This document shows positions 1 through 64,000 of a DNA stretch of 64,000 bases, in pieces (position 1 is the first letter of the stretch; each line of letters opens with the position of its first letter). Under the pieces are notes generated by a model that worked only from the letters and a program-made list of their open reading frames with translations, was not told the DNA's origin and ran no database searches. Location: NCBI GenBank assembly GCA_965230295.1, contig OZ246001.1, forward strand, positions 2,016,001 through 2,080,000, given 5' to 3'. This DNA comes from Marinicella sp. (GTDB lineage: Bacteria > Pseudomonadota > Gammaproteobacteria > Xanthomonadales > Marinicellaceae). The translations under genes and the position numbers were made by a program.

Positions 1-1044
1 GTGGCCAACACCATTGCTGATCGCCTGTATAACGATCGCATATCAAAGTACTTTATTGACCAGGACACCGCTGCCATATTGGAACAAGTGGAAAACATCC
101 ACATCATAGCTTGTGGTACTTCATACCATGCCGGCTTGGTGGCCAGGTATTGGTTGGAAGCGATCACCCAAATTCCAACCCAGGTAGAAATCGCCAGTGA
201 ATACCGCTATCGCAAACCAGTGGTTCCTAAAAACACCTTGTTCTTAACCATTTCACAATCTGGAGAAACGGCCGACTCACTGGCAGCGCTGCGTTTTGCC
301 AAGACTGCTGACTATCTGTCCACATTTGCAGTGTGTAATGTGGCCAACTCAAGCCTTGATCGAGAAACGGACGTGTGTTTTTTGACCCATGCAGGCCCTG
401 AAATTGGGGTGGCATCAACCAAAGCGTTAACCACCCAATTAACAGTACTGGCTTTGTTGACATTGAAGTTGGCTGAGATTAAAAACGTTGATGAAGCCGT
501 GCGTAAAAACCTGGCCAAACAACTGATGACTTTGCCAGGTATCATCAACCAATCTTTGCTTTTGAATGACCAAATCAAAGCCATTGCAGAACGCATTGTC
601 AGGCGTGACAATGCCTTGTTTTTAGGTCGAGGCGTGCATTATCCGATTGCTTTGGAAGGGGCTTTGAAGTTGAAAGAAATTTCATACATCCATGCCGAAG
701 GCTATCCAGCAGGTGAGCTCAAACATGGTCCTTTGGCATTGGTCGACGAAAAAATGCCCGTGATCGCGGTCTGTCCGAATGATGAGCTGTTGGAAAAACT
801 GGAATCCAACATTGAGGAAGTGCGAGCCAGGGGGGGGGAATTGTATGCCTTTGTCGATCACAAAAGCCAACATGGCTTACATGACCGGGTCAACCATTTG
901 ATTGAGATGGAAGCCAGTGGTACCTTCACTTCACCCATTGTATTCAATGTGCCGTTACAGTTGTTGTCATATCATGTGGCTGTGTTGCGCGGTACCGATG
1001 TGGACCAACCCAGAAACCTGGCTAAATCTGTAACTGTAGAGTGA
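1..1044 (+). CDS. glmS: Glutamine--fructose-6-phosphate transaminase, C-terminal SIS domains (5' truncated by window edge)
   Basis: [24 protein letters not shown] motifs; canonical C-terminus [13 protein letters not shown]. Confidence 0.98.
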
Positions 1045-1080
1045 TTCTGGTCTGGTTAATTCCAACAAAGTTTATTAGGA

Positions 1081-1269
1081 AAGCTGCTGAGCAGCTTGAC
1101 CCGCCGAGCCGGTTGGTGAGCTTTGCGAATCAGAGGCGAAGAGCGCGAGGTAGTATGTCATGTTCGCCTCGGCAGCTACCGCATCCTGCTATCGCTGCAT
1201 ACTTACATCCATGTAAGCAGTCGCTTTCACTTTTGTCTGGAACAAAAGAGAATGAAGCCCCAAGAACAT
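1081..1269 (-). repeat. Modular palindromic repeat element, copy A (short form)
   Basis: Reverse complement is colinear with 14060-14688 (atgttcttggggcttcattct...gacaaaagtgaaa...gatgcggtagctgccgaggcgaa...ctcttcgcctctgatt...gggtcaagctgctcagcagctt) but lacks its insertions. Confidence 0.9.
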
Positions 1270-1300
1270 ACCTTTGTTCCTGATTGCAGTTTGAATCTAT

Positions 1301-2386
1301 TCAAGGTTGCAGGAGGTCATCAAAAGAAAGACTCCATTCTCGGCGTTTAGGGTAGGTTTTTCTGAGTCGATCAAAATAAATGCCAACTGGTATTTTCTGG
1401 TCAGTCAAAAGTTGTTTTAATCGACCATTGTCTTTTGATAGATCGTATGCTCCTAGAATGGAGCGACGGATATCAGCACCTTTGTTGATTACATTAACTG
1501 CATTTGGGTGGGTATTTTCGACAACACAAGCTTCAGACCACTGCGGTTGGGTGTTGAGGAATTGGCAACAGGCTTGATATATCATGTGAGTCCCTCTGAT
1601 TTTTCCATCATAAGAGTATCCCGCAACATGAGGTGTACCAATCAGAGTGTGAGCCAGTAATTCAAGGTTGATGTTCGGTTCATTTTGCCAAACGTCTAAT
1701 ACCAGGTCCAGGTCTTGCTGGTTTTTCTGTCTTGATAGCAAAGCCGCTTCATCAATCACTTCTCCTCGAGCACTGTTGATCAGTAATGTATCAGGCTTGA
1801 TTTGTTGGATCAAACGCTGGTTGATCAGATTCAGGGTGGCATGTTTTCCGGTGTGGGTCAATGGAACATGGAGGCTGATCACATCACAACCCAATGCAGC
1901 CTCTAAGCTTGCAAACCGATCGCTAGGATATTGTTGGGCCAGTGGTGGGTCGTTAACGACTGTTTTCATACCCATTTTTTGACACAGGCCTTCCACTTGA
2001 GTGCCAACCTGCCCACCACCAATGATGCCAATGGACAGCCCTTGAATGGCTTTATCTTTCAACAAAGACCAGTGAGCAACTGCTGACATGACGTATTCAG
2101 CCACAGATGTGGCATTGCTGCCTGGCGCATGGGCGAACCCAATGTCAAGTGCATTCAAATCATCCAGGTTGATGTGATTGATACCGCTGGTGGCCGATGC
2201 CACGAATTGCACCTTCGTTCCTGAAAGCAATGGTCGGTTGACTTTGGTCACTGAACGGACCAGTAACAGCTGACAGTCTATTAAATCGGTTTGTTGGATC
2301 AAACGACCAGGCAAGGTGACGACTTGGCCTATGGTGGAAAAAGCGGCTTGTACAAAGGGGATATTTTCGTCGGCAATTATTTTCAT
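1301..2386 (-). CDS. pdxB: Erythronate-4-phosphate dehydrogenase
   Basis: MKIIADENIP start, LLVRSVTKV, HAPGSNA, SLHVPLT, LDVWQNEP, TPHVAGYS, LRKTYPKRRE. Confidence 0.95.
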   Translation of the reverse strand: MKIIADENIPFVQAAFSTIGQVVTLPGRLIQQTDLIDCQLLLVRSVTKVNRPLLSGTKVQFVASATSGINHINLDDLNALDIGFAHAPGSNATSVAEYVMSAVAHWSLLKDKAIQGLSIGIIGGGQVGTQVEGLCQKMGMKTVVNDPPLAQQYPSDRFASLEAALGCDVISLHVPLTHTGKHATLNLINQRLIQQIKPDTLLINSARGEVIDEAALLSRQKNQQDLDLVLDVWQNEPNINLELLAHTLIGTPHVAGYSYDGKIRGTHMIYQACCQFLNTQPQWSEACVVENTHPNAVNVINKGADIRRSILGAYDLSKDNGRLKQLLTDQKIPVGIYFDRLRKTYPKRREWSLSFDDLLQP

Positions 2387-2592
2387 CTGGTTGGAGATTT
2401 TACCGTTATTTATAGGTTGCAGTTCCTCATTTATTAAGGAATTGCCTTGATGTAACTTCCGTGCTGAGTTACATCACAATGATTGTCAAAGACCGTCAAT
2501 CGCATTCCACAATTGATCAACGGTCTTTGTCAACATTTAACGCCTCAACGCTGAGGACAGGAGTTGATCACAAAGACACCTATTGAATTGAT

Positions 2593-4200
2593 TCAGCTTG
2601 AATTGCTGTTGTTGGTAGACAACGCGTCTTCCCGATAGTGACAGCCGACACTGGTTTTGTTTGACCAGGCTGCTAAGGTAACTATGATGGCTGTTCGGAC
2701 GGAATTTCTTAACCCAATCAAGTCATCCGAAACCCGGTTGTTGCGGTAAAATTGTTCAATTTCAGTTTCCAGGTTTCTAAGCTCGCGCAGCGCTCGAATC
2801 AAGCGTTCTGGAGAACGACTCACACCCACATAATTCCACATGATTGATTGGATTCTTTGTACATCATGTTGAATCAATATTTCGTCAGCAAAGTTGTCGG
2901 TTTTGGCTTGCCAAGCGGGTATGCTTGATGCATTAAAAATTTCGATTTTTGGGGTTTCAGACTGGATCCGGTGAGCGGCCTCGGTACCGGCAACCAGGCC
3001 CTCAAGCAAAGAGGTGCTGGCCAATCGATTGGCACCATGTAAACCCGTACAGGCCACTTCACCAATGGCATACAATTGCTCAATGTCAGTGCCTCCGGTT
3101 TGATCGACCCAAATGCCGCCACAGGAATAATGGGCCGCTGGTGTGACCGGGATCAGTTGTTTGGTGATGTCTACATCATGTTGCAAACAAAAGTCATGAA
3201 TATTGGGGAAGCGTTCAATCATTTCCTCAGCACTCATGTGAGATTTCAGGTCAAGGTAGACACAAGGAGACTCGGTGATGGTCATTTCATTGAAGATGCT
3301 CCTGGACACCACATCCCTAGGTGCCAGATCTCCCCATTTGGGTGCATACTTTTCCATAAATGGCCGGCCTTTGGCATCCACCAATTTAGCCCCAGCGCCT
3401 CTAACGGCTTCCGATATCAGAAAATTGGGCGCGCCCTTTTTATAAAAGGTGGTGGGATGGAACTGGATGAATTCGGTGTTGATGATGCGCGCGCCAGCAC
3501 GATTGGCCATGGCAATGCCATCACCCCTTGAACCTTTGGGGTTGCTGGTGTGTTGGAATATTTGTCCAAGCCCACCACTGGCCAAGATCGTGAATTTTGC
3601 AATGAAACGATTGACTTGTTTGGCTTGGTTGTCAAACACATAAGCACCCACACAGCTTTTTTTCTTGTAAACCTGTAGTTTATCGGTGCTGTGGTGATCT
3701 GGGGTGATCAGATCAATGGCGGTGTGATCTGTTAACACCGTGATGTATGGGTTGTTATTGGCAGCCTCGTTCAAAGCGTCTTGGATGGCTTTACCGGTGG
3801 CGTCTTTGGCATGAATGATGCGTGCTGTTGAGTGCGCGGCTTCTTTGCAGGTGGCCAGTTGTTGACTGGAATCCAGGTCAAAAGGCACTTTGAGTTGATC
3901 AAGCAACAATGATTTCAGGATCTCAGGACCTTTGCTGGCCAACCTGTCAACCACTTCGGGTTGGCAGAATCCTGCACCTGCGGCCTTGATGTCTGCTGCC
4001 AACAGTTCAGCTGAGTCTTCTTCACCACGATAAATGATGCCACCCTGTGCCCAGCGGGTGTTGCAATCGCTGACATGGTGACTGCGGGTGATGACGGTTG
4101 ATGAAATCTGCTGGTTGGCCAATTCGATGGCAGCACACAAGCCAGCGATGCCACTGCCTATGATAAGAACTTCAGTTTGGTGCAAGTCCTTTGCCATCAA
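2593..4200 (-). CDS. nadB: L-aspartate oxidase
   Basis: IIGSGIAGL FAD motif, WAQGGI, QFHPT, LISEAVRG, LAPRDVVSR, HGANRLASTSLLEG; adjacent to nadA. Confidence 0.95.
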   Translation of the reverse strand: MMAKDLHQTEVLIIGSGIAGLCAAIELANQQISSTVITRSHHVSDCNTRWAQGGIIYRGEEDSAELLAADIKAAGAGFCQPEVVDRLASKGPEILKSLLLDQLKVPFDLDSSQQLATCKEAAHSTARIIHAKDATGKAIQDALNEAANNNPYITVLTDHTAIDLITPDHHSTDKLQVYKKKSCVGAYVFDNQAKQVNRFIAKFTILASGGLGQIFQHTSNPKGSRGDGIAMANRAGARIINTEFIQFHPTTFYKKGAPNFLISEAVRGAGAKLVDAKGRPFMEKYAPKWGDLAPRDVVSRSIFNEMTITESPCVYLDLKSHMSAEEMIERFPNIHDFCLQHDVDITKQLIPVTPAAHYSCGGIWVDQTGGTDIEQLYAIGEVACTGLHGANRLASTSLLEGLVAGTEAAHRIQSETPKIEIFNASSIPAWQAKTDNFADEILIQHDVQRIQSIMWNYVGVSRSPERLIRALRELRNLETEIEQFYRNNRVSDDLIGLRNSVRTAIIVTLAAWSNKTSVGCHYREDALSTNNSNSS

Positions 4201-5235
4201 TCAACCAATTTTCAACATGCGATCAACAGAGTCAAATGCCCTTTGGCGAATGTCTTCAGGGATGGTGATTTCATACTGGTTAAACTGCAACGCATTGTAA
4301 GTGTCTTTCAGTTGGATTTGGTTCATATGGGGACATCGAACACTGCACATCCGCAGCATTTCACGGTTGGGGTTTTCAGCGTGGATGTTGTCTCCCATGG
4401 CACATTCAGTTAACAACAGGTATTTTTGTAAATGGTTGTTTTGGATGTATTTGATCATTTCGGTGGTGCTACCTGAATAGTCTGAAGCTTCAACCACTTC
4501 TGGCTTACATTCAGGGTGGGACAATACTTTGACATCCGGGTGCACAGACCTGACATTTTCGATGTCTTCAACTGTAAATTGGTCATGGACTTCACAACGC
4601 CCATTCCAGCCAATCATCTGCACATCAACATCATGGTCTGTGCTGTAGGTTTTGTTTTTGCTTGGCAATATGATGTGTTTGCCGGTTTCTCTGGCAATGT
4701 TGCCAGCCAAATATTCATCGGGCAGGAAAATCACGGTGTCAGAGTTTAATGATTCAACCACTTGTTTGGCATTTCCGGATGTACAACAGATGTCGGTTTC
4801 GGCTTTCACATCTGCATAAGTGTTGATGTAAGTGACCACCGGAACCCCGGGAAATTGCTGTTTGATGTTCCTGACATCTTCGGCTGTGATGGATGAAGCC
4901 AGTGAACAACCCGCTTGATCGGAAGGGACGAGAACAGTTTTTTCCGGATTGAGTATTTTGGCCGTTTCAGCCATGAACTCAACACCACAAAAGACGATGA
5001 TGTCTTTATCCGTTTGTGCGGCTTTGCGAGACAGTTCTAGAGAATCGCCAGTGAAATCAGGCACCGTATGGAACAAAGCAGGTTCCATGTAGTTATGTCC
5101 TAATATGACGGCATTTTTTTCAGTTTTTAACTGAATGATTTTTTCGGCCATTTCTGCCTTTAACAACAGCTCGGGTTCGGAATATTGGTCAGATAATTTA
5201 TGGTCTAACTTTTGAAACAGTTGATCTGCATTCAT
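4201..5235 (-). CDS. nadA: Quinolinate synthase
   Basis: GHNY, GDSLEL, CGVEFMAETAKILNP, AGCSLA, CEVH, HPEC, CPHM (three Fe-S cysteines). Confidence 0.97.
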   Translation of the reverse strand: MNADQLFQKLDHKLSDQYSEPELLLKAEMAEKIIQLKTEKNAVILGHNYMEPALFHTVPDFTGDSLELSRKAAQTDKDIIVFCGVEFMAETAKILNPEKTVLVPSDQAGCSLASSITAEDVRNIKQQFPGVPVVTYINTYADVKAETDICCTSGNAKQVVESLNSDTVIFLPDEYLAGNIARETGKHIILPSKNKTYSTDHDVDVQMIGWNGRCEVHDQFTVEDIENVRSVHPDVKVLSHPECKPEVVEASDYSGSTTEMIKYIQNNHLQKYLLLTECAMGDNIHAENPNREMLRMCSVRCPHMNQIQLKDTYNALQFNQYEITIPEDIRQRAFDSVDRMLKIG

Positions 5236-5735
5236 GGGTCGATCTCATGCACAACACCCAAAGGTGCTGGTTTATAAATATCCTGGTCAGTGTGTGTTCA
5301 CACCTTTGGAATTCCAGGCTGCATATTCTACTGCAGCTCGATCAAAGATACAGCCAAATAAGTCCTGATATTGAGTTTAGTTCTTAGCTTCAATGTTACT
5401 CACCTTAAGATGAAAATTTCTATTTTGAAATTATGGATGCCATGAAAAACAACAGTCAAAATTACCTTTATTTTGTTGATTGTTTTCAACTTGTCACTGT
5501 TGTAACATTCCATTAACACGTCTGTGATATTAATCACTGATGTAGACCAATCCTGGAATCAGGCAAAACCAATCTCTCACTGAAGAATTTTTTTAGCTTT
5601 ATTATTCAATTTGTAAAGATCAATAATAATTGTGCTTAATTATTACTTAGGTAAATTTTTAGGGAATATTTAGCAAGGTTTTCTGGCATTTTACGAGTAG
5701 ACAAGTTAGATCATAGAATTAGGGAACATTTAATC

Positions 5736-8372
5736 ATGAGCAAGAATCAATTAAGTAAAGAAGAATGGGCGTTGATAAAAACTTGGTTCAATGAATTGAT
5801 CAATGAACCCAGTGAACAGTTGGAGACATTGATTTCTGTTAAAACAAGTGATCACAGGTTGCAACAGGCTTTGTCTGGTATGCTTCAGGTTCACCATTCG
5901 TCCAGTGATCAAACCATCACCCCGAAACAATCGCCAGCTGCTTCATTGATAAACCAATTCCAAATGAAGTCTGGGGACCACTTTGCCAAGTATCAAATCA
6001 TAAAGACATTGGGCTCTGGAGGGATGGGAGAAGTTTATTTAGCCGAGCGCAATGATCAAGTGACTCAAAAAGTGGCCTTAAAAATCTTGGCAAAAAACTG
6101 CTTCGATCAACAAACACAAGCGCGTTTTGACACTGAAAGGAGAATACTGGCCAGCTTAGAGCATCCGAACATTGCGCGATTGATTGATGCAGATACAGAA
6201 TCAGGTAGTCCATATTATGCCATGGAGTTTATCGATGGAGTAGAGGTAGATAAATACTGTCAAGCCAATCAATTAGATCTTTTTTCCAGATTGAATTTGT
6301 TTTTACAAATTTGTGATGCGGTCAGTCATGCACATAAAAATCTGATAGTTCACAGAGACCTCAAACCTTCAAACATATTAGTCAATGATGAAGGGGAAGT
6401 GAAGTTACTTGATTTTGGTATTGCCAAACCCTTAAAAATCTTGCCAGGTACCAATGAAGTGTACCAGACTGTTGTTGGATCGACTGCTTTAACACCACAA
6501 TATGCGGCTCCTGAACAGGTCAATGGTGAAGCGATCACTGTTTCCTGTGATATCTATGTTATGGGTTTGTTGTTGTACAAATTGGTCACTGATCAAGATG
6601 CCTTTGATCTGGCTGATAAAACCTGGGGCGAAATTGAAATGATCATCAATCAAGACTTGCCTACATTACCCAGTCGACAGATTAAAAACAATGAATTTAA
6701 TTTGGTTTCAACATGGCAGAAAAAAGTCAAAGGTGACGTGGATGCCATCATCAGTCATGCTTTAAAAAAACACCCCAGTGAACGCTACGAGACGGTCCGA
6801 CAATTTCGTGATGACATTGAACGTTTTATCAGACATGAACCGATAGAAATCAAAAGAAATCAGGGTTGGTATCGGTTCAAAAAACAATTACGGCAAAACT
6901 GGTTTCCAGTCAGTGCCTTCACCATACTGTTTATGGTTTTATTGGTGGCATCAATTTTAATTTGGCAACAATCTCAAGAGATTGCAACAGAGCGAGATGT
7001 GGCATTAACTGAAAAGCAAACCGCAGAAGAGGTGACTGAATTTTTAGTGGATACATTCAAATCGGCCGATCCAACCCAAACCAAAGGCAATGAATTGTCA
7101 GCAGGTGAAATCTTGGATCAAGCCGTGCTTGAGCTGAACAACCAGAGCCTCAGCCAAGAGATCAAAAATCGATTAAGGATCATCATCGCCGAAGTATATT
7201 TCAATTTAGGTAACTTGCAAGACGCACAACTTTTGTTGGATGAAGTAAAAAATTTGAGTAATCAACAATTGAGTAATAAATTGCTGTTTGTTCAATCAGA
7301 CATACTGTTGAATGAAAGGGGTGATGAAAATGCCTCAACAGTCAGTGAGATGATGCAATCTTTGATCGATCAAAAGATTGAAAATAACACAGATCAAATC
7401 AACGCTTATTATAGGCTGGCAAGGTCTTATAACGCTTTGGACAAGTTTCATGAGTCTAAGGATTTAATCAGCAAATTGATTTCAACTTCTGAAGAGGCTT
7501 TTGGAGCGAGTTCTCTGGAGCATTCAAAATGGTTGGCCAAAATTGCCAACTTAAACACATTTATTGAAGATGCTGATTCAGTAAAGGAGCTGTTACTACA
7601 AGCAGCAAACATTCAAGAGGAATTGTTAGGTTCTAATCACCTCATTTTGGGAGACACCAAAAAGAAAATTGCAGAGCTTTATGCTTTTACTATTTATGAT
7701 TCTGAGCAAGCGCTCAAGTATGGTCTTGAAGCCTATGAGATTTATTTGTCTGTTTATGGTGAGGCATTCCCACACAGGGTTTCATTGGAAAACACCATTG
7801 CCTCTGGATATGCAGGCATCAATGACTTTCAGAATGCAGCAAACCACTATGAAATTGGGATTGACATGGAAAAAAAACACTTCGGCAATAACCAAAAGAA
7901 GTTAGCCATACTGGGATATAACTTGGCAAATGTATACCTTTACAATCTGAAAGATCATAAGCGAGCCATTGAAAGGTATGAGGAAGTATTACCCATCATT
8001 GAGGAATCCCATGGCAGAGACAGTCAGCGTTTTAAATTCATGGGACTGAATTATGCCAGGGCTTTGACTATTGACAAACAGTTTGAATCAGCAAAAAAGA
8101 TATTAGATGAAACCCATGAGTTCTATACAGTAGAAAAGAAAAACAGTTATGGAGAAAAAGGGTACACTATAGGCAGAACCAAGTCATATATGGGATTTTG
8201 GCATATGCAACAAAATCAATGGTGTGAGTCAAAAAAATGGTTGACAGAATCATTGTTTCATCTTGAAGTGGCGGGATTAGAAAATGATCAATACAAAGAT
8301 GCCGTGGCTAATCTAAGTCATGTAGATGAAATGATTGGGTCTTCTGAATGCTCATCCAGTGATCAAAGTTAA
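5736..8372 (+). CDS. Hanks-type Ser/Thr protein kinase with one TM helix and a TPR-like C-terminal domain
   Basis: GSGGMGEVY, VALK, HRDLKPSN, DFGIAK, TPQYAAPEQ; hydrophobic segment near aa 390-410; helical repeats after it. Confidence 0.93.
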   Translation: MSKNQLSKEEWALIKTWFNELINEPSEQLETLISVKTSDHRLQQALSGMLQVHHSSSDQTITPKQSPAASLINQFQMKSGDHFAKYQIIKTLGSGGMGEVYLAERNDQVTQKVALKILAKNCFDQQTQARFDTERRILASLEHPNIARLIDADTESGSPYYAMEFIDGVEVDKYCQANQLDLFSRLNLFLQICDAVSHAHKNLIVHRDLKPSNILVNDEGEVKLLDFGIAKPLKILPGTNEVYQTVVGSTALTPQYAAPEQVNGEAITVSCDIYVMGLLLYKLVTDQDAFDLADKTWGEIEMIINQDLPTLPSRQIKNNEFNLVSTWQKKVKGDVDAIISHALKKHPSERYETVRQFRDDIERFIRHEPIEIKRNQGWYRFKKQLRQNWFPVSAFTILFMVLLVASILIWQQSQEIATERDVALTEKQTAEEVTEFLVDTFKSADPTQTKGNELSAGEILDQAVLELNNQSLSQEIKNRLRIIIAEVYFNLGNLQDAQLLLDEVKNLSNQQLSNKLLFVQSDILLNERGDENASTVSEMMQSLIDQKIENNTDQINAYYRLARSYNALDKFHESKDLISKLISTSEEAFGASSLEHSKWLAKIANLNTFIEDADSVKELLLQAANIQEELLGSNHLILGDTKKKIAELYAFTIYDSEQALKYGLEAYEIYLSVYGEAFPHRVSLENTIASGYAGINDFQNAANHYEIGIDMEKKHFGNNQKKLAILGYNLANVYLYNLKDHKRAIERYEEVLPIIEESHGRDSQRFKFMGLNYARALTIDKQFESAKKILDETHEFYTVEKKNSYGEKGYTIGRTKSYMGFWHMQQNQWCESKKWLTESLFHLEVAGLENDQYKDAVANLSHVDEMIGSSECSSSDQS

Positions 8373-8458
8373 CATCAGAATATATTGTTAAAGTACAGAT
8401 ATATATCCTGTCGTATAATAAGTGGTTGACTGTAGCCAAAATCATTCACGACAAAGCC

Positions 8459-8821
8459 ATGAAATTACAATCCCTGAAATTACAAATCAAGACACACTTG
8501 TATGAAAAGACGGTTCAATACTACCAACAGGTGCTGCAGGCTGAAATCACGGAAACGTGGCAGAATGAAAATGACCGTGGCACCATTTTGGGTTTTCAGA
8601 CCATGAACCAGCGGGTCTATTTAGAAATTTATGAATCCGGTAAAATTCATCATTACGATGCCATCAGTCTTCAGTTTCGTGTGCCTTCATTGGCCGACTA
8701 CATGTTGCAATTACCGGCCCAATATTTGACTGCCAGGCCGATTAAACGTGCTTGGGGATCCACCTATTTACATTTAACCGATCCCAACGGAGCCCGGGTA
8801 ACCATATACCAACAGGAATGA
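8459..8821 (+). CDS. VOC/glyoxalase family protein
   Basis: About 120 aa; YYQQVL near the N-terminus, WGSTYLHLTDPNGARVTIY at the C-terminus. Confidence 0.8.
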   Translation: MKLQSLKLQIKTHLYEKTVQYYQQVLQAEITETWQNENDRGTILGFQTMNQRVYLEIYESGKIHHYDAISLQFRVPSLADYMLQLPAQYLTARPIKRAWGSTYLHLTDPNGARVTIYQQE

Positions 8822-9032
8822 CAGGGCCCTGATGAATTGTTGCTGGGTTCAGCAACTATGGAACCAACCACCAATTTTGCTGTGATGTACGAATTCAAAT
8901 CGGTAAACTAATGTACCTGTGAAGAAACAATCAATTGATGATGAAATGATGATAAATGGCCTTCCACTTCCCCAAACCTACATCCGTTATGTGCACCAAA
9001 AGCGACCGCCTTATGGTCAGTGAAACTCAGTA

Positions 9033-10901
9033 TTGATGAGTGGGCAACCCGTAAAATCCACCCCCTTCAACTGGCTTGCAGTGGCCAGTTTGTTGCTCAT
9101 CACCATCCTGTATGCGCTGTATTTTACCCAGTCTGTCATTATGGTAGATACCGCCAGAGATTTGTTCAAAGCCGGTGAAATCACCCAAGGGGGTCAATGG
9201 CCTATGTTGGGTCCTGACATCGGTGGTTTTTTTCACACCGGCCCATTGTGGTTTTACTTTTTGGCCATTCCGGCATTGTCTGGTTCTCTGGTGTTTGTGG
9301 CATTTTGGGTCGGCATTTTTGCTGGCTTGAAATTTGTTTTGGCCTATCAGCTTGGGTCTGCCCTCATCAGTAAAAACTTTGGACTGATGTGGGCCTTTAT
9401 GTTGTTGCTTCCCGGGTGGCATGTGATCAATCAACTGTCCATCAGTCACATCAATTTAGTTGAAACCCTGGCTTTATTTTTACTGTTGATGTTGTATCGT
9501 TTTTCCCGGACAGGTTTGTCTAAATATTGGATGTTGTCTGCATTGGCTATGGGCGTTGGTTTTCATGCTCACCCCAGTTTTTTGGTGTTGGCGGTGTTTT
9601 TCTTACCTGCAATGAAACAACAAAGAAAGCATTTGAGCCTGAAGTCATTGGTATTGGCTTCGGCTTTGTTTTTGTTGCCATTGTTGCCATTCATTATTGA
9701 CCAATTGATTCATGGGTTTCCTGATTATGATCGATGGGTGGCGCGGAATGAAGGCAGTGATCAGATTCGAGCAACAGGAAAAGCCGTATCGGATGTTTCA
9801 TGGTGGCAACACTACATCAAAAATCTGTTTGCCATTTTGGTTGAGGGCCCTGCGCGCATCTTGGAATTTGTTCATACACACGTTCCCAATCTTGGCCTAT
9901 ACATGAAATATTTTTATTTCACAGTGATGCTGACCATCGGCTTTGGCTGCTTGATGATGTTTAAGTCACCAAAGCTGCGAAAGTGGTTTTTAATGACATT
10001 TTTGGGTTTGATGTTGATCCTGTTGTTGGTCACATTGATGCGTTCATTCACCCCATTTTATATGCTGCTCACACTCACTCCGATTTTATCGGGTCTTTTT
10101 GCATTGGCTGCCTACGCATTGCTAAAGGATTTCACTGCGGGCAGATTGGCATGCATGTTTTTGTTGTTTTGTTTGGGCTTTATTCCGTACTTTGCTTTCC
10201 ACAAAGCCGCCAAACACCACCAAATCAATTTAGGCCCTGTGATGAACATCACCCAAGAACTGCCGGATAACTGGATGGACAGCCCGGAAACACTGGACGC
10301 CATGACTGTGCTAGAAAGCAAAAAGCTGTCAGCATTTTTTTGTGACAAGACCACGGTAGTCAACGGTCCTTTTATACCGGTGCTTGATTTTACCAGCGGT
10401 GCAACTTTACAGTTTTATTGTGCTGCTTCTCAGGTTCATTTGGGAGGCACCCATAACAACCCCGATCAAGTGTTGTTTCTGATGCATAAATCATTTTGGG
10501 ATGCGATAGATAGGCCTCCTGATCAGTGGCTTTCTCCTTCCTGGGGTTTGTCCCAATCCCACCAAAACCATGCGCCAGATATGAACTTCAGTTTACAGCC
10601 ATTTGATGATTATGTGCACCCACCCAGGTCAAACACCCAGTTGGGCCCAAAGCAAGAAAAAGAGGTGGTCATCAACACCCAAAATGCCCCCTATCTGATT
10701 GTCAGCAATACCCTGCCTGCCAACATGAGGTTTGCAGTTTCAAACATCACAGCCAATGGTCTGCCTGTAACGCTTGTGGTGGTTAATGCCGCCAATCGCA
10801 TGTATCATTGTCAGTCATGTAACCAACAAAAAGTCAGCTGGCAGTTTACCTTGACCGCCAATGACTTTTCAGCCATAGATATCAACACGTTGCCGCAATG
10901 A
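9033..10901 (+). CDS. Polytopic GT-C-fold glycosyltransferase (ArnT/GT39-like)
   Basis: Many TM helices; first periplasmic loop DTARD...WPMLGP...HTGPLWFY; soluble C-terminal domain. Confidence 0.7.
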   Translation: MMSGQPVKSTPFNWLAVASLLLITILYALYFTQSVIMVDTARDLFKAGEITQGGQWPMLGPDIGGFFHTGPLWFYFLAIPALSGSLVFVAFWVGIFAGLKFVLAYQLGSALISKNFGLMWAFMLLLPGWHVINQLSISHINLVETLALFLLLMLYRFSRTGLSKYWMLSALAMGVGFHAHPSFLVLAVFFLPAMKQQRKHLSLKSLVLASALFLLPLLPFIIDQLIHGFPDYDRWVARNEGSDQIRATGKAVSDVSWWQHYIKNLFAILVEGPARILEFVHTHVPNLGLYMKYFYFTVMLTIGFGCLMMFKSPKLRKWFLMTFLGLMLILLLVTLMRSFTPFYMLLTLTPILSGLFALAAYALLKDFTAGRLACMFLLFCLGFIPYFAFHKAAKHHQINLGPVMNITQELPDNWMDSPETLDAMTVLESKKLSAFFCDKTTVVNGPFIPVLDFTSGATLQFYCAASQVHLGGTHNNPDQVLFLMHKSFWDAIDRPPDQWLSPSWGLSQSHQNHAPDMNFSLQPFDDYVHPPRSNTQLGPKQEKEVVINTQNAPYLIVSNTLPANMRFAVSNITANGLPVTLVVVNAANRMYHCQSCNQQKVSWQFTLTANDFSAIDINTLPQ

Positions 10902-13225
10902 AAAACCAAATAGTTATGAATCAATCAGAGACCAGAATGTATCTGTGGGCGGCCGGTTTTTATGCCTTGTTGGTGTTGGTTTTTTGTTTCCCTGTGTTGC
11001 AAGGTCAGATCATCACACAAACTGATTATTTGAACTTCATCAGTCCTTGGGATGCCGTTAAACCGGCTGCATTGTCGGATCCAAGCAATCCATTTTTGCA
11101 GGATCAAAGCCTTGAGTTTTTGCCGTTTTTCCTAGAAGCCAAAAGCCAGTTAACGGCAGGTATGTTTCCCCTTTGGAACCCCTATATTTTTGCCGGCAAC
11201 CCGCTGTGGGCCAACACCCAATCGGCGTTGTTGTTTCCATTGAACTTCTTTCACTACTTTTTGGACGCCCCCCTGGGGTTCACCATCAGCAGTTTATTCA
11301 AGTTGTTTTTTGGCTGTTTTTTGACCCATTTATTTGTCCGAAAGTTGAACATGGGTCATGGTCCTGCATTGTTGGCTGGTGTGGCGTTTGGATTTTGCTC
11401 CTTCACCGTGTTTTGGCTGAATCACCCACACACCAACGTCACACCAATGATTCCTTTGTGTTTCTATATGGTAGAAAGGCTGTTGGACAAAACAGACACA
11501 CGCAACATGATGTTGTATGCCTTGGTGGTGGCATTGAGTTTGATTGCAGGGCATGTTGAAATCGCCTTCTTGACGGCCGCTGCTTGTGGCATGTTTTACT
11601 TGTTGCGCCTGTGGCAGCTTAAAAGATTAAGCTGGGCACCCTTGTTTAAATTTTTCATGATTTATGTCTACGCTTTGTTGCTCAGTGCCATTTTGGTTAT
11701 TCCGTTTATTGAGTTTTTATTCAATACAGCGATCTGGTCTGAACGTGGTGATGCGGTCCTGAACAGCGTGCCAACAGCCGGACTGATCAGCCTGTTTATG
11801 AGTGATTTTTTCATCTTCGACGGTTGGGCTCCAAGAAACATTGGGTTTCATGCATTCAGTCCATACGTTGGACTGGTTACTTTACCGCTGGCCGTTTACG
11901 CTGTGTTTAAATCATTCAACAAATCATGGCCTTTGATGCTGGTGTGTTTGTTGTCAATAGCGGTGGCATTCACCGTTAACCCCTTTAATTGGCTGGTAAA
12001 GAATTTACCCTTGTTCAACCATTTGCCATTGTTTTATTTCAATGTTTTGGCGGCATTTTCCCTCAGTGTTTTGGCCGCCATTGGCTTGCAACAATGCCTC
12101 AAGCATGACAGGGATTCAAGTAGGTTGCTTGCCGTTTTGTTGGTTGTTTTGGTGTTTGTACTCACCATCAGGTTCTGGTGGAATCCGGGTGGCTTAACAC
12201 CTTATGTTTTGGATGCTGAATTGTTGCTCGAAACGGTTCGTCAAATGAGCCTGTGGGTTGCCATGACATGGTTGTTGGTGTGGTTGTTGATGTTCTTTGC
12301 CAAACAGATTCCTGCTTTTGTTTTGGTTGGGTTGTTGGTTGGTTTGGTTTATGCCGACTTGTGGCAAACAGGTCATGATTGGAATCCCGCCATTGAAGTT
12401 GAGTATGCGGTACCGAGAGACCAACCTGGAGCTCTTAAGTTTCTGGCCGACCAAACTGTTCCATTCAGAGCTGTGGGCCATGACAAAATCATGACGCCAA
12501 GTACCAACATGCTGGCTCGTGTGCATGATGTTCGAGGTTATGATGTGCCAGTGATTGACCGGTACCATCAATTTTTCAACCGGGCTTTAAAAGGCCAGGA
12601 TGCGTTCTGGTTTTATGATTTGCCCAAATATGACCCTTCCATATGGCCGTATCTTAATATTTTGAACACGCGTTTTGTGTTGACCAAAACCGTTTTGGAG
12701 GAGCCGCTGCCTGAGCACCTCAGAGTGGTTTATCAAGATGAAATTAACATCTATGAAAACGACCAAGCCATGGGTCTTGCTTTTATGCCAACAGGTGTTG
12801 AATATGTAGACAGTCCTGAAGCGGCTTTGGAACGGGTTTTGAGTTTGGAATCAAAGCTAAAAGATGTGGTGGTGATCGAACCTAAAGACTCGCGTTTTGA
12901 AAAAAACCAGTCCAGCGGTTTAACTGACAACCGGCATGAAATCACCTACCAAAACATTGCTGCAAACCAGATTGATTTACAAGTAACGAGCCAACAAGCA
13001 GCTTGGTTGGTGCTGTCACAAAGTTATTACCCTGGGTGGCATGCCTATATCGATGGTGAAGAAACTGATATATTTGCTGCCAATTTTGTCTTACAAGCCA
13101 TTAAAATACCGGCTGGGAGCCATCAAGTTGTATTTAAATACTGTCCACTCAGTTTTACTTTGGGGTGGCTGGTCAGTTTGTTCAGTTTTATTTTTGCACT
13201 ATGGAAAATCAGAAAGACAAAATAG
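10898..13225 (+). CDS. YfhO-family membrane glycosyltransferase
   Basis: FPLWNPYIFAGNP, DVRGYD, LVLSQSYYPGWHAYIDG, IPAGSHQVVFKY motifs. Confidence 0.88.
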   Translation: MKNQIVMNQSETRMYLWAAGFYALLVLVFCFPVLQGQIITQTDYLNFISPWDAVKPAALSDPSNPFLQDQSLEFLPFFLEAKSQLTAGMFPLWNPYIFAGNPLWANTQSALLFPLNFFHYFLDAPLGFTISSLFKLFFGCFLTHLFVRKLNMGHGPALLAGVAFGFCSFTVFWLNHPHTNVTPMIPLCFYMVERLLDKTDTRNMMLYALVVALSLIAGHVEIAFLTAAACGMFYLLRLWQLKRLSWAPLFKFFMIYVYALLLSAILVIPFIEFLFNTAIWSERGDAVLNSVPTAGLISLFMSDFFIFDGWAPRNIGFHAFSPYVGLVTLPLAVYAVFKSFNKSWPLMLVCLLSIAVAFTVNPFNWLVKNLPLFNHLPLFYFNVLAAFSLSVLAAIGLQQCLKHDRDSSRLLAVLLVVLVFVLTIRFWWNPGGLTPYVLDAELLLETVRQMSLWVAMTWLLVWLLMFFAKQIPAFVLVGLLVGLVYADLWQTGHDWNPAIEVEYAVPRDQPGALKFLADQTVPFRAVGHDKIMTPSTNMLARVHDVRGYDVPVIDRYHQFFNRALKGQDAFWFYDLPKYDPSIWPYLNILNTRFVLTKTVLEEPLPEHLRVVYQDEINIYENDQAMGLAFMPTGVEYVDSPEAALERVLSLESKLKDVVVIEPKDSRFEKNQSSGLTDNRHEITYQNIAANQIDLQVTSQQAAWLVLSQSYYPGWHAYIDGEETDIFAANFVLQAIKIPAGSHQVVFKYCPLSFTLGWLVSLFSFIFALWKIRKTK

Positions 13226-13956
13226 TCATCATTATGCCGGCTTACAATGCCGAAAAAACCTTGAAGGATACTTTGGATGCGATTCCTGAAGGCTGTTTCG
13301 ATGAAGTTATTTTGGTCGATGATTGCTCCAAAGATGGTACCGTTGAGCTGGCCAAATCATTAGGCATCAGTGTCTTTGAACACGAAACCAATAAAGGTTA
13401 TGGCGGCAACCAGAAGCTTTGTTATCAAGAAGCTTTGAATGCAGGCGCTGACATCATCGTGATGTTACACCCGGATAATCAGTACGATGCCAGTTTGATC
13501 CCTTTTTTCACTGGTTTTATTGAACATGGGGTTTGTGACTTCATGTTGGGTGCTCGGATCAGAACCCGTAAAGAAGCTTTGCATGGGGGTATGCCATTTT
13601 ACAAATACTTCTCAAACCGCATGTTGACCTTGATGATGAATGTCATTTTAGGCCAAAATTTGGCAGAGGGGCATTCTGGGTTCAGGGTTTATCATCGCAA
13701 AGTTCTGGAAAAAATCCCCTATGAAAACAACTCTGATGATTTTTCATTTGATGCCGAACTGATCACTCAAGCCGTCTTTCACGGTTTTAAGCTGGGTGAT
13801 GCGCCGATGCCTGTCAGGTATTTCTCAGAAGCTTCAAGCATCAGTTTCAAAGACAGCAGTATCTATGGTTTGAAAATCATCAAAACCCTATTTAAATACA
13901 TGTTAACCAAGCTCAGAATCAAAAAGTCCAAATTGTTTGATGGTAAATCTGGCTGA
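13201..13956 (+). CDS. GT2 glycosyltransferase (polyprenyl-phosphate sugar synthase-like)
   Basis: IIMPAYN, LVDDCSKD, NKGYGGNQK, MLHPDNQY, HSGFRVY; ATG at 13201 overlaps the yfhO end. Confidence 0.92.
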   Translation: MENQKDKIVIIMPAYNAEKTLKDTLDAIPEGCFDEVILVDDCSKDGTVELAKSLGISVFEHETNKGYGGNQKLCYQEALNAGADIIVMLHPDNQYDASLIPFFTGFIEHGVCDFMLGARIRTRKEALHGGMPFYKYFSNRMLTLMMNVILGQNLAEGHSGFRVYHRKVLEKIPYENNSDDFSFDAELITQAVFHGFKLGDAPMPVRYFSEASSISFKDSSIYGLKIIKTLFKYMLTKLRIKKSKLFDGKSG

Positions 13957-14059
13957 TTAAATCAGCACTGATTTAACCATTCCACAACACCTCACATTCA
14001 GAAACCGTCATTTCGCCACAGGTTAAGAAGTAGCGGATGAGTCCCAAGGACATTAAGGG

Positions 14060-14688
14060 ATGTTCTTGGGGCTTCATTCTGGTTCATGGTCTGACAGGTC
14101 TTCATATTTGCTGCGCAAATAAACCGACCTTTATAGACTATTGTCTGAGCAGTTGCTTCGCACTGCATGTCTGTTCTAGACAAAAGTGAAAACGACTGCT
14201 TACATGGATGTAAGTATGCAGCGATAGCAGGCAGGAATTGTTCCCAACAATTCTCTGCATTCACCCCGTCCTGGGGATCGATGCGGTAGCTGCCGAGGCG
14301 AATATGACTTGCTACCTCGCACGCACTGCTGCATTCAAATCGGGCTTCTTTATCTTCGATAAAACCGCCCAACTTTCATTGCCTGTGCTATAACGCCATT
14401 CACATAAGGCTTCTTGACTTCGTCAAATCGCCATATGCTCATTGGCTATTCTCTTCGCCTCTGATTGGCTTACATGGAAGTAAGTCCTCTGAGGAGGCAG
14501 GATGCCGGTATCAGAGGTGACTGCACGGATGTAGGTCTGCCGCGATAGCCAGGAGCGATAGCGGCCGCTATAACAAAAGCTCACGGCTAATCAATCATTA
14601 CATCAAGGCTTCTTTGCTTTGCAAAATCGCCATGATTGCATGATTTGCCTAACCAGCTCGACGGGTCAAGCTGCTCAGCAGCTTGACC
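14060..14688 (+). repeat. Modular palindromic repeat element, copy B (long, multiply nested form)
   Basis: Scaffold of copy A interrupted by five hairpin-rich insertions; 14226-14286 is identical to 36135-36195. Confidence 0.9.
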
Positions 14689-14724
14689 TTGTATGACTTC
14701 TTGCACTGTTTTTTTTGTAAAAAG

Positions 14725-14753
14725 TGATACAAAATGATATCATAATGATATCA
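14725..14753 (+). promoter_or_regulatory. Tandem TGATATCA operator upstream of the SPFH-Arc operon
   Basis: tgatac-aaaa-TGATATCA-taa-TGATATCA immediately before the RBS aaggag. Confidence 0.65.
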
Positions 14754-14766
14754 AAGGAGAAAAAAG

Positions 14767-15633
14767 ATGATTAGAGAAAAAAGTATCAAAGCCAAAAGTG
14801 GTATACCCATGCTGCTGTTATTTCTGGTGGTGCTGGTGTTGAATGTGGTGTTACTGATTTATGCCGGCAACAACAAAATTGTGCCATTATTGGTGTTGTG
14901 TATTGTCATGATCCCGGTGATCATCGTCATGCTGGTGGGTTTTTTCATGGTGAACCCGAATGAGTCAAAAGTATTGCAATTATTTGGTAAATATGTGGGT
15001 ACTGTGAGCGACCCTGGTTTGCGTTGGGCCAATCCATTTTATGGCAAAAAAGCGGTATCGCTCAGGGTAAGAAATTTTGAAAGCGGACAACTGAAGGTCA
15101 ATGACAGTGCCGGTAATCCCATCGAAATAGCCACCGTTGTTGTGTGGAAAGTGGTGGATACGGCTGAAGCCATCTTCGAAGTGGATGATTATGAATCTTT
15201 TGTGCACATTCAAACTGAAGCGGCCCTGCGTAATTTAGCCACGGCCCATCCTTATGAATCACACAATGATGAAAAAATCACCTTGCGATCTGACCCACAG
15301 GAAATTGCCAATTTACTGCAAAAAGAAGTGCAAGACCGTTTGGATAAAGCCGGCGTGAAAGTCATAGAAGCAAGAATATCTCATTTGGCTTATGCCCAGG
15401 AAATTGCTGCTTCCATGTTAAAAAGACAACAGGCCCAAGCGATTGTGGCGGCTCGAACCCAAATTGTTGAAGGGGCTGTTGGGATGGTGGAAATTGCTTT
15501 AGAGCAGCTCAGTGAAAAACAGATCATTGAATTAGATGATGAGCGCAAAGCAGCCATGGTCAGTAATTTGTTGGTGGTGTTGTGTGGTGAAGAAAACGCC
15601 CAACCGGTGGTGAATTCAGGCAGTTTATATTGA
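14767..15633 (+). CDS. SPFH/band 7 domain membrane protein
   Basis: Two N-terminal TM helices, [47 protein letters not shown]. Confidence 0.92.
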
Positions 15634-15636
15634 GCC

Positions 15637-15807
15637 ATGGCCAAAAAGAAGTCATTTCCATTAAGGGTTAATGAAGACATATTATCAGCAGTTCAGAAAT
15701 GGGCTGCTGATGATTTGCGCAGTGTCAATGCACAAATTGAGTTTGTACTCAGAGAAGCCATGCGTAAGGCAGGTCGTTTGAAAAAGGACCCAACCCAGAA
15801 AAGGTAA
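15637..15807 (+). CDS. Arc-like ribbon-helix-helix DNA-binding protein (56 aa, missing from the ORF track)
   Basis: Hand translation MAKKKSFPLRVNEDILSAVQKWAADDLRSVNAQIEFVLREAMRKAGRLKKDPTQKR; starts 3 nt after the SPFH stop. Confidence 0.88.
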   Translation: MAKKKSFPLRVNEDILSAVQKWAADDLRSVNAQIEFVLREAMRKAGRLKKDPTQKR

Positions 15808-15910
15808 ATGGAGCCATTCCATTCCTGGCCAATGTATCTCCCTTAATATTTTGTCAATGATCGTGATAGAATCATTACTACTGTAAAGAAAACAACACAT
15901 TTTGCAACTT

Positions 15911-16414
15911 ATGGATTCGAAGCTTGATCAATCGATTTACCGACAATTGAAAGTCATTGCCAATAAGTTGATGTCACAAGAAAGAAACAATCACACTTTA
16001 TCACCCACCGACTTGGTTCATGAAGCTTACATGAAAATTGATGGTTCAGGGAATCAAACCAATGATGACCAACATTATGTTTTTGTTTTGGCCAGGCAAA
16101 TGCGGCGCTTATTGGTTGATTACGGCAGACAAAAATCTGCATTAAAAAGGGGTGGTAATCAACAAAGGGTGTTGTATACCGATGCTTTGGGTATCAACAA
16201 CAACAGCATGACTGATTTTTCTGTGATCAGCGATGCCATTGAAGACCTGAACGCCATGGATGAACGGGCGGCGCAAGCCATCGATTTGTTCTATTTTACG
16301 AAAATTACCAAAGAAAAGACTGCCAGAATACTCAATGTTTCAGTCTCGACTTTAGAACGGGATTTGCGCTATGCCAAGGCCCACATCAGCCAGTACCTCA
16401 GTGAGCAAATGTAA
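15911..16414 (+). CDS. ECF sigma factor of the kinase-associated type (TIGR02999/ECF43-like)
   Basis: HTLSPTDLVHEAY, ARQMRRLLVDYGR, KRGG, VSVSTLERDLRYAKA; directly upstream of a Ser/Thr kinase. Confidence 0.9.
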   Translation: MDSKLDQSIYRQLKVIANKLMSQERNNHTLSPTDLVHEAYMKIDGSGNQTNDDQHYVFVLARQMRRLLVDYGRQKSALKRGGNQQRVLYTDALGINNNSMTDFSVISDAIEDLNAMDERAAQAIDLFYFTKITKEKTARILNVSVSTLERDLRYAKAHISQYLSEQM

Positions 16415-16416
16415 CG

Positions 16417-19143
16417 GTGACCCATCACGAAGACAACAGGGCGCGTGGCAAAATCATCAAGCAATTGTTTGACAGTTGTGTCGAATTAGATCCTACAGAA
16501 CAAACCAACTACATTCAGCAGGCAGATGTCAGTGAGGACATCAAAATCCATGTTCTGAAATTATTACAGCATGCCACCAACGAAATTGATTTGACTCAGG
16601 CAGTGGTTGAATCTGTGCAAGTCAGTTTGGCCATCAAACCGGTGGCCGCAGGTATGAACATCGGTGCTTATGAACTGATTGAGCCACTGGGAATTGGCGG
16701 GCAAGGAGAAGTGTGGCTGGCCAGTCGTACAGATGGAGTCTTCGAGCATCATGTTGCAATCAAGTTCCTAAAGCCTTTACATAACCAAAGTGACATCAAC
16801 CGATTTCAGAGTGAAAGAGAATTGTTGGCCAGTTTAAAACACCCCAACATAGCACAATTATTAGATGGGGGCGCATTAAGAGACAACAGACCTTACATGG
16901 TGTTGGAGTTGGTAGAAGGGCTGCCATTGTTAGAATACTGTAAGCAGCAAAAATTCACACTGAAACAATACTTAACCTGTTTCTTACAGATATGCGATGC
17001 CATCAGTTATGCCCATTCACATTCGGTGATTCACCGTGACATCAAACCAACCAATATTTATGTAACCAATGATGGGACAGTTAAATTATTGGATTTTGGT
17101 ATTGCCAAATATGTTGATGTAGATGATGTAAAAACCATGACATTGCCGGTGATGACTTTGGCTTATTCCAGCCCTGAGCAAGTGACAGGCGCACCTGTAT
17201 CAACAGCCACTGACATCTACTCTTTGGGTTTGTTGCTGTATGAGATGCTTACTGGGCAGCGAGCACAAGCTGTTAATTCAGATGTGCCAGCAGAATTGAT
17301 ACATGAAATCACCGACCAATCCCCGGTATTACCCAGCCAGTTGGTGCAAAAACTTGAATTTAAACGCAGCTACAACAAGAAGCATTTACAAGGTGATTTG
17401 GATAATTTGATTTTGATGGCGGTTCGAAAAGAACCTGAACGTCGTTATGCCACGGTTTCAGGCATGGTCAAAGACATCAAAAATTACTTTGATGGTAAGC
17501 CATTGATGGCGGTTGGTGAGAGCCGGGTATATGTCATCAATAAATTTTTTAAAAGAAACCCTGTCGTGACTTATTTATCAGCGGCGGTATTGGCTTTTAT
17601 GGTGGCATTGCCATTGACCTTGCTCAGTAACCAACATCAACTGACCATTGAAAGAGATAAGGCCTTGCTGGCACAACAACAGGCAGAAGAACAGTCCATC
17701 ATCGCCAACAGAACCACGGACTTTTTGATCAATATTCTGGAGTCGGCATCACCATTGGCGAACCAGGGAGAAGCGATCAATTTAGATGATGTACTGATGG
17801 CTGCAGAACGGCAGTTATCTGTTGGCTTAGATGAGCAACCGCAAATCAAAGCCACTTTGTTGAGTAAGCTAGCTGGTATTCAACACCAACTGGGAAATAC
17901 AGCACAAGCGGTAACCCACTATAAAAAGGTACTGGAACTGTATGAAAGCGTCAACAATCAGGTTGGACAAGCTTTTGTGTTGGGTCAATTAGGCATCATG
18001 TCTCACTTCAACAGTGATCAGGAAGCCACCAAACGATACAAAGAACAGGCACTTGCGTTAACTGATGTGATTGATGTTCCTCTAGACCAGGCCTGGCATC
18101 AAGCGCGCATCGCCACCATTGATGGATTTTTAGGTAACAAGGTTGAAGCAGAACAGAGGCTGTTAAGTACTCTTGAAACATTGGGTAAGCAAGGGATTGA
18201 TGATGTGGAATTGATGGGCCGAATCTACAATGAACTGTCTTTGGTTACTGAAGATTTACAACAGAGCTTGGAATATATGAACATGGCGGTTGATTTTGCT
18301 GAACGTATGCATGGAAGGATGCATCCACTTTATCAAAGCAGAAAGCAAAATAAGGCATTGAAACTTAAGAGGTTGGAACGGTATCAGGAGGCAGAATCAC
18401 TGTTGTTAGAAGTTCGTGCAGACACCCGAAAGATTTTTTCCAAAGAACATCCGGTTTATTCAAGCGCAACCGCTGAATTGGGTGCCCTGTATCATGACAA
18501 AGGAAGGTTCGGTGAAGTAGAGGTCATTTATAAAGAAGCCATTGCCATCAGTCAAAGCACGTCAGGTATCAAGAGCCTGAATTATGTCCTGCAAATCAAT
18601 AATTTGGCATTCCTTTATGAAGATATGGGGCGATACAATGCTGCTGAGCCGTTGTATCGTGAGTCGGTGGCCTTGCGCCAACAATACCATTCGGCTTCAC
18701 CCATGCGGGTTGCCAGTAGTCAAGGAAACTTGGCCCGTTTGTTGGCAAAACTGGGTAAGCACCAAGAATCTCAAGCCATTTTGGATGAGATCAGTCCCAT
18801 ATATGAAAGCCACAACCGTTCCAATCAACAGAATGAAATCACAGCAATCGCCAACATGATGGGATTAAGCCCTGGGCGTTGTGATCAAGTGATCAAACAG
18901 ATTGAAGGCATCTTACCTGCTGTCAATAACCTTTCGGCATCCAGCTGGCGCCGCATGCAGGCAGAAATGTGGTTAGGTGAGATGGCAGCCAAATGTTTGC
19001 AGCATGAATTGGCCAGCCATTTGATCAATGCTGCCAAAGAAAAATCAAAAGTTATTTACAGCGATGGCTCTGATGGGCAATCCATCATCCAAAATAAGTC
19101 CAATCAATTGTTGGCTCAATTAGGGCCAGTTAACAAGCCTTAG
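16417..19143 (+). CDS. Ser/Thr protein kinase with TM helix and TPR repeats
   Basis: GIGGQGEVW, VAIK, HRDIKPTN, DFGIAK, YSSPEQ; TPR-type NNLAFLYEDMGRYNAAEPLY. Confidence 0.93.
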   Translation: MTHHEDNRARGKIIKQLFDSCVELDPTEQTNYIQQADVSEDIKIHVLKLLQHATNEIDLTQAVVESVQVSLAIKPVAAGMNIGAYELIEPLGIGGQGEVWLASRTDGVFEHHVAIKFLKPLHNQSDINRFQSERELLASLKHPNIAQLLDGGALRDNRPYMVLELVEGLPLLEYCKQQKFTLKQYLTCFLQICDAISYAHSHSVIHRDIKPTNIYVTNDGTVKLLDFGIAKYVDVDDVKTMTLPVMTLAYSSPEQVTGAPVSTATDIYSLGLLLYEMLTGQRAQAVNSDVPAELIHEITDQSPVLPSQLVQKLEFKRSYNKKHLQGDLDNLILMAVRKEPERRYATVSGMVKDIKNYFDGKPLMAVGESRVYVINKFFKRNPVVTYLSAAVLAFMVALPLTLLSNQHQLTIERDKALLAQQQAEEQSIIANRTTDFLINILESASPLANQGEAINLDDVLMAAERQLSVGLDEQPQIKATLLSKLAGIQHQLGNTAQAVTHYKKVLELYESVNNQVGQAFVLGQLGIMSHFNSDQEATKRYKEQALALTDVIDVPLDQAWHQARIATIDGFLGNKVEAEQRLLSTLETLGKQGIDDVELMGRIYNELSLVTEDLQQSLEYMNMAVDFAERMHGRMHPLYQSRKQNKALKLKRLERYQEAESLLLEVRADTRKIFSKEHPVYSSATAELGALYHDKGRFGEVEVIYKEAIAISQSTSGIKSLNYVLQINNLAFLYEDMGRYNAAEPLYRESVALRQQYHSASPMRVASSQGNLARLLAKLGKHQESQAILDEISPIYESHNRSNQQNEITAIANMMGLSPGRCDQVIKQIEGILPAVNNLSASSWRRMQAEMWLGEMAAKCLQHELASHLINAAKEKSKVIYSDGSDGQSIIQNKSNQLLAQLGPVNKP

Positions 19144-19156
19144 AGTATATAAACAT

Positions 19157-19348
19157 TCATTGATCTTCAGCCACAACGTTGATCTCGGCCACCTCGGCAT
19201 CTACAGTGATCACATGAAAAATCAGTGGACGGCAACAAACATAACAATCTTCAACATATGCTTGTTCTGCCACTGAGCAATCAACCACAGTTTCGAATGA
19301 TTCCCAGCAACAAGGGCACTGAATTTTGGTGGTTTCTAATCCATTCAT
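19157..19348 (-). CDS. CPXCG-motif cysteine-rich small protein
   Basis: QCPCCWES...YVEDCYVCCRP. Confidence 0.85.
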   Translation of the reverse strand: MNGLETTKIQCPCCWESFETVVDCSVAEQAYVEDCYVCCRPLIFHVITVDAEVAEINVVAEDQ

Positions 19349-19567
19349 ACTTGTATTGAACCAACAAAATGCGCATGGATAAAGCCCCGAGATAAAAAAA
19401 ATCAAAAAGATTGATGGTTTTTGGTGTCAATTACGCTTTATAGGTTAATGATGCAGACTGTCTTGTAATATCTCTTAATGCTTGGTCTGTTTTCATTGGG
19501 CAGTTGAAAAGCTGCCAACCCTGTGAGTTCTGGCTAATTGGGAATTTAGCGCAGTTACCACAATTAA

Positions 19568-19617
19568 ACGGCTCGTTGGCACTTGGGGGAAGGTGTTAAA
19601 ACGAGCCGTATTTTTTT
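19568..19617 (+). terminator. Rho-independent terminator on the + strand of an intergenic region
   Basis: acggctcgtt/aacgagccgt stem followed by a T7 run. Confidence 0.7.
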
Positions 19618-19676
19618 GTTTGATATGAAAGTTGTTTTGTTCATCTTATCAGTTTCATATCTGCCATTCGGTCACC

Positions 19677-20177
19677 CTAGGCGACCTTCGCCACCAAGGG
19701 TCTGAGTGTTTTGCCGGTTTCAACACATGCTTTTAATGAGGCCATGGTTTGTTCCAATGAGGACTTCAGTTTGCGGCGCATGATCAAACCATGTAATGCC
19801 TTACCCAAAAGCCCAAAACGGATGTCGTAGCCCAAAGTCACTGTTAATTCAGTGGTGTTTTGGTCTGTCGGTTTGAGCCACCAACTGCTCAAGCCATTGA
19901 TCAGTGGTCCCACAGGTGTGACATCATACACATACCCTTGGCCTTCATCCCATCGTGTGATGTATTCTTCTATTTGGCCAAAATCTGCGAGCTCACAATA
20001 TCGGCCGGCCCCCACTTGCTGTCTTTTTGTTCCCAATGCGTGGGAAGCTTTGACGCCCGGTGCCCAGGTATAAACGTTGTTAAAATCTGCAATCACTTGC
20101 CAAACTTCAGCTTGTTGTGCCTGGATGACAATGGAAGTTTGCTGTTGATGTGGTCGTTCTATCATTGGTGCAATCAT
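19677..20177 (-). CDS. SRPBCC (polyketide cyclase/START-like) family protein
   Basis: VWQVIADFNNVYTWAPGV, GAGRYC, EYITRWDEG; SD taggaga before ATG 20177. Confidence 0.85.
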   Translation of the reverse strand: MIAPMIERPHQQQTSIVIQAQQAEVWQVIADFNNVYTWAPGVKASHALGTKRQQVGAGRYCELADFGQIEEYITRWDEGQGYVYDVTPVGPLINGLSSWWLKPTDQNTTELTVTLGYDIRFGLLGKALHGLIMRRKLKSSLEQTMASLKACVETGKTLRPLVAKVA

Positions 20178-20330
20178 GTTAGATCTCCTAAATGGTTTGT
20201 GGATCAATCCATTATAGGTATCAAACCGGTGCCATATAATTGGTAAAAAATGCAAAGATTTGGTGCATTAATCATCCGTTATGATTATCTTTAGGATAAT
20301 TTATGCTTATTGTTTTTTATGATTAATGCC

Positions 20331-21227
20331 ATGAATTGGGATGACCTCAAGTTTTTTTTAGCGGTCAGTAGGCTGGGTTCTATCAGGTCTGCTGCGCAGC
20401 ATTTAGGGGTAAATCATGCGACTGTGTCAAGGCGCATCAATCAGTTTGAACAAGCCACAGGTCAGCGCTTGTTTGAAAGAACCCCTGGTGGATACATCAG
20501 AACATCTGTGGCTGATCAAATCTATGAGGAGGCCCATCATTTAGAAGAACGGCTGAACACTTTTTCCAGGCGCATCATGGGTGGCAATGATGATTTGTCT
20601 GGTGACATCAGGGTCACCTTGCCACAGTTGTTGGGTGAAGGGTTTTTGATGCCTTCATTTGCGGCTTTTTGTGAACGTTATCCTGCCGTTGAATTAGAAG
20701 TTCTGGCGGCAGCAGAACTGTTTAATTTGAGTCATCGGGAAGCTGATGTGGCTTTCAGAATCTGTCAACAGCCGCCAGACCATTTGATTGGTCGAAAATT
20801 GGTCAGTATGCATCGGGCCTGTTACATCAGTAAAAGCCACAGTGAGTCTATGAAAGACCCCAAGTGGTTGGTACAACAAAACTGGATAGGTTGGTCGGAT
20901 AAGATGCGTCGTCCCATTGGTCAGGTAGCTCGCACATATCCCAGGTTCAAATCCAGGCATAAGATCTTGGAAGGCAATTTACAGGCCAGTGCCTGTGAGC
21001 ATGGCATGGGTATAGCAGTATTGCCTTGTTTTTTGGGAGATCCAAACCCCAACCTGGTACGGATTCCTCCATATGTATCAGAAGCCAAATTTGATTTGTG
21101 GCTCCTGATTCATCCAGACCTGCGCAAGAATGCCAAAATTCAACAGTTTGTGAGGTTTATGGTTGATGCTGTGAAGTCATTGAAACCGTTGTTGATGGGT
21201 CAGTCATATCAAATACCTGAAGATTGA
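20331..21227 (+). CDS. LysR family transcriptional regulator
   Basis: MNWDDLKFFLAVSRLGSIRSAAQHLGVNHATVSRRI HTH; READVAFR; divergent from the SRPBCC gene. Confidence 0.95.
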   Translation: MNWDDLKFFLAVSRLGSIRSAAQHLGVNHATVSRRINQFEQATGQRLFERTPGGYIRTSVADQIYEEAHHLEERLNTFSRRIMGGNDDLSGDIRVTLPQLLGEGFLMPSFAAFCERYPAVELEVLAAAELFNLSHREADVAFRICQQPPDHLIGRKLVSMHRACYISKSHSESMKDPKWLVQQNWIGWSDKMRRPIGQVARTYPRFKSRHKILEGNLQASACEHGMGIAVLPCFLGDPNPNLVRIPPYVSEAKFDLWLLIHPDLRKNAKIQQFVRFMVDAVKSLKPLLMGQSYQIPED

Positions 21228-21309
21228 TTGTTTATATTGAGGTGTGGATCACGCCTTACAGGCCGCCAAACGGCTTATAATGGGCGGTTTATTCTATGGG
21301 GGCTTAGCC

Positions 21310-23493
21310 ATGAAAAAGATAATAATTACTGCCATGTTGATTGGCTTGGCAGGGGCGTCAATGGCAGGCACCGTGTCAGCCAATAACCCCGTTATGTTTG
21401 TCACCCAATTCCCAATAGCCAATGATTTTGCCACGATCGGTTCAACCTTTGCCAATCATTCAGATTCCATGCAAAGTGTCGGTAGAGGCGGTGACTTGTA
21501 TATCAGGTACCCCGATGGCAGTTTACGCAATTTAACCCGTGAAGCCGGTTATGGTGTCGTTGGATTCCAAAATGAACATGCCATTGCGGTGCGAGATCCA
21601 CATGTGCATTGGAGTGGTCAGAAAGCACTGTTCAGTATGGTTATTGGCGCACCTGAGCAGTTCGAATACAACGAATATTACTGGCAAATGTACGAAATCA
21701 CCGGGCTTGGGCAAGGTGAAACAGTGGTTATTTCAGCCATTGCTGGACAACCAACAGACTACAACAACATCACGCCCATTTATGGTTCTGATGATGCCGT
21801 TATTTTTACTTCAGACATGCCACGAAGTAAAAACAGGTTTAATTACCCACAATACGACGAATATGAATCAACACCCACCAACACGGGCTTATGGAAACTG
21901 ATGGATGGCCAGGTGAGTTTGTTACAGCATTCTCCTTCAGGCTCATTTTCTCCAATCATAGACAGTTTTGGGCGATTGGTTTTCACCCGATGGGATCATT
22001 TACAACGTGACCAACAAGCCTCCCCGGTCAACGTCAATGGTGCTTTTAATTATTCAAGTGAGCATGCCAGTGCCTCAATGATAGACACAGTTGACGAGGT
22101 TTTTCCTGAACCACGTCCAGCGGAAATTGATTTGTTGCAGGGTACGAATTTAGAAGGGCATCGTTTCAATCACTTTTTCCCTTGGCAGTTGAACCAGGAT
22201 GGCACTGAAGAAGAAACATTGAACCATGTGGGTCGACATGAATTGCACAGTTATTTCAACCGCAGTTTGAATGATGATCCTAATTTGTCTGAATTCATTG
22301 CTGGCGTCAGCAGCAGGCCCAATCAGAACAGCATCTTGAATGTCTTTCAAATCGACGAAGACCCCAATTCAGCCGGGCGTTATGTGGCCGTTGATGCACC
22401 TGAGTTTGCCACCCATGCGGCTGGTCAGCTCATTGCCTTTGATTTGCCGGTAGGTGCTGACCCTTCCTTGGTTACAGTCGATTACCTCAGTCATGAGAGC
22501 ACCCGGAATGTGGTTGCCGATGGGACTCCACCACCACCGGAACATGTGGGTTTTTTTCGTGAACCAGTGACCTTGGGTGATGGACAGTTATTGGCAGTAC
22601 ACACCTCAGAAACCCGCCAGGCCGGAAACGATGGTACCCGTGCAAACCCTCAACCCAGGTATGATTTCACCATCAAATCAGTGGTGCCCAATGGCAACAA
22701 TGATTGGGTGCCCAGTGATCGATTGACTACCCTGGGAAATGTGACCATTTCATATTATGATCCAGATGTGTTGGTCAGTTACACCGGCCCATTGTGGGAA
22801 CTGTCACCTGTTGAAGTGGTGGCCAGGTCTGTACCACCTATGACTCAGGAAACATTACTGGCCCCGGAAGCACAAATATTCGCAGAAGAGAACATCGATG
22901 TGAATGAGTTCAGGGACTTTCTGAAAAACTATGGACTGGCCGTGGTGGTGATGCGTGATGTGACCACCCGTGATGAATTGGATCTGCAACAGCCCTATAA
23001 CCTCAAAGTGGCTGGCAGTCCACACCAAACGATAGCCAATGCAGGATTGTTGTATGAAATGTCACACATGCAATTTGTTCAGGGTGATCAGATCAGGGGG
23101 TATGGTGGCATCAATGACCCGAACCCGGGTCAGCGAGTGATTGCGCAGTTCCAGCATGATCAAAACGCCGCCAACTACAATTTGCCAGTCACCGCTGCAC
23201 CTCCAGGCAGTGCAGACATCTATCCTGACGGATCGGTGGCGATGTTGGTACCAGCCAGGCGAGCCATGAGTTGGCAATCCATGGCACCCAATGGTGATCC
23301 TGTGGTCAGAGAACGGTATTGGATCACTTTCCAACCCGGGGAAATAAGGGCCTGTGGAGGTTGTCACGGCGTCAATCAAATAGACCAAGCAGGTCAGTTG
23401 CCTTCAACCATCAAGGCAGAAGCTTTTAGGCAGTTGTTACGTCACTGGGATACCACATTCACCGATCTGATCTTTGCTGATGATTTTGAATGA
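21310..23493 (+). CDS. Secreted beta-propeller protein (hydrazine synthase alpha-related) with c-type heme motif and C-terminal DLIFADDFE tag
   Basis: Signal peptide MKKIIITAMLIGLAGASMA; GRLVFTRWDH, RERYWITFQPGEIRACGGCHG (CxxCH). Confidence 0.65.
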   Translation: MKKIIITAMLIGLAGASMAGTVSANNPVMFVTQFPIANDFATIGSTFANHSDSMQSVGRGGDLYIRYPDGSLRNLTREAGYGVVGFQNEHAIAVRDPHVHWSGQKALFSMVIGAPEQFEYNEYYWQMYEITGLGQGETVVISAIAGQPTDYNNITPIYGSDDAVIFTSDMPRSKNRFNYPQYDEYESTPTNTGLWKLMDGQVSLLQHSPSGSFSPIIDSFGRLVFTRWDHLQRDQQASPVNVNGAFNYSSEHASASMIDTVDEVFPEPRPAEIDLLQGTNLEGHRFNHFFPWQLNQDGTEEETLNHVGRHELHSYFNRSLNDDPNLSEFIAGVSSRPNQNSILNVFQIDEDPNSAGRYVAVDAPEFATHAAGQLIAFDLPVGADPSLVTVDYLSHESTRNVVADGTPPPPEHVGFFREPVTLGDGQLLAVHTSETRQAGNDGTRANPQPRYDFTIKSVVPNGNNDWVPSDRLTTLGNVTISYYDPDVLVSYTGPLWELSPVEVVARSVPPMTQETLLAPEAQIFAEENIDVNEFRDFLKNYGLAVVVMRDVTTRDELDLQQPYNLKVAGSPHQTIANAGLLYEMSHMQFVQGDQIRGYGGINDPNPGQRVIAQFQHDQNAANYNLPVTAAPPGSADIYPDGSVAMLVPARRAMSWQSMAPNGDPVVRERYWITFQPGEIRACGGCHGVNQIDQAGQLPSTIKAEAFRQLLRHWDTTFTDLIFADDFE

Positions 23494-23655
23494 TTCAATG
23501 GTTATACAGTTGTCATATATAGCACTTAACATATGCCATTAGCAGCATTAAATAAGCTGTGTTAAAATCAATGAACTCAAGCTGAATGATGCCTGAAGTC
23601 TTGAAAGACGGGGATGGTTTGATTGGGTCAATAATAATTAATTTGGGAGAAGAAA

Positions 23656-24102
23656 ATGAAAATAGCAGCAGGTGTGATTTTAATCATTGCAGCCGTGTTT
23701 AATTTGTTTGCCGGATTGGCATATTTGGGTGGTGGCGCGGCCACTCAGGGTTTAAGTGGAGCCGTTGATTCTGCAGTGATGCAACAACAAATGACGGAAG
23801 CAGAAAAAGCCGAATTAGAGCGTGTTCAGGATGAAGTGGGTGGCAGTGCCATGGGCTTGATGGCTTTTGGTGTGTTCTTATTGGTCAGTGTCGGTATCTT
23901 AATTGCCGGCGCCGTATTTTTATTCACCAACAAAAAACCGCAATTTATCTTGATAGCAGGGGGTATGGCGATTGTCGCCGAAGTCATAGGGATATTGATC
24001 ACCACTTTTGGTATCACCAATTTGGTGGGAATAGTTGGTGGTGTGTTGGCCATCATTGCCGCCAAATCAATGGGTGGAGCTGAGGCAGCACCCGTAGAAT
24101 AA
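23656..24102 (+). CDS. Hypothetical four-TM membrane protein
   Basis: Strong SD (gggagaag); hydrophobic helices; followed by a terminator. Confidence 0.75.
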   Translation: MKIAAGVILIIAAVFNLFAGLAYLGGGAATQGLSGAVDSAVMQQQMTEAEKAELERVQDEVGGSAMGLMAFGVFLLVSVGILIAGAVFLFTNKKPQFILIAGGMAIVAEVIGILITTFGITNLVGIVGGVLAIIAAKSMGGAEAAPVE

Positions 24103-24121
24103 TTTCTTTTATTTCAATTCA

Positions 24122-24156
24122 CAGAAGCAACCAGGCTGGTTGCTTCTGTTTTTTTT
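24122..24156 (+). terminator. Rho-independent terminator
   Basis: cagaagcaacc/ggttgcttctg stem plus T run. Confidence 0.8.
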
Positions 24157-24158
24157 AG

Positions 24159-24983
24159 GTGTTTCAGATGCGCTCACAAGTGATAAGAAAATTGATAGTG
24201 CAGGACTTGTTCTACGCCCTCAGGAGTGCCAGAGGCGTTTTGTTTCTGGTGTTTTTTTCAGTCTTTTGGTTGTGGGTGTTCTCCAAATTTGGTCAAGTTA
24301 ATACCCAGTGGTTGAGGAACCCGGAAGGTGCCATGGTGTTATCTTGGCTGTTTGATGCCAAAACCGCTCAAGCCCTGTTCGTTGATCGACACCCGGCTTT
24401 TTCACTGTTTTATTTGGTGGCGATCAACACAGCTCCTTTGTTTGTGCTGTTTGCTGCCAGTGACCAAACCGCCAATGACATTGGCAGTAAATACCTGCGC
24501 TTCTTGTTACCCCGCTGTCAGCGCAGTGAAATATATCTGGGTCGATTTTTTGGATGTGTGCTGTTGGTTTGGGCAGCTTATATTGTGGTCAGCCTGATTG
24601 CAGCACTGTGGGTGGTGATGTTCAACGATGCCAGTTTTGCGACCATCATCACTGAATGGTTGTGGGTGGTGGTTTCGTTGATGATTTATGTGTTGCCATT
24701 CATTGCTTTCATGTCATTGTGTTCGGCTTTGGTCGGCTCGGCTGGATTGTCAGCCTTGTTGGGTCTGGGATCTTATCTGATTGTGATCATCATGATCGGA
24801 ATCATGGGAATACGATGGGAAGGCATGGCAGATGCCATTGGCTGGATTTTACCTAACGCCATCAAACCATGGGTCCTGTTGATGGATTTTGGTGCATTGC
24901 TGAAAGCGGCTTTTGTCGGGGGCATATATGTACTGATTTACGGCTGGTTGGGTTGGCTGATGTTTGTCAGGAGGGACATCTGA
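24159..24983 (+). CDS. ABC-2 type transporter permease
   Basis: Six TM helices; SDQTANDIGSKYLRFLLPRCQRSEIYLGRF; C-terminal FVRRDI. Confidence 0.82.
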   Translation: MFQMRSQVIRKLIVQDLFYALRSARGVLFLVFFSVFWLWVFSKFGQVNTQWLRNPEGAMVLSWLFDAKTAQALFVDRHPAFSLFYLVAINTAPLFVLFAASDQTANDIGSKYLRFLLPRCQRSEIYLGRFFGCVLLVWAAYIVVSLIAALWVVMFNDASFATIITEWLWVVVSLMIYVLPFIAFMSLCSALVGSAGLSALLGLGSYLIVIIMIGIMGIRWEGMADAIGWILPNAIKPWVLLMDFGALLKAAFVGGIYVLIYGWLGWLMFVRRDI

Positions 24984-25897
24984 TGAGTGCAATAACAGTC
25001 ACCAATTTATCTAAAAAATATGGCAGCCAGTTTGCTTTGAAAGATGTGTCACTTGAAATCAAATCCAACATCACCACAGGTTTAATTGGCCCCAATGGTG
25101 CGGGAAAAACCACTTTGATGTCATTGATTTGTGATTTCATTCACCCCACCACAGGCACCGTTGAAGTGTTGGGACACCCGGCCCGTTCAGTGGCCCTCAA
25201 GGGCCGCATCACCATTTTGCCGCAAGATGCTCGATTACTGAAATCCTTATCGATCAAGAAACAGTTGGCCATGTTGGCTGAATTGCAAGGCTTTGATGCC
25301 CAAGCTGCGCACCAAGAGTCTTTGCGGGTTTTGGACTTGGTGGGCCTTCGTGAGGCACAAAATAAATTGCCAGAGCATTTAAGTCACGGCATGTTGAAAC
25401 GCACAGCCATTGCCCAAGCTTTGATTGGCCAGCCAGAATTGATTCTGCTTGATGAACCCACAGCTGGCCTGGATCCAAGTACCACCGATTCAATCAAAGC
25501 CGTGATCAAGAACTTGCAGAATAAAGCCACCATCATCATCACTTCACATAATTTGTCGGTGATCGAAGAACTGTGTCAGGAAGTGGTGATTTTGCATCAA
25601 GGTCAATTGCACAAGCACCATGCTTTAGATCAAATTGTGGTGAAACGCGAGGCCCTGACGGTCAAAATGAAGGATCACCCGACCCAAGAACAAATCAATG
25701 AATTGCAGCAGGTCGATTGGGTTAATGAAATCAAGGTAGGTCAACCAGGCAGTTGTCTGATGGTGCTCTACTATGACTCCAATGCGGTAGAAGATGCAGA
25801 GGTCAATCTACTGATGCAGCTGAAGTCCATGAACATGACTTACCGCGAATTCACCAAAGGAGAGCGATTACAAGAATACATGAAAGACAATTTTTAG
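24983..25897 (+). CDS. ABC transporter ATP-binding protein
   Basis: Walker A GPNGAGKTT, signature LSHGM, Walker B ILLDEPTAGLD, SH switch. Confidence 0.95.
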   Translation: MSAITVTNLSKKYGSQFALKDVSLEIKSNITTGLIGPNGAGKTTLMSLICDFIHPTTGTVEVLGHPARSVALKGRITILPQDARLLKSLSIKKQLAMLAELQGFDAQAAHQESLRVLDLVGLREAQNKLPEHLSHGMLKRTAIAQALIGQPELILLDEPTAGLDPSTTDSIKAVIKNLQNKATIIITSHNLSVIEELCQEVVILHQGQLHKHHALDQIVVKREALTVKMKDHPTQEQINELQQVDWVNEIKVGQPGSCLMVLYYDSNAVEDAEVNLLMQLKSMNMTYREFTKGERLQEYMKDNF

Positions 25898-25970
25898 GTG
25901 ATGTCTTTGTAACTTTGCTTGATTAAAATCGTTTCCATGGGTGATGTTGATAAAACAAGAGGACAGTAAT

Positions 25971-26735
25971 ATGAAAAAAATAGTATGGGCCAGCGCCATT
26001 GGTTTGGTAGCACTTTCTGCTTGGGCAGGTGATGAGTTATCATTTGATCGTTCATTGAGCATGTCTACAGATCGATTGAGTGCTGTGGAATTTGATGTGG
26101 GAGCAGGATCACTGGAGATTGTAGGTACATCCGGAGATGAAATCAGGATCAATGCCACCATCGAATCGGATGACTACCGCAATCTGGACGACCTGATGGA
26201 AGATTTTGAAGATAAAATGCGCTTCGAAATTGACCGGGAAAGTGAGTACGCCATGGTGTATGCCAAGTCTAAAGAAAAAATGAATTGGGGTAGATCGAAA
26301 AACATTGCCATCCACTTAGAAGTTGAAATGCCTCGAGGCATGGATCTGGTGGTTGATGATGGTTCAGGCTCGATCACCATCGAGAACATTGATGGGTTGG
26401 TAACCATCGATGATGGTTCTGGATCCATGACGCTCAGATCGATAGGAAGTGATGTGCGAATAGATGATGGTTCTGGTTCAATCATGATTGCTGGCGTCAA
26501 TGGCGATTTAGACATCGATGATGGTTCAGGATCTGTTGAGTTGAAGGACATCAGTGGTTCTGTTGATATTGAAGACGGTTCAGGCGGGATTTTGGCCAAG
26601 GGTGTTGGTGGAAATTTTAGAGTCGATGATGGTTCAGGAGATGTGATCGTCAAAGGTCTGGATGGTCAGTTTAAACTGATTGATGATGGTTCGGGTTCGA
26701 TTCGGGTCAATGGAGAAAAGTGGGGTAAAAGATAG
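25971..26735 (+). CDS. DUF4097-like beta-helix repeat secreted protein
   Basis: Signal peptide; about seven ~19-aa repeats containing DDGSGS. Confidence 0.8.
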   Translation: MKKIVWASAIGLVALSAWAGDELSFDRSLSMSTDRLSAVEFDVGAGSLEIVGTSGDEIRINATIESDDYRNLDDLMEDFEDKMRFEIDRESEYAMVYAKSKEKMNWGRSKNIAIHLEVEMPRGMDLVVDDGSGSITIENIDGLVTIDDGSGSMTLRSIGSDVRIDDGSGSIMIAGVNGDLDIDDGSGSVELKDISGSVDIEDGSGGILAKGVGGNFRVDDGSGDVIVKGLDGQFKLIDDGSGSIRVNGEKWGKR

Positions 26736-26761
26736 CCCAACCTTGCCAGAACGACAAGTAT

Positions 26762-26788
26762 AAAAGGCGTGCTCTGTTCACGCCTTTT
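26762..26788 (+). terminator. Hairpin/terminator between the DUF4097 paralogues
   Basis: aaaaggcgtg-ctctgtt-cacgccttttt. Confidence 0.6.
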
Positions 26789-26840
26789 TCTTTGGTGTAT
26801 CATAAACTTTTTTAATCACTATGAACAAAATATAGAGCAA

Positions 26841-27599
26841 ATGAAAAAAATCATATTAATGGCAATGATGACCTGCATCATCACTTCGGAACTGCAAGCA
26901 GAAAACATGACCTTTCATCGAAGTTTAAGCACTGAAGCACTCGATTTTACAGCAGTAGAAATCATTGCGGGTGCTGGTAACATGGTCGTAGAAGGCAGCG
27001 AATCACAACTCATTGAAATCGATGCGACAGTGGTGTCGAAAGACTATAAAAAGATGGCAAAGTTTGTTGAAGCGTTTGATGACCGGATGTTGTTTCATGT
27101 CAAACAAGTGAATGACAAAATTCAAATCATGGCCAAAGCCAAAAAATCCGCATTCAGCGCACCCAATATTCAAATTAATTTACAAATCAAGGTACCCAAA
27201 AATCTGAATTTATTCATTGATGATGGTTCAGGATCGACAGAGGTAACTGGTCTAACAGGTGCTTTGCATGTTGATGACGAATCAGGACCCATAGCCATTC
27301 GTCAAATCCAAAATAAGGTGACTGTTGAAGATGGTTCCGGGTCATTGTTTCTTGAATCAGTGGTTGGTGATGTTGAAATTAAAGACAAAGCGGGTGCCGT
27401 TGAATTAAGAAGGATTCAAGGTGATGTCATGATTGAAGATGGCTCAGGGAATATTGTTGTTGTCAATATGATTGGCAAGTTAAGCATTGATGACGGTGCG
27501 GGTAATGTGGCCGTAAAAGGGCTTAAAGGTAAATTTAAGTTGATAGATGATGGTGCAGGTACTGTCGTGGTTAATGGACAAACCTGGGCATTAGAATAA
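26841..27599 (+). CDS. DUF4097-like beta-helix repeat secreted protein (paralogue)
   Basis: Signal peptide; DDGSG/EDGSG/DDGAG repeats; same layout as the upstream gene. Confidence 0.8.
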   Translation: MKKIILMAMMTCIITSELQAENMTFHRSLSTEALDFTAVEIIAGAGNMVVEGSESQLIEIDATVVSKDYKKMAKFVEAFDDRMLFHVKQVNDKIQIMAKAKKSAFSAPNIQINLQIKVPKNLNLFIDDGSGSTEVTGLTGALHVDDESGPIAIRQIQNKVTVEDGSGSLFLESVVGDVEIKDKAGAVELRRIQGDVMIEDGSGNIVVVNMIGKLSIDDGAGNVAVKGLKGKFKLIDDGAGTVVVNGQTWALE

Positions 27600-27625
27600 C
27601 AGACATGTTTTATAGGTGGCCCTTC

Positions 27626-27970
27626 TCAGCGAACTTCTATGTGTCTGATTAAGCCATCATCAACCACCAGCATTTCAGTGCCGGTAAGTACGGTATGAGA
27701 ACCTTGGTGATCGGTGAGGTGGCAAGTGAACGTCACTTCGACAATGTGAGTGGAGTTGGCCTTGATGTCATCGATTTGCCACTGTAAAACACTGTATTGA
27801 GCGAAGAAATTTTTCATCATTGCCATGATGTCATCGACACCAAAATACATTCCGGTGTTGATAGAACTGTAAGTGGCTTTCGGATGTATCATTGATTTGA
27901 TGGCTGTCAGGTCTCCTTGATTTGATAATTCGAAGTACTTTTTGCTGGTATTGATGGCGTTGTGGCTCAT
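27626..27970 (-). CDS. SnoaL/NTF2-like protein
   Basis: YFELSNQGDL...HPKATY...DDGLIRHIEVR. Confidence 0.75.
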   Translation of the reverse strand: MSHNAINTSKKYFELSNQGDLTAIKSMIHPKATYSSINTGMYFGVDDIMAMMKNFFAQYSVLQWQIDDIKANSTHIVEVTFTCHLTDHQGSHTVLTGTEMLVVDDGLIRHIEVR

Positions 27971-28037
27971 GGGTCTATTTTGGCACAAAAAAAACCCATT
28001 CTATCAATGGGCTTTGAAAATATGATTGGATGCAGTT

Positions 28038-29300
28038 TTAACCAAAAATGGCCTTCAATACAAAGAAGAATATAATCGATAAACTGGCGCCTGCCGGAAT
28101 GGTAATGACCCAAGATGCAAAAATATTGCGCACCACTTTCAAATCGATTGCGGTGATTCCTCGTGCCATACCTACACCCAATACGGCACCAACCAATGTT
28201 TGGGTGGTGGAAATAGGCATGCCGGTTCCTGACGCCACCACAATGGTGGTAGAAGCCGCCAACTCGGCAGCGAATCCTCTAGAGGGGGTTAAGTGAGTGA
28301 TTTTTTGTCCCACCGTTCTGATCACTCGCACACCATAGGTGGCCAAACCGATCACAATACCAATACCACCCAATAACAGGATCCAGGTTTGGACTCCTGA
28401 TTTGGCAGCAACGATGCCGGTCTGGGCTGTAGAAACAATCGCAGCAACTGGGCCCACTGCATTGGCAACGTCGTTAGAACCATGTGCGAATGCCAGACCC
28501 GAAGCAGTGATCACCATCAAGACAGCAAACACTTTTTCTACGGTGTAAAAATGAAAATCTTTTTCTTTCTTTTTATCAACTTTGATTTTAGATACAAAGT
28601 AAGCACCAATCATGGCCACAATCACACCAGACAAAGCTGCATAAGAATAGGCTTGAGGGTCAGACAGCTCCAGGCCCACATGTTTCAATCCTTTTTTGAT
28701 GGTGACCAAAGTCAATACGAAGGCCGTAATGAACATGTAAAATGGCACATAACGTTTCGCTTTCTCTAGAGGATTCTTTTGTTTCAGGATCAAGTGATGA
28801 ACAGTTTGGAAGATCAAAAAGGCCAAAAATCCGGCTATCACAGGTGTGATGATCCAACTCATTACGATGTCGCCCACTTTGCCCCATTTGATGGCTTCTG
28901 TGCCTATACCAACGGCAGCAAAACCGACCACGGCACCAACAATAGAGTGGGTGGTTGATACCGGCCATCCTTTGCGGGAAGCCAACAACAACCAACAGCC
29001 TGCGGCCAATAACGAAGCCAACATCCCATACACCAATAAATCAGGGCTACCAACAATTGAGCTGGAGTCAATGATGCCTTTGCGGATGGTTGAAGTTACT
29101 GCTCCACCGGCCAAAACAGCCCCAGCAAATTCAAAGATGGCTGCAATAATGATGGCTTGTTTGATGGTGATGGCTTTGGAGCCGACCGAAGTTGCCATGG
29201 CATTGGCCACGTCATTGGCGCCAATACCCCAAGCCATGAAACCACCAAAGATGGCAGCCAAAGCGACATAGGTTAAACCGTATGTTAATTCAAATTCCAT
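28038..29300 (-). CDS. pit: Inorganic phosphate transporter (PiT family)
   Basis: GANDVANAMATSVGS, PVSTTHSIVGA, HGSNDVANA, PISTTQT signatures. Confidence 0.95.
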   Translation of the reverse strand: MEFELTYGLTYVALAAIFGGFMAWGIGANDVANAMATSVGSKAITIKQAIIIAAIFEFAGAVLAGGAVTSTIRKGIIDSSSIVGSPDLLVYGMLASLLAAGCWLLLASRKGWPVSTTHSIVGAVVGFAAVGIGTEAIKWGKVGDIVMSWIITPVIAGFLAFLIFQTVHHLILKQKNPLEKAKRYVPFYMFITAFVLTLVTIKKGLKHVGLELSDPQAYSYAALSGVIVAMIGAYFVSKIKVDKKKEKDFHFYTVEKVFAVLMVITASGLAFAHGSNDVANAVGPVAAIVSTAQTGIVAAKSGVQTWILLLGGIGIVIGLATYGVRVIRTVGQKITHLTPSRGFAAELAASTTIVVASGTGMPISTTQTLVGAVLGVGMARGITAIDLKVVRNIFASWVITIPAGASLSIIFFFVLKAIFG

Positions 29301-29311
29301 GATACTCCCCT

Positions 29312-29986
29312 TTATTTAGCCAATAACAATTCTAAGCGACGACCGATGCGTTCTGCCTGGTCAGCCACGTCACCGACCATATCAATCAGCTTGTATAAAA
29401 ACATCACCTCTACAGGAGGTAAATCGTTTTCCATGCCATATACTTTGCCTTGAATGTCCGATTGCATGTTGTCGGTATCGGTTTCGATTTTGTCCAGTTT
29501 AGCAATCAGTTTTTCGACCACTTTAACTTCGGCACCACGAAATCCGGTTTCATACAATTCATCCAGCTCATTAACACTTTGCTTGGCTTTTTTAGCGGCA
29601 TCAACACAGCGATCAACAAAAGTGATGAAATCTTCATAGAGGGCAGCGGGTACTTGCAAACGACGGAGTCGAATCATTCCGGCAACTTGTTTACTGATGT
29701 TGGCCACTTTATCCTGAACCAAAACCAGTTCTAACAAATCTTGTCTGGGAACAGGCATGAATAGGCTTTTCGGTAAATTGGAACGTATGTCATTTTTCAA
29801 GTCATCGGCTTCATTTTCGAGTTGTCTGACTTGTTCAGTGATTTCATCCACTTTAACCCAATCATTCAAATTGGCTGCTTTGAAAATTTCAGGCAACAAA
29901 GCCGCAGCATCATACGCTTTCTTGATGTGTGCTTGTAGGGGCTCAACAGGTGACCTGCCCAGCATGTCGGTGATAAAACTTCCCAT
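29312..29986 (-). CDS. DUF47/TIGR00153 phosphate transport regulator
   Basis: LENEADDLK, LPKSLFMPVPRQDLL, LDELYETGFRG; directly upstream of pit. Confidence 0.92.
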   Translation of the reverse strand: MGSFITDMLGRSPVEPLQAHIKKAYDAAALLPEIFKAANLNDWVKVDEITEQVRQLENEADDLKNDIRSNLPKSLFMPVPRQDLLELVLVQDKVANISKQVAGMIRLRRLQVPAALYEDFITFVDRCVDAAKKAKQSVNELDELYETGFRGAEVKVVEKLIAKLDKIETDTDNMQSDIQGKVYGMENDLPPVEVMFLYKLIDMVGDVADQAERIGRRLELLLAK

Positions 29987-30057
29987 GATTCTTCCGCTAT
30001 TTTAATGGCCACCATTATACCCACCCTAACTGTGGTTGCTAAGTAAAAAACACGCGA

Positions 30058-30086
30058 CTGTCATCAAAACTTCACACAAATGACAT
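30058..30086 (+). promoter_or_regulatory. Pho-box-like 11-bp direct repeats upstream of the olsF-like gene
   Basis: ctgtcat-caaa-acttcac-acaa-atgacat. Confidence 0.6.
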
Positions 30087-30135
30087 AAATCAGAAAGTTC
30101 TGGTTTATATGATGAGCTTTTACCTCCGGATTCTG

Positions 30136-31857
30136 ATGATTGATCTGCAACAAAGCCTCAAAACACACTACCCTCAATTGGCCCCTAAAGTGATGAAATT
30201 CGAAAAAGTGTTCAAGTTGTTGGATAAACTTTTACACACCGAAGAAATCAACGCTTTTATCCAAAGTAATCAACATTTAACCCGATTCGCTTTTCTGGAT
30301 GCGATTCTTAAAGAATTTGATTTTGGATATAAAGTTTCGAATAAAAATTTGATCAAAATTCCTGCCCAGGGAAAAGTGGTGATTGTGGCCAATCACCCCA
30401 TTGGGTCTTTGGATGGTCTGGCTTTGATGCGCATGATTTATGACATCAGACCAGATGTGAAAATTGTTGCCACACCGTTGTTATCTAGCATAGAACCCAT
30501 TAAAGATTTGTTTTTACCCATTGATAACATCAGCCAAAAAGTGCAACACAAGCAAAACATCAAGAACATCAATCAGGCACTGGAACAGGAACAAGCAGTG
30601 ATTATTTTTCCGGCTGGTGAAGTTTCTCGCATCACCCCCAAAGGGGTCAAAGATGGTCAATGGAAATCGGGTTTTGTTAAGCTGGCAAATAACAACATGG
30701 CACCCATCTTACCGGTGTATGTGGACTCCAGAAATTCAGCGCTGTTTTATGCCGCCTCCATGTTTTATAAACCATTGAGTACATTGCTGTTGATCAATGA
30801 GATGTATAAACAAAAGAGCAACACCATTGAGTTCATCATTGGCGATCCCGTTGAGCCAAACAACTGGCAATCACTGGGTCTTAAACCCAAGCAATTGGCA
30901 AAAAAATTCAGGAAACATTTATTTGGCTTACCCAAACGGAAAAGCCAATTCAGTACCACACCCACCATCGCCCATCCGATCAAAACCAGGCGCTTATTGA
31001 ATGAAATCAAAGCCCTGAACCCCATAGGCGAAACCAAAGATGGTATGCGCATCTTCTTAATGGATTATCAGTCAGATTCTTTGTTGATGCAGGAGATTGG
31101 GCGGTTGCGGGAATTGTCATTCAGGATGGTTAAAGAAGGCACGGGTCAACGACGCGATCTCGATGCTTATGATGTTTATTACCGGCATTTGTTGTTGTGG
31201 AATGACAAAGAAATGGAATTGGTGGGTGCCTATAGATTGGGCTTTTGTGGTGACATCATCAAAGAACAAGGCACATCAGGAATCTATAGCTCAACTTTAT
31301 ACCAATTTGATGATTCGATCATCGGCAAAGCCGATCAATGTTTGGAATTGGGCCGCAGTTTTGTGCAGCCTAAATATTGGGGGCTGAGGGGGTTGGAATA
31401 TCTATGGTATGGTATTGGCGCGGTACTTAACGAACACCCAAGAATCAAATATTTGTTTGGTGCGGTTTCAATTCCTGGTAACTATCCTGACGAGGTTTTA
31501 CAGAAATTGACTTGTCACTATTCCCAGTTCTATCCCAAACCAGATTCAGCACCTGATGCACAGGCTTATCATCCATTTGTGTCAGCGAACTCCGCTTCTT
31601 CCTTGGCATTGAAACCTGCCACGAAATTACTGATGAAAGATTTGAAAGAAGCGGGTGTTAAATTACCGGTGTTGTTTAAACAATACACCGATTTGTGTGA
31701 ACCCGGTGGTGTTGGGTTCATTAATTTTGCAGTAGACCCTGATTTCAGTGGGTGTGTGGATGGGTTAATTTGGTTGGAACTGGAGCAGATGAAAGCCAGC
31801 AAGCGTGCAAAATACATTGGGCATCATACAGCACCAATCATGGATCAATCGGCTTGA
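30136..31857 (+). CDS. olsF: Acyltransferase-GNAT fusion, bifunctional ornithine lipid synthase-like
   Basis: N-terminal ANHPIGSLDG and FPAGEVS (LPLAT); C-terminal EIGRLRELSFR, GAYRL, ELGRSFV (OlsB-like GNAT). Confidence 0.82.
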   Translation: MIDLQQSLKTHYPQLAPKVMKFEKVFKLLDKLLHTEEINAFIQSNQHLTRFAFLDAILKEFDFGYKVSNKNLIKIPAQGKVVIVANHPIGSLDGLALMRMIYDIRPDVKIVATPLLSSIEPIKDLFLPIDNISQKVQHKQNIKNINQALEQEQAVIIFPAGEVSRITPKGVKDGQWKSGFVKLANNNMAPILPVYVDSRNSALFYAASMFYKPLSTLLLINEMYKQKSNTIEFIIGDPVEPNNWQSLGLKPKQLAKKFRKHLFGLPKRKSQFSTTPTIAHPIKTRRLLNEIKALNPIGETKDGMRIFLMDYQSDSLLMQEIGRLRELSFRMVKEGTGQRRDLDAYDVYYRHLLLWNDKEMELVGAYRLGFCGDIIKEQGTSGIYSSTLYQFDDSIIGKADQCLELGRSFVQPKYWGLRGLEYLWYGIGAVLNEHPRIKYLFGAVSIPGNYPDEVLQKLTCHYSQFYPKPDSAPDAQAYHPFVSANSASSLALKPATKLLMKDLKEAGVKLPVLFKQYTDLCEPGGVGFINFAVDPDFSGCVDGLIWLELEQMKASKRAKYIGHHTAPIMDQSA

Positions 31858-31875
31858 TGTTGTTCATGGTTGTGT

Positions 31876-31998
31876 TTAAATTCTGTCTCCACAAAAAAAG
31901 TCGACTTCAATGTCTTGTTTTTGCAGCGCTTTGGCCATGACTCGGGCACGGGTGATGTGGCCATTTCCAGTCGCTTGCACCCCGTATAGGATTTTCAA
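31876..31998 (-). pseudogene. Truncated MJ1255/VC2487-family glycosyltransferase (N-terminal 40 aa only)
   Basis: TTG start; hand translation MKILYGVQATGNGHITRARVMAKALQKQDIEVDFFCGDRI-stop; begins 7 nt after the PAP2 gene. Confidence 0.8.
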
Positions 31999-32005
31999 GA
32001 GTGTG

Positions 32006-32521
32006 TTAAGCGATGAATAAAGTTAACTGTCCTAAGCCAACACCCAGCAGCGCACCGACCACAACATCAGTTGGAAAATGAACACCCAGAACGACTCGTG
32101 ACAATCCCACTGTAGCGGCCCAGATAAACAAGGGTAGCCACAAAATTGGAACTGCAGCAGCTGTGATGGTAAAAAACAGGAAAGCTGCGGAAGTGTGACC
32201 TGAGGGGAAGCTGAATTGGTCGCCGGGATTGACTTGATTTTTGATGTCCATCACCCGAAAAGGACGGTTGCGTTTCAGGGTGTTCTTCAACAGATAGTAA
32301 CAGGGTCTTTCAATGGCAAAAGCCAATGCCAAAACCCAAAAGTACCAATGATTGACGCCATTAAACAGCAAAGCAAATAGCCCCACCAATCCGTAAAGCC
32401 AGCCATCACCCATGGCTGATATGCGTTTACAAAAAGGCATTATTTTGGCGTAAACCTTGGTTGAAAATAACCTGTCAACCAGAGAAGTGTCGATTGACTG
32501 AATCAAATCTAATGGTTTCAT
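32006..32521 (-). CDS. PAP2 family phosphatase
   Basis: KNTLKRNRP, FSFPSGHT, SRVVLGVHFPTDV. Confidence 0.93.
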   Translation of the reverse strand: MKPLDLIQSIDTSLVDRLFSTKVYAKIMPFCKRISAMGDGWLYGLVGLFALLFNGVNHWYFWVLALAFAIERPCYYLLKNTLKRNRPFRVMDIKNQVNPGDQFSFPSGHTSAAFLFFTITAAAVPILWLPLFIWAATVGLSRVVLGVHFPTDVVVGALLGVGLGQLTLFIA

Positions 32522-32549
32522 GGTAACCCCAAATCAAAAGATTGGCGTC

Positions 32550-32605
32550 AGTTTATTCCAGTGATGTGACAGGTAGATGTGTGCTTGATGAATATTTTGT
32601 GACGC
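32550..32605 (-). promoter_or_regulatory. Pho-box-like repeats plus -10 element for the PAP2-GT unit
   Basis: Minus strand gcgtcac-N4-tattcat-N4-cacacat-N4-ctgtcac, then 10 nt, then TAAACT. Confidence 0.62.
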
Positions 32606-32609
32606 CTGT

Positions 32610-33956
32610 TCAGACCAACGCCACCAACTGTGGGTAAAAATACAACAACACCAGCATCAATAATTGCAGCACAATGAAAGGCAGGACACCTTTGTATAAG
32701 GCCCGTGTATTGATGTCACTGACACCACGCAGGTAGAACAAGGCAAAGCCAAAGGGTGGGGTGAGGAATGAGGTTTGTAGGTTGATGGCGATCATGATGC
32801 CAAGCCAAACCGGGTCATAGCCCATCATCAATAGAATGGGCCCCACGATCGGTATCACCACAAAAGTGATTTCAATGAAATCCAAGATAAAACCCAGTAG
32901 GAATAAAATCAACATCACCAACAGCAAAGCCGTCAGTTCGCCACCAGGTAAGTTGGTCAGGAAATGTTGTACAGCCTCATCGCCACCAAAGCCTTTGAAC
33001 ACCAGGGAGAACAAAGCCGCACCAATCAAGATCATGAACACCATGGCGGTGACTTTGACGGTTTCTTTCAAAGCATCACGCAACATGGTTGTGTTGAGTT
33101 TTCCATTCAAAGTGGCCAACAACAAGGCGCCCATGGATCCCACTGAAGCCGCTTCAGTCGGGGTGGCTATACCAGAGATGATGGAACCCAAGACCGCCAG
33201 AATCAAAAACAATGGTGGCAACAGCGATTTGAGGATGGTGCCCAAGCTCGGTTGGTTCTCAACAGCAATGGCTGGCATGGCATCAGGTCTTCGAATTCTG
33301 ACCCAAAATAAGTACAGTGCATACAACAACACCAACAACAATCCAGGTATCAGTGCCCCCATAAACAGATCCTGGACTGAAACGGTCTTGGGGTTGAAAA
33401 TGTTCATGTCCAGTTGGGCTTGTTGGTAAGCATTGGACAACACGTCCCCCAACAACACCAACACGATCGATGGTGGAATGATTTGCCCCAAGGTTCCTGA
33501 GGCACAAATGGTGCCAGCCGAAACGGCCGGATCATAACCATTTTTTTGCATCACTGGCATGGCCAACAACCCCAAGGTCACGACGGTGGCGCCAACAATT
33601 CCGGTACTGGCTGCCAGCAACATGCCGACGATCAACAGGGCGAAACCCAGACCACCTTTTTTGCTGCCCAACAAGGCAGCCATGTTTTGTAACAGGGATT
33701 CGGCCAATTTGGCTTTTTCCAGTACCACACCCATGAACACAAACACCGGCACGGCCATCAATGTCGCATTATTTAAAATGCCGTTGAGGCGATTGGGCAG
33801 GGCCGCAATGAAATCGGCATCAAACCAGCCAGTAAGAAATCCGATCAACGCGAACCAAAGAGACACCCCGCCCAAGGTAAAAGCCACCGGAAAACCGGCC
33901 ATCAAAACGCCGGTTACAGCGATAAACAGCAACAGGGCCCACCAGGCTTCCATCAA
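32610..33956 (-). CDS. dctM: TRAP transporter large permease
   Basis: GFPVAFTLGG, ASGTLGQIIPPSIVL, NLQTSFLTPPFGFALFYL. Confidence 0.93.
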   Translation of the reverse strand: MMEAWWALLLFIAVTGVLMAGFPVAFTLGGVSLWFALIGFLTGWFDADFIAALPNRLNGILNNATLMAVPVFVFMGVVLEKAKLAESLLQNMAALLGSKKGGLGFALLIVGMLLAASTGIVGATVVTLGLLAMPVMQKNGYDPAVSAGTICASGTLGQIIPPSIVLVLLGDVLSNAYQQAQLDMNIFNPKTVSVQDLFMGALIPGLLLVLLYALYLFWVRIRRPDAMPAIAVENQPSLGTILKSLLPPLFLILAVLGSIISGIATPTEAASVGSMGALLLATLNGKLNTTMLRDALKETVKVTAMVFMILIGAALFSLVFKGFGGDEAVQHFLTNLPGGELTALLLVMLILFLLGFILDFIEITFVVIPIVGPILLMMGYDPVWLGIMIAINLQTSFLTPPFGFALFYLRGVSDINTRALYKGVLPFIVLQLLMLVLLYFYPQLVALV

Positions 33957-34453
33957 CCATTCTCCCGGGTGTGATCATTGCTGGCTTGCTTTTTGAATGA
34001 TGAAACCAGGACATAGCCCAACATAGAAACAGGCATCAACAACAACAGGCTTTTGAACAGGTACATCAAGGGTAATCCACCGGTTTCTCCAGAACCTTCT
34101 AAGCGAACCCAGGCATCGATTACATAGGTCCAGCACGACCAAATAATGAATCCCATCATCGGTACCAACAACAACCAGGTACCCCATAAATTAACCCATC
34201 GCTTTTTTGCAGGTGAGAAGCCTTGATAAAACACATCAACCCTGACATGTTTGTCATGGTGCCAGGCATACACCATGCCCAACATCAAAGCAAAGGCATG
34301 ACAATAAATGGCCAATTCTTGCACCGGTATCCACACGGTGTTGAACACATTGCGGGTGATGACAGTGAAAAAACTGACCAGCACCATCAGCAAGGTGATC
34401 CAACCCAGCATGGCACCGTATTTTTCCATCCAATTGTCTGTGTGATTGCTCAT
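33953..34453 (-). CDS. dctQ: TRAP transporter small permease
   Basis: Four TM helices; HVRVDVFY; EGSGETGGLP; overlaps dctM start. Confidence 0.9.
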   Translation of the reverse strand: MSNHTDNWMEKYGAMLGWITLLMVLVSFFTVITRNVFNTVWIPVQELAIYCHAFALMLGMVYAWHHDKHVRVDVFYQGFSPAKKRWVNLWGTWLLLVPMMGFIIWSCWTYVIDAWVRLEGSGETGGLPLMYLFKSLLLLMPVSMLGYVLVSSFKKQASNDHTRENG

Positions 34454-34523
34454 ACCAAGTTGAGAAATTGAAAGCACAGAATTCTATCACGATATATCTA
34501 CCGTACAGACCAAAAAAGAAAAG

Positions 34524-35183
34524 TTAAGATGGATCGTTTAAATATATTTCAATGCGTTCTTTGCCTTTGCCGATGTTTTTTCGCTTGAGGCGGATGCTGC
34601 CCACTTCTCCGGTGCTGTTAATATGGGTGCCACCACATGAAACTTTGGCAAAGCCTGCCACTTCCCAATAGCGGCGTTGAGTTTCGGGGTCAGAAAAATC
34701 TTTGATGATGGGCAGGTCTTGGGCAAACAAGGCATTGGCCTGTTCGGTCCAGTGGGGAAAATTTGGAGACAAGTTTTCGTCAGATAAAAAATCAATGCGT
34801 GATTTATTGGCCGCAACATGTGAGCCGATGCGTTCAATGCCCTCCAGTTCTTGTGACACCATCTCCAACACCGCTTCAGCAGCAAAATGTGATCGCATTA
34901 AGCGGTATCGGCGTTGCCAATCAATGGTCACATGTACCGGTTGATCAACAGTCAATTGGTGGCTGCTGTCCAATTGGTAACGGATGTGATGATCGGTTTT
35001 TTCTGCTTGTAAAACAGGTAAACCATGGATGGAGCCCTGGTCACTTTCCTGGCCACCAGAAAAAGCAAAGAAAATGGTCTCTTTGAGGGTCACCCAGTCG
35101 CCATCAACTGATGTTATTGTGGTGTCCAATTCGGTTTGATAGGGATCATCCCAAAAGGTTCTGTGGGTATTAAAAGTTGGCAT
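34524..35183 (-). CDS. AlaX-type trans-editing (alanyl-tRNA editing) protein
   Basis: FWDDPY, TIFFAFSGGQESD, IDWQRRYRLMRSH, CGGTH, RKNIGKGKERIEI. Confidence 0.88.
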   Translation of the reverse strand: MPTFNTHRTFWDDPYQTELDTTITSVDGDWVTLKETIFFAFSGGQESDQGSIHGLPVLQAEKTDHHIRYQLDSSHQLTVDQPVHVTIDWQRRYRLMRSHFAAEAVLEMVSQELEGIERIGSHVAANKSRIDFLSDENLSPNFPHWTEQANALFAQDLPIIKDFSDPETQRRYWEVAGFAKVSCGGTHINSTGEVGSIRLKRKNIGKGKERIEIYLNDPS

Positions 35184-35198
35184 ATCTGGCTCGTTTCA

Positions 35199-35780
35199 TT
35201 ATGGTTGGCTGGTGTAAACAAAATCTAACTGGTTCAACTCGGCCACCAGTCGTTTGAGGTTTGGGTAATCCAACTCGAACATTTTATACAAGTCCAGGTG
35301 GTCCCACAAACACACCAAATGAAACCCCCGATAATCTGGTTCATTGGAGAAGTCGTCTGCATTGTTCTCAAGCCATTGCAGCCCTTGTGTGACCGAGCTG
35401 CGAAATTTATCAAAACGGGTATATTTCCGGGTATCAATGCCGGTGCGTTCGGCCATAATCAATTCGACTTCGGCAGCCATCACACCATTAAGCACGGCTT
35501 GCAGGTTTTTCTGTTTGGGGTCATGGGACAAAACATCGAATTGGTCTTCGACATCGTGTTTTCTGACCAGGTATTCAGCGATGTGGTCCGATTCAAAAAT
35601 GTTTTGACCCTCATCGATCAATGTGGGTACTTTCATCAAGGGGTTGTTGGCAAAAATACCTGGATCCTGGTCTGCCACATTGCCGGCATCAATCAATTCG
35701 ACCTCTAGGTTTAGCGCATCAATCAAAATACGGTCTTTGCGGGCATAGTGTGATTTTGGGGTGTAATACAGTTTCAACAT
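35199..35780 (-). CDS. Glutathione S-transferase family protein
   Basis: LYYTPKSHYARK, NPLMKVPTL, FESDHIAEYL. Confidence 0.9.
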   Translation of the reverse strand: MLKLYYTPKSHYARKDRILIDALNLEVELIDAGNVADQDPGIFANNPLMKVPTLIDEGQNIFESDHIAEYLVRKHDVEDQFDVLSHDPKQKNLQAVLNGVMAAEVELIMAERTGIDTRKYTRFDKFRSSVTQGLQWLENNADDFSNEPDYRGFHLVCLWDHLDLYKMFELDYPNLKRLVAELNQLDFVYTSQP

Positions 35781-35863
35781 GGCTTACAAATTTTGGCAAC
35801 GGACCCAACCATTGTAGTCCCGATCCACGAAACTTGACTAAAAATTTCATAAATATGCATGAA

Positions 35864-35918
35864 TGTCCTGAATTGTCGGGTAGTTGGCATGACTTACAGG
35901 TAGCAGGTGTTATATACT
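35864..35918 (+). promoter_or_regulatory. Putative AraC/GlxA-type site plus TATACT -10 (copy 1)
   Basis: tgtcctgaattgtcgggtagttggcat, 21/27 identical to 36394-36420; TATACT at 35913. Confidence 0.55.
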
Positions 35919-36009
35919 AAGAATGGTGGAGTGGGCGTGTCGTTAAAACCCTCCTACAGGTAAACGTTTCATCAGTTCACTCCCTCTTCTTCACCAATCA
36001 GCCAAGAAG

Positions 36010-36390
36010 GAATGTCCTAGGGACTTCATTCACTTTTGATTTCCACAAAAGTGAAAGCGGCCACGTCGGACATGGCTTACTACCTTGGGCTAGCACTCTC
36101 TGACTGGCCTACAAGGATGTAGGTCTGTCGCGAGAGCAGGCAGGAATTGTTCCCAACAATTCTCTGCATTCACCCCGTCCTGGGGATCGATGCGGAAGCG
36201 ACCAGCTTAGCTTTAGCTTCACGGCTTATCGATCATTCCATCAAGGCTTCTTGACTTTGTCAAATCGCCATTCTTACATGATCTGCCTAACCGAGTGCAC
36301 GCGCTACGGTATTCAAGCAAGGCTTATTACCTTTCAGGTAAACCATCATGCTTTCATTACCTGCGCTGGTCGAACTGTCTGACAGTTCTC
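36010..36390 (+). repeat. Modular palindromic repeat element, copy C
   Basis: Head gaatgtcctagggacttcattcactttt...aaaagtgaaagcggccac; 61 bp identical to copy B; ggcttcttgactttgtcaaatcgcc module. Confidence 0.85.
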
Positions 36391-36393
36391 CAC

Positions 36394-36449
36394 TGTCCGA
36401 TATTGTCGGGCGGTTGTCATAACAGCTTACAAACCTAATCAACTATAAT
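36394..36449 (+). promoter_or_regulatory. Putative AraC/GlxA-type site plus TATAAT -10 (copy 2); likely leaderless promoter of the regulator
   Basis: tgtccgatattgtcgggcggttgtcat; TATAAT at 36444-36449, 6 nt before ATG 36456. Confidence 0.6.
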
Positions 36450-36455
36450 GAATGC

Positions 36456-37415
36456 ATGGCATTGAACAAAGACCACAACATCGCATTTTTGGGTTTTGAT
36501 CAGATTGAATTACTGGATCTGGTGGGTCCGTTTGAGGCTTTTAACAATGCCAACCAGATTTTGAATCACTTCAAATACAACACCTTTCTGGTGAGTGAAC
36601 TGGCCAATTTCACCAGCGAATCAGGGATCAAGATGAGCAGTGACCATCGCTTGACTGATGATCTGACGATTGACACCTTGGTGATCCCGGGTGGCCGCGG
36701 AGCCAGAATACCCGAAATCATCAAGCCATACCAAGACTGGTTTAATCAAAACCATGCCCATATCGATCGCATAGTGACTGTCTGTACCGGTGTTTTTATG
36801 CTGGCTGATCATCCACTGCTGGTCGATAAAACTGTGGTGACTCATTGGAGTTTTGTAGACCGTTTGAAGATTCAATATCCGCACTTGAAAGTGTGTCCGG
36901 ATCGGCTGTTCATTCAGCAGGATAAATTTTATTCTGCGGCAGGAATTCTCAGTGGCATTGATTTGGCTTTGCATTTGATTGAAGCGGATTGTGGTGTAGA
37001 TGTGGCCAGTTATGTGGCCAAAGACTTGATCACCTACCTCAAACGGTCAGGCCATGAATCCCAGTTTTCTGAACCACTTAAATTTCAGTCCACCAACAAC
37101 ACCCATATTGATCGGATCAATCGCTGGTTGATGAACCATTACAGTGAGCACATTACGGTCAGCGAATTGGCCAAACAAGTGCACGTCAGTGAACGGCATT
37201 TGAACCGCTTGATCAACACCCATTTTCACATGAGCGCCAGTAAATACATAGAACACATCAAGCTGGAACAGGCCAAAATATATTTGGCCAAAAAAGACAC
37301 GGCTATCGACACCGCTGCATCCATGGTTGGTTATGCTTCGGCTGACGTCTTCAGGCGCAGTTTCAAGCGAAAATATGGCATGGCACCACACACATATCAA
37401 TTGCGTTTTCAATAA
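36456..37415 (+). CDS. GlxA-family transcriptional regulator (DJ-1/PfpI plus AraC HTH)
   Basis: LLDLVGPFEAF, VCTG, THW, AAGILSGIDLAL, C-terminal AraC HTH. Confidence 0.93.
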   Translation: MALNKDHNIAFLGFDQIELLDLVGPFEAFNNANQILNHFKYNTFLVSELANFTSESGIKMSSDHRLTDDLTIDTLVIPGGRGARIPEIIKPYQDWFNQNHAHIDRIVTVCTGVFMLADHPLLVDKTVVTHWSFVDRLKIQYPHLKVCPDRLFIQQDKFYSAAGILSGIDLALHLIEADCGVDVASYVAKDLITYLKRSGHESQFSEPLKFQSTNNTHIDRINRWLMNHYSEHITVSELAKQVHVSERHLNRLINTHFHMSASKYIEHIKLEQAKIYLAKKDTAIDTAASMVGYASADVFRRSFKRKYGMAPHTYQLRFQ

Positions 37416-37440
37416 TCAGAATTATTGAAGGAGTTTTCTT

Positions 37441-37881
37441 ATGAAATTCATACACATCATTTTAGGGTGTATGCTGACAGCCGGTTGGGTACATGGTGCA
37501 GACCAACTGTCACAACATCAAGGGCTACAACAAATCAACCAATTTCATTTCGCTTCAAATCAGTTGGCAAGTTCTGCTACCCCAGATTTACACCAATATC
37601 AAATCCTGAAAGAAGCTGGTTTTAAGCACATCATTGTACTAAGCGCTGGCTTGCACTTGGTTGAAAAAACCCATGCTGAAGCGTTGGGTATGACATTCGA
37701 ACAAGTCAATGTCACTTTAAATGAGCCAGCAGAATTGAACTTCAATGAATTCAGTGAATTGTTGGTTGGGTATGGTGATGAACCAGTGTATGTATTCAGT
37801 GAACAAAATTGGCGTGCTGCCACCTATGTTTACCGGTATCAAGCTTTGTTGAAAGAAGACCTGTTGTTGGCGGCAAAGTAA
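37441..37881 (+). CDS. Secreted tyrosine-phosphatase-fold (DUF442-like) protein with a degenerate active site
   Basis: Signal peptide; LASSATP, AGFKHII; P-loop position reads VYVFSEQNWRA instead of HCxxxxR. Confidence 0.6.
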   Translation: MKFIHIILGCMLTAGWVHGADQLSQHQGLQQINQFHFASNQLASSATPDLHQYQILKEAGFKHIIVLSAGLHLVEKTHAEALGMTFEQVNVTLNEPAELNFNEFSELLVGYGDEPVYVFSEQNWRAATYVYRYQALLKEDLLLAAK

Positions 37882-37951
37882 ATTTTTAGAATCTTCATGC
37901 AGCTGTACACCCATTACTGTTCAGCACACTATTTTTAGGATAATCTTCCTG

Positions 37952-37993
37952 TCATCATTCTGTGGCTTCGTTGTGGAACCCACAGAATGATGA
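37952..37993. terminator. Hairpin between convergent genes (probable bidirectional terminator)
   Basis: tcatcattctgtgg/ccacagaatgatga 14-bp perfect stem. Confidence 0.65.
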
Positions 37994-38024
37994 AAATAAT
38001 ATTTGTCCATCGTCTGAAACGACC

Positions 38025-41000
38025 TTACCCTGGATTAGGGCTGCCTTCATCCATCAAGGTCCTCATATTGATGTAATTGAGTGCTGTTTCTTCGGCAGCC
38101 AAGCGTGCTTCCTCTCCACTGAAGTATGATTTTTGGTAATTTTCGGAACTGTCTACCAATTGACCTTGTTGGTCCGCTACTTGCCAATACCACTCATCAC
38201 TGTTGATTCGTTTGGCATGTAGCTTGATGCCTTTCCACACGGCCTGACAGTCGTCTTCCAGATTACCAGACCACTTGATGGTCAATTCATCGTCATCGGT
38301 GCTGTGGTGCTTCATGAATTGTCGGTACAACACCGGTATCATGAACAAGGTCAATAAGGAAGAAAAGGCCAGGCCGAACACGATTGATGAAGCCACCGGT
38401 CCCCACAACAATGATTTACCACCCAAACCTGCTGCCAAAGAAAACAGGCCTGCAATGGTTGTGGTGGTGGTCATGATGATGGGCACCACGCGACGGCGTG
38501 CGGCATAAACCGTGGCATGCAAAGGTCGCTTACCCGCATGGATGCGCTCATTGGCTGCGGAGATCAACACAATGGCTCCATTGACCGCAATCCCGGTCAG
38601 TGCAATGATGCCATACAAGGTGTACAAGCTCAGCGGGTTGTTGGTGATGAACAAGCCAAACACCACCCCGGTGAATGCCATCGGTACGGTGACCATGATC
38701 AGGAAGGGTTGGAAGTAACTGCGCATTTCAGTGGCCAGGATCAAATAAATCAAACCCAATCCAAGTAAAAAGAGGGCACCCATGGCGCCTAAACTTTCGT
38801 TCACATCATCCAATTCTCCAGAGAAATCCAAGTCGGTGTTGGGAAACTGGTGTTTGATTTCATCCCAGGCAGCGACAATTTCATTGTTGATTTTTGCGGT
38901 GTTAGTCAATTCTGGAATGATCTCAGCTTCTACCGTGATGGCCCGTCTGAGGTTGTAATGCTTGATCGTGCTGCGGCCTTGGCCCGTACGCTGGGTGAAC
39001 AGGTTGCCCAAGGTGGTTTGACCGCCATTGGGCAGCGCCACGGGATCATCCATGATCTGATCAATGGCCTGTAAATTTCGTTTTTGAGCCCGCACGCGCA
39101 GTTCGACCTTTTCACCTTCGTCACGCATTAAGGCAACAATCTCTCCATCTAAATGCAAGCGTAAAATTCGTGAGACGGTTCCTTGATCCAGACCTAAATT
39201 ACGGATGTTTTGATGGTTCAACTCAAGCACCAGTTCAGATCGGCCCGGGACATCGTTGTCGGCCACGTCTTTGGAGCCTTCCCGGGTTTCTACGATTTGT
39301 TTGACCGCATCGGCTGCCGCCCGCAATTCCACAAAATCATCACTGCGGACTTTGACACTGACTGGCTTCCCAGCCGGTGGCCCGCCGGAGATTTCGAGGA
39401 AGGAAATGATCGCATCACCTGGGGTGTTGACCAGTGTTTCGCGCATCGCTTCAACCACATCACTGACTGAGCGGTTGTCATTGGTTTTGGGTACCATGGA
39501 AACTTGGATTTGGCCATATTGGTCGCCAAACAAAATTTCTATTTCGGTGAACTTGATACCGGCCAAGGAAGTGATGGCCCTGATTTCTTCTTCTTCAACG
39601 AACTGTCGCAACCTTTTCTCGACTTCAATGGTCTGGGCCAGGGTTTGTTCCAGGGGTGTGTTGGACGGCATGTCCACATTGACATAAAACAAACGGAATG
39701 GATCAAAAGTAAAGAACTCGGTTTTGACCTTTTCTTTTTGCATGATGGCAATGGCGCCAAAGAAGCACAGGATGCCGAAGATGATGATGACGTAGGGTCT
39801 ACGCATCATGAAACACAGGATTTGGGTGTACTTGGTGCGCAGTTTGCGGGTCCAGTTGGTGCGCCAATTTTGCATCCTGGCAGCACCCAATTGAAATGAC
39901 TTCTGGATCGGTTGTTTAACCACTTTGAAGCCAGATGCCAGGTATTTGACGGGATTGAGTCGACTGCGAACTTTGATCGGTTTGCGTTTGTGCTCACTTT
40001 CTTCTGTACCTATCACATGCGATGGTAAAATCCAAAAAGCTTCGATCAAACTGATGGCCAGACCCAAAGTCACTACAAATGGAATGACAAACATGAAAGC
40101 GCCCAAAATGCCAGGCAGCAGCATCAAAGGCAGGAATGCTGCCATGGTGGTGAGCACGCCAGCAGTCACGGGAGCGCCGACTTCGCGCAAGGAATCAAGT
40201 GAGGCAGTCAGCGCATCAGCACCCCGCTGCATGCGGTAAAAAATGGCTTCAACCACCACCACTGCATCATCCACCAACATCCCCAAAACAATCACAATAC
40301 CAAGCAGCACCGACACATTCAGGGTGTTACCGGTCATGTTCAAAACCCACAGAGTTCCGGTGATGGAAAACACAATACCTAATGTCACAAAGAAAGCAAT
40401 TTTGAAACCCAAAAACAACCAGCACACAATCAACACCAAGATCAAACCCAGTCCGGCATTGGTTTGCATGATCGAGAGTGCGGCTCGGGTTTGAATGGTT
40501 TGATCATCGGCCAAGACCAGCTTAATGCCCATGCCAGCAACTTGTTCATTTTTTTCTTCAATGTAGGCATTGATGCGGTCGACCAGTTGCAAAGTGTTGA
40601 CCATGGATACTTTGGTCACAGCCATAGAAACGGCCGGCTTGCCTTGGTACGCTGCCAGTTGCGAAGCATCTTCTCTGCTGCGAGAAATGGTGGCGACATT
40701 GTCTAATGTTACGGCAGAATCGCCGATGGCAGGCAGTTGAATTTGTGCCACCAGGTCCGGTTGGTCAGTGGTGCCAGCCACCCGCACCAACCATTCGTTA
40801 CCAGCGACTTGGGCGCTGCCCGCTGAAACATCTCTGAATGCACCACGGACTGTTTCAGCCAGTTGGGCGGCATTCAAGCCATGAGCTGCCAGTAGATCTG
40901 GATCAAACTCAACATGCAATTCCGGGTCATGCAAACCTGAAGGCGTGACTTGATCAACACCACGCAATCCCTCTAAATCTTCTTTGACTTTTCTGGCCTG

Positions 41001-41474
41001 GGATCTGAGCACTTCGTCGTCAGCCTGTCCGGTGACGACCACCAAAGCGGTTGGAAAGCCATTGGATGTGGTCAATTCAAGAATCAACGGATCATCGGCA
41101 TCATCAGGTAATTCGGCACTGGCTTTGTTTTGGATTTCACGCCTGAGGTCATTGATTCGCTTATCGAAATTGCGTTCGCCAATGTCACGAAAGCGCACCA
41201 GGATGTTAGACACAGATTCACGTGAAGTTGAATTGGTGAAACTGATGTCCTGAACATTTTTGATCGAATCTTCTAAGGGTGCTGTAACCAATTTTTCGAC
41301 ATCTTCAGCCGATGCACCCGGCAGTACAGTGTTGATGTTGACCCAGTAAAAATTGATTTCAGGGTCTTGTTCGCGCGGCATGATGAAGTATGACATCAAG
41401 CCCATGGCCACCACCACAGTGAACATGATGTTGACCAGCGGGTGGTTGGTGAGTAATCGTGACATGATTTTCAT
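38025..41474 (-). CDS. RND efflux transporter permease (AcrB/AcrD/AcrF superfamily) with C-terminal extension
   Basis: PGASAEDVEKLVT, GMLVDDAVVVVE, 12 TM pattern, RRRVVPIIMTT. Confidence 0.93.
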   Translation of the reverse strand: MKIMSRLLTNHPLVNIMFTVVVAMGLMSYFIMPREQDPEINFYWVNINTVLPGASAEDVEKLVTAPLEDSIKNVQDISFTNSTSRESVSNILVRFRDIGERNFDKRINDLRREIQNKASAELPDDADDPLILELTTSNGFPTALVVVTGQADDEVLRSQARKVKEDLEGLRGVDQVTPSGLHDPELHVEFDPDLLAAHGLNAAQLAETVRGAFRDVSAGSAQVAGNEWLVRVAGTTDQPDLVAQIQLPAIGDSAVTLDNVATISRSREDASQLAAYQGKPAVSMAVTKVSMVNTLQLVDRINAYIEEKNEQVAGMGIKLVLADDQTIQTRAALSIMQTNAGLGLILVLIVCWLFLGFKIAFFVTLGIVFSITGTLWVLNMTGNTLNVSVLLGIVIVLGMLVDDAVVVVEAIFYRMQRGADALTASLDSLREVGAPVTAGVLTTMAAFLPLMLLPGILGAFMFVIPFVVTLGLAISLIEAFWILPSHVIGTEESEHKRKPIKVRSRLNPVKYLASGFKVVKQPIQKSFQLGAARMQNWRTNWTRKLRTKYTQILCFMMRRPYVIIIFGILCFFGAIAIMQKEKVKTEFFTFDPFRLFYVNVDMPSNTPLEQTLAQTIEVEKRLRQFVEEEEIRAITSLAGIKFTEIEILFGDQYGQIQVSMVPKTNDNRSVSDVVEAMRETLVNTPGDAIISFLEISGGPPAGKPVSVKVRSDDFVELRAAADAVKQIVETREGSKDVADNDVPGRSELVLELNHQNIRNLGLDQGTVSRILRLHLDGEIVALMRDEGEKVELRVRAQKRNLQAIDQIMDDPVALPNGGQTTLGNLFTQRTGQGRSTIKHYNLRRAITVEAEIIPELTNTAKINNEIVAAWDEIKHQFPNTDLDFSGELDDVNESLGAMGALFLLGLGLIYLILATEMRSYFQPFLIMVTVPMAFTGVVFGLFITNNPLSLYTLYGIIALTGIAVNGAIVLISAANERIHAGKRPLHATVYAARRRVVPIIMTTTTTIAGLFSLAAGLGGKSLLWGPVASSIVFGLAFSSLLTLFMIPVLYRQFMKHHSTDDDELTIKWSGNLEDDCQAVWKGIKLHAKRINSDEWYWQVADQQGQLVDSSENYQKSYFSGEEARLAAEETALNYINMRTLMDEGSPNPG

Positions 41475-41490
41475 TGTATATACCTCGTAA

Positions 41491-42486
41491 TCACTTCACG
41501 GTGATGGCTTGACCGTCTTGGAGCCTTTCGCGGCCGCCGATGATGACTTGCCAATCAGGCGTCACTTGCAGGGCCACGGGTCGGCCTTCTTGTGCACCTT
41601 CAAGCGGCATGAATTGGGCTCGTCCATTGTTGGCAATAAATACACCCAGCTGGCCTTGACGTTTGACCACCAAATCAGCTGATAGCAGTTGACCTTTGAG
41701 GTACCAAACCAACTGACCTGTCTGGCCAATCATGACGTTCTCAAGGGGTCTCAAGCGGGCCGTTTGCATGGCAGTCTGTTGTTCAATCACTGGGCTTAGG
41801 CGAATCAATTCAACCGGTACTTCCCTGTCCTTACTTTTGAACAGTGTGCGATCTGCCTGCGCCAACTGGCTGGCCAGGTGACTTGGGATTTTGGCATGGA
41901 CTTGAGGGTCTGTCTGTTGTGCCACTTTAAACATGGCCGCACCGATCACCAACAACTGTCCTTGTTGAGCTTGTCGCGCTGTGATGATGCCATCAAAAGG
42001 GGCTTTGATCTGGGTTTTTTCAGCTTTTCTGGCGGCAGATTTTTCAGCCACTTTGAAGCGCAATAAATCAGCCCTTAAAACCGCCACATCGGTTTCTCTG
42101 GCCAATAAGTCATCAGCGGAGATGTATTGACTTTGTTTCAATTCTCTGGCGCGTTTCAGACGCAATTCTGCTTGGGCCAAACGTGCTTTGGCCGCTTGGG
42201 TATTGGCTTTGGCTTGATCCAATTCTAAATTGACATCCACCACATCCATGCTGAGTAACAGTTCGCCTTGTTTAACGGCATCACCCACATCGACATGGAT
42301 GTTTGATACCACAGCGGAAATTTCTGCTGACAGTTGGCTGTCATTGAGTGCCACCAATTCGGCGTTGGCTGATAAACGGCGTTCAATCAGAACGTCTGAT
42401 AAAGGTTTTACAGTGACTGGAATGGTGGCGATTTCTTGCTGAGCATTCACTGCAAAGCTGAACATGAATAATAAAAGTAAACGCAC
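41491..42486 (-). CDS. RND periplasmic adaptor (membrane fusion protein)
   Basis: Lipoyl halves VDVGDAVKQGELL and IKAPFDGII; coiled hairpin; GRERLQDGQAI. Confidence 0.9.
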   Translation of the reverse strand: MRLLLLFMFSFAVNAQQEIATIPVTVKPLSDVLIERRLSANAELVALNDSQLSAEISAVVSNIHVDVGDAVKQGELLLSMDVVDVNLELDQAKANTQAAKARLAQAELRLKRARELKQSQYISADDLLARETDVAVLRADLLRFKVAEKSAARKAEKTQIKAPFDGIITARQAQQGQLLVIGAAMFKVAQQTDPQVHAKIPSHLASQLAQADRTLFKSKDREVPVELIRLSPVIEQQTAMQTARLRPLENVMIGQTGQLVWYLKGQLLSADLVVKRQGQLGVFIANNGRAQFMPLEGAQEGRPVALQVTPDWQVIIGGRERLQDGQAITVK

Positions 42487-42625
42487 TGTGTGTTCTCCGG
42501 GGGTTGATGGGTAAAACAGTCTTTGGTGTCCAATAAGTGCGTACTATTTTAATGTATTTAGGTGTATTTAGGGTTAATCCTTATAGGGAAGAACCCATTT
42601 TTTTTAATCAAAATTCCGATGGTGG

Positions 42626-43801
42626 CTAATTTTTCAATTGTAAACGGTTGCGGCCTTTTTTCTTGGCGGTATAAAGGGCTTGGTCAGCCGTTTTGATGGT
42701 TTCAGCGGTATGGGTTTTGTGGATCGAATCGGTCAGTCCTATGGAGATGGTGACTTTCACTGGTTTAGGCTTTTGGCCTTTGCGTCGATTCACAATAAAG
42801 GGTGTATTCGCGACATCATCAATGACCGCTTGCAGGTGGTCTCTGATTTCATCGGCACTGTGGTTATTGAATACGATGGTAAACTCTTCGCCGCCATATC
42901 GATAGGCATGTCCGCCACCACCAACGGCACCAATTTTCGCGGCGATCATCCGCAGCACATCATCTCCCACATCGTGACCGTAGGTGTCGTTAAATTTTTT
43001 GAAATGATCAACATCGACCATGGCCAAGGCATAAATGCCTAAACTGCGTTGTAACTTTTCTTCAAGGGCTCTGCGACCAGGCAAGGCAGTTAATTCATCG
43101 ACATAAGCCAAATGCCAGGCATTCTGCAAAGCACTGAGTAACAAGATTAACAATCCACTGCTGGCTGCCAGTATGGCGAGTATCTGGTCTGTCGTAGTGA
43201 CTAGAACCAATAAGGTCAATGCCGAAATGATCCCATTGAATGAACGCCGTTGCTGTTTCAGGATCAGCATGACCAGTAACCCCAGCAGTGCCACCAGCCA
43301 AAACAGCAAGCCCAATTGTGCTATTTCAGGGTTGGGTAAACGGATGGGATCAACCCATTGGGTGGCCAGCCATGGCATGAGCCATTCGGGTTGTCGAGCA
43401 TTTAAGCCTATAGCAAAACCCAACAATGACAGGCATGTCAGATGAATTGACCAGGCTGCCCAAGTAAACAATCCCCTTTCAGGCAGCCATTTGATTGCCA
43501 CAATGAGGCCACATCCGCCCAATAACAAGAGGTTCAGAGTCAACGATTCCCAGCCGTTTTGGTGACCTATCCATGCCGCCATCACAACCAAACCTGAATA
43601 AAACAAGTGCGCGGTGTTGAAATACAAAGCCACCACCAGCAATGAAAAGCCGATGAAGTAGGGCAGAAAGGGGGCCATTTGTTGTACAGCTGAAGGCAGT
43701 TTGGAAAAATAAAAGTAGCCGATCACCGACAGGCCGATGATAAAAAAGGCAGGGGTTATGATTTTCAGTAATTTCAAAAGCTGGTAGCCGTTAACGTGCA
43801 A
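42626..43801 (-). CDS. Membrane-anchored diguanylate cyclase
   Basis: About eight TM helices; DVDHFKKFNDTYGHDVGD, YRYGGEEF, ADQALYTAKKKGRN. Confidence 0.93.
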   Translation of the reverse strand: MHVNGYQLLKLLKIITPAFFIIGLSVIGYFYFSKLPSAVQQMAPFLPYFIGFSLLVVALYFNTAHLFYSGLVVMAAWIGHQNGWESLTLNLLLLGGCGLIVAIKWLPERGLFTWAAWSIHLTCLSLLGFAIGLNARQPEWLMPWLATQWVDPIRLPNPEIAQLGLLFWLVALLGLLVMLILKQQRRSFNGIISALTLLVLVTTTDQILAILAASSGLLILLLSALQNAWHLAYVDELTALPGRRALEEKLQRSLGIYALAMVDVDHFKKFNDTYGHDVGDDVLRMIAAKIGAVGGGGHAYRYGGEEFTIVFNNHSADEIRDHLQAVIDDVANTPFIVNRRKGQKPKPVKVTISIGLTDSIHKTHTAETIKTADQALYTAKKKGRNRLQLKN

Positions 43802-43864
43802 TCAATGATAAACACTGTGTGTTGAAAATGCTATGATTACTGATGAGCAAAAGTGGAACTCAGC

Positions 43865-44365
43865 ATGGTTAAAGAGATTTCAGATAAACAGATTGGAGGC
43901 TGTGATTGTGGACATGTGCGTTATCAAGTGAATCGTCAGCCCATCTATGTTCATTGCTGTCACTGCAGTTGGTGTCAGCGTGAATCAGGAGCCGCCTTTG
44001 CCTTGAATGCCATGGTGGAAAGCAGCGAAGTGGCGTTGTTGGCCGGGTCGCCTGTGTTGATCGATACGCCATCACCCAGTGGACGCGGACAAAAAATAGC
44101 CCGTTGCCCCCAATGTCAGGTTGCTGTTTGGAGTCATTATTCTGGTTTGGGAGAGTTACTCAGTTTTATCAAAGTGGGCACACTTGATGATGTCAACAAC
44201 ATGCCACCAGACATTCATATTTTTACTTCAACCAAGCAGGATTGGTTGGTAATACCTGATGATGGGACACCTGTTTATGAAAAATATTATGATCGAAAAG
44301 CGCTGTGGAATGAAGACCAGTTGCGACGATTTGATGACCTGCTGGAGCTGAAAAATGAAGGGTGA
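43865..44365 (+). CDS. GFA family protein
   Basis: GGCDCGHVRY, CCHCSWCQR, RCPQC, PDIHIFTSTK. Confidence 0.92.
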   Translation: MVKEISDKQIGGCDCGHVRYQVNRQPIYVHCCHCSWCQRESGAAFALNAMVESSEVALLAGSPVLIDTPSPSGRGQKIARCPQCQVAVWSHYSGLGELLSFIKVGTLDDVNNMPPDIHIFTSTKQDWLVIPDDGTPVYEKYYDRKALWNEDQLRRFDDLLELKNEG

Positions 44366-44369
44366 TTTG

Positions 44370-44705
44370 ATGCCAGAACGCCTAACCCCTGGACATGCTT
44401 TACGGCGCGTCCAGCAACACAAGCAGCCATTCATTGAGTTGTTCCAACACGGAACATTGGTGGTGGAAATGTATCAACCAGACAAAGTGGATTTACAACA
44501 GCCACACACGCGTGATGAATTGTATGTGGTGGTTGCAGGCAGTGGTTGGTTTGTTAACGGGTCGACCCGAAAACCATTTGAACCCGGCGAAGTGTTGTTT
44601 GTGCCTGCCGGTGTTGAGCATCGTTTTGAGGATTTTACCGATGACTTTGCCACATGGGTTATTTTTTATGGTCCTGAAGGGGGCGAGGCCGGATCAGAAA
44701 AATGA
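44370..44705 (+). CDS. Cupin domain protein
   Basis: QQPHTRDELYVVVAGSG, LFVPAGVEHRF, WVIFYGPEGGE. Confidence 0.9.
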   Translation: MPERLTPGHALRRVQQHKQPFIELFQHGTLVVEMYQPDKVDLQQPHTRDELYVVVAGSGWFVNGSTRKPFEPGEVLFVPAGVEHRFEDFTDDFATWVIFYGPEGGEAGSEK

Positions 44706-45154
44706 ACATCAGACTGGCCAATCAAGCTGATTTGTCTGCCTGGGTGGCGATGCGCAGCCAGTTATGGCCTGACAGCACCGATCAACATGAAGATGAAATT
44801 AAACAATATTTTGCTGGTACATCAGTCGATATTGTCAGTTGCTATGTGGTTGATGATGGCTGCGGTGAGCTGTGTGGGTTTGTGGAATTGAACATCAGGA
44901 ATTTTGCTGAAGGCAGTCGTTGTCCAAAAGTGCCTTATGTGGAAGGATGGTACATTGTGCCACAGCATCAAAATCGTGGTTTAGGCAAACAGTTGATGCA
45001 ACAAGCAGAACAATGGGCCTTGCAGCAAGGCTATCAAGAATTGGCCAGTGATACGGAATTAGACAATAACAAGAGTATTGCCATCCATAAGCAACTGGGT
45101 TTCACCGAGACGGAACGGGTGGTGTGTTTTTTAAAAAAACTGGACCATCAGTAA
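44702..45154 (+). CDS. Aminoglycoside 6'-N-acetyltransferase-like GNAT (AAC(6')-I family)
   Basis: MRSQLWP, GFVELNIRNFAEG, YVEGWYI, ELASD, HKQLGFTETERVVCF. Confidence 0.82.
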   Translation: MNIRLANQADLSAWVAMRSQLWPDSTDQHEDEIKQYFAGTSVDIVSCYVVDDGCGELCGFVELNIRNFAEGSRCPKVPYVEGWYIVPQHQNRGLGKQLMQQAEQWALQQGYQELASDTELDNNKSIAIHKQLGFTETERVVCFLKKLDHQ

Positions 45155-45187
45155 ACAACGAAACAAGGTAAAAAAGAGGATATTTCG

Positions 45188-46519
45188 ATGAAGAAAACAA
45201 TGACATTATTGATGATCCTGTTGTGGAATTTATCAGTCCAGGCAGCAGACATCAAAGCTTTGGTGGGTGGTATGTTGATTGATGGTTTCAAAGACCACCC
45301 GATCCACAATTCTGTGGTGATTATCCAGGGCAAGAAGATCGTTGCTGTGGGTGAAATGGGCGATGTTGAAATCCCGGCAGGTGCTGAGGTCATATCAACT
45401 GAAGGCATGACCGTGTTACCTGGCTTGTGGGACATGCATGTTCACCTTCAAATCAATGGGCACGCTGATTACACCCATTGGCACAGCACCTATCCCGACC
45501 GTTTTGAAAAAGAAATCATGCCCGCATCAGCCCACCAATTGTTGATGGCGGGAGTCACCACAGCTCGCGACTTGGGTGCGCCTTTAGAAACCATCATCAA
45601 TGTTCGTGATGCCATCAATCGTGGCGAAATTCCTGGCCCAACCATGTATGTATCCGGCCCATTTATCCAGAAAAAGCCTTATCCTGGTACAGAACTTTAC
45701 CGGTGGGGGGTCGACGGGCCCAGAGATGCCCGGGCCAAAGTCAAAAAACTGGCCGATGCCGGGGTTGATGTGATCAAACTGATTGATCAGGACCAAATGA
45801 CTGAAGCTGAATTGATGGCTGTTGTTGATGAGGCACATAAAAACAATTTGCCGGTGGTGGCCCATGCCCATCGGCCTAAAGAGATTTTATTGGGGCTCAA
45901 AGCAGGCGTGGACAATTTTGAGCACACCGGATTATCCACCGCACCAGAATACCCGCCTGAAGTGATGGCCGGCTTGCGTGAACGAGCCGCTCAAATGAAC
46001 ATTGGGCCATTATTCTGGACACCTACGGTTGAAGGCTTGTTCAATTATGATTATGTCAAAAACAACACCGAAAAGCTGGACAATGACAGTTGGCATTTGG
46101 ATTTGCCACAAGACATCATCGATGACATCAAATCATCCATCACCCATCCAGAGCGCTTGCCATATTTTCAAATCACCAGTAAACGCAAACCCACCTTGAA
46201 AAGAAAAATTCGCCAATTGATAGATGCCGGTGTCGTGTTAATGATTGGGACAGACAGTGGCATACCTTTGAAATTTCACAGCCAATCGACCTGGAATGAG
46301 TTGGACATTTGGGTCAGGGAAATGGGTATCTCCCCCATGGATGCCATTCGAGGTGCGACTTATTGGCCTTCGGTGATGATGAAAAAAAGTCATGAAGTGG
46401 GCACCATAACGCCGGGTAAAAATGCGGACGTCATTGCGGTGAAAGGCGATGTTCTGCGTTACATCAACTTGTTACAGAGGGTTGATATGGTTTTTAAACA
46501 TGGCAAAAGGGTCAAGTAA
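45188..46519 (+). CDS. Secreted amidohydrolase (Xaa-Pro dipeptidase-like)
   Basis: Signal peptide; PGLWDMHVH, GVTTARDLG, AHAH, FEH, GTDSG, GKNADVIAV. Confidence 0.9.
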   Translation: MKKTMTLLMILLWNLSVQAADIKALVGGMLIDGFKDHPIHNSVVIIQGKKIVAVGEMGDVEIPAGAEVISTEGMTVLPGLWDMHVHLQINGHADYTHWHSTYPDRFEKEIMPASAHQLLMAGVTTARDLGAPLETIINVRDAINRGEIPGPTMYVSGPFIQKKPYPGTELYRWGVDGPRDARAKVKKLADAGVDVIKLIDQDQMTEAELMAVVDEAHKNNLPVVAHAHRPKEILLGLKAGVDNFEHTGLSTAPEYPPEVMAGLRERAAQMNIGPLFWTPTVEGLFNYDYVKNNTEKLDNDSWHLDLPQDIIDDIKSSITHPERLPYFQITSKRKPTLKRKIRQLIDAGVVLMIGTDSGIPLKFHSQSTWNELDIWVREMGISPMDAIRGATYWPSVMMKKSHEVGTITPGKNADVIAVKGDVLRYINLLQRVDMVFKHGKRVK

Positions 46520-46521
46520 GC

Positions 46522-46792
46522 TAGGGCCTGTTAACACTAAATAAATGACGACTGTTATGACTGAAAACATCACTATCAAGGCGCGAATCGCGTGATTTGG
46601 CATGCCAATTGAGTGATGAGCAACGCAGGATGTGGTGTTTTCAGCCTTAACCCATCGGGCTGGACCGTATTTTCCACCCACCGGCCTTAGCCAATCGTTC
46701 ATGTGGAGTGACCACATATCACGATGGGTGGCGTTGTTGGCTGAAAAATACGGTTTCAGCAGTGGCCATTTATTTAGTGTTAACAGGCCCTA
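46522..46792. mobile_element. MITE with 26-bp terminal inverted repeats and TA ends
   Basis: tagggcctgttaacactaaataaatg ... catttatttagtgttaacaggcccta; internal stems ctgaaaacatcac/gtggtgttttcag and accgtatttttc/gaaaaatacggt; no transposase. Confidence 0.88.
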
Positions 46793-47017
46793 ATAACAGA
46801 AATAGTCAATTTAAAAGAAACAGAAGCACACCTACAAAGAGCCTAAGTCCTGTTGTGATGCAACGGCTGGTCTGGTCATGAACATGTGTTAACCCCCTCC
46901 CTGTGATAAAAATGTGAGAATTTCTCCACGAAATATTCATATTTGAGTTTGTATAATTTTTGCACTTTTCAATAATTATAGGCCACAAAGACCTATCTAA
47001 ATCGTGAGAACACAACA

Positions 47018-47350
47018 ATGGTAAAAAATAAATTCATCAAATATGGACTCATCAGCCTGGCTGTTTTGTCATTTCAACTTGGGGCACAAACCACCAAATC
47101 AGATCAACCCATAACACCAAAATCCCAACAAGAAATTGATGCTGTCAATCAATCACAAGCTAATTTCGAAGTTGTTAAGCACAGCGATGGCAGTGAGTCC
47201 GTGGATTTAAAAGGGCGCTTTCAAATGTATTCAGTGGCCAAAGTGGTCAACGGTGAAGTGGTTTACAGCTGTCAAAACCATGATCAGTTGGGACCCAACC
47301 ACAGCCATGCTCAAACAAAATCACCAGCTGCTAAGCGAGGTGAACAATGA
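47018..47350 (+). CDS. Small secreted protein (post-PEP-CTERM-1-like domain)
   Basis: Signal peptide; KHSDGSESVDLKGRFQMYSVAKV...YSC; overlaps the protease start (ATGA). Confidence 0.6.
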   Translation: MVKNKFIKYGLISLAVLSFQLGAQTTKSDQPITPKSQQEIDAVNQSQANFEVVKHSDGSESVDLKGRFQMYSVAKVVNGEVVYSCQNHDQLGPNHSHAQTKSPAAKRGEQ

Positions 47351-48747
47351 GTATCGGGAACAAAAAACCAGTCCTATTGATGCTGCTTTTGCTGTGCAGC
47401 ATGCAAACATTAAGCCAAACCACCATCACCATATTGAATACAGATGGGGCAGGTGAAGGTTTCAATGATCCCACACCTGTCGCACCGATCGGCGGTAACT
47501 CAGGCACCACTTTGGGCGAACAAAGGTTGATTGCATTTCAGTTTGCAGCAGACATATGGGAAACCTTTCTGGACAGTGATGTGGAGATCATTGTCAGTGC
47601 TGGTTTTAATCCGCTGACTTGTGATCAGAACGGGGCGGTCTTGGGTTCAGCGGGTGCCACCTCAGTGCATGCTGATTTTGCCAATGCACCGCTTGCTGAC
47701 ACCTGGTACAACGGATCTTTGGCCAGTGCCTTGTCCGGATCTGACATCAATGGTGGACAAGCAGAAATCAATTCACAGTTCAACTCTTCTTTAGACACTG
47801 GATGCTTGAACAATGGTTGGTATTATGGCTTGGATGGTGCAACACCTGCCGGTTTCACGGCCTTCTTACCCGTGGTGTTACATGAAATGGGTCATGGTCT
47901 GGGGTTCCAGACTTTCACCAATGGCACTACAGGTGCCTTTGTTAGCGGTAGACCCGATGTTTGGACTCGCTTCATGCAGGACCTCTCTACCGGCGAATTT
48001 TGGGATGACATGACCAATGGTGAGCGCGTAACATCAGCCGTCAATGACCCCAATTTGGTGTGGACTGGACCCAATGTAACTGCCGAATTTCCCAATGTAT
48101 TGGGCAATCCTGCGGTGTTAACTGTCAACTCTCCAGGCGCTATTGCCGGTGACTATACAGTACAAACAGCCAGTTTTGGTCCGAGTATTCCAACTCAGGG
48201 ACTCACTGCAGATGTGATCCTGGCAGATGACGGAACCGCCCCTGATGTCAACGATGCATGCCAACCCATCAACACTGACTTGACCGGCGCCATTGCCATT
48301 GTTAACCGAGGCAGTTGTAACTTTACAGTGAAAGTCATCAATGCTCAAAATGCGGGTGCTGTCGGTGTATTGGTCGCCAACAATGTGTCACCAGGTTTGC
48401 CGCCCATGGGTGGTTCTGACAACTCAGTGACCATCCCCTCGGTGGGTATTTCACTGGATGATGGCGCCTTGATCACCACCAACTTACCAGGGGTCAATGC
48501 AACTTTGGGTTATGATGATGCTACGTTTGCTGGCACCAATGGTGGGTTTGTGCGTTTGTTTGCGCCCAACCCGTTTCAACAAGGTTCATCGGTTTCGCAT
48601 TGGACCACAGATGCCAACCCGAATTTGTTGATGGAGCCAAGCATCACACCAACTATTTTCGACAAGATTGACCTGACCTTACAACTGTTCCAGGACATTG
48701 GTTGGCCAACCCTCGATGATTTGATTTTTGCTGATGATTTTGAATAG
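47347..48747 (+). CDS. Secreted zinc metalloprotease with PA domain and C-terminal DLIFADDFE tag
   Basis: Signal peptide; HEMGHGLGF; PA domain IAIVNRGSCNFTVKVINAQNAGA; GSSVSHW; LLMEP. Confidence 0.85.
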   Translation: MSIGNKKPVLLMLLLLCSMQTLSQTTITILNTDGAGEGFNDPTPVAPIGGNSGTTLGEQRLIAFQFAADIWETFLDSDVEIIVSAGFNPLTCDQNGAVLGSAGATSVHADFANAPLADTWYNGSLASALSGSDINGGQAEINSQFNSSLDTGCLNNGWYYGLDGATPAGFTAFLPVVLHEMGHGLGFQTFTNGTTGAFVSGRPDVWTRFMQDLSTGEFWDDMTNGERVTSAVNDPNLVWTGPNVTAEFPNVLGNPAVLTVNSPGAIAGDYTVQTASFGPSIPTQGLTADVILADDGTAPDVNDACQPINTDLTGAIAIVNRGSCNFTVKVINAQNAGAVGVLVANNVSPGLPPMGGSDNSVTIPSVGISLDDGALITTNLPGVNATLGYDDATFAGTNGGFVRLFAPNPFQQGSSVSHWTTDANPNLLMEPSITPTIFDKIDLTLQLFQDIGWPTLDDLIFADDFE

Positions 48748-48771
48748 GTAATCAGCAGTACGCCAATCTGA

Positions 48772-48800
48772 AAAAGCCAGGTCAAAGCCTGGCTTTTTTT
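48772..48800. terminator. Bidirectional Rho-independent terminator
   Basis: aaaagccagg-tcaaag-cctggctttttt between convergent genes. Confidence 0.75.
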
Positions 48801-48826
48801 GGATAAGGGTGGTGTACCTGACCGGT

Positions 48827-49744
48827 TCAATCAAAGCCGGTTTTGAAGATCACATCCCAGCGGTAATCACTGAGGTAATAGATGGCATTCAGGAGTATTT
48901 GCAGGTTGTTACCACTGGTGGCTGTTGGTTGGTGTTCACCGGGTTGATAAACCATCACTTTGGAATTCCAACTTGGGCATTGTTTGGTGTAGCCTAATAA
49001 GTGTTGGTTACCGTTGTCACTGTAATTACTTTGAAACAGGTTTTCAATGTCACACCCTGCATTGCCCGCATTGAAATCCATTTGTGGGTAACGTTCATCA
49101 GGTGTGTTGTTGAAGAAGGGGTAATTATCAGTGGTGATGCCATGCGCGGGATTGTTATAAGTGGTGGTGCCGTCGTAATTGATCTGGTGACTGCCAATAA
49201 AATGATCATCACCCACATAAATCACATCCTGGCCATTGACGGTATCCCAGGGAACTGATCCTGTGGCTTGTGAACCCAAAAGGTTTTGAACGGGTTGTTT
49301 ACCGTTGGTCAAATAAATACCATGATGAAAACTGATCACGCCCCCACCGGTTTGTAAAAACTGTTCAACCGCTGTCACAAAATCGGCTTGTCTGCCACTG
49401 GCGTTGTTACCATTGTTGGGAATGCGGTGGGCAAAGTAAATCAGGATTTCTGGGCGGCTGGTATCGGTGCTCGGTAAGTTCAACAAGGCTGTCGCCTGTT
49501 CAATACTGTTGGTATCAATTTCTACCACACTGCTGGTATTCAGCGCTGCTGTGTTGTTCAGGGTTTGTGACAGGTCACCCGGTTGCATCAGATCAGCATC
49601 CGGCAATCCATGCGGATTCACTTCATCTGAAACGATCAAAATATCAATGGGATCATGTGCAGGTAGGGATTGCCCTTGTAAAAGCCAAGGCATAAGCAAC
49701 AGCCACAGAATAAAAACCTTTTCCATCCATTTATTGTAGGCCAT
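48827..49744 (-). CDS. Secreted ThuA-like (class I glutamine amidotransferase fold) protein with C-terminal DVIFKTGFD tag
   Basis: Signal peptide; FLQTGGGVISFHHG, DERYP, VYQPGEH, LLNAIYYL. Confidence 0.65.
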   Translation of the reverse strand: MAYNKWMEKVFILWLLLMPWLLQGQSLPAHDPIDILIVSDEVNPHGLPDADLMQPGDLSQTLNNTAALNTSSVVEIDTNSIEQATALLNLPSTDTSRPEILIYFAHRIPNNGNNASGRQADFVTAVEQFLQTGGGVISFHHGIYLTNGKQPVQNLLGSQATGSVPWDTVNGQDVIYVGDDHFIGSHQINYDGTTTYNNPAHGITTDNYPFFNNTPDERYPQMDFNAGNAGCDIENLFQSNYSDNGNQHLLGYTKQCPSWNSKVMVYQPGEHQPTATSGNNLQILLNAIYYLSDYRWDVIFKTGFD

Positions 49745-50002
49745 TTGTTGATGAAGAACAGGATTTCATGAACAAAGTTTTGTGGTATTTTGTTTTATGT
49801 GTCCATAGTCACATTTATGTGCATTTACCCTTAATTGTGTAACCATTCGGGTTGTCATGCGTTTATAAAAGTGACCTTCGACTGATAGAATGTATAAGTA
49901 TCTTTACGCTCTCCTCTTCTACCTATACGTTTCATCAGTCAAAGGCCAAACCAGCGCGCCGGATTGGGAAGCTCTTCTCCTTCCTTAGGGCTTATGTCCA
50001 AA

Positions 50003-51214
50003 TCATTTCCTGATCTCGGCGCTTTGTTGGTGATAAACCAAGCCTTCGGCCTCTGCCAGCTTGGCTGCAATGTTGGCCAACACCCCACGGCCTGTTTCAT
50101 TGATTTTTTGGGTTGACAGTACTTTTAAAAATTGATGTACGCTCAAGCCACCAGAAAACTTACCGGCACCAGCGGTGGGTAGGGTGTGGTTCGGACCGGC
50201 ACAATAGTCGCCAAAGGCCACCGCTGAGTTTTCACCGATGAATAACGAGCCATAATTGGTAAACAGTGCGGTTTTCATCGAAGTGTCACAGACCATCAAA
50301 TGTTCTGGGGCGTAGTCATTGATGAAGTCTAAGGCCTGTTGTTGATCATCTGCCAATAACAACACGATGTTGCCATGAGCGAGCAATTCTTTACCCTTGT
50401 CATGTTCGGCCAACAGGTCGTAAAGATTTTCTAACAGGCTGTCAGTTTCACTGACCACAATACTGATCGCATGGGCGTCATGCTCGGCTTGCGCCAGTGC
50501 GTCAAACATCAACCATTCAGGCTGCTTGATTTGGTTGGCGTAGATCAACAGTTCACTGGGCCCAGCCAAGGTATCTATTTGGGTGCGGTGTTGAACCTGT
50601 GCTTTGGCTTGATTGACAAAGGCATTACCCGGCCCAACAATCATATTCACTGGTGGGGTTTGGTCAAAGCCGTAGGACAGAGCGCCAATGGCCTGGGCGC
50701 CGCCAATATGGATGAATTGAGTGGCACCTGCCAAAGAAGCAGCGGCCAATAATGCAGGATCATCAGAAGGCGAGCAGGCCACCCGCACTGGGCAACCAGC
50801 CACTTGTGCTGGAGTTAACGTCATCAATGCGGTTGAAATCAATGGAAACTGGCCACCGGGTATGTAAGCACCGATGCGTTCGATTGGCTGATACACGAAA
50901 CCAAAATCACCCATTTCGTCACTGAACTGGTCATTTTTTAAATCTTTGATCTGAAATTGGCAGAATTTTTTGATGCGTCGGTGGGCGCTTTGGATGGCGT
51001 CTTTCAATGACTGGTCTATCGGGTACTCATCAAAAGGCAGCAGTTCAATGTATTGAACATCTTGTTGGTCGATTTTTTGACTGATGGCTTGAACCGCCTT
51101 ATCACCATGGTTTTTGATTTTGTCTAAGATCTTGGCCACCGTGTCTTCAATTTTGCTTTGGTTTTTGAAAGCAGGGCGTTGGTAGTCTAGGGTGTTGGTG
51201 TATTTAGCGTTCAT
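50003..51214 (-). CDS. hisD: Histidinol dehydrogenase
   Basis: GAYIPGG, GGAQAIGAL, IVGPGNAFV, AGPSE, QAEHD, YAPEHL, GDYCAGPNHTLPT. Confidence 0.96.
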   Translation of the reverse strand: MNAKYTNTLDYQRPAFKNQSKIEDTVAKILDKIKNHGDKAVQAISQKIDQQDVQYIELLPFDEYPIDQSLKDAIQSAHRRIKKFCQFQIKDLKNDQFSDEMGDFGFVYQPIERIGAYIPGGQFPLISTALMTLTPAQVAGCPVRVACSPSDDPALLAAASLAGATQFIHIGGAQAIGALSYGFDQTPPVNMIVGPGNAFVNQAKAQVQHRTQIDTLAGPSELLIYANQIKQPEWLMFDALAQAEHDAHAISIVVSETDSLLENLYDLLAEHDKGKELLAHGNIVLLLADDQQQALDFINDYAPEHLMVCDTSMKTALFTNYGSLFIGENSAVAFGDYCAGPNHTLPTAGAGKFSGGLSVHQFLKVLSTQKINETGRGVLANIAAKLAEAEGLVYHQQSAEIRK

Positions 51215-52439
51215 CGTTTCGACTCCGCAAATCATTGACAATTTCCTGGTAGCTGACCCCTTTGGATTTGGCCATCACCAGGGTAAAAAACAGCAGGTCT
51301 GCTGCTTCCCAACGCACATGGTTATGCTCGGTGGCTTCAATCAACTCATCACATTCTTCTTTCAGTTTTTCTATTTGCAAGGCTTCACTGGCAAACAGTT
51401 TCTGACTGAATGATTGGGTTTCTGTTGTAGCCATGCGTTGTTCAAACACTTCATCCAGGTAATCCAAAGAATAGTTCCTGGTTTGGCTGGCAAAACAAGA
51501 GTACCGATCAAAATGGCAAGCGTTGCGGTTCTGCTCAACCAAAAAAAGCAAGGTGTCACCGTCACAATCCACATCCACCTGGATCAGCTTTTGGGTGTTA
51601 CTGCTGGTCAAACCCTTGGTCCACAGTTCATTTCTGGAACGGGAAAAATAGGTGCCGGTGCGATTTTCCAATGCATGTTCTAGTGATTCAGCGGAAGAGT
51701 AAGCCATCATCAAGACTTTGTTGGTCTTTACATCTTGAACCACAGTTGGGATCAATGGCAGTTTGTCAAAATCCACAAGTGACATGAAAGCCTGGTTCAG
51801 TGACATATGCCCTGAGTAAATGGCCATGCCGATTTGAGAATTGGCTCCACGGGCATTGATCCATTGCAAATCTTCATAACTGGTGATGCCACCGGCAACT
51901 GTCACCGGAATCGGCGAGGCTTTGATCACTGCACTGATCCGTTGCTGGTCAATACCCTGCATCATGCCTTCTTTCTTGACCTGGGTGTACAGAAATTCGC
52001 CACAGTTCTGGGCCCAGTCAGCAATGATGTCGAGTACTTTGATGTCTTGGGTTTTCTTCCAGCCGTGGGTGGTGAGAAAATCGTCTTTGGCATCAATGGC
52101 AAAAATCAGCGATTGCCGTGGTAGCTTTTTGACCCAATCCTGACTGGCAGAAGTGCCCAGGATGATTTTGGTGGCGCCGGCTGCCAAATAATTCTTAGCC
52201 GTTTCCAAATCGCGGATGCCACCGCCCACCCGACAGGGACGTTTGCGCAGCAGCTGTTCGATCAGATCTTGATTTGAGCCATGACCCATGGCGGCATCCA
52301 AATCAATGATGGCCACTTCGCCATACATGGCAAATTCTTCCAGCAGTTCGAACACATCATCGCGCTCGATGATCTTTTTATCACCTTGCTGGAGTTGAAC
52401 GGCCTTGCCGCCCATGAGGTCTATTGATGGTATCAGCAT
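51204..52439 (-). CDS. hisA-hisIE: Fusion of HisA isomerase, HisI cyclohydrolase and HisE pyrophosphatase
   Basis: IPSIDLMGGKAVQL and VGGGIR (HisA); FSRSRNELWTKG, DCDGD, ACH...SCF (HisI); KLKEECDEL, WEAADLLF (HisE). Confidence 0.9.
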   Translation of the reverse strand: MLIPSIDLMGGKAVQLQQGDKKIIERDDVFELLEEFAMYGEVAIIDLDAAMGHGSNQDLIEQLLRKRPCRVGGGIRDLETAKNYLAAGATKIILGTSASQDWVKKLPRQSLIFAIDAKDDFLTTHGWKKTQDIKVLDIIADWAQNCGEFLYTQVKKEGMMQGIDQQRISAVIKASPIPVTVAGGITSYEDLQWINARGANSQIGMAIYSGHMSLNQAFMSLVDFDKLPLIPTVVQDVKTNKVLMMAYSSAESLEHALENRTGTYFSRSRNELWTKGLTSSNTQKLIQVDVDCDGDTLLFLVEQNRNACHFDRYSCFASQTRNYSLDYLDEVFEQRMATTETQSFSQKLFASEALQIEKLKEECDELIEATEHNHVRWEAADLLFFTLVMAKSKGVSYQEIVNDLRSRNDER

Positions 52440-52461
52440 ACTTTCTCCTTACCAGAGCCAT

Positions 52462-52520
52462 CGTCATTACCCGGCTTGACCGGGTAATCCATAGCGAAGC
52501 GGGTTCGAACGAAGTTCGAA
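52462..52520. repeat. CGTC-type REP-like palindrome plus GAA-triloop hairpin inside the his operon
   Basis: cgtcattacccggcttgaccgggtaatcca; ttcgaac-gaa-gttcgaa. Confidence 0.7.
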
Positions 52521-52560
52521 AATATCATTGTCATTCTTTGTTCAGGTTTCATATTCTGAG

Positions 52561-53355
52561 TTAATCCAAAGTGTTTCTGACTTTAATGTTGTTGTTGATT
52601 AGAAATTCTTTGATCTGCCCCACGGTGTATTCGCCACGGTGGAACAAACCTGCGGCCAAAACCGCATCAGCACCGGCATGAATCGCGTCTAAAAAGTCTT
52701 GTGGACCATTGGCGCCACCTGATGCAATCACTTGTACTGGAAAGTCAGCGCCGAATTGTGCCAGTAAATTGGTGTCAAATCCACTGCCAGTGCCATCTTT
52801 GTGCATGGCAGTGAGCAAAATCTCACCTGCACCGCGGTCAACGACCTCTTTGATCCAGCCGTGGTAGTCCACTTCGGCCCGCCGAGAACCGCCATGGGTG
52901 TAGATGGCCAACTCCCCATTGGCTTCATGGTTCACATCCACCGCCACCACGATACTTTGGGAGCCATATTGGGTAGAAATTTGATTGATCAGTTCGGGTT
53001 TTTCGACGGCCATGGTGTTTAGGGTCACTTTATCGGCACCGGCATGAAAGAACTTGTGCACGTCATCCAGGGTTTTGATACCACCACCCACAGCAAAGGG
53101 AATGGATAAATGGGTGGCCACTTGATAAACCATGTCGAGAGCCGATTGTTGACCGTCAACAGAAGCCTTGATGTCCAGGAAAATCAGTTCATCGGCACCT
53201 TGTTGTTCATACATTTTGGCCAACTCAACCGGATCACCCATGTCTAACAATTCTTTGAAATTGGTGCCTTTGACGACCCGTCCATAGGCCACATCCAGGC
53301 ATGGAATGATCCTTGCAGTGAGGTCAGAGTTTGAGTTATTGTCATTGACATACAT
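52561..53355 (-). CDS. hisF: Imidazole glycerol phosphate synthase cyclase subunit
   Basis: RIIPCLDV, GRVVKG, GADELIFLDI, GAGEILLT, DGTGSGFD, IASGGA. Confidence 0.97.
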   Translation of the reverse strand: MYVNDNNSNSDLTARIIPCLDVAYGRVVKGTNFKELLDMGDPVELAKMYEQQGADELIFLDIKASVDGQQSALDMVYQVATHLSIPFAVGGGIKTLDDVHKFFHAGADKVTLNTMAVEKPELINQISTQYGSQSIVVAVDVNHEANGELAIYTHGGSRRAEVDYHGWIKEVVDRGAGEILLTAMHKDGTGSGFDTNLLAQFGADFPVQVIASGGANGPQDFLDAIHAGADAVLAAGLFHRGEYTVGQIKEFLINNNIKVRNTLD

Positions 53356-53947
53356 GTTTGATCAGCTCCCTACCAAAAACACCGGATTTTTCCGGGTGAA
53401 ATTGAAATCCGTATAAATTGCCACGTTGCACCGAAGCACAAAACGCATCACCGTAATTAACTTTGGCGGTGGCGAATGGACATTCAGTGATGGCATAAGA
53501 ATTGACGAAATAAGCATACTGGTTTTTTAAGGTCAGTTTGTATGAATTCAGTTTGGCCCAGCCCACCATTGGTGTTTTGGGGTGCGGTAACCGGTGACAA
53601 CGGCCTGGAAATAACCCAAGGCCTTTGGCTTCAGGGTCTTCATCACTGCCCTCAAACAACACTTGCATGCCGACACATATACCAATCAGGCGTTTGCCAT
53701 TGCGGACCCATTCCAATAAAAATTCACGCCAACCATTTTGATCAATCTGATTCATCACGAAAGCAAAGCGCCCTTGGCCTGGCATCACCAAAACATCCAG
53801 CTCGGTGAGGTATTCTGCTTTGGGTTGTTTTAAGGTTTGTAACTCACAATCGGCCACTTCAATGGCGGTTTGCATACTCAGCAAGTTACCTGAGTTCAAA
53901 TCAATCACGCCCACACGGGTTTTGGGCTTGCTGAGGTCTTTGGTCAT
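53342..53947 (-). CDS. hisH: Imidazole glycerol phosphate synthase glutaminase subunit
   Basis: PGQG, GICVGMQ, FQFHPEKSG. Confidence 0.95.
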   Translation of the reverse strand: MTKDLSKPKTRVGVIDLNSGNLLSMQTAIEVADCELQTLKQPKAEYLTELDVLVMPGQGRFAFVMNQIDQNGWREFLLEWVRNGKRLIGICVGMQVLFEGSDEDPEAKGLGLFPGRCHRLPHPKTPMVGWAKLNSYKLTLKNQYAYFVNSYAITECPFATAKVNYGDAFCASVQRGNLYGFQFHPEKSGVFGRELIKHVCQ

Positions 53948-54516
53948 AACACCCCCTTGGTGGAACGCTCACCAGCAACCGGTTGTAAGGCTTCTTTCAT
54001 GGCATAGGCCAGTGCTTTAAAGGCACTTTCCACCAAGTGGTGGTTGTTGCGGAAATATTGGTTTTTCAAGTGCAGGCAGATTTTGCTGTTGATGCTCAAA
54101 GTGTAAAAAAAATGCTCCCACATTTCAGTGTTGATGCCACCGAGTTGAGGCTGTGAAAACGGCAGATCGATCACCGCATAGGGCCGGCCGCACAAGTCCA
54201 CCGCACACATCGTCAAAGCTTCATCCATGGGCAGCAGGCGTTGGCCATAACGTTGGTTGGGTTTGGCCGCTTGCCAAGCTTGGTACAGGGCATCGCCCAA
54301 GCAAATGGCCACATCTTCGATACCGTGGTGGTCATCAACTTCTAAATCTGCTGTGACTTGCAGGTCCATAAACCAACCGGCGTGTGACGCCAGTTGGTCC
54401 AGCATGTGATCAAAAAACGGCAAGCCGGTGTTGATGTTTTTCTTTGAAGGATCACCAGTGATGTCCAAGGACAATTCAATTTGGGTTTCTTTGGTGGCTC
54501 TGGATACCTGAATCAT
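53944..54516 (-). CDS. hisB: Imidazoleglycerol-phosphate dehydratase (monofunctional, no phosphatase domain)
   Basis: RATKETQI, FFDHML, DDHHGIED, PMDEAL, NNHHLVESAFKA, STKGVL. Confidence 0.95.
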   Translation of the reverse strand: MIQVSRATKETQIELSLDITGDPSKKNINTGLPFFDHMLDQLASHAGWFMDLQVTADLEVDDHHGIEDVAICLGDALYQAWQAAKPNQRYGQRLLPMDEALTMCAVDLCGRPYAVIDLPFSQPQLGGINTEMWEHFFYTLSINSKICLHLKNQYFRNNHHLVESAFKALAYAMKEALQPVAGERSTKGVL

Positions 54517-56150
54517 AATAAAGCCTCTAATTGGTTGATGTTTTCAAGGACCAGATCGGCCCCTGCCTGATATAAATTTTCTTTGGCGGCTGGGTCGGTG
54601 GCACCGATGCCAATACACACACAGCCGGCAGCGTTGCCTGCTTGCATGTCATCAACGGTGTCGCCACAAAACCAAATGCGCTTGGCCTGGCTGTCATCAA
54701 TGACTTGAAACAAACCTTCTGGATCGGGTTTTTGTTGTTCCACATCATCTGCGCTGATGATGTAAGAGGGTTGAATGTTCAGTTGATTGACGCCTTGTTC
54801 GGCTTCCATCCGTGGCCGTCCGGTCACAATGGCGGTGGGTCGTTTGGCTTTAAATACCTGTTGTTTGAGTGGATTCAACAGCAAGTCTTGCTCTTGTTCA
54901 ACCAAACCTGGGGTTTGTCCATCGCCCAAATAGAGAGTTTGGAAGGTATTGACCACCAGTTCATACGGTATGTCAAAGCCGCTTTGCTTAATCAATTCTG
55001 CAGCCAACACCCAATCGTTGTTGAAACCACCTTGGGCCCGGACTGTTTCAATGTCGGTCTGATTGACGCCTTGGCCTGTGAGCTCCTCGACGGTTTTGAT
55101 GATGCATTGATCATAACTCAAAGAAGTGTCTATCAATACCCCATCCATATCAAATGCCAACAACTCAGGTTTGAGTATCAATTTCAATGCTTGCATGAAA
55201 GTATCCATGTACTCAGGAATGGTGAGGCGTATGGCACGTGGCAAACCACCCAGTTCAGTTTTGATCTGGATGCCTTGTTTTTCCATGACCCGGGAAAACA
55301 ATTCTTTTTGTGCTGGGTTGGTTTCGAACAGCACAAAGTTGCCGCGACTGGGGCATACCCGTAATCCCGTTGATTCGAGCAGTTTGACCACCATGGTGCG
55401 ATTGGTCTCAATCGTTTGGCAGTATTCCTTGATTTCATCGCGGGCTTGCCAGGCGGCAGCGGCCAGTTGTAAATTGGCCCGTGAAACATTGAATGGCATG
55501 GCAATTTGCTTGAAACGTTCAATCAACTCAGGTGCACCGAATATGTAACCAATTCGAGCCCCTGCCAGGCCAAAGGCTTTGGAGAAGGTGCGCAAAGTGA
55601 CCAGATTGGGATAGGCGGCATAATCGATGGGCTCAACCTCATTAGCGAACTCTACATAAGCTTCATCCAGAAAAACCCAAGCACCTTTGCTCTCAGCTGT
55701 CTCGATCAGGTCAACCAAGACATCAGCGGCCAAGTATTCACCTGTGGGGTTGTTGGGCCGGGTCAAAATGACCCATTGATTGGCTTGGATATTCGCCTTT
55801 AAGACTTCGGTATCAATGGATAAATCATCGCATGCTGGAACGAAAGTGGTTTGGTTGTTCCAGACTTGTTGGTTGTGGGTGTACTGGCTGAAACAAGGTT
55901 CTGGTACCAACAGTGATTGGTCATTGAGCTTACAATTTTTATAAAGCAGCTCGATGCTTTCATCACCGCCATTGGTCAACATCACGGAACCACTGCTCAG
56001 ACCCATATCGGCTGCCATTTGATTTTCCAGTACGGCTCGATCTGGGTAACACCATAAATCGTCCACTTTCAATTGAAACCGTTTTAACCATTCGGGCTGT
56101 GAATCGGCCCGCTCGTTAAAGTCCAGCTTGAGTTTCACCTCGTTCATCAT
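54513..56150 (-). CDS. hisC: Histidinol-phosphate aminotransferase fused to a C-terminal HAD phosphatase
   Basis: LDFNE, PNNPTG, LDEAY, RTFSKAFGLAGARIGY (PLP lysine); then AFDMDGVLID, KPDPEG, GDTVDD (HAD motifs). Confidence 0.9.
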   Translation of the reverse strand: MMNEVKLKLDFNERADSQPEWLKRFQLKVDDLWCYPDRAVLENQMAADMGLSSGSVMLTNGGDESIELLYKNCKLNDQSLLVPEPCFSQYTHNQQVWNNQTTFVPACDDLSIDTEVLKANIQANQWVILTRPNNPTGEYLAADVLVDLIETAESKGAWVFLDEAYVEFANEVEPIDYAAYPNLVTLRTFSKAFGLAGARIGYIFGAPELIERFKQIAMPFNVSRANLQLAAAAWQARDEIKEYCQTIETNRTMVVKLLESTGLRVCPSRGNFVLFETNPAQKELFSRVMEKQGIQIKTELGGLPRAIRLTIPEYMDTFMQALKLILKPELLAFDMDGVLIDTSLSYDQCIIKTVEELTGQGVNQTDIETVRAQGGFNNDWVLAAELIKQSGFDIPYELVVNTFQTLYLGDGQTPGLVEQEQDLLLNPLKQQVFKAKRPTAIVTGRPRMEAEQGVNQLNIQPSYIISADDVEQQKPDPEGLFQVIDDSQAKRIWFCGDTVDDMQAGNAAGCVCIGIGATDPAAKENLYQAGADLVLENINQLEALL

Positions 56151-56999
56151 TCACACCACTTTTCTGATCGGTAATTCCAGGATGTCAGTGGCACCGGCTT
56201 GCTTCAGTTTGGGAATCAAATCTTTGGCTGCACCTTTGGGGATGGCGGCACGTACTGAGTAGGCTTCGGTGTTGAACAATTTACTGACAGTTGGTGATCG
56301 CATGGCAGGTAGTAATGAAACAATTTTTTCAATGTCATTACTTTGGCAATTCATTTCCAGTAAAACGCGTTGTCGGGCATTCATCACGCCGTTGATCAAC
56401 AACAGCATGTCATCAATCACGGCTCTCTTGTCTGGGTCTTCTAAGGCCGCTTTGTTGGCAAAAAACTGGGTGGCACTTTCATACACCACATCACATATTT
56501 TCAAGCGGTTGGCTTTGATGGTGCTGCCGGTGCTGGTGTTATCAATCACCATATCGGCATCTTCAGGTGGGAACACTTCAGTGGCACCATAAGATCGAAT
56601 CAACTGGGCATCGAAGCCTTTGTCTTCGAGGAATTTTTTTGCCAGATTCATGTATTCTGTGGCCACAATGATCTTGCGCTGTTTCAAAGCTTCATAATCC
56701 CAGTCCTCCGGGATACAGGCCACGATTTCGACTGGGTTGAACCCCAAGGGTTTGATGATTTCTACGTTGGCCCCTTGTTCAGCGATCCAGTCCATGCCTG
56801 CAAACCCGATGTCATGTTGGCCCAACTCCACCAATGATGGGATGTTCTGTCCTTTGAGCAATTTGATTTCAAAACGGTTGTCAGAACAGCTGGGACGGTA
56901 ATTGCGCTCATCGCCCATGATGTTGATGCCAATGTCTGACAACAGCTTGAGGATCTCAATTTGTAATTTCCCCTTGGGGATGGCCATTTTAATTTTCAT
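56151..56999 (-). CDS. hisG: ATP phosphoribosyltransferase, long form
   Basis: MAIPKGKL, DIGFAGMD, GATE, STGSTIKANRL; C-terminal regulatory domain LPAMRSPTV...GATDIL. Confidence 0.96.
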   Translation of the reverse strand: MKIKMAIPKGKLQIEILKLLSDIGINIMGDERNYRPSCSDNRFEIKLLKGQNIPSLVELGQHDIGFAGMDWIAEQGANVEIIKPLGFNPVEIVACIPEDWDYEALKQRKIIVATEYMNLAKKFLEDKGFDAQLIRSYGATEVFPPEDADMVIDNTSTGSTIKANRLKICDVVYESATQFFANKAALEDPDKRAVIDDMLLLINGVMNARQRVLLEMNCQSNDIEKIVSLLPAMRSPTVSKLFNTEAYSVRAAIPKGAAKDLIPKLKQAGATDILELPIRKVV

Positions 57000-57048
57000 G
57001 ATGTTTTCTCAGTATTTTTTTGTTCGATTCAGGCCCTTTATGTAAGCC

Positions 57049-57078
57049 AAAAAAAACCCCGTCTTTTCGACGGGGCTT
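57049..57078 (-). terminator. Attenuator terminator 2 (hisG-proximal)
   Basis: Minus strand aagccccgtc-gaaaa-gacgggg followed by T8. Confidence 0.9.
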
Positions 57079-57097
57079 CGTGAATAAAATGCGAATT

Positions 57098-57163
57098 TCA
57101 GCAGCGCCGTCTCAATATGTCGGTCAAATGATGATGATCCATTATTGGTTGATTGTTTTTCAT
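57098..57163 (-). CDS. hisL: His leader peptide 2 (MKNNQPIMDHHHLTDILRRRC)
   Basis: Three consecutive CAT codons; 3' part gacggcgct can pair with the 5' arm of terminator 2. Confidence 0.8.
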   Translation of the reverse strand: MKNNQPIMDHHHLTDILRRRC

Positions 57164-57185
57164 GTTAATTCAGTAATTTCAGTCC

Positions 57186-57219
57186 AAAAAAAAGCCCCGT
57201 TTGATGTAACGGGGCTTTT
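57186..57219 (-). terminator. Attenuator terminator 1 (promoter-proximal)
   Basis: Minus strand aaaagccccgtt-acatca-aacggggc followed by T8. Confidence 0.9.
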
Positions 57220-57244
57220 ATAAGAATTCTTTTTCAAATTGGCA

Positions 57245-57304
57245 CTAAGCCACCCCGTTGTCAGTTAACGCATGGTGATGGGTATGTGCAAATCTTGTGT
57301 TCAT
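57245..57304 (-). CDS. hisL: His leader peptide 1 (MNTRFAHTHHHALTDNGVA), probably leaderless
   Basis: Four His codons (CAT ACC CAT CAC CAT); 3' part aacggggtggct can pair with the 5' arm of terminator 1. Confidence 0.82.
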   Translation of the reverse strand: MNTRFAHTHHHALTDNGVA

Positions 57305-57311
57305 GGTTCGC

Positions 57312-57340
57312 ATGTTAGAGAGGTTTGTTGGGTTTGTCAA
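57312..57340 (-). promoter_or_regulatory. Sigma70 promoter of the his operon
   Basis: TTGACA (57340-57335), 17 nt spacer, TAACAT (57317-57312). Confidence 0.8.
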
Positions 57341-57542
57341 CGGTTTATTTTAAGTGGATTGACAATTAAATGATTCGTGGACAAAAAATTGTAAAACAGT
57401 TATTCCGAGGCTTGTGCGTGAACTTGCTGTAACAGCCCATCATTGTGTAGTAAAATAAGCTGATCATAAATTGTAGAATGATCCATTGACCATGTATGAG
57501 ATGTAAGGCAATGGATGCTCAACGTAATCAAAAGGATTTGCC

Positions 57543-60500
57543 ATGTCATATTTTTTCCATTATCTGAGACAGCATTTGATGCTGATCGGACTTGTTTTGT
57601 CTACAACTGCTTCCTCTTCCAAACAGTTCAGCCAAATGAATCATGCGCCTATTAACGAAGCGCCTCATGCTGTGAGTGAAAATTCATGGAAGGTTTTGAA
57701 TCAAACCATTCACGATATGAAGTTATTGCCTTCACCTGCAGGCATCGGCTCTGAGGATGCCGGATTTTTCGGTGAAAGCGTTGCTGTTGAAGGAGACCGG
57801 GCTTTGATTGGGGCGCCTGGTGTGCTTGGGCACGGAGTGGTTTTTGTGTTTGATTGGATCGGTGACTCTTGGGTGAAAACCGATGTGTTGGAGCCGGTTG
57901 ATGGGGAAGATGGAGATCAATTTGGTGGCTCTGTGAGTCTTTCCGGTGGGCGTGTTTTGGTCGGCGCCTATCAAGATGATGATTTCGGCAATGCATCAGG
58001 TGCAGCCTATGTATTTGAATTCAATCAAGGGGTGTGGACGCAAACCAATAAATTGTTACCCCAAGATCCAGCAGCCAATGACCATTTTGGCAGGGCCGTG
58101 AGTTTGTTTGCAGATCGTGCTTTGATTGGTTCATCACAGGATGACGACAACAACACCAGTTCTGGGTCTGTCTATGTATTCGATTTGGTCAATGGACAGT
58201 GGAGTGAAACATTCAAGATAAAGCCAGATGATGGGGCTTTCGGTGATGTTTTTGGTTATTCAGTCAGTTTATCCACCGATCGTGCTTTGATTGGTGCCTA
58301 CGGTGATGACGATGAATTCAATCTCTCCGGTTCTGCCTATATTTTTGACTACTTCAATGGCCAATGGTCTCAGACACAGAAATTAACTGCTGCTGATTCT
58401 CAAACCTGGGCAAATTTTGGTTATGCAGTCAGTTTGGATGGAGATCGGGCTTTGGTAGGCGCCTACAATGATGATTCAGGGTTCATCGATTCAGGTTCGG
58501 CTTATGTGTTTGAGTTAGCAGCAGGTGTTTGGGGACAAACAGAAAAACTAACTGCATCTGATCAGGCAGAAAGTGATCGCTTTGGACGTACGGTGATGTT
58601 GTCAGGAGATCGCGCATTGATTGGCAGCCGTGATGACGATGACAATGGCTTGAATTCAGGATCGGCCTATTTATTTGAACTCAATGGAGGTGTTTGGTCC
58701 GAGACCATTAAATTGACCCCCAATGATGGTGCCTTAAGCGATTGGTTTGGTGCAGCTGTAGGGTTGTCGGGTGACCGGGTCATCATCGGTGCCAATGGAG
58801 ACAATGATTTTTTTCCACAGTCTGGGTCAGCCTATTATTTCGCTTTGAATGAGGGAACTTGGTCACAACAACAAAAATTAACCGCGGGTGAAGGCGCTGC
58901 TGCAGATCAATTCGGGTTTTCGGTCAGCATTTCCGGCAACCGCGCTCTGGTTGGCGCCATTTATGACAAGGACAACGGCAACAATTCCGGATCAGCCTAT
59001 ATATTTGAATACAATGACAGCGACTGGATACAAACGGCCAAATTGCTTGCTGCTGATGGCGAACCTTTTGATGTATTTGGGTATTCGGTCAGCTTGTCTG
59101 GAGATCGGGCTTTGGTGGGCGCATTTGGTGAGGATGATCAAGCTGCACAATCAGGGGCCGCTTATATCTTCGAGTTGGATTCAGGGGTGTGGTCGCAGAC
59201 TGCCAAACTAAAGGCAGACAATGCCAGTGCGGATGACTTTTTTGGTTATTCGGTGAGCTTGTCGGGCAGTCGGGCATTGGTGGGCGCCTATCTGGCGGAT
59301 GGCAAAGGCATCACCGATTCAGGTGCCGCTTATATGTATGATCTAGTTGGTGGTATATGGATCCAAACCACAGAATTAAATACAGACGATGCAGAGGTCA
59401 ATGACCGGCTTGGTGTGGCAGTGAGCCTGGATGGAGATCGGGCATTGGTGGGGGCATTTCTTGAGGATGACAATGGCAACAATGCGGGTTCTGCTTATGT
59501 GTTTGATAACAACATGGGAACGTGGAATCAGACGCAGAAATTGTTGGCCAATGATGGGTCGGGCTTTGACCATTTTGGTCGTGCTGTTAGCTTATCAGGC
59601 AACCGGGCTTTGGTTGGTGCTTACTTGGACGACGAGAATGGCACCAATTCAGGTTCTGCCTATGTGTTTGATTTTGATGTTGGTAGTTGGTCTCAGTCGA
59701 GCAAGTTGATGGCTTCTGATGGTGTTTTGGGCGATGAATTTGGTCGTGCCGTAAGCCTTGAAGGTGATCGTGCGCTGGTGGGTGCTTATTTGGATGATGA
59801 TCAGGGCATAGAATCAGGGTCAGCTTATGTATTTGAATTATCTGATGGATCATGGTCTCAACTCAATAAACTGACTGCTGCCGATGGCCAAGCCAATGAC
59901 CAATATGGTTTTTCAGTCAGTCTTGAAGGTGATGCGGCATTGATCGGTGCGTTCTTAACAGATGATCACGGCCTCGACTCAGGATCAGCATACGTGGTGG
60001 ATGTGGTCCCAAAATATACAGTTTCGGTTGATGTATCGGGTTTGGCATCAGGTAACTCGGTGGCGTTCAGGAACAATGGGGTTGATCCTTTATTGGTGTC
60101 GACCAATGGCTTGACCACATTTGTCACACCCATACGTGATGGCAATGCATATGATGTGACTGTCCACCCGCCTCAACCCTCCAATCCAAACCAAATATGT
60201 GTAGTCACAGACCCTATGGGTAGCATCGAATCGGCCGATGTGGTGTTGGATGTTGTTTGTACCACTTTGACATATTTCATTGGTGTGACGGTAACAGGCC
60301 TCGATGACAACAACACAATCGAGTTAACCACCAACATGCAAAGCCTGGTTTTTAACACCAACACCATGATGAATTTTCCATTACCACTGGATGATGGCAC
60401 CGACTATTCAGTGTTGCTCACGGCTCAACCAGTTGATCCAAATCAAACCTGCGTTGTGACCGGTGGCAACAGTGGAAGTAATGATGGTTCAGGCGCCCTC

Positions 60501-61094
60501 AATGGAATGGATGCGATGGTTGCTGTTGATTGCACCACCAATCAATATGCCATTGGCATCAATTTATCGGGATTGGCAGCAACCAATTCTGTCAGTTTCA
60601 CCAATGGAGATGACACCCTGATGATGTTTGCAGATGGGTTGTCGGTGCTTTCGACCTTGGATGACGGGTCACTCTATGATGTAAACATCGCCACTCAACC
60701 ACAATCGCCCAATCAAACCTGTTCATTTCTATCAGCCAATTCTGGCACTTTGGCAGGGCTGGGAGTGCAAATAGAAGTGAGTTGTATCACCAACAGTTAT
60801 TTCATTGGAGGAATTGTTGATGGTTTGCTTTCTGGTAATTATTTGGTGTTGCAAAACAATGGTGGTGATGACAAAGTCATCACTGTAGACGGCCCGTACA
60901 TTTTTGATAGCCCCTTGCTTGATGAGCAAACCTACAGTGTCACGATTGATCTGCAACCGAACAATCCGATTCAACCGTGTTTTGTCCAAAACGGGCAATC
61001 AACTCTGGCAGGTGCCGACGTGACCAATGTCAACATAGAATGTTTGTTTGGCGATGATTTGATTTTTCGCGACTCCTTTGGGAACTTCGATTAA
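57543..61094 (+). CDS. Large secreted FG-GAP repeat protein (14 repeats) with four Ig-like repeats and C-terminal DLIFRDSF tag
   Basis: 14 units of FGxsVslxGDRALvGA...SGSAYvF; four units of YxIGxxVxGL...YxVxxxxQPxxPnQxC. Confidence 0.9.
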   Translation: MSYFFHYLRQHLMLIGLVLSTTASSSKQFSQMNHAPINEAPHAVSENSWKVLNQTIHDMKLLPSPAGIGSEDAGFFGESVAVEGDRALIGAPGVLGHGVVFVFDWIGDSWVKTDVLEPVDGEDGDQFGGSVSLSGGRVLVGAYQDDDFGNASGAAYVFEFNQGVWTQTNKLLPQDPAANDHFGRAVSLFADRALIGSSQDDDNNTSSGSVYVFDLVNGQWSETFKIKPDDGAFGDVFGYSVSLSTDRALIGAYGDDDEFNLSGSAYIFDYFNGQWSQTQKLTAADSQTWANFGYAVSLDGDRALVGAYNDDSGFIDSGSAYVFELAAGVWGQTEKLTASDQAESDRFGRTVMLSGDRALIGSRDDDDNGLNSGSAYLFELNGGVWSETIKLTPNDGALSDWFGAAVGLSGDRVIIGANGDNDFFPQSGSAYYFALNEGTWSQQQKLTAGEGAAADQFGFSVSISGNRALVGAIYDKDNGNNSGSAYIFEYNDSDWIQTAKLLAADGEPFDVFGYSVSLSGDRALVGAFGEDDQAAQSGAAYIFELDSGVWSQTAKLKADNASADDFFGYSVSLSGSRALVGAYLADGKGITDSGAAYMYDLVGGIWIQTTELNTDDAEVNDRLGVAVSLDGDRALVGAFLEDDNGNNAGSAYVFDNNMGTWNQTQKLLANDGSGFDHFGRAVSLSGNRALVGAYLDDENGTNSGSAYVFDFDVGSWSQSSKLMASDGVLGDEFGRAVSLEGDRALVGAYLDDDQGIESGSAYVFELSDGSWSQLNKLTAADGQANDQYGFSVSLEGDAALIGAFLTDDHGLDSGSAYVVDVVPKYTVSVDVSGLASGNSVAFRNNGVDPLLVSTNGLTTFVTPIRDGNAYDVTVHPPQPSNPNQICVVTDPMGSIESADVVLDVVCTTLTYFIGVTVTGLDDNNTIELTTNMQSLVFNTNTMMNFPLPLDDGTDYSVLLTAQPVDPNQTCVVTGGNSGSNDGSGALNGMDAMVAVDCTTNQYAIGINLSGLAATNSVSFTNGDDTLMMFADGLSVLSTLDDGSLYDVNIATQPQSPNQTCSFLSANSGTLAGLGVQIEVSCITNSYFIGGIVDGLLSGNYLVLQNNGGDDKVITVDGPYIFDSPLLDEQTYSVTIDLQPNNPIQPCFVQNGQSTLAGADVTNVNIECLFGDDLIFRDSFGNFD

Positions 61095-61167
61095 CAATGG
61101 GTTATGAATGATAAAAAACCGATAACAGTGTCTTCAACCCATATTATGAGGCATAATTTGTGGTCAA

Positions 61168-61620
61168 ATGAAGAAACTGGAAGTCATATTATTGTGCCTA
61201 TTGATCACCGGATGCAGTCATTCAGTGGGGGCCAATCACCCCGCGGTGATTTTAGATGCCTTGTATGAACAGCATGAGCAATGGCGGGGCACGCCTTATC
61301 ATTTAGGTGGTTATGGTAAAGAGGGCATCGATTGTTCCGGTTTTGTGGCCTTGACATTCAACGAATTGTTCGAAGTTCGCCTGCCACGATCCACACGAAA
61401 GCAAGCCCAAATTGAAGCTGAAATACCCAAGGTGATGATAGAGACAGGGGATTTGGTGTTTTTTAAAATTCCGAATCAAGGTGACATTTATCATGCCGGC
61501 ATCTACCTCAATGAAGGTAATTTTTTACATGCCTCTACTTCAAAAGGTGTGATGATTTCAAATCTACAAGCCCAATATTGGTCTGATAACTACTGGAAGG
61601 CTGTTCGGGTTTTGCCTTAA
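61168..61620 (+). CDS. NlpC/P60 family lipoprotein endopeptidase
   Basis: Lipobox LITGC; GTPYHLGG, IDCSGF, GDLVFF, HAGIY, FLHAS. Confidence 0.93.
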   Translation: MKKLEVILLCLLITGCSHSVGANHPAVILDALYEQHEQWRGTPYHLGGYGKEGIDCSGFVALTFNELFEVRLPRSTRKQAQIEAEIPKVMIETGDLVFFKIPNQGDIYHAGIYLNEGNFLHASTSKGVMISNLQAQYWSDNYWKAVRVLP

Positions 61621-61668
61621 CTGGAGCGTGGACTTCAGACCATGTTAAAGTTTCAGTAAGGTATACAA

Positions 61669-61724
61669 GTTCACTTCGACTCCGCTCAGTGAACGCCAGG
61701 ACACGCTGGCTGAGCGGTCGAAGC
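61669..61724. repeat. REP-like inverted pair (cttcgactccgctcag / ctgagcggtcgaag)
   Basis: Near-perfect inverted repeat downstream of the NlpC/P60 gene. Confidence 0.65.
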
Positions 61725-61762
61725 CCTGTTTGAAAAAAATAACATGGAAAGTGGGGTTCTGA

Positions 61763-61933
61763 TCACATTGAATTTTGAAAATGCGAAACAAGGCCAAGAA
61801 CATTCGTCCAACTTGTTCTGGTTGGCGTAGCCTAGCGAAGCCAGAAGAGCAAGTCAATTAAACCTATCTATGTTCGAAGTGGCCGCTTTCACATTTGATT
61901 TTTGAAAATGTGAAACAAGGCCCAAGAACATTC
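61763..61933 (-). repeat. Modular repeat family, copy D (two tandem head modules)
   Basis: Reverse complement of 61870-61933 (gaatgttcttgggccttgtttcacatttt...aaatgtgaaagcggccacttcgaacat) matches the head of copy C; 61763-61805 is a direct duplicate; GCGTAGC and GCGAAGC loops between them. Confidence 0.75.
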
Positions 61934-61981
61934 TTATGTAGGCCATTAGTCAGTATTTCACCCCAAAAATCAGCAAAAAAT

Positions 61982-62009
61982 GAACCAATCGAACCTTTGT
62001 GATTCTATA
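61982..62009 (+). promoter_or_regulatory. Possible RpoE-type promoter of lepB
   Basis: GAACCA-N16-TCTATA; weak match to the sigmaE consensus. Confidence 0.35.
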
Positions 62010-62036
62010 CATAGATCAATAAATTGAGGTAACAGC

Positions 62037-62822
62037 ATGAGCGATTTTCACTGGGATTATGAAGTATTCTTGTTTTTGGCCACCATCCTGACTTTGGCCG
62101 CATGGTTGTTCAGTAAATTCAAAAAAACCAAGGCCAACCAATCCAATAAATGGCTACAATTCTCTGCGGCTGCGGGAAGCTTCTTCCCCATTTTGTTTTT
62201 GGTGCTCTCGGTTCGATCATTTGCTTTCGAACCATTTCGAATTCCTTCATCTTCAATGATGCCTACATTATTGACCGGTGATTTCATCTATGTCGATAAA
62301 ACCGCCTACGGCATCAAAATGCCCATACTTCACAACACTTTGATCGAAACGGGCCATCCTGAACACGGTGATGTGTTTGTTTTTCGATCGGTAGAGGATC
62401 CTTCTGTTGATGTGATTAAACGAGTGATTGGCGTACCTGGTGATCACATTAAATATGACGAATCCAGCAAGCAAGTGTATGTGAATGGTGAATTGTTGGA
62501 AACCTTTAGTACTGGATTTTACCGTGGGTTCCATGATGACATTCCAGCTACGGGTTTGCGCCAAAACGACGCCAAAACAGGTGTGGTGTCACACACGATC
62601 TTACAGTCAGACTTGGTGCAGCGACATTATCAATACACCGACTTGGTGGTGCCTGATGGGCATTATTTTGGTATGGGCGATAACCGTGACTTCAGCAAAG
62701 ACAGTCGGGTGTTTGGTTTGATTCCAGAAAAAAACATTGTTGGTAAAGCAGAATTTATTTGGATGCACTGGCGACCTGATGCTTTTGGGGAAGGCTTAAA
62801 ACGCATCGGTGATCAGCTTTAA
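62037..62822 (+). CDS. lepB: Signal peptidase I
   Basis: RSFAFEPFRIPSSSMMPTL (Ser), VIKRVIGVPGD (Lys), GDNRDFSKDSR. Confidence 0.95.
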   Translation: MSDFHWDYEVFLFLATILTLAAWLFSKFKKTKANQSNKWLQFSAAAGSFFPILFLVLSVRSFAFEPFRIPSSSMMPTLLTGDFIYVDKTAYGIKMPILHNTLIETGHPEHGDVFVFRSVEDPSVDVIKRVIGVPGDHIKYDESSKQVYVNGELLETFSTGFYRGFHDDIPATGLRQNDAKTGVVSHTILQSDLVQRHYQYTDLVVPDGHYFGMGDNRDFSKDSRVFGLIPEKNIVGKAEFIWMHWRPDAFGEGLKRIGDQL

Positions 62823-63069
62823 GGTTTGTCAGTGAACAAAATCACACCGCTGGCAAGTTGTTCTTTGCGGGTAACTGTCATGTACAAATCATCAGCGACC
62901 ACCTAAAGGCCCACCACCCATGATGACAAAAGTTTTACCACCAGCCCATACCAGCCAGCTTTGCCATAGGTTTTAGGTTGTGCCAAACAAGTGGCTACCA
63001 AAGCACCATCGTAGCAAGGCTGGTAGTCCTCGCAGACTTTTTAAATGTACTTTACCCCATGATTGGTCC

Positions 63070-63167
63070 ATATAACGCCATTATCAGTTGCGTTTCTGTT
63101 GTAGTGGAGATTTTGGGTAAAGTGGCGTAACCACCCCAAAATGGAGCGAAGACCAAAGTTGTTAGAA
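63070..63167 (-). mobile_element. Degenerate integron attC-like site
   Basis: Minus strand TTCTAACAA...central hairpin attttgggg/cccaaaat...GGCGTTATAT, overlapping the stop of the upstream ORF; left arm looks shortened. Confidence 0.5.
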
Positions 63168-63575
63168 ATTTTCTTCAAAGACAGCGATACCATTCTCGAT
63201 ATTCCACCCATAGTAGCCTATTTCTTCGCTGATATAATTAACAGCTTCAATGGTGGCCTTTGTTATTTCAACAGAATTTCCGTTGATTAAAGTGTAATTT
63301 TCGATAGTAACCACTGCCCATTTTACGCCAGGACATTTGGAACACGTCCAAGACTCTATCAACGAAAATGAACCACCTTTCTTCGAAGGAGTTATCTCAA
63401 TATAACCACAGCTACATACTGGGGTGTCGATATCCAATTCCATGCCAACTTTCAATTCCTCAAGTGACATGTCTGTTCTGATTTTTGTTTGCATATCGGT
63501 CAAACTGGAAGCCTTATGGACTGTACCACAATCCAAACAGGTCAACTCAATAGCAAACCAATCAAACATTCCCAT
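63162..63575 (-). CDS. Hypothetical Cys-rich protein (MGMFD...CxxCG...QTK), probable gene cassette
   Basis: AT-rich ORF with two CxxC pairs and a CxC; stop codon lies inside the TAAC of the attC-like site. Confidence 0.6.
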   Translation of the reverse strand: MGMFDWFAIELTCLDCGTVHKASSLTDMQTKIRTDMSLEELKVGMELDIDTPVCSCGYIEITPSKKGGSFSLIESWTCSKCPGVKWAVVTIENYTLINGNSVEITKATIEAVNYISEEIGYYGWNIENGIAVFEENF

Positions 63576-64000
63576 TTTTAATCCCAGTGAATTACCAACG
63601 CCTTTGTAATAGACATTTTTTGCCAAAATAGAATAAATAATAGTTCCCTGGCTTTTTCATTATTTTGTCAATACAGTTCATGGCTACTTGGTAGAGCTAA
63701 CAAATTATTATTTGCGTATTTGTATACATCATGAATAAGTGATTTTAGCATAAGTGATTGATTACTGGTTAAGCAGGACAGCACTGTTTCGCGTCAGCAC
63801 CATGTGGACCATTTAGGGTAAATTGCAAAGAGGTGATTTCGGTTCATTGCAAATTCTAATAACAGGAGCAACAAGACAGATAAGCAAAGAACCATTGCCT
63901 TGAGACCACAATTACATCAGGATAACTTGAAACAAATGAACCAAAGCATCTCATCAATTAAATGGCCTTTGGTTCCAATTGTTTTGATGACGTACATTTT

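What the first reader, a model, noticed from the sequence alone, without database searches (positions are those of the whole stretch)
57049..57340. Two complete histidine attenuators in tandem, the first on a leaderless mRNA
Seen on the minus strand, in order: TTGACA-N17-TAACAT promoter; leader 1 MNTRFAHTHHHALTDNGVA (57304-57245, ATG 7 nt after the -10, no SD); terminator 1; leader 2 MKNNQPIMDHHHLTDILRRRC (57163-57098); terminator 2; hisG. Each leader ends in a segment able to pair with the 5' arm (agccccgt) of its own terminator, as an antiterminator would. The leaders share HHH(A)LTD and the terminators share AGCCCCGT...ACGGGG, suggesting duplication of one unit. Established: the enterobacterial his operon uses one attenuator with seven His codons. 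Inference: two weak sensors (4 and 3 His codons) in series would multiply read-through, giving lower leakiness or a steeper response, like tandem riboswitches or T-boxes. I know of no description of this for ribosome-mediated his attenuation.
Basis: partly seen in the sequence, partly recalled or inferred. Interest (0 to 1): 0.88.

Follow-up and report, generated by a model that had tools for sequence, protein, structure and literature searches.

The report
Two histidine attenuators in series
Upstream of the histidine operon of this marine bacterium lie two complete histidine-sensing leader-peptide switches one after the other, the first starting right at the 5' end of the transcript, an arrangement kept in many relatives and apparently not described before.

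Summary
On the minus strand: TTGACA-N17-TAACAT, then 7 nt, leader ORF 1 (4 His of 19), terminator 1, leader ORF 2 (3 His of 21), terminator 2, hisG. The genome is a Marinicella. Of 49 distinct related hisG loci (Marinicella, Kangiella and allied MAGs), 33 carry both units and 16 carry one. On the hisG tree, single-unit loci nest inside tandem clades, and one shows a clean deletion between the two terminators. Antiterminator pairing covaries with the terminator arm in both units. The promoter, followed by a 6-7 nt gap and the ATG, is conserved in 34 of 46 loci by strict scan, and there is no Shine-Dalgarno. This supports a leaderless first leader. No conserved promoter lies between the units. 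I read it as two ribosome-mediated His attenuators in series on one transcript. Read-through is probably multiplied; that step is inferred. No RNA data were available. The second leader lacks an SD, and its anti-antiterminator is weak in this genome. My literature searches found no tandem His attenuator. Verdict: real, a new variant of a known kind, moderately high interest.

The parts
57335..57340 (-). -35 hexamer TTGACA of the his promoter
   Evidence: Nearly invariant in the 24-sequence alignment A1. Part of a >=10/12 promoter match in 35 of 46 unit-1 loci.
57312..57317 (-). -10 hexamer TAACAT, 17 nt after the -35 and 7 nt before the leader-1 ATG
   Evidence: T1, A2, A5 and T6 are invariant or nearly so in A1. 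The -10 ends 6-7 nt before the ATG in 34 of 46 loci. The Kangiella-type loci show TTTAAT-N7-ATG by eye.
57245..57304 (-). Leader ORF 1 (19 codons plus TAG), MNTRFAHTHHHALTDNGVA; inferred leaderless start
   Evidence: Homologous His-run ORFs occur in 46 loci. No SD: median duplex energy with the anti-SD is 0.1 kcal/mol.
57272..57286 (-). Regulatory codons of leader 1 (CAT ACC CAT CAC CAT); segment b
   Evidence: Codon positions 1 and 2 are invariant and position 3 varies. Pairs with segment c (helix 4, 88.7% of cells paired; -9.3 kcal/mol).
57253..57259 (-). Segment c of unit 1 (AACGGGG): pairs either with the His codons or with the 5' arm of terminator 1 (antiterminator)
   Evidence: 96.4% paired in 24 sequences; 90.9% paired in 46 sequences, 12 compensatory cells, 0 of 500 shuffles as high.
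57186..57219 (-). Terminator 1: AAAAGCCCCGTT / loop ACATCA / AACGGGGCTTTT, T8 tail
   Evidence: 96.4% paired. -18.3 kcal/mol.
57098..57163 (-). Leader ORF 2 (21 codons plus TGA), MKNNQPIMDHHHLTDILRRRC; internal, no SD, A-rich surroundings
   Evidence: His-run ORF at this position in 33 loci. SD energy 0.4 kcal/mol and A fraction 0.53.
57128..57136 (-). Regulatory codons of leader 2 (CAT CAT CAT)
   Evidence: The C and A of each codon are invariant and the wobble position varies in A2.
57103..57111 (-). Segment c of unit 2 (GACGGCGCT): antiterminator strand against the 5' arm of terminator 2
   Evidence: -12.0 kcal/mol, p=0.000 against 200 shuffles; 93% paired, 6 compensatory cells, 0 of 500 shuffles. 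The nucleotides are conserved even where the stop codon lies before them (L005, L008, L013, L024).
57049..57079 (-). Terminator 2: GAAGCCCCGTC / loop GAAAA / GACGGGGTTTT, T8 tail
   Evidence: -18.4 kcal/mol.
56151..56999 (-). hisG (long form, 282 aa), first gene of the controlled operon
   Evidence: Pfam HisG plus HisG_C. The operon continues with hisC-HAD, hisB, hisH, hisF, hisA-hisIE and hisD down to 50003.
57141..57168 (-). Promoter-like match TTAACA-N16-AATAAT inside leader 2 (rival element, judged to be chance)
   Evidence: 10 of 12. Not present in the nearest relative L002. Only 9 of 32 tandem loci have any >=9/12 site between the units, at scattered positions.

Best explanation
The his operon of this Marinicella (hisG, hisC-HAD, hisB, hisH, hisF, hisA-hisIE, hisD) is preceded by two ribosome-mediated, histidine-responsive transcription attenuators in series on one transcript from one sigma-70-type promoter. 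Transcription starts at or within a base or two of the A of the leader-1 ATG, so leader 1 is translated from a leaderless 5' end. In each unit, a ribosome that reaches the end of the short ORF covers segment c, the intrinsic terminator forms, and transcription stops. A ribosome stalled on the His codons for lack of charged tRNA-His leaves segment c free to pair with the 5' arm of the terminator (antiterminator), and RNA polymerase reads on. A polymerase that passes terminator 1 meets the same test at unit 2 before it reaches hisG. Read-through into hisG would then be about the product of the two read-through probabilities, giving a lower basal level and a steeper response than one unit. Shown here: the anatomy, its conservation, covariation of the alternative pairings, the promoter geometry, and the lack of a conserved internal promoter. 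Inferred: the 5' end, translation of both ORFs, the response to histidine, and the multiplicative outcome.
For: (1) Anatomy is as described. (2) Conservation: among 49 distinct loci encoding a hisG 46-100% identical to this one, 33 have both units. Thirty were found by automatic scan. Three were judged by eye: L022 has a broken T-run, L077 has a 16-nt loop, and L057 has its first unit cut by the contig end. These 33 include Kangiella, which NCBI places in another order. (3) Coding signature: the C and A of every His codon are invariant while the wobble base varies, in both units. Peptide N-termini vary freely, yet the His run stays in frame. (4) Unit-1 antiterminator: 6 bp are 90.9% paired in 46 sequences, with 12 compensatory cells (A-U to G-C in 11). 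None of 500 shuffles reach this, and slid controls give 28-72%. The same terminator column also covaries with the 3' arm. (5) Unit-2 antiterminator: 93% paired in 18 Marinicella sequences, 6 compensatory cells, 0 of 500 shuffles. (6) Without alignment, the best duplex between the post-His segment and the terminator arm beats 200 dinucleotide shuffles at p<=0.05 in 34 of 46 unit-1 and 24 of 33 unit-2 sequences, with 32 and 23 different sequence combinations. (7) With a ribosome footprint masked on the His run, the terminator arm is sequestered by 5 bp or more in 46 of 46 and 32 of 33 units. With the footprint on the stop codon, this happens in only 11 of 46 and 12 of 33. (8) Leaderless start: a >=10/12 promoter match ends 6-7 nt before the leader-1 ATG in 34 of 46 loci, and L053 has GTG at +7. 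The sequence upstream of the -35 is not conserved, and there is no SD. The genome shows mild enrichment of ATG 6-8 nt after promoter-like sites (8, 11 and 10 against a mean of 5.1), including TetR-, MarR- and ArsR-like genes. (9) Single transcript: no promoter-like site is conserved between the units, and the spacer from T-run 1 to the leader-2 ATG varies from 14 to 80 nt. (10) Unit 1 alone suffices as a his attenuator, because Marinicella loci with one unit keep unit 1 directly before hisG. (11) Principle: synthetic sRNA-controlled attenuators placed in tandem multiply their effects and are modelled by squaring the single-unit function (10.1101/018358, passages).
Against: No RNA evidence of any kind is available: no RNA run holds the stretch. 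The 5' end, the two 3' ends and translation of the ORFs are therefore untested. Neither leader has a Shine-Dalgarno. Leader 2 is internal, so it cannot be leaderless, and it has none either: 0 of 33 reach -4 kcal/mol or lower, against 16 of 33 for hisG in the same loci. How ribosomes load there is unexplained. In this genome the His-codon:segment-c pairing of unit 2 is weak (-3.3 kcal/mol; median of 33 is -10.3), so an untranslated unit 2 might read through by default. In equilibrium folds of the RNA truncated before the 3' arm, the antiterminator forms even without a ribosome in 27 of 46 and 28 of 33 units. With a ribosome at the stop codon it still forms in 11 of 46 and 12 of 33. Discrimination must therefore be kinetic. 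Sixteen of 49 loci have one unit, and parsimony needs 8 changes on the tree (at least 5 forced by well-supported branches), so the second unit is dispensable. The window holds a 10/12 promoter-like match inside leader 2. Rfam His_leader scores 25.1 bits against a cut-off of 49 on unit 1 and gives no hit on unit 2. Covariation counts are in cells, not independent events; most compensatory cells come from one or two clades.
Confidence: 0.75

Rival explanations
1. The two units are not in series. A second promoter between terminator 1 and terminator 2 drives most hisG transcription, so unit 1 gates only a minor transcript or none.
For: TTAACA-N16-AATAAT (10 of 12) lies at 57168-57141 on the minus strand. 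A TTGAC-like word often follows the T-run of terminator 1 in Marinicella.
Against: The match is absent from the nearest relative L002. Only 9 of 32 tandem loci have any >=9/12 site between the units, at positions from -7 to +90 relative to the leader-2 ATG. The promoter of unit 1, by contrast, is fixed in 34 of 46. A start 7 nt after AATAAT would lie downstream of both ATGs of leader 2. That would leave the conserved His ORF untranslated, at odds with its coding signature. The region gave 4 promoter-like matches against 2.8 +/- 1.7 in shuffles.
Confidence: 0.07
2. The second unit is a functionally neutral duplicate or relic. Regulation is done by one unit, and the tandem state persists only through slow decay.
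For: There have been repeated losses: 16 of 49 loci are single, with 8 changes by parsimony. A clean deletion between the terminators is seen in L012 against its sister L010. Single-unit loci do not compensate with more His codons (median 4 against 5). L022 has a degraded T-run on terminator 2.
Against: Both units keep an in-frame His run, a terminator of about -18 kcal/mol (medians) and a covarying antiterminator. This holds across lineages whose hisG is only about 63% identical. The flanking spacers have diverged beyond alignment. That pattern indicates purifying selection on both units.
Confidence: 0.1
3. Unit 1 is chiefly a gene of its own. The roughly 118-nt leaderless transcript ending at terminator 1 acts in trans as a small RNA or micropeptide, as described for the attenuator-derived rnTrpL and peTrpL of Sinorhizobium, and only unit 2 is the his attenuator proper.
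For: Unit 1 has a strong promoter and a strong terminator, giving a discrete product of 115-147 nt in 45 of 46 loci. The peptide C-terminus is conserved. There is precedent for trans-acting attenuator RNAs and leader peptides (PMC6614838 and PMC7298713, seen as abstracts in the listing).
Against: In single-unit Marinicella loci it is unit 1 that sits directly before hisG. The conserved peptide C-terminus (NGV) coincides with segment c, whose conservation is explained by pairing. A trans role would add to, not replace, the cis role.
Confidence: 0.05

Closest known systems
Enterobacterial his operon attenuator (hisL leader; Rfam His_leader RF00514)
   Same: It has a short leader ORF with a run of His codons. 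It has mutually exclusive pairings: His codons with segment 2, segment 2 with the terminator 5' arm, and the terminator itself. An intrinsic terminator lies before hisG. Control is by ribosome position.
   Different: The enterobacterial operon has one unit with seven consecutive His codons and an SD-led leader (recalled textbook knowledge). Here there are two units with 3-4 His codons each, no SD, and a first ORF starting at the transcript's 5' end. Sequence and structure score below the Rfam cut-off (25.1 against 49 bits).
Tandem attenuators of the Salmonella mgtCBR leader (Lee and Groisman 2012, PMC3641672; passages read)
   Same: Two short ORFs in one leader RNA each govern an alternative RNA structure, and the effects combine.
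   Different: The mgtCBR ORFs sense different signals (ATP and proline). The paper contrasts that leader with the B. clausii metE leader, which carries two intrinsic terminators, so the paper does not present the mgtCBR leader as having two such sites. It also states that normally a single attenuator controls biosynthetic genes. Here both units read the same amino acid, and each has its own canonical terminator.
Tandem riboswitches and double or triple T-boxes
   Same: Two complete sensor-plus-terminator units for the same ligand lie in series before one operon. They are proposed to give a sharper or tighter response. Double His T-boxes before a His transporter operon in Enterococcus and tandem glycine riboswitches are mentioned in PMC9413887 and PMC3766115 (passages).
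   Different: Those systems sense the ligand or uncharged tRNA directly through RNA. Here the sensor is a translating ribosome on a leader ORF.
Leaderless sensory short ORFs of Actinobacteria: polycysteine ORFs of mycobacteria (10.1101/834739, abstract) and the leader peptide of C. glutamicum ilvBNC (PMC11857589, passages)
   Same: The amino-acid-sensing leader ORF begins at the 5' end of the mRNA without an SD.
   Different: Those occur in Actinobacteria, where leaderless mRNAs are common. The mycobacterial case controls translation by RBS sequestration, and both are single units. Here the host is a gammaproteobacterium, the output is transcription termination, and the unit is followed by a second one.
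Synthetic tandem pT181-type sRNA attenuators (10.1101/018358, passages)
   Same: Identical terminator-based attenuators in series multiply their effects, and the combined function is modelled as the square of the single one.
   Different: They are engineered, controlled by antisense RNA, and not by ribosomes.

Membership tests
Ribosome-mediated (leader-peptide) transcription attenuator | Short ORF in the 5' leader enriched in codons of the end-product amino acid | tested here: met
   Leader 1 has 4 His of 19 and leader 2 has 3 His of 21. In-frame His runs occur in 46 unit-1 and 33 unit-2 sequences, with median totals of 4.5 and 5 His.
Ribosome-mediated (leader-peptide) transcription attenuator | Intrinsic terminator between the leader ORF and the first structural gene | tested here: met
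   Both hairpins are about -18 kcal/mol with T8 tails. They are 96% paired across relatives.
Ribosome-mediated (leader-peptide) transcription attenuator | Antiterminator: a segment at the 3' end of the ORF pairs with the 5' arm of the terminator | tested here: met
   Unit 1. Unit 2. Alignment-free test p<=0.05 in 34 of 46 and 24 of 33.
Ribosome-mediated (leader-peptide) transcription attenuator | Anti-antiterminator: the regulatory codons pair with the antiterminator segment, so that untranslated RNA terminates | tested here: inconclusive
   Unit 1: -9.3 kcal/mol in the window, median -10.7, 88.7% paired, but no covariation. Unit 2: only -3.3 kcal/mol in the window, though -14 to -18 in the four Kangiella rows that the output printed (L064, L065, L068, L072).
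Ribosome-mediated (leader-peptide) transcription attenuator | The leader ORF is translated, and read-through responds to charged tRNA | not testable with these tools
   No RNA or ribosome data are available. The only indirect support is the codon-position conservation pattern.
Rfam His_leader (RF00514) | Score at or above the family's gathering cut-off (49 bits) | tested here: not met
   25.1 bits (E 0.17) on unit 1 and no His_leader hit on unit 2. It works like a His leader but is not a member of this sequence family.
Leaderless mRNA | Transcript 5' end at, or within a few bases of, the start codon | not testable with these tools
   Only inferred: the -10 ends 6-7 nt before the ATG in 34 of 46 loci, and the sequence upstream of the -35 is unconserved. 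No 5'-end data exist.
Leaderless mRNA | No Shine-Dalgarno before the start codon | tested here: met
Tandem same-signal cis-regulators (as tandem riboswitches or T-boxes) | Two complete sensor-plus-expression-platform units | tested here: met
   Each unit has its own ORF, antiterminator and terminator.
Tandem same-signal cis-regulators (as tandem riboswitches or T-boxes) | Both units lie on one transcript, with no promoter between them | tested here: inconclusive
   No conserved promoter-like site was found (9 of 32 loci with any site, scattered). A consensus scan cannot exclude a weak or non-sigma-70 promoter.

The most novel reading that the evidence does not exclude
The two stages are not redundant copies but a two-step logic gate with different default states. 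Stage 1 is leaderless, so a 70S ribosome can load as soon as the 5' AUG emerges. It has a solid anti-antiterminator, so RNA that is not translated terminates. In Marinicella, stage 2 lacks that hairpin and any SD, so it terminates only if a ribosome actively translates through segment c. Together they would let the operon tell true histidine shortage (a stall in both ORFs) from a general loss of translation. They would also square the response. This would be the first natural same-signal tandem of ribosome-mediated attenuators, old enough to be shared by Marinicellaceae and Kangiellaceae, and repeatedly collapsed by recombination between its own terminators.
Probability: 0.2. Interest if true: 0.75.

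Novelty: new variant of a known kind. Interest (0 to 1): 0.62.

Why it matters
Leader-peptide attenuation is a textbook mechanism, and it is normally presented as one sensor per operon. The one paper on 'tandem attenuators' that I could read calls its own case singular, and that case concerns two different signals (PMC3641672). Here nature has put two sensors of the same amino acid in series and kept them through the divergence of two bacterial families. That makes a design principle testable in a natural ribosome-based system. The principle is multiplication of read-through for tighter off-states and steeper switching. So far it is known from tandem riboswitches, T-boxes and synthetic RNA circuits. 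Close relatives that have lost one unit by a clean deletion (L012 against L010) serve as natural controls. The conserved promoter-ATG geometry also adds a leaderless leader peptide in a gammaproteobacterium. This suggests that direct 70S loading at the 5' end can replace an SD for coupling the first ribosome to RNA polymerase.

Tried and rejected
Rfam scan of the region: only sub-threshold leader hits. The rimP-leader and sRNA hits are terminator look-alikes and were discarded.

Rfam His_leader over 151 genomes of the class: 0 over the cut-off, including the window's own genome. This gave no information on tandem arrangements elsewhere.

RNA evidence: no RNA holder was listed for the stretch. 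Read laying was not used, because the only holder is a DNA run.

Supplementary files of papers were not requested. The supplements of PMC9413887 (attenuator alignments) and PMC2965389 could bear on whether tandem His leaders were ever listed.

Alignment A4 of all 33 unit-2 sequences put segment c of Marinicella and Kangiella three columns out of register. I did not count pairs on it. I used the Marinicella-only alignment A2 and the alignment-free test instead.

RNAalifold on A1 and A2 returns only the terminators, plus a spurious 4-bp helix over the -10/ATG, as expected for minimum-energy consensus folding.

Outer helix a:d of unit 1 (AGATT.GCAC with GTGC.AATTT): 49-90% paired with one covarying pair. 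This is too weak to claim.

Duplication origin of the two units: considered and left open. The order His codons, then G-rich c, then C-rich e, then G-rich f is forced by function, so similarity does not prove common descent.

Survey of other gammaproteobacterial families. Of 97 HisG match rows I examined 50: the 30 best-scoring loci plus 20 that I picked for open frames of 250 aa or more. None of the 50 has a His-run short ORF followed by a terminator within about 1.1-1.5 kb upstream. The other 47 rows were not examined. Well-known families with His attenuators may simply not be in the sample. The six hisG loci of other families of the same order (L025-L030; hisG about 27% identical) also show none.

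Genome-wide scan for other short ORF plus terminator units: no further His unit and no other tandem.

Compensation by more His codons in single-unit loci: not seen.

Literature searches found no tandem His attenuator. Vitreschak et al. 2004 (FEMS Microbiol Lett, attenuation in proteobacteria) is not in the library. I only recall its existence and could not check it.
Full report
**Observation**

- TTGACA at 57340-57335, then 17 nt, then TAACAT at 57317-57312, then 7 nt.
- Leader ORF 1 from ATG 57304 to TAG 57247-57245 (MNTRFAHTHHHALTDNGVA).
- A hairpin AAAAGCCCCGTT/ACATCA/AACGGGGCTTTT at 57219-57190, running into eight T's (57193-57186).
- Leader ORF 2 at 57163-57098 (MKNNQPIMDHHHLTDILRRRC).
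- A hairpin GAAGCCCCGTC/GAAAA/GACGGGGTTTT at 57079-57053, with eight T's to 57049.
- hisG, with its ATG at 56999.

The nearest gene upstream (57543-61094) is on the other strand and points away. Terminator 1 therefore cannot be the end of an upstream gene.

The consensus scan lists the promoter (10 of 12) and terminator 2. It misses terminator 1 only because four T's are absorbed into the stem. The fold of the whole leader (-68.8 kcal/mol, z -3.4) shows both hairpins.

Downstream lies a complete his operon: hisG (long form), a hisC-HAD fusion, hisB, hisH, hisF, a hisA-hisI-hisE fusion and hisD.

**Relatives**

The window lies in a 4.0-Mb single-contig genome. Record titles of near-identical loci name the genus Marinicella (lineage).
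- A hisG 72-93% identical occurs in 22 of 23 other genomes of the genus and in one genome of the same family. Sixteen genomes of other families of the order have only a hisG about 24-30% identical.
- A scan of one genome per species found 47 loci. These include Kangiella, Aliikangiella and MAGs labelled Alcanivoracaceae or Lysobacterales.
- After removing duplicates there are 49 distinct upstream regions.

An automatic scan for a His-run short ORF followed by a hairpin and T-run finds two units in 30 of these, one unit in 15 and none in 4. By eye, three of those four are tandem and the fourth has one unit:
- L022: the T-run of terminator 2 is broken.
- L057: the contig ends inside terminator 1.
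- L071: one unit.

The total is 33 tandem and 16 single.

**History**

I built a maximum-likelihood tree of 47 HisG proteins. L024 and L076 were dropped because their gene is cut by a contig end. The tree needs 8 changes of state by parsimony, of which at least 5 are forced by well-supported branches.

Single-unit loci sit inside tandem clades: L012 beside L010, L009/L011 beside L008, and L015/L016 beside L014. In L012 the sequence after the single terminator is homologous to the sequence after terminator 2 of L010. The material between the two terminators has evidently been deleted, as recombination between the similar 3' arms and T-runs would do.

The simplest reading is that the tandem state is old. 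It is shared by Marinicella and Kangiella, which NCBI places in different orders. It has been lost several times. Horizontal transfer of the operon with its leader between these lineages is not excluded. The single Marinicella loci keep unit 1, so unit 1 is a sufficient his attenuator.

**Are both ORFs coding?**

In alignments of 24 unit-1 and 18 unit-2 sequences, the invariant columns in the His run are the C and A of each codon. The third position varies between T and C. The N-terminal parts of the peptides vary in length and sequence, yet the run stays in frame with an ATG in every case.

In unit 2 the nucleotides GACGG(C/T)GC are conserved whether the stop codon lies after them (…RRRC) or inside them (L005, L008, L013, L024). 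That stretch is therefore conserved as RNA, not as peptide. The same holds for the NGV end of leader 1, which is segment c.

**Alternative pairings**

I call the His codons b, the G-rich segment at the ORF end c, and the terminator arms e and f.

Unit 1:
- In the 46-sequence alignment A3, the 6-bp c:e helix is paired in 90.9% of cells. It has 12 compensatory cells (A-U to G-C in 11 sequences, G-C to A-U in one). No shuffle of 500 reaches the observed covariation, and slid controls give 28-72%.
- The terminator is 96.4% paired. The same e column (T or C) covaries with f. One column thus covaries with two partners, which is what mutually exclusive helices predict.
- In the 24 Marinicella-type sequences, c:e is 96.4% paired and b:c is 88.7% paired without covariation.

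Unit 2:
- In the 18-sequence alignment A2, the 8-bp c:e helix (interrupted by one mismatch) is 93% paired. It has 6 compensatory cells and 0 of 500 shuffles as high.
- The 33-sequence alignment A4 was out of register and was not used.

Alignment-free test: the best duplex between the post-His segment and the terminator arm beats 200 dinucleotide shuffles at p<=0.05 in 34 of 46 unit-1 and 24 of 33 unit-2 sequences. The complementary sequences differ between clades, for example GACGGCGCT/AGCCCCGTC here, GAGCGACGG/CCGTTGCTC in Kangiella, and TCAACAG/CTGTTGA in L014. These counts are in sequences, not independent events. Much of the covariation stems from a few clade-level changes.

**A simple ribosome model**

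I folded each unit up to the terminator loop with a 31-nt footprint masked.

| Footprint position | Unit 1: terminator 5' arm sequestered by >=5 bp | Unit 2 |
|---|---|---|
| Middle His codon | 46 of 46 | 32 of 33 |
| Stop codon | 11 of 46 | 12 of 33 |
| None | 27 of 46 | 28 of 33 |

Equilibrium folding alone therefore does not give termination by default. As in classical attenuators, the order of folding during transcription must matter.

The b:c duplex is about -9 to -11 kcal/mol for unit 1 (38 of 46 at or below -8). For unit 2 in this window and the five other rows of its clade that the output printed (L002-L006) it is between -3.3 and -7.5 kcal/mol, and only -3.3 here. In the four Kangiella rows printed (L064, L065, L068, L072) it is -14 to -18. 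Unit 2 of this genome may thus lack an effective anti-antiterminator.

**Leaderless start**

- A strict scan finds a >=10/12 promoter match in 35 of 46 unit-1 loci. In 34 of them the -10 ends 6 or 7 nt before the leader ATG. In L053 a GTG stands at +7.
- One locus is cut by the contig end. The remaining ten (Kangiella type) show TTGAC(T/A/C)-N17-TTTAAT-N7-ATG or similar by eye.
- Upstream of the -35 nothing is conserved.
- The in-frame ATG three codons upstream, which overlaps the -10, is confined to Marinicella. The +7 ATG is universal.
- There is no SD.
- A purine 7-8 nt after the -10, preceded by a pyrimidine, is the usual start point for sigma-70 RNA polymerase (established knowledge, recalled).
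- The genome also shows mild enrichment of ATG 6-8 nt after promoter-like sites (8, 11 and 10 against a mean of 5.1 per trinucleotide). These include genes that look like TetR, MarR and ArsR regulators. Such regulators are the classic leaderless genes of gammaproteobacteria (recalled).

The leaderless reading is therefore well supported by geometry but not proven.

**One transcript or two?**

The window has TTAACA-N16-AATAAT inside leader 2. It is absent from the closest relative. Only 9 of 32 tandem loci have any >=9/12 site between the units, at scattered positions. The spacer between T-run 1 and the leader-2 ATG varies from 14 to 80 nt.

How ribosomes start on leader 2 is open. No SD is present (0 of 33 at or below -4 kcal/mol, against 16 of 33 for hisG). 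The surroundings are A-rich (median 49% A), and there is a weak GAGA in Kangiella.

**Mechanism**

Each unit has the parts of a ribosome-mediated attenuator. A polymerase must pass both to reach hisG. If the two decisions are independent, read-through multiplies. This gives a tighter off-state and a larger, steeper induction.

That last step is inference. It is supported only by analogy: tandem synthetic sRNA attenuators multiply and are modelled by squaring (10.1101/018358, passages), and tandem riboswitches and T-boxes are thought to behave likewise (mentions).

**Comparison with the known**

- It works like the enterobacterial his attenuator, but it is not a member of Rfam His_leader (25.1 against 49 bits).
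- The mgtCBR leader of Salmonella has 'tandem attenuators', but these respond to two different signals. The paper contrasts that leader with the metE leader, which does carry two intrinsic terminators. The authors call their case singular and state that normally one attenuator controls biosynthetic genes (PMC3641672, passages).
- Leaderless sensory ORFs are known in Actinobacteria (10.1101/834739, abstract; PMC11857589, passages).
- My full-text searches found no tandem His attenuator and nothing on attenuators in Kangiella. Comparative surveys I could read mention none.
- The 2004 survey of attenuators in proteobacteria by Vitreschak and colleagues is not in the library and could not be checked.
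- In 50 hisG loci of other gammaproteobacterial families, and in 6 of the same order, no His unit was found at all.

**Verdict**

The finding is real and well conserved. The best reading is two same-signal leader-peptide attenuators in series, the first on a leaderless transcript. It is a new variant of a known kind. It is moderately surprising to a specialist, and directly testable because natural one-unit relatives exist. Confidence in the anatomical and mechanistic reading is about 0.75. The multiplicative consequence is plausible but untested.

Noticed in passing
window 50003-56150 (- strand): The his operon has unusual fusions. One is a 545-aa aminotransferase (hisC-like) plus HAD phosphatase domain. 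Another is a 411-aa protein with His_biosynth (hisA-like), PRA-CH and PRA-PH domains (hisA-hisI-hisE). hisD comes last instead of second.
   Followed up: partly
window 57543-61094 (+ strand): The divergent neighbour is a 1183-aa protein. It is built of many repeats of a motif of about 50 residues containing GSAYVF/GAY…DD, followed by a different C-terminal repeat region. No family search was done.
   Followed up: no
G000 C1, about 1184463 (- strand), outside the window: A short ORF, MNLIANINLINVVVVILVIIGPRVW, is followed by a strong terminator. It lies about 170 nt before an ORF whose N-terminus looks like a branched-chain amino-acid aminotransferase (judged by eye, not tested). It is a likely single Ile/Val/Leu attenuator.
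   Followed up: partly
G000 C1, about 2327521 (+ strand), outside the window: A short ORF ending …NAVVVRRRRIQDIGVLW (four Arg in a row) is followed by a terminator. It lies before an ORF that looks like a carbamoyltransferase (judged by eye, not tested). It is a possible arginine-sensing leader peptide.
   Followed up: no
G000, several places: Six genes begin with ATG 6-7 nt after a TTGAC-N16-18-TAnnnT promoter-like site, with no room for an SD. Their N-termini resemble TetR-, MarR- or ArsR-type regulators. They are candidate leaderless mRNAs in this gammaproteobacterium.
   Followed up: no
L012 against L010; L009/L011 against L008: Single-unit relatives look like clean deletions between the two terminators. 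The similar 3' arms plus T-runs act as direct repeats. The tandem leader carries the means of its own collapse.
   Followed up: partly
L029 (hisG locus of another family of the same order), upstream of hisG: The ORF directly upstream of hisG contains …GAPYREIHDRTGVSVTTIGRVARFLQQG…. By eye this recalls TrpR/YerC-type repressors (a HisR-like regulator?). No His leader is present there.
   Followed up: no
window 57305-57311 and alignment A1 columns 39-45: The bases right after the -10 (GCGAA-C) are nearly invariant in Marinicella. This G+C-rich discriminator may bear on start-site choice or on stringent control.
   Followed up: no
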